Positions 1 through 29,184 of a DNA stretch of 29,184 nt are shown here, piece after piece (position 1 is the first letter of the stretch; each line of letters opens with the position of its first letter). The stretch is from Candidatus Fervidifonticultor secundus (GTDB lineage: Bacteria > Sysuimicrobiota > Sysuimicrobiia > Sysuimicrobiales > Humicultoraceae). Position numbers and translations under genes: made by a program. The DNA lies in contig JAVKIP010000027.1 of NCBI GenBank assembly GCA_031459385.1, forward strand, positions 1-29,184. The letters are read 5' to 3'. Under the pieces are notes generated by a model that worked only from the letters and a program-made list of their open reading frames with translations, ran no database searches and had not been told where the DNA came from.

Positions 1-858
1 CCGGCGCTGCAACGCCGCAGGCAGCGCGCACAGTGCGGCCGCGTCGATCGTCACGCGGCTGCGCCGGCGCCGCAGCACTCCGCGGGCGGCCTCGGCGGCC
101 AGCGTCTCGAGGAGCAGCGCGTCGTCGGCGGCCTGCACCGCCAGACGCCGCACCACCGCCTTTACCCCGGGGTTATACCCTTGGAGGACGGGCAGCAGGT
201 CCTGCCGGATGCGATTGCGCAGCGCGGTCCGCAACCGGTTGGTGGGATCGCGCCGCCACGGCACCCCCTCGGCCTTCAGGTAGGCCAGGACCTCGCCTCG
301 CCAGATCTCCAGCAGGGGCCGCACCACCCACAGGCCGTCGTGGCGGCGCTGGGCCGGCATCCCCGCCAGGGGATCGGCGGCCCCCCGCAGCAGGCGCAGA
401 AGCGCTGTCTCGACCTGGTCGTCGGCGGTGTGGGCCACCGCCAGACGGCGCGCACCGACCCGCCGGGCCACGCGGGCCAGAGCGGCATAGCGCAGCGTCC
501 GGGCGGCCTCCTCCAGGGTCAGGCGGTCGCGCTGCGCCCGGGCCCGGACGTCGACACGGACCACCGAGACCGGCAGGCCCCACGCGCGGGCCATGCGGCG
601 CACGAACGCCGCGTGCGCCGCCGCCCGCCGGTGCAGGCCGTGGTCGACATGCACCACGTGCAGGCGGAGCCGGAACTCCGGCGCCAGGCGGCGGAGCACG
701 TGCAGGAGGGCCATCGAGTCCGGCCCTCCGGAGACGCCGACGACCACGGCCTCGCGGCCAGCCACCAGGCCACCGCGCAGCGCCTCGCGGACCTGCTGGG
801 TAACGCGGTGCGCCACCGACCGGTCAGGCATCGCGATCGTCTCGGCCGCCCCAGGCAT
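1..858 (-). CDS. tilS: tRNA(Ile)-lysidine synthetase TilS, 3' end runs off the window
   Basis: Minus-strand frame open to position 1 (absent from the ORF track). Translation contains VVVGVSGGPDSMALL (PP-loop), HVDHGL, EEAARTLRY, AHTADDQVET, VRPLL, DPTN and RNRIR. ATG at 858 has GAGG upstream; alternative in-frame ATG at 831. Confidence 0.95.
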   Translation of the reverse strand, partial: MPGAAETIAMPDRSVAHRVTQQVREALRGGLVAGREAVVVGVSGGPDSMALLHVLRRLAPEFRLRLHVVHVDHGLHRRAAAHAAFVRRMARAWGLPVSVVRVDVRARAQRDRLTLEEAARTLRYAALARVARRVGARRLAVAHTADDQVETALLRLLRGAADPLAGMPAQRRHDGLWVVRPLLEIWRGEVLAYLKAEGVPWRRDPTNRLRTALRNRIRQDLLPVLQGYNPGVKAVVRRLAVQAADDALLLETLAAEAARGVLRRRRSRVTIDAAALCALPAALQRR

Positions 859-870
859 CGCGGTCGCCTC

Positions 871-905
871 AAAGAAAGGCCGGCGGCCTCTACGGACCGC
901 CGGCT
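871..905 (-). terminator. Intrinsic terminator after the tRNA
   Basis: Minus strand GCCGGCGGTC-cgtaga-GGCCGCCGGC followed by CTTTCTTT. Confidence 0.75.
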
Positions 906-912
906 TCACGCG

Positions 913-989
913 TGGTGGCGGCGGGGAGACTCGAACTCCCGACTCCGCGGGTATGAGCCGCGTGCTCTGACCAGCTGAGCTACGCCGCC
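913..989 (-). tRNA. tRNA-Met(CAT), elongator type, CCA encoded
   Basis: 77-nt cloverleaf GGCGGCG-TA-GCTC...GAGC-A-CGCGG-CTCATAC-CCGCG-GAGTC-GGGAG-TTCGAGT-CTCCC-CGCCGCC-A-CCA. G1-C72 is paired, so not initiator. G4-C69/G5-C68 and C38 resemble elongator Met rather than Ile2. Confidence 0.93.
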
Positions 990-1000
990 ACAGCGGCTCC

Positions 1001-1029
1001 ATTATAGCCGTCGGCCCGCGGGCCGTCCA
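1001..1029 (-). promoter_or_regulatory. sigma70/sigmaA-type promoter for the tRNA
   Basis: TGGACG-17 nt-TATAAT, with the -10 about 11 nt upstream of the tRNA 5' end. Confidence 0.7.
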
Positions 1030-1062
1030 CGCGGCCGCCCGGCGACCTCGCAGTCGCGGCGG

Positions 1063-2829
1063 CTAGGGACACGACGACGCGCCACCGGGCGCGACGGTCA
1101 GGACCGGCTGGCCGGCCTGCGACCCCGTCCCATACGTCTGCACCGTCACTATGGTCGAGGTCGTCTGGCCGTTGTAGATAAAGACGTTGTCCGTCCGGCC
1201 GTAGAGGTCTCCCGTGTTCACCGTCCCGCCCCCGTCGGCGTCCTGCCACACGAACACGCTCTTGACGCCTGTCGGCGCATTCGAGATGGTGAAGCTCCCG
1301 GTCGATGACACCGCGGCCATCGGGCTCTCGCGCGTGATCGTGGTCCCGCTGACGACGCCGGTGAAGGCGCACTGTCGGGTAGGGCCGGTCCCAGCACCGA
1401 TGGCCAGATCGGCCCGCACCAGGCCCCACCCCGTCTGCGTGTCAAATCCGTTCGTCCCGAGATCGCGGGCAGTCGACTGCAGCACCGACTGGATGTTGGA
1501 GGGCCCGGTCACCCCCCGCGAGATCATGAGGGCGATCACGCCGGCAACATGCGCGGTCGCCATCGACGTGCCCTGGAAGCCCGCGAAGACGTCGCCCGTG
1601 GTCGGGCTCCACGACGGGCTCCACACGAAGAACGTGCCGTCGCCGCCCGGGGCCATCACATCGAGCTCGGGGCCACAGTTGGAGTACGATGCCCGATCCG
1701 GCGGGCTGGTGTTCCCCGTGGCGCCAACGGCGATCACCAGCGAATGGCTGGCAGGGTAGGCGATCGGCCCGCAGCCGTCGTTGCCAGCCGCGGCGACGAT
1801 CGTCACGCCGAGCCCCACGGCGTAGGAGATGGCGCTGTTCAGCACGGTGCTCGTACCGCCGCCCAGGCTCAGGTTGATGACCTTTGCGCCGTGATCCGCG
1901 GCATACACGATGGCCTGGGCGATGTCGGAGTAGGTCCCCACGCCGCACTCCGGCCCACCGTCAGCCGGCAACAGCTGGCCCAGGACGCGCAGGGGCATGA
2001 TGCGCGTGGCCGCCACGCCGCCCCAGTTCACGCCGGCGCCATCGGCGGCGTTGTTGGTGCGCGCGGCGACCGTCCCGGCCACGTGCGTGCCGTGGCTGAG
2101 TTCACCGGGATTCACATTGGGACACCCGGGGTCGGTGGGATCGGGATCCTGCCCATCGCCATCGCCGTTTCCGGCGTAGGAGACGAAGTCATAGCCCGGC
2201 ACGGTGACGCCGCTGGAAAACTCCGGGTGCGTGAAGCGGAGCCCCGTGTCCAGCACGGCGACGATGACGGCGCCGCCCGTCGTCACGTCCCACGCCGCCG
2301 GCAGGTTGATCTGCCCGTAGTGCCAGGCCTGAGAGCCGTACTGCGGGTCGGTGGGCATGGCAAAGGCATAGGCGTACCCATCCTGCTCCGCGTACTCCAC
2401 CAGGGGCGAGGCCCGGTAGGCGGACAGTGCGGCCGCCATGGCCACGCCCCGCTGGAGCTTCACCACCTGGAAGTCGATCCGGGGAATTGTGCGAACCGCC
2501 CCGCCTCCTGCCTGCGTGTGCAGGGCGTTGGCCGCCGCCGGGGGCGTCGCCGCCCTGAACCTGACCAGCAACTGGTCCGGAACGAGCGCAGGGCGCCCCC
2601 GCAGCGCCCGCGCGCGGACGGTGGGCCCGGCCGGCCTGGCACTCTGCGAGCGGGCTGTCGCCCCGGCAACGGCGGTGCCGGCGACCGTGCCGAAGCCGCC
2701 CGGGGACGGCGTAGGGCTCGGTGTGGGTAGGGTCACCCCCGTCATCCCACCCCCGCACGCCGCGGCCAGGACGGCGGCCAGCGGCAGCGCCACCAGCCGG
2801 TGGACGACCCTGAGCCGCGCTGTGGCCAT
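1063..2829 (-). CDS. Subtilisin-family (S8) serine peptidase, predicted lipoprotein
   Basis: Catalytic motifs VAVLDTG, SHGTHVAG, AAAGN and GTSMA. Signal peptide ending LAAAC (lipobox). Propeptide-like region and beta-rich C-terminal domain. RBS GGAGGGAG before ATG 2829. Confidence 0.92.
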   Translation of the reverse strand: MATARLRVVHRLVALPLAAVLAAACGGGMTGVTLPTPSPTPSPGGFGTVAGTAVAGATARSQSARPAGPTVRARALRGRPALVPDQLLVRFRAATPPAAANALHTQAGGGAVRTIPRIDFQVVKLQRGVAMAAALSAYRASPLVEYAEQDGYAYAFAMPTDPQYGSQAWHYGQINLPAAWDVTTGGAVIVAVLDTGLRFTHPEFSSGVTVPGYDFVSYAGNGDGDGQDPDPTDPGCPNVNPGELSHGTHVAGTVAARTNNAADGAGVNWGGVAATRIMPLRVLGQLLPADGGPECGVGTYSDIAQAIVYAADHGAKVINLSLGGGTSTVLNSAISYAVGLGVTIVAAAGNDGCGPIAYPASHSLVIAVGATGNTSPPDRASYSNCGPELDVMAPGGDGTFFVWSPSWSPTTGDVFAGFQGTSMATAHVAGVIALMISRGVTGPSNIQSVLQSTARDLGTNGFDTQTGWGLVRADLAIGAGTGPTRQCAFTGVVSGTTITRESPMAAVSSTGSFTISNAPTGVKSVFVWQDADGGGTVNTGDLYGRTDNVFIYNGQTTSTIVTVQTYGTGSQAGQPVLTVAPGGASSCP

Positions 2830-2842
2830 CGTTCTCTCCCTC

Positions 2843-3514
2843 CTACGGTGTCGCGACCCGGATCTCGCCGCCGGTGATGTCAAACGCCGCCTGCGGCGCA
2901 TCCCCCCGCGGGTCGCGCACCGGCACGAACAGGTCTCGCCGGAGGTCCACCGTCACGAAGCCGAACCGGTCGCCGGCGCCCGGGCCCAGCGCGTCCAGGG
3001 GCCGGTTCGCCCCATCCACCGTTACGAAGTTCACCATCACCCGGGTCGGGGGCGTCGGGCTCACCCGCAGGTCGGCCAGCGGCACGCTCACCCGCAGGCT
3101 CTGCCCGTCGGGCAGCACCTGCCCGAAGAGGAACGGCGCGGGCGGCCGGATGACGACAAACCCGAACGGCTGGACGGTCTGCGGCGGCACGACCCCGAAG
3201 AAGAAGCGGCCGTCGCGGAACACCACGTAATGCGTCCAGTTCGTGCTGTCGGGCTGGGGACCCTGCAGCAGCGAGTCGCTGACGGTGAACGCGATATAGT
3301 AGGCGCCGCCTGTCGTCTGCACCGGCCCGGCCAGCGCCATCGTGATGACCAGCTGGGGCCCGGACTGCGCGGCGACCGGCCTGAGCGCCAGGGGGGCGAG
3401 CGCGATGAGTAGCGAACTGCCCGCCAGCACGGCGCGCCGGGCAGGCGCCCGCCACGACCGGTGCGCAGCAGTCCCGCCGCTGGCCGTCGCCACCGCGGTT
3501 CGGGACTGCCTCAC
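2843..3514 (-). CDS. Secreted hypothetical protein, beta-rich, possibly DOMON-like
   Basis: GTG start overlaps the lptD stop (GTGA). Signal peptide ...ARRAVLAGSSLLIALAPLALRPVAAQ. Globular composition with GC-rich third codon positions. Confidence 0.75.
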   Translation of the reverse strand: MRQSRTAVATASGGTAAHRSWRAPARRAVLAGSSLLIALAPLALRPVAAQSGPQLVITMALAGPVQTTGGAYYIAFTVSDSLLQGPQPDSTNWTHYVVFRDGRFFFGVVPPQTVQPFGFVVIRPPAPFLFGQVLPDGQSLRVSVPLADLRVSPTPPTRVMVNFVTVDGANRPLDALGPGAGDRFGFVTVDLRRDLFVPVRDPRGDAPQAAFDITGGEIRVATP

Positions 3515-5613
3515 GGGCGCACCGGGGCCGGCTGCGTGAACCACCACGGCTGGGTGAACACCAGGGTGCCCTGCGAGCCGATCCCGATCTGTTCGCGGGC
3601 CCAGGGCAGCGCCACCAACCATGCCTCCATCCACACCTCCCGTGTCGTCCCGCGGTACGTAAGCGCCGTCGCCAGGCAGTCGTACCAGATCCGCGTCACC
3701 GAGACGCGGTCGTGCAGCACCTGCCCGGTCGTGCCGTCGTAGAAGCCAGCATAGCTCACGTGCCAGTCGGTCCCCAAACGCACCTCGGCAGCGAGTTCGG
3801 CGCGGGTCACCCCGCCCGCCGCCGGATCGTACAACAGCGCCCCGCCGATCACCCGGTCGGCACGCGGCGCGTAGAGGACGCGCGCCGTGACCGGGTTCCA
3901 CCGCCCCGCGCCGGCATCGTAGGCGCCGGTCACGGTGGCGTGCACGTCCGGCCGCCGGAACGCGATGCCGACGTCGGCCTGGGCCAGACGCGCCGGCAGG
4001 GCATCGAACTGAAACGGCGTGCGGCCGACCTGGTCCTGGTACGTGATGCCCATCTGTGCCTGCCAGGCCGCCCCGAACGCCCGGGTGTAGTCGAGGCGGC
4101 CCGCCAGCAGTCCGCGCACATCGCCCGTCGAGTAGTAGATCCCCCGGATCTCGGCGCGCAGCGACAGGGCGTCGCGGTCCGTGGTGCGCAGCGTGCCCGT
4201 CACCGTGACGGCTCCGTCAGCTCGTGCGGCGTCGACGACCGCGGGCCCCGCCTGGGTTTCGCGGAACCGACCCATCCCGCCCTGCACCTGATACACCAGG
4301 CGCGTCCCGCTCAGCGCCACCGGATCGCCAATCACGGTGAGCTCGGGCAGGCGCTCGACACCCAGCCGCACGTCGGATGGAAACCCCGCGCCGTCCAGGT
4401 CGATCCGCGCCTCGGCCGTGAGGGCAGCGGTGTACCCCGGGCCGCGGTAACGCAGCGACAGGCGCGGGAGCAGTTCGTCGTCGGTCCCCAGGGCCGTCGC
4501 GGCCCGCGATCCGTCCATGCTCAGTTCAGCCCACAGGCGGTCGGAGAGGGCTCGCCCGTGAATCGCGCGTCCCGCGTAGACCATGGAGAACACGCCGGCG
4601 CCGTCGAACCGCGCGTAGGTCTGGTAGAGCGTGGTCGCGTGCCTGGCGGCCGGCAGATGGGCGTCGAGGGCCACGAACAGATCGGTCGAGGGCGCCACGG
4701 GCGAGCGACGCGCGAGGTAGTCGGCGTACACCCGCGCCGAGGCCGCGCTGAACCGGTGCTGGTGCCACAGCGTGACCCGGCTGTCTGCGCCACCTGTCTG
4801 CTTGTTGGCCAGCCCGTAGAGGAAGGCCACGCCTTCCCCCGCCGCCAGCCGGTACGCATGCTCCACCCCGACGCCTGTCCCCAGCCGCTCGAGGTAGTCC
4901 AGGCGCAGGTACCCGTAGTGGTTCTCGCTCAGCGCGTAGGAGTAGAACGTCTTGAGGAAGTAGCCTTCGACCTCGGAGTAGCCGAGCACCGGCAGCAAGC
5001 GGCTCGCCCGCGGCTCGCGCAAGTGGATGACGAAGTACGGCCAGGTGAACACCCGGCGCCCGCCGATCCACACCGAGACCCGCCGGCCGACGATCTTGTC
5101 CCCCGGAAAGACGGTCAGTTCGTCGGCGGTCAGGTACGCGACGGGGCTCGGTCCCTCGCACGTGGTGCAGACGACCTGACGACCGGTGGTAACGCCGCCG
5201 ACAGCGCCCTCGACGACCTCCGCCCGCAGGTAGACCGCTCCCAGCACCAGCGGGCCGGTGTACGCCGCCACGGCCTGACTGAGCCGGCCCCGGCGCGTCA
5301 CCAGATTGTAGTCGAGGACCGCTCCGGATACGGCCTGGCCCTGGCGCTCGATGCGCACCCGGCCTTCGGCGCGGACGTCGTAGGTGGTGAGATCGACGCG
5401 CAGGCGGTCGGCCCGGATGGTGACATCCCTATAGCCCACGATCACGTCGCCTGTAGCCTCCAGCACGCGACGGGCCCGGTCATACCGGAACGTGCGCGCG
5501 CGCAGGCTGACCGGGATCTCCTCCTGGGGCCACGCCGGTGCCGCCAGTGCCACGATCAGCACCGCGAGCAGGCCCGAGGTCGCCGGCGCGCGCCGCAGGC
5601 ACCGGCGCCTCAC
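3511..5613 (-). CDS. lptD: LPS-assembly protein LptD-like (OstA jellyroll plus outer-membrane beta-barrel)
   Basis: Signal peptide ending AAPAWP. N-terminal OstA repeats (FRYDRARRVLEATGDV, IRADRL). TTC motif and LPVLGYSEVEGYFLK segment, then amphipathic beta-strands. GTG start overlaps the upstream stop. The N-terminal 525 aa of the 1226-aa track ORF are spurious. Confidence 0.8.
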   Translation of the reverse strand: MRRRCLRRAPATSGLLAVLIVALAAPAWPQEEIPVSLRARTFRYDRARRVLEATGDVIVGYRDVTIRADRLRVDLTTYDVRAEGRVRIERQGQAVSGAVLDYNLVTRRGRLSQAVAAYTGPLVLGAVYLRAEVVEGAVGGVTTGRQVVCTTCEGPSPVAYLTADELTVFPGDKIVGRRVSVWIGGRRVFTWPYFVIHLREPRASRLLPVLGYSEVEGYFLKTFYSYALSENHYGYLRLDYLERLGTGVGVEHAYRLAAGEGVAFLYGLANKQTGGADSRVTLWHQHRFSAASARVYADYLARRSPVAPSTDLFVALDAHLPAARHATTLYQTYARFDGAGVFSMVYAGRAIHGRALSDRLWAELSMDGSRAATALGTDDELLPRLSLRYRGPGYTAALTAEARIDLDGAGFPSDVRLGVERLPELTVIGDPVALSGTRLVYQVQGGMGRFRETQAGPAVVDAARADGAVTVTGTLRTTDRDALSLRAEIRGIYYSTGDVRGLLAGRLDYTRAFGAAWQAQMGITYQDQVGRTPFQFDALPARLAQADVGIAFRRPDVHATVTGAYDAGAGRWNPVTARVLYAPRADRVIGGALLYDPAAGGVTRAELAAEVRLGTDWHVSYAGFYDGTTGQVLHDRVSVTRIWYDCLATALTYRGTTREVWMEAWLVALPWAREQIGIGSQGTLVFTQPWWFTQPAPVRP

Positions 5614-7100
5614 GGCCGTCCGGCGGAGCCGGGGCGGATCAGGAACTCGGTCTGCACGTCGCCTTCGGCCTCCAGCGTGTCGTCGTCGAGCGACACCACC
5701 ACCCGGTCGGCTCGCAGCCGGCGACCGTCGGCCTCCTCCACGCGCACCTGTCCGGTCAGCACCAGCACGCGAGTGGCCTCGGCGTACGTCGCGCGATCCC
5801 CGGTGGCCCGCCGGTCGGGCTGCACGACCGTGACCGGTCCGACGGCCTCGAGGTCGCCGGTACGGAGCGTGGCGACCAGGCGTGCGCAGGAGAGGCGTGT
5901 GGCGCCGGCCTGCTGCTCGACCACGACCTTCCCGGTCAGCACCAGCCGGTCGCGTGGTTCGGAGTAGTCCAACCGGTCCGCCCACGCCGTGCGCCTGCGC
6001 TGGCGCACGACGACCTCTTCGTGGGCTTCCACCTCGTTTGCGTCCCAGCGCACTACCAGGCGCCGCGCGGTGACCGTCGTCTCCTCCCCGTCCGCGCCGC
6101 CCGCGGCGGCGCTCACCAGCGTGGCGCCGCCAGTGATCTCGGCGCGCCTGCTCGTGAGGTCCGCCACCAGCCGCGGGCCGCTGACGCGCGTGCCGGGCCG
6201 GTGGAGGCTGACCGACCCATCGGCGATCACCTCGCCGGTGCGGCCGTCGTGCCGCAGGCTGGCCGCCGACAGCCGCAGCGCCCCCTGCACGGCTTCCACG
6301 TCGCCCGCGGCGTCGGCGACGTCTTCCCGCAGCAGGAACCGCAGGACCGACGCCCGCACCACGAGATCGCCCTGCACGAGGCGCGCTCCGCCTGTCGCCT
6401 CCGCCACCTCGCGACGGCCGTCGTAGCGCAGCGCCGCCGCGATCAGGTGGCGGCCCCGGCCGATGGCGCGCACCGCCCCCTCGAAATGGCCGATCTGGGT
6501 CTCCTGCTCGTAGCGCACGCGGTCGGCCCGGATCTCCAGGCCGCGGACGACCAGCGCCACGTGCCCGGAGGCGTGCACGACCCGCGCGCGAGCGTCGTAC
6601 CTGATGCGGTCGGCCCGCAGCCGCCCCACCTCGCTCTCTTCCGCCTGCGCCAGGGTGAGATCGAGCACCTGGGCCTGTGCATCCCAGACAGCGGCCCGGG
6701 CCACGAGCACGCCGGCGGCCTGTGCGGTCACGCGCAGGCCGCCGGTCAGCCGCATCGCCTGTGTCTGCGGATCGACGGTGACCCGGGCCGCCTCCACCTG
6801 CAGCACGCGCGGGCCACCGTGGGCCTCCACGGCGATGGTGATCCTGGGACGCCCGCTGAGCGTCGCGGTGCGCCCGTCGGGTGTCCACTCGGCCCGATCC
6901 GCGGCGATCCGCGCGCGCAGCCGGCCGGCCTCGCGCACGACCACCTCGGCGCCCGCCAGGACGGCGCCCGGCGTCCTGTGCGGCCCCGCTCCGGCATCCG
7001 GCCGGAGCGGGCGGTCCAGCTCCGCCGGCACGACCAGCCAGGCCCCGGCGGCGGCGGCCGCGATCCCTGCCGCGAGGGCCCAGGCCAGCGACGGCTTCAC
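5610..7100 (-). CDS. Membrane-anchored LptC/LptA(OstA)-type beta-jellyroll repeat protein
   Basis: N-terminal hydrophobic anchor (SLAWALAAGIAAAAAGAWLVV) followed by about 14 repeats of about 29 aa (x-ADR-xx-YD...A-x-G-x-V). GTGA overlap with the lptF/G stop. Confidence 0.8.
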   Translation of the reverse strand: MKPSLAWALAAGIAAAAAGAWLVVPAELDRPLRPDAGAGPHRTPGAVLAGAEVVVREAGRLRARIAADRAEWTPDGRTATLSGRPRITIAVEAHGGPRVLQVEAARVTVDPQTQAMRLTGGLRVTAQAAGVLVARAAVWDAQAQVLDLTLAQAEESEVGRLRADRIRYDARARVVHASGHVALVVRGLEIRADRVRYEQETQIGHFEGAVRAIGRGRHLIAAALRYDGRREVAEATGGARLVQGDLVVRASVLRFLLREDVADAAGDVEAVQGALRLSAASLRHDGRTGEVIADGSVSLHRPGTRVSGPRLVADLTSRRAEITGGATLVSAAAGGADGEETTVTARRLVVRWDANEVEAHEEVVVRQRRRTAWADRLDYSEPRDRLVLTGKVVVEQQAGATRLSCARLVATLRTGDLEAVGPVTVVQPDRRATGDRATYAEATRVLVLTGQVRVEEADGRRLRADRVVVSLDDDTLEAEGDVQTEFLIRPGSAGRP

Positions 7101-8215
7101 GACTCCGCCCGGGCCGGCCGCCACGCTCCCGGCCCCCACCTGCGTCGCAGCCGTCCGTCCTCACCGGCAATGAGCGCGGCACCGCAGGCACAGAACAGCA
7201 GGTTCGGCGCCCAGGCCGCGAGCACAGGCGGCAGGGCGCCGGCCGCGCCCAGGGCCCGGGCTGTGGACATCACCGCGTAGTAGACGAAGAGCAGCACCAC
7301 GCTCAGTCCCACGCCCACGAATCGGCCGCCCCGTGTCGCCAGGACCGCGAGCGGCGCGCCGACCAGGGCGAAGATCAGGCTGGCCGCGGGCACGGCCATC
7401 TTGCGGTGGTACTCGATCGCCACCCGCGGCGACAGGTCGGCGCCGAACAGCCGGATCTGCCGGCGGAGTTCCCGCAGCGTCATCTCCTCGGGCGTGCGCT
7501 GTTCGACCGCGAGCGCGTCAGCCGGCAGCCCGAGCGGCAGCGTCAGCATCTCGAACGCGGCCTCGTAGCGGGTGAACCCGCGGGCGTCGAGCTCGCGCAC
7601 GACGCCGCGCCGCAGGGTGAACCCCTCCCCCGTCCAGCCCGCCTCCTCGGCGGTGATCAGCCGCGGCAGCGCGCCCGCGGGCTCGAACACCATCACGTCC
7701 TCCAGCCGGCCGGCCGTCTGGTCCACCCGGCGGATGAAGAGGACGCGCCCGCCGGGTGCCCGCAGGAAGATCTGCTCGCGCACCCGAGGCAGCGCCTCGC
7801 CGACGAGCGCCCGGCGCAGCAGCAGGCTCGCACGCTGGTTGGCCCACGGCGCCACCGCCTCGTTGATGGCAAAGGTGACCGCGCCGACGCCCAGGCCGAA
7901 GGCCAGGACGGGCACGAACACCCGGGCGGCGCTGACCCCCAGTAGCCGCAGCGCCTCGAGTTCGCGATCGCGCACGAGCCGACCGAGCCCCAACAGCGCG
8001 GCGAAGAGTGTCGCGATGGGAAAGGCCAGCACGACCATCGCCGGGAGCTTGTAGAGCAGCAGCCGCCCCACAACGGCAGGGGGCATGCGCCCGGAAACGA
8101 TATACTCCGCCAGGGTGTAGAGGATGTCGCCGACCAGGAGCACCAGGAACGCGCCGAGCCCGAGCACGAACGGCGGCGCCAGTTCCCGCAGGATGTACCG
8201 GTCGGCGGTCCGCAT
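7097..8215 (-). CDS. LptF/LptG-family LPS export permease
   Basis: MRTADRYILRELAPPF start, LGRLVRDRELEALRLLGVS, PEEMTLRELR, YHRKMAVPAASL and AAWAPNLLF are typical YjgP/YjgQ motifs. Confidence 0.92.
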   Translation of the reverse strand: MRTADRYILRELAPPFVLGLGAFLVLLVGDILYTLAEYIVSGRMPPAVVGRLLLYKLPAMVVLAFPIATLFAALLGLGRLVRDRELEALRLLGVSAARVFVPVLAFGLGVGAVTFAINEAVAPWANQRASLLLRRALVGEALPRVREQIFLRAPGGRVLFIRRVDQTAGRLEDVMVFEPAGALPRLITAEEAGWTGEGFTLRRGVVRELDARGFTRYEAAFEMLTLPLGLPADALAVEQRTPEEMTLRELRRQIRLFGADLSPRVAIEYHRKMAVPAASLIFALVGAPLAVLATRGGRFVGVGLSVVLLFVYYAVMSTARALGAAGALPPVLAAWAPNLLFCACGAALIAGEDGRLRRRWGPGAWRPARAES

Positions 8216-8279
8216 GCCCTCTCTCACTCCCGGTGCGACGCTGCGGGCGAGACAAACCCTCTTCCCGGGATGCGCGGGG

Positions 8280-8744
8280 TCAGCGCTGGATCGTGATTCG
8301 CACCGGGCCGACCTCGATGCCCCGGGCGCCACCGCGCTGCCAGCCCAGGAACGCCACGTAGACGTCGTACGTGCCAGGATCCACCTGCCGACCCTGCAGG
8401 TCGCGCTGGTCCCACGTGCCCGAGAACGTCCGGGTTTCACCGGGCGCCAGCGGGACCTCGCGGATCACCTGCAGGAACGCCTTGTCGTGCGACCACTGCC
8501 AGATCAATGCGCCGCGCTGGCGCACGATCAGGTCGAACTGCTGGCTGCTGGGGAAGGTGACCGCCACGGGGCTGGCGGCGCTGTTGACCACCCGCAGGAA
8601 GATACTCACCGGCTCCCCCCGCGCGAACGCGTCCTTGCCGACCGTCACCTGCAGGCGCAGGTCACCTACGGTACGCTCCGCGGCTGGCGGCGCGGCGCTG
8701 GTCAGCACGACCGCAAGGACGAGGCTCGCCACGAGACCAAGCAT
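8280..8744 (-). CDS. BsuPI-like (proteinase inhibitor family) secreted protein
   Basis: Motif TFPSSQQFDLIV...IWQWSHDKAFLQVIREVPLAPGE...WDQ...PGTY. N-terminal signal peptide. RBS GGAGGGAG. Confidence 0.8.
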   Translation of the reverse strand: MLGLVASLVLAVVLTSAAPPAAERTVGDLRLQVTVGKDAFARGEPVSIFLRVVNSAASPVAVTFPSSQQFDLIVRQRGALIWQWSHDKAFLQVIREVPLAPGETRTFSGTWDQRDLQGRQVDPGTYDVYVAFLGWQRGGARGIEVGPVRITIQR

Positions 8745-8802
8745 GGTTCCGCTCCCTCCCATTCCCTTACGGCGGTGGGGCCAGCCCGGTTCCGATCGCG
8801 GG

Positions 8803-8839
8803 AACCAAAACGAATCCCGCCTCCTGGGAGGCGGGATTC
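8803..8839 (-). terminator. Intrinsic terminator after rpoZ
   Basis: GAATCCCGCCTCC/GGAGGCGGGATTC inverted repeat followed by GTTTTGGTT. Confidence 0.8.
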
Positions 8840-8864
8840 CGTCTGCCGGGCCGGTCCTCCTTGG

Positions 8865-9077
8865 CTATCGGCTGACCGCCTGGAGGTGCGCGAGGTCGCA
8901 CCTGATCTTCCCGGTCGCGATCTCCTCCAGCGCGATCGTCACGGGGTTGGTGGAGTCGATGTCCACCAGGGGCAGCGCCCCCTCTTTCAGCTGCATCGCC
9001 CGCTTCGCCGCCACAATGACCAGCGCGTACTTGCTCTCGACCTGCTCCAGGAGTTCTTCCAGCGAGGGCTTGATCAC
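8865..9077 (-). CDS. rpoZ: RNA polymerase omega subunit
   Basis: MIKPSLEELLEQVESKYALVIVAAKRAMQL...NPVTIALEEIATGKI. SD GGAGGTGA spacing favours GTG 9077 over 9083. Confidence 0.95.
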   Translation of the reverse strand: MIKPSLEELLEQVESKYALVIVAAKRAMQLKEGALPLVDIDSTNPVTIALEEIATGKIRCDLAHLQAVSR

Positions 9078-9106
9078 GTACACTCACCTCCAGCGAGCAC
9101 TCCCCG

Positions 9107-9134
9107 ATTGTAACAGGCCCGGGTCGACCGTCAA
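9107..9134 (-). promoter_or_regulatory. sigmaA-type promoter of rpoZ
   Basis: TTGACG-16 nt-TACAAT with extended -10 TG. Confidence 0.75.
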
Positions 9135-9179
9135 CAGCGCCTGGGGCGGTGCAAGACCGGGCAATACCTCAGGGGAGCC

Positions 9180-10007
9180 ATGACCCGCCGTGCCCACGCG
9201 CAGCGTCCCGGGCCGCAGTTCGAGGCCCTCAGGCTGAAGGTGACCCTGCGGCTGCTGGCCCTGGGCGCGGTCGCCATCGCGGCCGGCGGCGCGCGGCTGC
9301 TCGTCCGCAACGCCGGCTCGCCTCTGCACCGCGCGAGCCTGGCCGCCCTGGCCGCCGGACTGCTGGGCTGCGCCGTCCTGGGTCTCGTCCTGCGGCGAGA
9401 AGCGCTGGCGCGCCTGGGGGCCAGCGCGCTGGTGGTCACCTACCTGACGGTGAGTTTCGCACGCATCCTGCTACTGCCCGGCGAGCCGGTCCCGGAGGAG
9501 ATCGGCGGTGCCGCGGTCTGGCTCACCGTCATCCTCACTGTTGTCTGGTTGCTCTCCTACCCCCGGGCCGGCGTGCGCCCGGTGCTACTGGCCTATCTGC
9601 TGGCCATGGCGCCCGTCGCGGTGTTCGGCGGGCTCGCCGCGGCCCGCGGGATGCTCGGGGCCGCCGCAGGCCGGCTCGGCGTGCTCGCGCAGACCGCGGT
9701 GGCGGGGCTGGCGATGCTCGTGCTCGTCCGCAGCGCAGAGGAGGTCGTCGAAGGGTACGTCCGCGCGTGGGCCCGGGCCGAGACGATGGAGCAACTGGCG
9801 TCGACCGACGCGCTCACAGGCGTGCCCAACCGCCGCTACCTGTTCCAGGAACTGGCCCGCGAGATCGCCCTGGCCGGGCGGCACGCACGGACCCTGTCGG
9901 TTATCATGTTCGACCTGGACACGCCCGAGGCGCTGCTCGCACGCGCGGACCGGGCCCTCTACGAGGCCAAAGCCGCCGGCCGGAACCGCGTGGCGCTGGC
10001 CGCGTAG
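9180..10007 (+). CDS. Membrane protein with internally deleted, non-catalytic GGDEF domain (possible pseudogene)
   Basis: Several TM segments, then ASTDALTGVPNRR...LSVIMFDLD joined directly to TPEALLARADRALYEAKAAGRNRV. The FK-x-x-ND-xx-GH and GG(D/E)EF segments are absent. Confidence 0.85.
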   Translation: MTRRAHAQRPGPQFEALRLKVTLRLLALGAVAIAAGGARLLVRNAGSPLHRASLAALAAGLLGCAVLGLVLRREALARLGASALVVTYLTVSFARILLLPGEPVPEEIGGAAVWLTVILTVVWLLSYPRAGVRPVLLAYLLAMAPVAVFGGLAAARGMLGAAAGRLGVLAQTAVAGLAMLVLVRSAEEVVEGYVRAWARAETMEQLASTDALTGVPNRRYLFQELAREIALAGRHARTLSVIMFDLDTPEALLARADRALYEAKAAGRNRVALAA

Positions 10008-10011
10008 GGAT

Positions 10012-10962
10012 CTACAGCCAGCTCTTCAGGCGCGCCAGGTCCACGTTCCCGCCCGACAGGACGACGACGACGGGCGCGCCGTCGGCGCGCACCCGCCCGG
10101 CCAGGAGGGCCGCCAGCCCGGCCGCGCCCGCGGGCTCGACTACCAGCTTGCCGCGTTCCAGCAGCAGGCGCATCGCGGTCACGATCTCGTCGTCGCTGAC
10201 CTCGACGACCTCGTCCACGAGCTGGCGGACGATCTCCAGGGTGCGGGCACTCACGGCCGGCGCCCCCAGACCGTCGGCGATGGACGCCGGCGTAACCGTC
10301 ACAGGCCGGCCCGCCGCCAGGGCCTGGCCCATGGCGTTGGAGCGTTCGGCTTCGACACCTACGATGCGCGCCCGCACCCCGACGCCGCGCAGGGCCACTG
10401 CGATGCCGCTGATCAACCCCCCACCGCCGATAGGTACCAGCACCAGGCCCGCGTCAGGCGCGCCCTCGGCGATCTCCAGGCCCACGGTCCCCTGGCCCGC
10501 GATCACGTCCGGGTGGTCAAAGGGATGCACCGGCACCAGCCCGCGCTCCCGCACGAGCGCCTCGTAGTGCGCAAAGGCCTCGGCGACCGTCCCGTGCAGA
10601 ATCACCTCGGCACCGTACGTCCGGCATGCGGCCACCTTGCTCTGTGCCGCGGCGGCCGGCATCACGACCACGCAGCGCAGGCCCTCGGGCTGCGCCGCGT
10701 ACGCCACCGCCTGGGCGTGGTTGCCGGCGGAGATGGTCACGATGCCGCGCGCACGGGCATCCGGCGCCAGGCAGCGCACGGCGTTGGTGGCGCCGCGCGC
10801 CTTGAACGAGCCGGTCTTCTGGAGGTTCTCGGCCTTCAGCCAGACGGGCGCGCCGAACCGCTGCGAGAGCGTGGCCGATCGCCACAACGGCGTGCGGTGC
10901 ACGCGGTCGGCGATCCGTGCGGCGGCGGCGCGCACGTCGTCCAGCGTGACACCCTGGCTCAC
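10012..10962 (-). CDS. PLP-dependent threonine/serine dehydratase-family enzyme, no ACT domain
   Basis: HRTPL, LKAENLQKTGSFKARGA (PLP lysine), SAGNHAQ, HPFD, GQGT, PIGGGGL, EPAGAA and SGGNVD. Confidence 0.92.
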   Translation of the reverse strand: MSQGVTLDDVRAAAARIADRVHRTPLWRSATLSQRFGAPVWLKAENLQKTGSFKARGATNAVRCLAPDARARGIVTISAGNHAQAVAYAAQPEGLRCVVVMPAAAAQSKVAACRTYGAEVILHGTVAEAFAHYEALVRERGLVPVHPFDHPDVIAGQGTVGLEIAEGAPDAGLVLVPIGGGGLISGIAVALRGVGVRARIVGVEAERSNAMGQALAAGRPVTVTPASIADGLGAPAVSARTLEIVRQLVDEVVEVSDDEIVTAMRLLLERGKLVVEPAGAAGLAALLAGRVRADGAPVVVVLSGGNVDLARLKSWL

Positions 10963-10966
10963 CGCG

Positions 10967-12112
10967 TCAGAACCACGCCTCCAGCCGGGTCGCCTCGAAT
11001 GCCCGCTTCTCCTCCAGGGTCTGGGGACTGGGGTCGGCGATGTCAACGACCGGCTGCGGCGCGGCGAAGAAGTCGCCGCGCACGGCCGTGGCCAGACCAT
11101 CGCCCACCTCGATGAAGCAATAGCCGCGACCGTCGAAGCCCGCCCCACCGGTACTGCCGGTCAGTTCGTCGGCGATCGCGTCGGCAGCCACGAGCCCCTG
11201 GGCCTCGGCGAAGACGCCGGCCTTGGGTAGCATCATGCCGTTGGGCAGCGGGAACTCTGCGACGTCGCCTACGGCAAACACCCGGTCGGCCGGGGTGCGG
11301 CACGTGCCCGGGTCGGGCCGGATCCACTCGCCCGTAGCCAGCCCGGCCGCCTTGACCACGGCTGGCCCCCGGTGCGGCGGGATGCCGATGAAAACGTCGT
11401 ACCGACGGCGTTCGCGCTCGAACACCACGGTCTGGCCCTCCACGCCTGCCACGCGGCGCCCGGGCAGGAACCCGATTCGCTTGGCCGCCAGGCGCCCCTC
11501 CACCTCGGCGCAGACCGCCGCGCCCGCGACCGGCAGCGACGAGGGCTGCGGCGTGAACACCTCCAGCTCCACCCGGTCGCGCACGCCGCGGCGGCGCAGA
11601 ACCTCGTCGATCAGGAAGGCCGCCTCGTAGGGCGCGGGCGGGCACTTGTACGGGACGTCGAGGATGCCGATACCGATGCGCCCTTCCTCGATGGAGGCCA
11701 CCCGCGCGGCGATCGCCTCGGCCTGGTCGGGATCGTAGAGGTTCGACCCCACCGGATCGTACCCGGCGACCAGGTCCGGCCGCAGCTCGGCGCCCAGGGC
11801 CACCACCAGGGCGTCGTAGGGCCACTCCCCGGACGCGCGGGTGACGACCGTCCGACGCTCGAGGTCGATGGCGGTCACGTCGTCTTGGACGTAGCGGATG
11901 CCCCTGGCGGCCAGCCGGCTCAGCGGGCGCGTTCCCTCGGCCCGCGCGCCGAGGCCCGCGACCACCGCGAGGATGCGCAGCCCCATCATGAAGGTGCTCC
12001 GGCGGTCGATCACCGTGACCTCCGCGTCGCGGCGAAGCCGCGCACGCAACCGGTGCGCGGCCGCCACGCCGCCGAACCCTCCTCCCAGCACCACACAGCG
12101 AGTAGTAGCCAC
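10967..12112 (-). CDS. FAD-dependent oxidoreductase, sulfide:quinone oxidoreductase-like
   Basis: VVLGGGFGG Rossmann motif, YKCPPAPYE, VFAVGDV, LPKAGVFAE and GYCFIEVG. Confidence 0.85.
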   Translation of the reverse strand: MATTRCVVLGGGFGGVAAAHRLRARLRRDAEVTVIDRRSTFMMGLRILAVVAGLGARAEGTRPLSRLAARGIRYVQDDVTAIDLERRTVVTRASGEWPYDALVVALGAELRPDLVAGYDPVGSNLYDPDQAEAIAARVASIEEGRIGIGILDVPYKCPPAPYEAAFLIDEVLRRRGVRDRVELEVFTPQPSSLPVAGAAVCAEVEGRLAAKRIGFLPGRRVAGVEGQTVVFERERRRYDVFIGIPPHRGPAVVKAAGLATGEWIRPDPGTCRTPADRVFAVGDVAEFPLPNGMMLPKAGVFAEAQGLVAADAIADELTGSTGGAGFDGRGYCFIEVGDGLATAVRGDFFAAPQPVVDIADPSPQTLEEKRAFEATRLEAWF

Positions 12113-12211
12113 CGGACCCCTCCGCGACGAATGCGCCCTCTATCTTACACCAGGACTGCACCCGCCGGGCGCGAAACCCAGCCACCACGCCGTCTCGCCG
12201 GAGGAGCCGAC

Positions 12212-12664
12212 GTGACCACGCGCGCCACCACCGACGCCAGCGACGGCCGCGCTCCCGGCAGCGCGTGCCGCCCGTCCGGCGGTGCCCGCCGGGCGGCACG
12301 GCGGCTGGCCGCGCTCGCGTGTGCGGCGCTCGCGGCCGCGGGGTGCCTGGCACTGGCACCCCTGCGGCCCGACGTGCCGCCAGACCGGTTCCGGGAGCGC
12401 ACGGTCCTCATCGCAGTCGACGGGACGCCCGGACTTCCCTTCGAGGGGGCGTACGGCACGGCGTCAGCCACGCAGTCGGCCCGCGGCGTCGTGCCCGCGC
12501 GGTTCGAGCTGAAGTCGGCGGTGGCCGTCGTGGCCACGTTCACCAAAGCCGCCGCCGACGGCGAGCTGGTCGTCCGGATCGTGGTAGACGGCCAGGAGGT
12601 GGCACGCCGCCAGACCTCGCGACCGTTCGGCACCGTCGCGATCTCGCAGATGCTGTCGCGCTGA
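12212..12664 (+). CDS. Hypothetical lipoprotein
   Basis: SD GAGGAG before GTG 12212. Basic then hydrophobic signal ending LAAAGC. Small beta-rich mature domain (ELVVRIVVDGQEV). Confidence 0.7.
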   Translation: MTTRATTDASDGRAPGSACRPSGGARRAARRLAALACAALAAAGCLALAPLRPDVPPDRFRERTVLIAVDGTPGLPFEGAYGTASATQSARGVVPARFELKSAVAVVATFTKAAADGELVVRIVVDGQEVARRQTSRPFGTVAISQMLSR

Positions 12665-12732
12665 CCGACCCGACCGCCACCGGCGGGCTCCACGACGCCC
12701 GGTCGCGCGACCGGCGCCGCGCGATCCGCCGC

Positions 12733-14037
12733 CTACCAGCGCACGAGGCCGTAACCGGCACGGGACCAGGTAACGCGTGTGCCTAGCGGCCGGCACAGGC
12801 GGTCCATGCGCGCAACGATGGCCCGCGCCAGCCGGCCGCGGGCGAGCACGGGGCGGCCGCGCCGCGGCCGCGGCCGCCCAAAGCCTAGCTCGACCGGATA
12901 CAGCCGGATCTCCCGCAGCTGCCCCCGCGCGATCTCCCACCACGCGACCACGGTCTCCCAGTATGCGGGGTCGGCGGCGAACCCGCCCTTCCCGCGGCTG
13001 TTGCGCCGGTCGAAGCCGTCGGCGGGCGTCGCCAGCAGCGGGTCGAGGCCAAGGCGCTCGTAGAAGTCGGCGGGCAGGCCCTGGGCCTCCTCGTTCTGGA
13101 AGATGAAGTTGCCCAGGCTGTAGAAGATGGGCCGCCCCCGGTACACCTCGATCCCACGCAGCCGGTGCGGCCCGTGGCCGATCACCGCATCGCAGCCGGC
13201 CTCGATGCACCGCCGGCAGAACTCGCGATGGAAGGTGGGTACCGCATCCGGGTCGCCGCCGGCCATGTCGTGGGCGTGGAAGGAGAGCAGCACGGTGTCG
13301 GCCTGGCGGCGCGCCTCGCGCACCTGCCGGAGAATCTCGTCCACGTCGCGCTGGTTCACCTCCCAGGCGTCGCCGGCGCGGCGGCCTTCCCGGAACTTCA
13401 CCGCGCCAATGGACAGTACGCCGTCAGGGTCCGGCGCCCGGAACCCCAGGGCCACCTCGTAGCGGCGGACCTGTTCGACCTTCGTGCGCGCGACCAGCGC
13501 GCGCAGCTGCACCATGACCCGCGACGGGACCACCGCGTACTCCTCGTAGCGCAGGCAGTTGGCCCCCGGGCGGCCGGGGCTATCGTCCCGGCGCAGGCCG
13601 GCGCGGTAACCGGCGCCCTGCGTGGCGGTGGTGACGGCCAGCAGGGCGATCTTGCCGGCGGGCACGTCGGCATAGGCGGGCAGCCGGGCCTCGGCCAGGT
13701 CCCGCCCCGCCCCCGCGTGACAGACGCCGGCGGCGTCGCAGACCCGAGTCGTCTCCATGACGCCTTCCGGCCCCCAGTCACCGGCGTGGTTGTTCGCCCT
13801 GGCGAAGAGGTTGAACCCCATGGCGACCAGGTCGTGCAGGCACCCCGCCGGAGAGGTCAGGTACGTGCCGCTCCAGCCCGCGGCCGGAGCGCCCAGCCCG
13901 TTGGTGAGCGAAGTCTCCAGGTTCGTAAAGCACGCATCCGCAGACCGCAGGACCGCCAGAAGGGCGTCGTATCCCGCCCCTCCCCAGCGCGTGACCCGCC
14001 GCGTGATCAGCGCATCGCCCGTCGCCGCGTAGCGCAC
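12733..14037 (-). CDS. CapA/PgsA-family metallophosphoesterase-fold protein
   Basis: ATGD, NLET, ANNHAGDWG, HAGAG, SFHAH and VIGHGPHRLRGIEVYRGRPIFYSLGNFIF. SD GGAGGAGG. Confidence 0.9.
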   Translation of the reverse strand: MRYAATGDALITRRVTRWGGAGYDALLAVLRSADACFTNLETSLTNGLGAPAAGWSGTYLTSPAGCLHDLVAMGFNLFARANNHAGDWGPEGVMETTRVCDAAGVCHAGAGRDLAEARLPAYADVPAGKIALLAVTTATQGAGYRAGLRRDDSPGRPGANCLRYEEYAVVPSRVMVQLRALVARTKVEQVRRYEVALGFRAPDPDGVLSIGAVKFREGRRAGDAWEVNQRDVDEILRQVREARRQADTVLLSFHAHDMAGGDPDAVPTFHREFCRRCIEAGCDAVIGHGPHRLRGIEVYRGRPIFYSLGNFIFQNEEAQGLPADFYERLGLDPLLATPADGFDRRNSRGKGGFAADPAYWETVVAWWEIARGQLREIRLYPVELGFGRPRPRRGRPVLARGRLARAIVARMDRLCRPLGTRVTWSRAGYGLVRW

Positions 14038-14250
14038 GGCGTTCCTCCTCCTTCCGTGCCGGTGTGCTCACCACGCCAGTTCCCGGGGCCGCCGGCACGC
14101 CCAGGTGCCGCGCCAGGGCGGCTCGGGACACCTGCACGACGGTACCCGTTGCCGTATCGGCAAGCCAGAGGTGGACCGTACCTTGGACGGCGCGGGACGG
14201 CGCGCGTGGGCTCCGCTGGAAGAGGGTTTGGGACGCCCGCGGGAATTCCT

Positions 14251-15924
14251 TCAGCGGTCTCCGCCCCGCGGGCGGACGCGCGGGAGGCGGACAAACGCGT
14301 GCGGTTCGGGCATCTCGCCCACCGGGACTTCCACCACCGTCGGCTCGTCCCGCTCGAATGCCGCACGCAGGATGGCGGTGAGCGCGGCCGGCGACGTCGC
14401 CCGCTGCCCGCGGGCGCCGAACGTCTCGGCCAGGCGCACGAAATCAGGGTTGTGCAGCCGCGTGGCGATGACGCGACCGCCGTAGAGCTCCTGCTGCATC
14501 CGGAGCACGTTGCCATACGCGCCGTCGTTGAACACCACCGCCACCACGCCGATCCGGTGCTGGACTGCCGTGGCCAGCTCTGCGGCCGTGAACAGGAAGC
14601 CGCCATCGCCCGAGATGGAGAGGACCGCGCGGTCGGGCAGCGCTACCTTGGCGCCGAGGGCGGTGGCGAAGCCATAGCCGAGCGTGCCCTGGTAGCCCGG
14701 GGTGATGTAGGTACGCGGCCGGTACACGGGAAACGCGTACCGCGCCATGTAGCCCACCTGGGTCATCTCGTCGACGAAGACGCCGTCGTCGGGCAACGCC
14801 GCACGCATCGCCTGCAGGAACCCGTACTGGGGCTGCACCTGGCTCATGGCCTGCTCGACATCGGCCTTCAGGGCCCGCAGGGCCGCCTCGCGCGAGGCCC
14901 GCACGGGGCTGTGCGCGGCCAGGGCCTGGGACAGGGCGGCCAGCGCCTGGCGCGCGTCGGCCACGATGCCGACGGCAGGTGGGTGGATCCGGGAGATCTC
15001 AAGAGGGTCGATGTCGATCCGGATCAGCGTGAGCCCATCGTCGACGCCCCACTGCGTCAGCGGCCGCAGCAGCCGCGTCCCGACGGCCAGTACCACATCG
15101 GCATCGGCCCACAGCCGCCAGCCGGCTGGCCCGGTCAGCGCCAGGTAGTGGCGGTCGCTCACTGCGCCACGCCCGTGCATGCCCGCCACCACGGGCGCCT
15201 GCAGCGCCTCGGCGACAGCCAGAAGTGCGTCCCCGGCGTCGTCGACACCGCTGCCTACCATAATGAGGGGGCGCTCCGCGCGCGCCAGCAACGCTGCGGC
15301 CCGGGCGACCGCTTCGGGATCGGGCGCGGGGGCTGCGGGCGCCGCGGCTGGGTCCCGCAGCGTCACCGGGGCCTGGTCGGCCAGCACGTCGGTGGGAATC
15401 TCCAGCGCCACCGGCCGTGGCCGGCCCGCGCACAGCTGCTGGAACGCCTCGGCTACGAGGTCGGGCAGCAGCGCCGGATGCTCGACCCGTGCCGCCCACT
15501 TGGTCAGCCCGCGCAGGATCGCCAGCTGGTCCGGCAGTTCGTGCAGGACGCCCAGCCCCCGGCCGATCTGCGCCGAGGGGATCTGCCCGGCGATGCAGAG
15601 GACGCGCGCATGCGCCGCATAGGCGGTGGCGAGCGCCGCCGTGGCGTTCAGGACGCCGGGGCCGGGCACGACCGCGAAGACCCCGGGGCGGCCGGTGGCC
15701 CGAGCGTACCCGAGAGCCATGTAGGCTGCGCCCTGCTCGTGCCGCGTGTGGACGACGCGGATGGCGCCGGCGGCATCGTAGAGGGCGTTGAACAACGCGT
15801 CGTTCTGCACGCCGGGGATGGCGAACAGCTCGGTAACCCCGTGCCGGCGCAGCATCTCCACCAGGGCGCGTCCGCCGGTCATGCGGGTGGCCACCGCCGG
15901 GTCTGCCGCGCGGTCGGAGGTCAC
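14251..15924 (-). CDS. Thiamine-pyrophosphate-dependent enzyme, acetolactate synthase large-subunit-like; start may be ATG 15882
   Basis: MTGGRALVEML, RHEQGAAYMALGYAR, VVPGPG, GTLGYG and the TPP motif GDGGF...VFNDGAYGNV. Confidence 0.9.
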   Translation of the reverse strand: MTSDRAADPAVATRMTGGRALVEMLRRHGVTELFAIPGVQNDALFNALYDAAGAIRVVHTRHEQGAAYMALGYARATGRPGVFAVVPGPGVLNATAALATAYAAHARVLCIAGQIPSAQIGRGLGVLHELPDQLAILRGLTKWAARVEHPALLPDLVAEAFQQLCAGRPRPVALEIPTDVLADQAPVTLRDPAAAPAAPAPDPEAVARAAALLARAERPLIMVGSGVDDAGDALLAVAEALQAPVVAGMHGRGAVSDRHYLALTGPAGWRLWADADVVLAVGTRLLRPLTQWGVDDGLTLIRIDIDPLEISRIHPPAVGIVADARQALAALSQALAAHSPVRASREAALRALKADVEQAMSQVQPQYGFLQAMRAALPDDGVFVDEMTQVGYMARYAFPVYRPRTYITPGYQGTLGYGFATALGAKVALPDRAVLSISGDGGFLFTAAELATAVQHRIGVVAVVFNDGAYGNVLRMQQELYGGRVIATRLHNPDFVRLAETFGARGQRATSPAALTAILRAAFERDEPTVVEVPVGEMPEPHAFVRLPRVRPRGGDR

Positions 15925-16027
15925 AGTGCAGCTCCCGGGAACATGGGCGCATCGCAGTTCGCGGTGGGCGGAGCCGGAGTCCTCCCGCCCGACGGCCCGC
16001 AGGGTGTCCGCGCTCCTCCCCAGAACG

Positions 16028-16059
16028 CGTCGAGGGGAGGTGTGCGCCTCCCCCCGACG
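16028..16059 (-). terminator. GC-rich hairpin after 5S rRNA, possible terminator
   Basis: CGTCGGGGGAGG-cgcaca-CCTCCCCTCGACG. The U-tract is weak. Confidence 0.45.
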
Positions 16060-16063
16060 GTTA

Positions 16064-16183
16064 CTCCCGGCAGCGACCTACTCTCCCGCGCCGTTGCCAG
16101 CGCAGTACCATCGGCCCTGGAGGGCTTAACGACCGTGTTCGGAATGGGAACGGGTGTGGCCCCTCCGGCATAGCCACCGGGAA
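16064..16183 (-). rRNA. rrf: 5S rRNA
   Basis: Minus strand TTCCCGGTGGCTATGCCGGAGGGGCCACACCCGTTCCCATTCCGAACACGG...GATGGTACT...GGGAGAGTAGGTCGCTGCCGGGA. Ends approximate. Confidence 0.97.
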
Positions 16184-16332
16184 TGGACGGCCGATGACCG
16201 GCCGCGACGAAGTCCTGTGCACCGGTCTGAGAGTCGGACTACTGCACCCTCGCAGGGTAGGCTCTCGATCAACGAGCCCCCAGACCGGTCACATAGCGGT
16301 GTTGCAGGCTCCATACAGCTGCCCCTAGAGCA

Positions 16333-19388
<3,056 letters not shown>

Positions 19389-19390
<2 letters not shown>

Positions 19391-19427
19391 CCCGCCCTAG
19401 GAGCAGCTGTACAGAGCCTGACAACAC
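19389..19427 (-). other. 5' arm of the 23S processing stem; pairs with 16299-16336
   Basis: GTGTTGTCAGGCTCTGTACAGCTGCTCCTAGGGCGGG is complementary to CCTGCTCTAGGGGCAGCTGTATGGAGCCTGCAACAC downstream of the 23S. Confidence 0.85.
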
Positions 19428-19480
19428 ATCGTCGTCCCGCCGATCGGATCGATCCGCGGGTCGAGATGTCTTCGTCCGTC

Positions 19481-19497
19481 TTCACTTGTCAAGGTCC
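19481..19497 (-). promoter_or_regulatory. boxA-like rRNA antitermination element
   Basis: GGACCTTGACAAGTGAA, about 90 nt upstream of the mature 23S, resembles the CYTTGAAAACTGAA-type boxA of Terrabacteria rRNA leaders and spacers. Confidence 0.55.
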
Positions 19498-19571
19498 GCC
19501 CCGTCGTCTACACGACGCCGGGTCCCGCCGGGATCGCCGGCCAGGACATCGAGGCATAATGGCCGTGACAC

Positions 19572-19600
19572 AAAAAAGAGGGGATGAGCGAAATCCCCTC
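19572..19600 (-). terminator. Intrinsic terminator inside the 23S-5S leader (attenuator 3:4 hairpin)
   Basis: GAGGGGAT-ttcgctc-ATCCCCTC-TTTTTT: perfect 8-bp stem and 6 U. Confidence 0.85.
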
Positions 19601-19632
19601 CGGGACTGCTCACCGAGCAACCGCCTATGAGG

Positions 19633-19668
19633 TTATCCGGTCGACACCGTCACCCTCGGCAGCAGCAC
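19633..19668 (-). CDS. Putative leader peptide MLLPRVTVSTG in the 23S leader
   Basis: SD GGGAGGG (19674-19680) 5 nt before GTG CTG CTG CCG AGG GTG ACG GTG TCG ACC GGA TAA. Overlaps the 5' arm of the anti-antiterminator. Confidence 0.6.
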   Translation of the reverse strand: MLLPRVTVSTG

Positions 19669-19699
19669 CCAATCCCTCCCTGTGTCCGAGCCACACCTC

Positions 19700-19727
19700 A
19701 TTATAGAGGGGACCTCGGGCTTGTCAA
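19700..19727 (-). promoter_or_regulatory. Consensus sigmaA promoter of the 23S-5S unit
   Basis: TTGACA-16 nt-TATAAT. A 16-nt spacer is typical of rRNA promoters. Confidence 0.9.
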
Positions 19728-19827
19728 CCCTCGTCCCGGCCGGCGTGGGACTCGTCGGGTCAAAGCTCCCCACCCCCGGCCGGTGTGTGCCACCGCCGCG
19801 CGGCGCTGGCGCGCCCGGCCCCGTTGC

Positions 19828-19854
19828 ATTCCGGCGCGCTATACGCGCCGGAAT
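19828..19854 (-). terminator. Perfect 11-bp hairpin at the end of the Lrp/AsnC gene (possible terminator or stabiliser)
   Basis: ATTCCGGCGCG-5 nt-CGCGCCGGAAT, without a U-tract. Confidence 0.4.
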
Positions 19855-20081
19855 CACACCACCAGACAGGTCAGGGTGTCGGCGACTCCCGGTGTCCGCT
19901 GGATGCGGGAGATGACCGTATCGCCCAGGGCGGCCATGTCGCCGGCCTCGGTGAAACAGACGATATCGTAGGGCCCGGTCACCACGTGTACCTCCCGCAC
20001 GCCCTTGATCTTCCGCAGGGCGATGGCCGCCTTGCGTGCCTGACCCGGATGCGCCTTGAGCAGCACGACCGCTGAGACCAC
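19854..20081 (-). CDS. Lrp/AsnC ligand-binding-domain-only protein
   Basis: IKGVREVHVVTGPYDIV...IQRTPGVADTLTCLVV. SD GGAGGTGA. No HTH. Confidence 0.9.
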   Translation of the reverse strand: MVSAVVLLKAHPGQARKAAIALRKIKGVREVHVVTGPYDIVCFTEAGDMAALGDTVISRIQRTPGVADTLTCLVV

Positions 20082-20127
20082 CGCCGCTCACCTCCCGCCA
20101 TGCCTGGAAACGCGCTCGGACAAGCCG

Positions 20128-21255
20128 TCAGGTCCTGCCGCGGCGGGCCCGCCGCGCCCGCCCGCGTCGAGGCGCCCTGGCTGCGCGCCCCCGGACGCGA
20201 ACCCGTCGTCCGGTCCGACCGCCGACCCGGCGCCCGGGGCGGGCTGCCCGGCGGGCAGCACGACGCTGCGGGCGGCCACCTTGACGGCCGCCTGTCCGAC
20301 GCCCCGTTGCGGCGCGCCGCCCCCGCGCCGCACCGCGCCGCCCACCGCGCCGCGCGGCAGCGCGCCGCCTGGCCTTCGCAGCCGGCTTGCGCCTGCGCTT
20401 CGCCGGGGCGGCCTTGGCCTGTGGGCGTGGCCGCTGCCCGGCGGGGGCCGCCGCCCCGCCTTCCGGCGCCGACTCCGCCAGCCCGGGGAGCGTGGTCTGC
20501 CAGAGGGGCTCTTCCGGCTGCCGTCCACCGCCGCGTGGTTCCACCGGCGTCCCGGGCGTAGCGCCGTGATCGGCGCCACCGGCCACGGCGGCCGGCTCCG
20601 TAGACCCGAGCCTGGCGGACTCCTGCGTGGCCGTCTCTGGCGGCGCTTCCTGCGATACGACGTCCGGACGATCCTCCAGCGATGGCTCCTGCCTCATGGG
20701 ACCCAGCACCTCCTCCAGGGCTGCGGCGTACGCGTCGAAATCCGGCTCCGAGAACAGTACGAACCGCACTTCATCGAGCGACGTCCCCTGCATGCCTTCG
20801 ACCACGGCGCGCACGGCCACACGCGCGGCCAGCGACACCGGATAGCCGTAGACCCCGGTGCTGATAGACGGAAAGGCGATCGTCCGCACCCCGTGGTCTG
20901 CAGCCAGCCTTAGGCTGGCCCGGTACGCCGCGGCCAGCAGGTCGGCCTCGCCCTGCCGGCCCCCGTACCAGACCGGGCCCACAGCGTGGATCACGTATCG
21001 GGCCGCCAGCCGTCCGGCACCGGTGATCACCGCCGACCCCGTCGGGCAGCCGCCCTGCTCGGCGCGGATCCGGGCGCACTCCTCCTCGATGGCGGGGCCG
21101 GCGGCCCGACGGACCGCGCCGTCCACACCGCCCCCGCCCACCAGCCGGCTGTTGGCGGCGTTGACGATGGCATCCACCCGCTGGCGGGTGATATCGCCCT
21201 GCACCAGCGCCAGCGTGCGACCGTCGATCGCCCGCCTGATCGGCTCGCGTGGCAT
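20128..21255 (-). CDS. Macrodomain protein (O-acetyl-ADP-ribose deacetylase/YmdB-like) with acidic linker and Arg-rich C-terminal tail
   Basis: VQGDIT, DAIVNAAN, GGGGVDGA, VIHAVGPVW and AFPSISTGVYGYP. The reading frame continues about 190 aa beyond the domain. Confidence 0.9.
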   Translation of the reverse strand: MPREPIRRAIDGRTLALVQGDITRQRVDAIVNAANSRLVGGGGVDGAVRRAAGPAIEEECARIRAEQGGCPTGSAVITGAGRLAARYVIHAVGPVWYGGRQGEADLLAAAYRASLRLAADHGVRTIAFPSISTGVYGYPVSLAARVAVRAVVEGMQGTSLDEVRFVLFSEPDFDAYAAALEEVLGPMRQEPSLEDRPDVVSQEAPPETATQESARLGSTEPAAVAGGADHGATPGTPVEPRGGGRQPEEPLWQTTLPGLAESAPEGGAAAPAGQRPRPQAKAAPAKRRRKPAAKARRRAAARRGGRRGAARGRRAATGRRTGGRQGGRPQRRAARRAARPGRRVGGRTGRRVRVRGRAARAPRRGRARRARRGRT

Positions 21256-21287
21256 CCCTGGCCTCGCCGTCCGTCCGTGTGGTGAGT

Positions 21288-21887
21288 TCAGCCCTGACGC
21301 GGACTCTCCTGCTGCTGGTGTGCCGCGTCGGTCCCGGGGCTGTCGTCGCTGGCCGTCCCATGCGCGGCCTGGGCAGAGGCCACGGGCACCAGCTCCACGG
21401 AGACCGCGCGGGCGAGGGCGTCATCGAGGATCGTCACCTGGTCGAACCCTTCGTGCGGGATCGTCTTGAGCGCCTCACGAAGTTGCGCGAGGTGCCGGGC
21501 GATCACGGGCCGTCCGACACGCCGCTCGCGCAACGTGTCGTGGTAGTAGCAACGGTCCTCGCCCACGTCGAAGACGATCAGGTGCACGGGGACGCCCGCA
21601 CGGCGGCCGATTTCGAGCAGGGCCCGGCGCGCCTCGGGCTGGAGTGCGGTGCTGTCGGCGACCGCCAGCCGGCCGAGCGCCAGCCGGCGGGCGATGATGA
21701 AGTGGAAGAGCTCGAAGGCGTCGCGGGAGACGGCCAGATTGCGCTCGTCGTCACCGAGCATGGCCCGGCACCGGTCGGAGGATACGATCGCCGTGGGCAG
21801 GAAGTGCCGGGCGGCAAATGTGGTCTTGCCGCTGCCCGCCGGGCCGCAGAGGACGACGAGAGATGGGGTGGGAATCCGGAGACGCAC
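21288..21887 (-). CDS. Stand-alone P-loop kinase resembling the 5'-kinase module of bacterial Pnkp (AAA_33)
   Basis: MRLRIPTPSLVVLCGPAGSGKTTFAARHF...IVSSDRCR...AF...RRLALGRLAVADST...EGF follows the recalled Pnkp kinase pattern (SLVVLIGxSGSGKSTFAxKHF...SSDxCR...KRLxxGKLTVVDAT). Confidence 0.85.
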   Translation of the reverse strand: MRLRIPTPSLVVLCGPAGSGKTTFAARHFLPTAIVSSDRCRAMLGDDERNLAVSRDAFELFHFIIARRLALGRLAVADSTALQPEARRALLEIGRRAGVPVHLIVFDVGEDRCYYHDTLRERRVGRPVIARHLAQLREALKTIPHEGFDQVTILDDALARAVSVELVPVASAQAAHGTASDDSPGTDAAHQQQESPRQG

Positions 21888-21937
21888 CGCCGGGCAGCAT
21901 TCGCCGCGGGCGGCAGCAGTCCCCCCGGCCGGGGGCC

Positions 21938-22438
21938 CTACGCACCCGCGCGGCCCATCGCCTCGGGCATCTGCACCGCGACCACCTCGCCCCGCGCCGT
22001 CACCTCGCCGTGCGCTTCCACCGTGACCTCAACGGTGACCCTGCGGCCCATGCGCTCTTTCACACGCCCGCGCAGCCGGAGGTCGACGTCGATCGGCGTG
22101 GGCTTCAGGTAGTCGACGCGCAGGGCGGCCGTCACGAAGCGCAGGGGTGGATCGCGCTCGGGGTCAAGCCCGGCGTCGCGCGACGCTGCCGCGGCAGCGG
22201 TCCCGGTGCCGTGACAGTCGATGAGCGAGGCAAGCAGTCCGCCGTAGACGTAGCCGGGCATCGCCGTGTGGTAGGATCGCGGGCGAAACACGGCTGACGT
22301 TTCATCCCCGACCCAGTAGCTCTTGAGCTGCAGGCCGTGCGGGTTCAGCCGGCCGCAGCCATAGCAGTGAGCGACCGGGGCGGGGTAGGCGTCCTGGATC
22401 GCCCGCGGCGGCACGCGGGTCTCGCCGCCGGTCATCAC
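21938..22438 (-). CDS. PaaI-family hotdog thioesterase
   Basis: [28 protein letters not shown] and [15 protein letters not shown]. Confidence 0.88.
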
Positions 22439-23013
22439 GGTTCCACGCGCGCGCCTTCGGGTCGCTTGAGCCTCGCCAGGAACTGCTTGCGGAACTTGGC
22501 CACCTTGGGGGCGACGACCGCGGCGCAGTACGGCTGGTTCGGGTGCGTGACGAAGTAGTTCTGGTGGTACTCCTCGGCCGGGTAGAACGCCTCGAACGGC
22601 ACAACCTGGGTGACGATGGGGTCGACGTAGCGACGGGCAGCCTCAAGCTCACCGATCATCTGGAGCGCGATCGCCTGCTGCTCCGGCGAGTGGTAGAAGA
22701 TCGCCGAGCGGTACTGGGAGCCCACGTCGGGGCCCTGGCGGTTCAGCGTCGTCGGGTCGTGAATGGCGAAGAACACCTCAAGGAGGTCGCGGTAGGAGAC
22801 GACGGTCGGATCGTAGGTGATCTGTACCACCTCGGCGTGCCCCGTGGTATCCGAGCAGACCTGCTGGTAGGTGGGGTTAGGCACGTGGCCGCCCGAATAC
22901 CCCGAGACGACCCGCTCGACGCCGCGGAGGTCGGTGAAGATCGCCTCCAGGCACCAGAAGCACCCGCCGGCCAGCGTAGCCACCTCACGACGCGCGGACG
23001 ATTCGGATGGCAT
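22435..23013 (-). CDS. msrA: Peptide-methionine (S)-S-oxide reductase
   Basis: [43 protein letters not shown] and [19 protein letters not shown] before ATG 23013. Confidence 0.97.
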
Positions 23014-23046
23014 CCACGGCACCTCTCGGTGAGATCCATCCTCAAG

Positions 23047-23055
23047 AGTATAGCA
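23047..23055 (-). promoter_or_regulatory. Extended -10 promoter upstream of msrA
   Basis: TG-c-TATACT about 35 nt upstream of the msrA start. Confidence 0.5.
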
Positions 23056-23131
23056 CCGGCTGCGTGGATGGCGACCACGCAGGCGGAGGCACGCAGCCCG
23101 GCAGGGTCCCTGCGGGGTTGCGGCCGCCGCG

Positions 23132-26242
<3,111 letters not shown>

Positions 26243-26321
26243 GGCGCGGCATAAGGGGCGCCGTCAGGCGGCGGGCAGGGGCGAGCCCGTGCGGGGCGGG
26301 AGCAGCTCCCGACCACGGGGC

Positions 26322-27812
26322 TCATTCCACCAGGCCATGGAGGAACCACCGCCGCCGTCGGCGGTCATAGTACACCCACAGCACCTCGCCCCGCTGCGTC
26401 TCGGCGAAGTAGTAGTCGCGCCAGACCTCGCGCACCCACCAGCCGCCTGCCAGGATGTACGGTCCGGCCTGGTCGGCCACGGGCCCGCGCACCACTCCCG
26501 AGAGGAGCCAGCCGTCATCATGCGTCGGGCGCGGCGCCGCCGGCAGCGCCTGCGGGCGCGCGAACACGCGTCGGACGAGCGCGCGGCCCCGAAGCGGATG
26601 CGGCTGCGGGGACTGCAGCCGGTCCACCGGGTCCCATCCGACGCGGGCTTCGGGCAGGTGCCCCTGCCGCACCACCGCTCGCACTACGGCATCGTCGCCG
26701 AACCGGGCGCGCACCCGCGCCAGCGCCCGGGCACCGGCCTCCAGGTCGCGCTGCTGGTGCTCGACGAAGAGCTGGAGCTGCCCCGGCGGAGCCGGCTGGC
26801 CCTCGGCTTCCAGGGCGATCTCGACGATCCCGCCGGGCAGCGTGAGGGCCTCCAGCCGCAGCCGGACGAGGTCGAGGATCTGCACCACGTCCAGCGTCGG
26901 AGCCGCGGGGCGCAGGTGCTCGGCCTGCCACGGCTGTCCGTCCGGCCGCAGCCGCACGTCGAGCGCGGCCAGCGCCTGCCCGCGGGCCGCGAGTGCGGCC
27001 AGCATCGAATGCAGCAGCCGCTTGAGCAGGAAGAGGAATCGGGCAGCGTCGCGTTCGGGCGCATCGAGGAGCACTGCGCGCCGGACCGGCTCGACCGGCG
27101 CCTGCGGGCGCAGCGGCTCCCACAGGTCGCCGGCGGCCCTCTGGTGCAGCCGGTGTACCTCGGGCCCGAATCGCTCCAGCACCCCTCCGGGTGGCAGGTG
27201 CAGGAGCGCGTCCACCGAGTCGATCCCGAGCTGGTGCAGCGCCTCGAGCGCGCGCGGCGGAATCCCGCCCAGGCGCGCCAGCGGCACGCGGCCGGCTGCT
27301 GCCCGCTCCTCGCCAGGATCGGCGAAGACCCGCACCCCCCGCGCCAGGCGCGCGGTGGCATAGGTCCCGAAACGCGTGAACCCCACGACCACCACCGCGA
27401 CAACCCCCGCGCCGGCCAGGTCGGCCCGCACCGCGGCAGCCCATCCGGCGAGCGAGACGTAGAGCCGGTGCAGACCGGCCAGGTTCGCCCAGAAGACCCC
27501 CGGCTCGTCGGCCGCAGGCTCGACATCGGGCGAGAAAGCCCGCAGCCGCGCGGCAAGCGCGTCCACGGCACGGGCGACCGGCTCAGAAGCCAGCGGGACC
27601 GCGCGCAGCGTCGGGGCGAGGGCCAGCGCCGACGCATAGCTCATCCCCGGGGTGATGCCCGCCCCCCGGGCGCGGCCGTTGACCCACAGAATCGGGCTCT
27701 GCGGCCTGTCGTCCTCCACCACCGCGACCGGATGCCGCCGCCAGGCGGGATGCTCGCGCAGCGCCATCTGCAGCGGCAGCGCCGGGACCTCAACGCATGC
27801 CAGGCGCTCCAC
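26322..27812 (-). CDS. imuB: ImuB, inactive Y-family polymerase-like protein
   Basis: Y-family N-terminus lacking the catalytic Asp (LACVEVPALPLQ), GITPGMS, FSPDVE, clamp-binding-like QLQLF, and C-terminal GGWW...RDYY...LWVYYD...WFLHG. SD GAGGTG before GTG 27812. Confidence 0.92.
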   Translation of the reverse strand: MERLACVEVPALPLQMALREHPAWRRHPVAVVEDDRPQSPILWVNGRARGAGITPGMSYASALALAPTLRAVPLASEPVARAVDALAARLRAFSPDVEPAADEPGVFWANLAGLHRLYVSLAGWAAAVRADLAGAGVVAVVVVGFTRFGTYATARLARGVRVFADPGEERAAAGRVPLARLGGIPPRALEALHQLGIDSVDALLHLPPGGVLERFGPEVHRLHQRAAGDLWEPLRPQAPVEPVRRAVLLDAPERDAARFLFLLKRLLHSMLAALAARGQALAALDVRLRPDGQPWQAEHLRPAAPTLDVVQILDLVRLRLEALTLPGGIVEIALEAEGQPAPPGQLQLFVEHQQRDLEAGARALARVRARFGDDAVVRAVVRQGHLPEARVGWDPVDRLQSPQPHPLRGRALVRRVFARPQALPAAPRPTHDDGWLLSGVVRGPVADQAGPYILAGGWWVREVWRDYYFAETQRGEVLWVYYDRRRRRWFLHGLVE

Positions 27813-28482
27813 GGCACACCTCGTCGATTCCCCAGGTCGGCCCCCGCCGTTTGTCTTTGAGCACCTCGAGCCAGCAGCGGAACCGGTCGGCGGCGACGCG
27901 CTGCCGCCGGGCACGCACGCGCAGGGAGATCAGCGACCCGAGCGGAGATGTGCCGTCGGACGGGACCGGCGTGCGCCGGGACCGGGGGTGGCGAGACTGC
28001 CCGTCGGACCACAGCGCGTGAGCAGTCGATCGATGCGGCGACGACGTGAGGAAGACCAGCGCGGTGTGATGGCGCTGCGCAAGCGACGCCAGGCGGGCCA
28101 GCAGCGGGATGGGAAGGCGTGGATCGCCTCCTTCCGCATCCACCACCACGAGGCCGAACGCCCCGGACCGGATCAACCCATCGGCGGCCCACGCCCCGGC
28201 CCGGACGTCGGGGGCGCGCACGACGACCAGGGCGTTCAGGTCAAGGCCGTTCTCGAGGAGATCGGGCGGGAAGGGCAGGCTGCCGGCAGCGGCCACCCAG
28301 GCCACCTGCTCGCCCTGCTGCTGCGCGTCGAGGACGAGCTGGACGGTCATGGTGAGGGCGGCGGTGTCCTCGGCGCCTGTCACCTCGACCAGGCGGCCAG
28401 CAGTTGCGGCCAGGCTCCAGGGAGGTGAGGCCGGCTGGACCTCCAGCTGCCCGGTGGCCAGATGCAGAGGTAGCAGTGCCAC
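27790..28482 (-). CDS. imuA: ImuA, RecA-like protein
   Basis: GRLVEVTG, QQQGEQVAWV, FPPDLLENGLDL, LIRSGAFGLVVVD (Walker B), LGSLISLR and LKDKRRGP. First gene of the cassette. GAGAGG before GTG 28482. Confidence 0.88.
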   Translation of the reverse strand: MALLPLHLATGQLEVQPASPPWSLAATAGRLVEVTGAEDTAALTMTVQLVLDAQQQGEQVAWVAAAGSLPFPPDLLENGLDLNALVVVRAPDVRAGAWAADGLIRSGAFGLVVVDAEGGDPRLPIPLLARLASLAQRHHTALVFLTSSPHRSTAHALWSDGQSRHPRSRRTPVPSDGTSPLGSLISLRVRARRQRVAADRFRCWLEVLKDKRRGPTWGIDEVCRGAPGMR

Positions 28483-28517
28483 AGAGCCTCTCGGTAGCGG
28501 GATGTTCAGGCATCTCA

Positions 28518-28546
28518 ACTATACGAACATATGTTCGAGTAGTCAA
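28518..28546 (-). promoter_or_regulatory. SOS promoter with a LexA (Cheo-type) box in the spacer
   Basis: TTGACT-17 nt-TATAGT. The perfect palindrome CGAACATATGTTCG (28524-28537) lies between -35 and -10. Confidence 0.92.
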
Positions 28547-28680
28547 GGGGCGAACGGCGGATCGAGATACCCGCCTGCCGCTGCCCGCTCAAGGGTCTTG
28601 AGGATCGCCCGGGCGAGCCTGCGCGCCGATTCCGCGTCCAGCTCCACCGCGACCCGGTACGACGGCCGATCTATAGTACG
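28543..28680 (-). pseudogene. 3' remnant of a small gene resembling DUF6295-family proteins
   Basis: Frame reads ...RPSYRVAVELDAESARRLARAILKTLERAAAGGYLDPPFAP*, recalled as the DUF6295 C-terminal pattern RVAVEL-x2-SAR-x-L. The expected N-terminal half is missing and an IS end lies just upstream. Confidence 0.55.
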
Positions 28681-28717
28681 AAGAAGCCGTGGCCGGCCCG
28701 GCGGTGCGGAGTTCAAC

Positions 28718-28812
28718 TGCGGATTTCACTGAATTCGAACACCCAGTTCAGCGTGGTTCCGAACGGTCGTTCCGCGAATTCCCGATCACTCAGTCCAGCA
28801 ATCTCGATCATC
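28718..28812. repeat. IS21 terminal inverted repeat with about 4 imperfect subterminal repeats (about 23-bp period)
   Basis: TTCACTGAATTCGAACAC / TTCAGCGTGGTTCCGAACGG / TTCCGCGAATTCCCGATCAC / TCCAGCAATCTCGATCAT. Confidence 0.7.
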
Positions 28813-29018
28813 GGCGGAGCGGAGCGACGAGTCGCTGGCTCGGAGAGACCTCACCTCCCTTCCGATGCGATAGTAATTCCTTCAGCGCTTCCCATGTCCT
28901 TGCGCTCAGGCCTCCTGGCAAGCCCCTGGAGGCCTGAAGCGGGGCGATACGGGGGGAGCGAGGAAACAGGCCCCTCAGAGCCCCGTAGAGCCCCGTTCCG
29001 GAGGTGGGGAGGCATCTC

Positions 29019-29184
29019 TCATCCCCTCTGGTCTCGCTTCGCGCGGACTTTGCGCATCGACTCCCCGCGCAGGACGATCTTGTGGGCCGTGTGGACCACG
29101 CGGTCCAGCAGGGCATCGGCGATGGAGGGGTCTGGGATCGCACTGTGCCAGGCATCGACGGGGAGCTGGCTGGCGATCAGCGTC
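29019..29184 (-). CDS. istB: IS21-family helper ATPase IstB, C-terminal part
   Basis: [45 protein letters not shown]...*. Frame not in the ORF track because its start is outside the window. Confidence 0.95.

Follow-up and report, generated by a model that had tools for sequence, protein, structure and literature searches.

How are the amounts of the rRNAs kept in balance when their genes are no longer transcribed together? The textbook account is that rRNA stoichiometry is maintained because 16S, 23S and 5S are transcribed as one unit (bioRxiv 10.1101/705046). The leader described here bears on how the balance might be kept in genomes with unlinked genes. The window, by which we mean the whole analysed stretch of 29,184 nucleotides, contains a 23S rRNA gene (16331..19390; RF02541, 2737 bits) and a 5S rRNA gene (16065..16181; RF00001, 103 bits), both on the minus strand. 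A predicted terminator/antiterminator switch with a mini-ORF is located exactly where the 23S acquired its own promoter.

Anatomy of the 23S-5S leader

All leader features lie on the minus strand and are given in the order of transcription. The promoter, TTGACA-16-TATAAT (19700..19727), matches the consensus at 12 of 12 positions and was the only promoter-like site found in 19300-20100. Transcription of the leader probably starts near 19693, and the extreme 5′ end of the transcript, UGGCUCGGACACA (19681..19693), is paired with 19571-19561 in the minimum free energy fold, where it forms the outer 5′ strand of a helix termed P1. The inner 5′ strand of P1 is the Shine-Dalgarno-like GGGAGGG (19674..19680), with its partner CCCCUCU at 19583-19577. 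Five nucleotides after GGGAGGG begins a mini-ORF of 11 codons, GTG...TAA (19633..19668), encoding MLLPRVTVSTG. It lies within P2 (19616..19668), a hairpin of variable length that is supported by folding and by a permutation test, and whose stem contains the start codon, with the stop codon in or near the apical loop.

Segment A, GGUGAGCAGUCCC (19602..19614), which was called segment 2 in a preliminary description of this DNA, is the 5′ strand of P3 in the predicted fold. The 3′ strand, GGGAUUUCGCUCAUC (19583..19597), overlaps both arms of the terminator, and together the two form a 13-bp antiterminator hairpin (the '2:3' pairing, 19614-19583). The intrinsic-terminator-like element (19572..19601) consists of a hairpin of nine pairs at 19601-19577 and six U residues at 19577-19572. 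It is followed by the outer 3′ strand of P1, GUGUCACGGCC (19561..19571), which was identified from the minimum free energy fold and from duplex tests and is available only in read-through RNA. Between the terminator and the boxA-like element, a conserved block, CCUCGAUGUCC, and a GC hairpin that may be boxB-like (19523..19554) were noted by eye in the upstream sequences. The boxA-like antitermination element itself, ACCTTGACAAGTGAAGAC (19478..19495), includes ACCTTGACAAGTG at 19495-19483, and we take it to be a boxA by resemblance. Compared with shuffled sequences, the leader fold of the window is unusually stable (z = -3.5), with none of 200 shuffles equally stable. The promoter, Shine-Dalgarno sequence, mini-ORF, terminator, boxA-like element and 23S gene reported in the preliminary description were all found in the sequence, as was its 13-bp hairpin overlapping the terminator, and both of these structures are conserved among homologues.

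A metatranscriptome from the same study was compared in one run at 80% similarity, and contigs of relatives in it cover the 5′ end of the 23S and the leader up to 19499. A 385-nt contig touches 19569-19590, sharing only 21 letters where at least 31 are needed for bridging. The element is without cover in this run, which has no bearing on its expression. Chemoautotrophic enrichments from hot springs, with metatranscriptomes, are described in PMC11604079.

Distribution of the element and conservation of the mini-ORF

In an order-wide search of 94 genomes with a covariance model, an element of about 115 nt was identified upstream of the 23S in 35. These were the window together with 24 of 33 genomes in one family (f1), and 10 of 22 in a second (f2); the model had no match in the other families (0/23 in f4, 0/12 in f5 and 0/1 each in f3, f6 and f7). 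Another 25 distinct metagenome sequences carry the element, and it was present in 35 of 41 metagenome matches to a reduced pattern consisting only of the terminator 3′ arm, the U-tract and GTGYC, with no Shine-Dalgarno sequence or ORF in the pattern. A 23S lies downstream at 10 of 11 f2 loci and at 17 of the 20 metagenome loci tested. Two metagenome loci (L109 and L144), which had a weak model match and no 23S within 390 nt, were not counted as members.

In f1 and f2 the 16S lies 1.8-29.5 kb upstream in all 11 cases where both genes share a contig, and in f4, f5 and f7 the 16S and 23S are linked in 15 of 15 such cases, with a gap of 154-322 nt. The element is restricted to two families with unlinked 16S and 23S, and the same covariance-model search did not find it in families with linked rRNA operons. 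The association with unlinked rRNA genes made in the preliminary description is supported, in that the element is seen only where the two genes are apart. An exact-pattern scan of one genome per species (185,579 species) gave 36 matches; the model confirmed 22 of them and left 14 unconfirmed. The confirmed matches are labelled Armatimonadota, CSP1-3 or Sysuimicrobiota, or are unclassified, with two labelled Caldilineales and Gemmatimonadales; with a pattern this strict, the scan could have passed over divergent relatives elsewhere. For the element, Rfam 15 returned no match at the gathering score, and none at E values up to 10 in 19391-19860.

Each of the 36 genome sequences has GGAG(G), a spacer of 5-8 nt and a start-like codon, which is GUG in 23, AUG in 1, CUG in 1 and AUC in 11. 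All 11 f2 sequences have AUC where f1 has GUG, and the CUG belongs to G002, a close relative. Non-canonical starts (AUC or CUG) thus occur in 12 of 36 genome sequences and in 2 of 25 metagenome sequences, the latter including one CUG, and with AUC or CUG in place of GUG translation may be weak or absent in f2, in G002 and in one metagenome sequence. The frame runs to 5 codons in 8 genome sequences, 6 in 11, 7 in 14, 10 in 2 and 11 in 1. Regardless of length, it is in frame with one conserved stop in all 36 genome sequences and in all 25 distinct full-length metagenome sequences. Of the genome sequences, 34 have UAA as this stop and 2 have UGA, and the metagenome sample has only UAA, UGA or UAG. 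The preliminary description had proposed conservation in relatives as a check, and the Shine-Dalgarno sequence, start-like codon and in-frame stop are retained in every homologue. The conservation of the element upstream of the 23S in 35 of 94 genomes, and its presence in 35 of 41 metagenome matches, show that it is not due to chance.

The encoded peptides vary freely (MYQSG, MQDSTG, MLLPRVTVSTG and MFGTSSG, for example) and share only a C-terminal Ser/Thr-Gly, the codons of which fall within a conserved RNA stem. No runs of regulatory codons were found in the mini-ORFs of the genome homologues. The Shine-Dalgarno sequence AAGGAGG complements the 16S 3′ end, CACCUCCUUUCU, of the element-bearing genomes. 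The mini-ORF may be translated. A counter-argument is that the Shine-Dalgarno-like strand is fully explained by its predicted pairing with CCCCUC. The idea that the element descends from the 16S 3′ end, or mimics it, was rejected, as in local alignments of three elements with their own 16S 3′ ends 39, 402 and 21 of 500 shuffles were as good.

A promoter of the same type precedes the element in 36 of 36 homologues and scores 12/12 in 31 of them. The distance from the U-tract to boxA is 20-132 nt over 32 measured intervals (20-49 nt in nine measured f2 loci), and these intervals contain no promoter-like site, in agreement with the earlier statement that there is no second promoter ahead of the 23S. 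A candidate second promoter at TTGACAAG (19492) was rejected because this is a boxA motif common to 16S leaders and linked spacers, and no -10 element comes after it. The boxA-like motif ACCTTGACAA is located downstream of the element and also occurs in 16S leaders and in the 16S-23S spacers of relatives with linked operons. In four genomes, the 16S leader has a promoter, a small hairpin and the same boxA, without the element. The sequences therefore support the view that every 23S-5S transcript would have to traverse a leader with a single promoter.

Predicted mutually exclusive folds of the leader RNA

The terminator hairpin (-9.2 to -19.4 kcal/mol) and its U-rich tract are present in all 36 homologues, and the competing hairpin is kept alongside it in all 36 aligned genome sequences. 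P3 and the terminator are mutually exclusive, as GCUCAUC and GGGA are common to both. In P3, 87.8% of cells are paired, with a change from A-U to G-C in six sequences and from G-C to C-G in one. GAUGAGC / GAUGAGC / GCUCAUC of f1 becomes GAUGGGC / GAUGG.. / GCCCAUC in six f2 sequences, and both GAUGRGC copies vary together with GCYCAUC between the families. The U-tract has 5-7 U residues in nearly all 36 sequences, although the P1 strand opposite it is free to vary. The hairpin with its U-tract probably stops transcription. Unpaired stretches are also strongly conserved, namely AUUGG after the Shine-Dalgarno sequence, CAUAC and a NUAA loop.

The new feature of this analysis is the predicted pairing of the transcript 5′ end and the Shine-Dalgarno strand with the terminator 3′ arm and with sequence past the U-tract, which the preliminary description had overlooked. 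We compared cognate with non-cognate duplexes among 24 representatives, and P1 outer is the helix with the strongest covariation support, at a mean of -11.4 kcal/mol for cognate and -8.7 kcal/mol for non-cognate duplexes (reversed controls, -7.0; shuffled controls, -6.6 kcal/mol). Out of 2000 permutations, 0 were as good for P1 outer, 2 for P3, 2 for P2 and 43 for the terminator (T), although these tests ignore relatedness and so overstate significance. The G-C, A-U and G-C pairs of P1 inner, between the Shine-Dalgarno sequence and CCCCUC, are identical throughout the 36 sequences and, as they never vary, provide no covariation evidence.

The remaining pairing of the preliminary description, one that a classical attenuator depends on, joined the start of the mini-ORF (segment 1) to segment 2 over about 19 bp. 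A duplex is predicted in the window at -25.6 kcal/mol, with about 16 bp rather than 19. Such a duplex is possible in 24 of 24 representatives (mean -12.4 kcal/mol), but it has no cognate-specific signal, with 1187 of 2000 permutations as good.

Energies were compared by forcing the terminator fold (T) against the antiterminator fold (AT), by equilibrium folding and over a series of lengths. Among the 36 homologues the two are almost equally stable, the median of AT minus T being +1.2 kcal/mol, with values from -6.7 to +12. Free RNA of the window folds as an antiterminated three-way junction at every length from 120 nt up. In the genus g4, full-length RNA still prefers the terminator fold, by 8-12 kcal/mol. 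The preliminary description had predicted that blocking 19645-19685 would move the RNA from termination to the antiterminator. The reverse was found, as the free RNA is antiterminated and the masked RNA turns to the terminator. Two ribosome masks, one for a 30S subunit and one for a ribosome at the stop codon, shifted the equilibrium in the 36 sequences without a consistent direction.

Possible readers of the proposed switch and comparison with known systems

In the reading that we favor, and to which we give a probability of about one half, the conserved element acts in cis as a leader switch (attenuator) of an unlinked 23S-5S operon, most likely read out by ribosomes. The consensus promoter would initiate an RNA of about 115 nt with two mutually exclusive folds. 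Fold AT would be a three-way junction of P1, P2 (the mini-ORF hairpin) and P3 (segment A with GCUCAUC), in which P1 joins the 5′ end and the Shine-Dalgarno sequence to the terminator 3′ arm, the U-tract and 11-20 nt beyond, so that the Shine-Dalgarno sequence would be buried and the terminator absent. In fold T, P2 would be lengthened by pairing of the Shine-Dalgarno strand with segment A, and the GC-rich hairpin with its U-tract would halt RNA polymerase ahead of boxA. A ribosome or 30S subunit on the strong Shine-Dalgarno sequence and the frame of 5-11 codons would cover strands of both folds, which makes it the likeliest selector, and in this way ribosomes may help to set the amount of rRNA made. 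As to direction, we lean only slightly towards a ribosome that favors read-through, making 23S-5S output dependent on free 30S subunits or active translation, over one that favors termination, which would provide feedback from idle ribosomes. Scarcity of 50S subunits as the trigger is purely speculative. More tentatively, the leader could sense free 30S subunits or ribosomes directly, with the 16S anti-Shine-Dalgarno and the anti-Shine-Dalgarno-like strand of the leader, CCCCUCUUU, competing for the Shine-Dalgarno sequence and so deciding between termination and read-through; this would be a feedback, born at the operon split, that matches 23S and 5S to the supply of ribosomes or 30S subunits.

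The strong conservation of unpaired AUUGG, CAUAC and the NUAA loop would also fit a switch read by a factor other than the ribosome. A ribosomal protein, an assembly factor or a small ligand might bind the three-way junction and shift P1/P3 against the terminator, with the apparent mini-ORF a by-product of structure. The covariation of P1 outer, P2 and P3, the f2 sequences without a canonical start and the complementarity of the Shine-Dalgarno-like strand to CCCCUC are all compatible with this, and protein-mediated attenuators of ribosomal operons are described in the available parts of two papers (PMC1865079, PMC4538822). What it leaves unexplained is the frame, since the start-to-stop spacing is divisible by three in every genome and full-length metagenome sequence over at least five length classes, and the stop triplet changes only to other stop codons. 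The absence of Rfam matches at E values up to 10 also speaks against such a factor, as does the lack of a look-alike in the 23S or 5S of the window; the best E value there was 0.56 (model R1, filters off), giving no support for mimicry of a 23S or 5S site in a test that is crude and blind to structural mimicry. We regard a non-ribosomal reader as improbable.

About equally improbable is a constitutive structural leader with no regulatory role, in which the closed P1, P2 and P3 would protect or mark the pre-23S 5′ end, silence a fortuitous Shine-Dalgarno sequence or be processed by an enzyme such as RNase III, and the hairpin and U-tract would act as a pause or a fixed partial terminator. P1 outer, the best-supported helix, forms only after read-through, the free RNA of the window is a junction without a terminator from 120 nt onward, and processing leader helices appear in the accessible text of PMC10250234 and PMC6582327. 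The need for bulk rRNA synthesis likewise speaks against a strong default stop. A constitutive role is difficult to reconcile with a U-tract kept at 5-7 U residues in nearly all homologues despite its freely varying P1 partner, with a terminator stem in every homologue that covaries with the competing P3, and with folds kept close in energy around a preserved reading frame. The perfect promoter and good terminator that flank a unit of about 120 nt could alternatively delimit an independent small gene, for a small RNA or the mRNA of a micro-peptide, upstream of a separately started 23S. We consider this very improbable, as none of the 32 intervals from U-tract to boxA, some only 20-23 nt long, holds a promoter-like site, covariation ties the RNA 5′ end to sequence past the terminator, the element is absent where the 23S is co-transcribed with the 16S, and the peptide is not conserved.

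If the choice of fold is indeed made by ribosomes, the leader would be a case of attenuation acting on rRNA itself, as a direct ribosome feedback; a full-text literature search found no description of an rRNA-leader attenuator. Among the closest known systems are the trp, his and leu leader-peptide attenuators, which likewise have a promoter-proximal short ORF with a Shine-Dalgarno sequence, an intrinsic terminator (a predicted one in our leader) ahead of the genes under control and an antiterminator hairpin that overlaps it; their upstream strand that sequesters the antiterminator has a possible counterpart here. In this case, however, the target is rRNA rather than enzymes, the mini-ORFs lack runs of regulatory codons, and the peptide is free to vary. 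Unlike in those leaders, the ORF has only 5-11 codons, with about 20 nt between its end and segment A and about 35-45 nt between its end and the terminator hairpin, and there is an extra predicted helix between the Shine-Dalgarno sequence with the RNA 5′ end and the terminator 3′ arm with downstream sequence.

The E. coli S10 leader, with L4, is a ribosomal-protein-mediated attenuator. Others, as far as the available parts of the sources describe them, are the B. subtilis infC leader with L20 (PMC1865079) and the rplJL leader with L10(L12)4 (PMC4538822). The 23S leader resembles the infC, rplJL and S10 leaders in having a terminator/antiterminator switch that would link synthesis of a ribosome component to assembly state, but those precede protein operons and are bound by a protein that recognizes a mimic of its rRNA site, and here our crude test detected no mimicry. 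It also resembles the rRNA antitermination leaders with boxB-boxA-boxC and Nus factors (PMC10250234), being an rRNA operon leader with a boxA-like element downstream at 19495-19478. In this case, the element is upstream of boxA and includes an intrinsic terminator and a mini-ORF, neither of which is a known part of the boxA system. The Helicobacter pylori 23S-5S leader is similarly a long, regulated or processed leader of a stand-alone 23S-5S unit, although its control is described as a cis-antisense RNA with RNase III, and the main text of that paper has no occurrence of 'terminator' or 'attenuat' (PMC6582327, available portion). Finally, antibiotic-sensing leader ORFs such as ermC, B. subtilis yxjB with tylosin (PMC6851288) and the topAI uORF (PMC12121999) are, like the mini-ORF, very short, and ribosome occupancy there remodels the downstream RNA. 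The peptides they encode are conserved and stall the ribosome, and the genes under their control are for resistance or toxins, whereas the leader described here has no conserved peptide and rRNA as its target.

Leader structure and single promoter

The element, a predicted leader switch located before unlinked 23S-5S genes, is real, is conserved and had not been catalogued before. Its most likely reading, to which we assign a probability of about 0.5, is that of a translation-linked attenuator. In the window it lies on the minus strand, where a promoter matching the consensus at 12/12 positions (TTGACA-16-TATAAT, 19727-19700) is followed by a Shine-Dalgarno (SD) sequence, GGGAGGG (19680-19674), a mini-ORF reading GTG...TAA and encoding MLLPRVTVSTG (19668-19633), a 13-bp hairpin (P3, 19614-19583), and a terminator-like hairpin (19601-19577) with a T6 ending at 19572. 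The boxA-like element ACCTTGACAAGTG (19495-19483), the 23S rRNA gene (19390-16331) and the 5S rRNA gene (16181-16065) follow on the same strand. The preliminary description had placed the promoter, SD, mini-ORF, 13-bp hairpin and terminator accurately. The fold of the 138-nt leader RNA beat 200/200 shuffles (z = -3.5), and the Rfam search that description had proposed returned no known family for the leader, either at gathering score or at E values up to 10.

No second promoter had been seen before boxA and the 23S gene, and this holds both in the window, where this promoter and this terminator are the sole sites of their kind within 19300-20100, and in relatives. In an alignment of 36 sequences of the element (A2), a TTGACA/-10 promoter is present in 36/36, with 12/12 consensus positions in 31, 11/12 in 4, and 10/12 in 1. 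Across the 32 measurable loci, 20-132 nt separate the U-tract from boxA (20-49 nt in the 9 measured loci of family f2), and none of these 32 intervals contains a promoter-like site; therefore, all 23S-5S transcription must pass the hairpin and U-tract.

Between the terminator and boxA, a block CCUC(A/G)AUGU(U/C)CC with a GC-rich hairpin after it (19523-19554, minus strand) is conserved in the larger-leader subgroup of family f1 and is possibly boxB-like. Directly upstream of the leader is a gene for a 75-aa stand-alone Lrp/AsnC ligand-binding (RAM-domain) protein (19854-20081, minus strand; PF01037, E 5.6e-14). This gene precedes the element in 20/24 f1 loci, with 55-100% identity (at least 80% in 14 loci), which is unusually high cross-genus conservation for a small protein, and in 0/11 f2 loci. 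Ordinary neighbors on the minus strand are a 375-aa Macro-domain protein upstream (20128-21255) and, downstream of the 5S gene, a thiamine-pyrophosphate enzyme with acetolactate-synthase-like domains (14251-15924).

Distribution and unlinked rRNA genes

A DNA search detected the leader stretch upstream of 23S in relatives, and a covariance model (R1) was built from an alignment of 19 sequences (A1); one unpublished genome (G019) contributes a row to both A1 and A2, and none of the claims made here rests on that row. R1 matched 35/94 genomes of the order, namely 24/33 in f1 plus the window and 10/22 in f2, with no match in families f4 (0/23), f5 (0/12), or f3, f6 and f7 (0/1 each). Each genome has one match, save G037 with two. 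In f2, 23S begins downstream of the element in 10/11 fetched loci, the eleventh being interrupted by a contig end. An exact-pattern scan of genomes of 185,579 species gave 36 matches, 22 of them confirmed by R1, with titles reading Armatimonadota, CSP1-3, Ca. Fervidifonticultor, Ca. Calidihabitans or unclassified, and two reading Caldilineales and Gemmatimonadales. By taxonomy look-up, the named genera with the element belong to the families Humicultoraceae and Kaftiobacteriaceae of Ca. Sysuimicrobiota. The main text of the paper describing this phylum (PMC11604079) contains no use of "23S", "unlinked" or "rRNA operon".

The linkage of 16S and 23S was searched across the order with a query consisting of the 16S 3′ end, spacer, and 23S 5′ end of a linked relative. 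The genes are linked in f4 (7 genomes), f5 (7) and f7 (1), that is, in 15/15 genomes whose 16S and 23S ends share a contig, with a gap of 154-322 nt or one contiguous match, and the spacers of three such operons each hold the same boxA motif. They are unlinked in f1 (7 genomes) and f2 (4), where 1.8-29.5 kb of DNA carrying protein genes separates 23S from a 16S end upstream of it on the same strand. A contiguous 16S-23S match occurred in none of the 41 f1 and f2 genomes that gave any match, not counting the window's own genome, in which 16S and 23S are on different contigs. The element was found only in f1 and f2, the families with unlinked genes, and therefore coincides exactly with the presence of a separate 23S promoter. 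In four genomes the 16S leader contains TTGACA-17-TATAAG, a small hairpin, and a boxA some 40 nt past the -10, and it lacks an SD, ORF and terminator.

In one genome (G031; locus L059, G031:C22, 1656-2763, minus strand) the 16S-23S distance is only 1.8 kb, and two ORFs fit in between on the rRNA strand, one of 203 aa that is methionine sulfoxide reductase-like by eye and one of 160 aa, with the element's promoter directly after them. This arrangement may be near the state in which the rRNA operon first came apart. The 16S 3′ region of 11 genomes (G001, G004, G007, G012, G013, G015, G016, G037, G040, G043 and G051) matches the query as two segments (1-157 and 138-206) about 240-330 nt apart, for example at G004:C2:64187-64655 (L068), which points to an insertion about 50-70 nt short of the 16S 3′ end; unusual sequence is visible at this putative site in G004.

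Competing folds and the mini-ORF

The minimum-free-energy fold of the window leader is a three-way junction of helices P1, P2 and P3, and not the predicted combination of the terminator (3:4) with a duplex between segments 1 and 2 (1:2). In P1, the RNA 5′ end and SD (19693-19674) pair with 19583-19561 (CCCCUC, part of the U-tract, and GUGUCACGGCC; minus strand); P2 is the mini-ORF hairpin, and P3 is the hairpin previously termed 2:3. The alternative fold combines the terminator with P2, lengthened by pairing of the SD strand with segment A, formerly segment 2. A 1:2 duplex is predicted (-25.6 kcal/mol), with about 16 bp instead of 19.

A terminator hairpin precedes the U-tract in 36/36 sequences (-9.2 to -19.4 kcal/mol). 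For P3, 87.8% of the cells of A2 are paired, and A-U is replaced by G-C in 6 sequences and G-C by C-G in 1. At family level, the two GAUGAGC copies and GCUCAUC shift in concert, becoming GAUGGGC, GAUGG.. and GCCCAUC, which preserves both P3 and the terminator. An alignment-free test compared pairing with a sequence's own 3′ strand to pairing with that of another in 24 representatives less than 85% identical. Over 2000 permutations, which take no account of phylogeny and so overstate significance, cognate and permuted energies (kcal/mol) were -11.4 and -8.7 for outer P1 (0/2000 as good), -15.6 and -14.3 for P3 (2/2000), -8.8 and -7.3 for P2 (2/2000), -16.9 and -16.5 for the terminator (43/2000), -11.2 and -11.2 for the invariant inner P1 (743/2000), and -12.4 and -12.5 for 1:2 (1187/2000), which shows no cognate-specific signal. 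Outer P1 controls gave -7.0 kcal/mol with reversed and -6.6 with shuffled 3′ strands, and compensatory examples include GGUCUG/CAGACC vs GCCUG/CAGGC and GCAGUAC/GUACUGC. Because outer P1 needs read-through in order to form, the closed fold of the read-through RNA is itself under selection.

The SD and mini-ORF also proved conserved, as the preliminary description had expected. All 36 sequences of A2 contain GGAG(G) and, after a spacer of 5-8 nt, a start-like codon (GUG in 23, AUG in 1, CUG in 1 (G002), and AUC in 11, all the f2 sequences), with frames of 5 (8 sequences), 6 (11), 7 (14), 10 (2) or 11 (1) codons that all close at the same conserved stop in the apical part of P2 (UAA 34, UGA 2). 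A metagenome scan, with its pattern limited against circularity to the terminator 3′ arm, U-tract and GTGYC, gave 41 matches, 35 of them confirmed by R1, and 28 distinct sequences, none identical to an A2 row. Leaving out two 5′-truncated sequences (L116 and L134) and the divergent L109 (same sequence as L144), which no 23S follows, an SD-like site, start and in-frame stop were found in 25/25 (starts GUG 23, CUG 1, AUC 1; stops UAA 22, UGA 2, UAG 1), and 23S lies downstream in 17/20 tested loci. In two of the 23 with GUG (L119 and L131) the SD-like site is GGGGGG rather than GGAG, and start and frame were read by eye because the script anchored on a later GGAG.

At least five start-to-stop distances occur (15, 18, 21, 30 and 33 nt), each divisible by 3; by our own estimate, rather than a tool's computation, the chance of keeping frame over at least five independent length changes is about (1/3)^5 = 0.004. 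Because the distances are all multiples of three, the stop triplet is substituted only by other stop codons, and the peptide sequence is not conserved, we favor the reading from these sequences that the mini-ORF is really translated and that translating itself, not the peptide product, would matter. Counting against translation are the AUC in all f2 sequences and the CUG in G002 and one metagenome sequence.

The divergent metagenome sequences L109 and L144 (391-528, minus strand) have a low GC content (0.49) and share UCAUCCCCUCUUUUUUGUGCC and the closing helix with the element. In these, AAGGAGAG-AAA-AUG opens a frame extending through the terminator, and there is no 23S within 390 nt downstream. 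They may be distant variants of the element or belong to an attenuator unrelated to it.

Direction of control and comparison with known systems

Termination had been proposed as the default, with a ribosome giving read-through, but folding of the window leader gave the reverse of the predicted outcome: the free RNA forms P1, P2 and P3 without the terminator, and blocking 19645-19685 allows the terminator to form, both at full length and at the decision point, represented by RNA truncated at the terminator stem base, which is what can fold by then. At this length the junction fold minus the terminator fold ranges from -6.7 to +12 kcal/mol (median +1.2), with the junction favored in 10/36. Equilibrium folding showed no consistent shift with a ribosome mask at the stop codon (median +2.3) or with a 30S mask on the SD and start (median +1.5 for P3 minus terminator). 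In one genus (g4) the full-length RNA, too, favors the terminator fold, by 8-12 kcal/mol, and segment A is a good partner for the SD strand; on this folding model, 23S can be made there only if an opener such as a ribosome undoes that pairing. Kinetically, a 30S subunit would reach a strong SD fast, compared to about 1 s for RNA polymerase to get to the U-tract. Since such binding would be fast and rRNA is needed during growth, we lean slightly toward the direction first proposed, in which the ribosome would give read-through.

Full-text literature searches found no rRNA-leader attenuator. The nearest systems are attenuators of ribosomal operons that act through proteins, the boxA antitermination leader, and the leader of the H. 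pylori 23S-5S unit, which has an antisense RNA. The element has the same logic as leader-peptide attenuators, but regulatory codons, a defining feature of those, are absent here, and its 1:2 coupling is putative. It differs further in that its target is rRNA and in having an extra helix, which joins the SD and 5′ end to the terminator arm.
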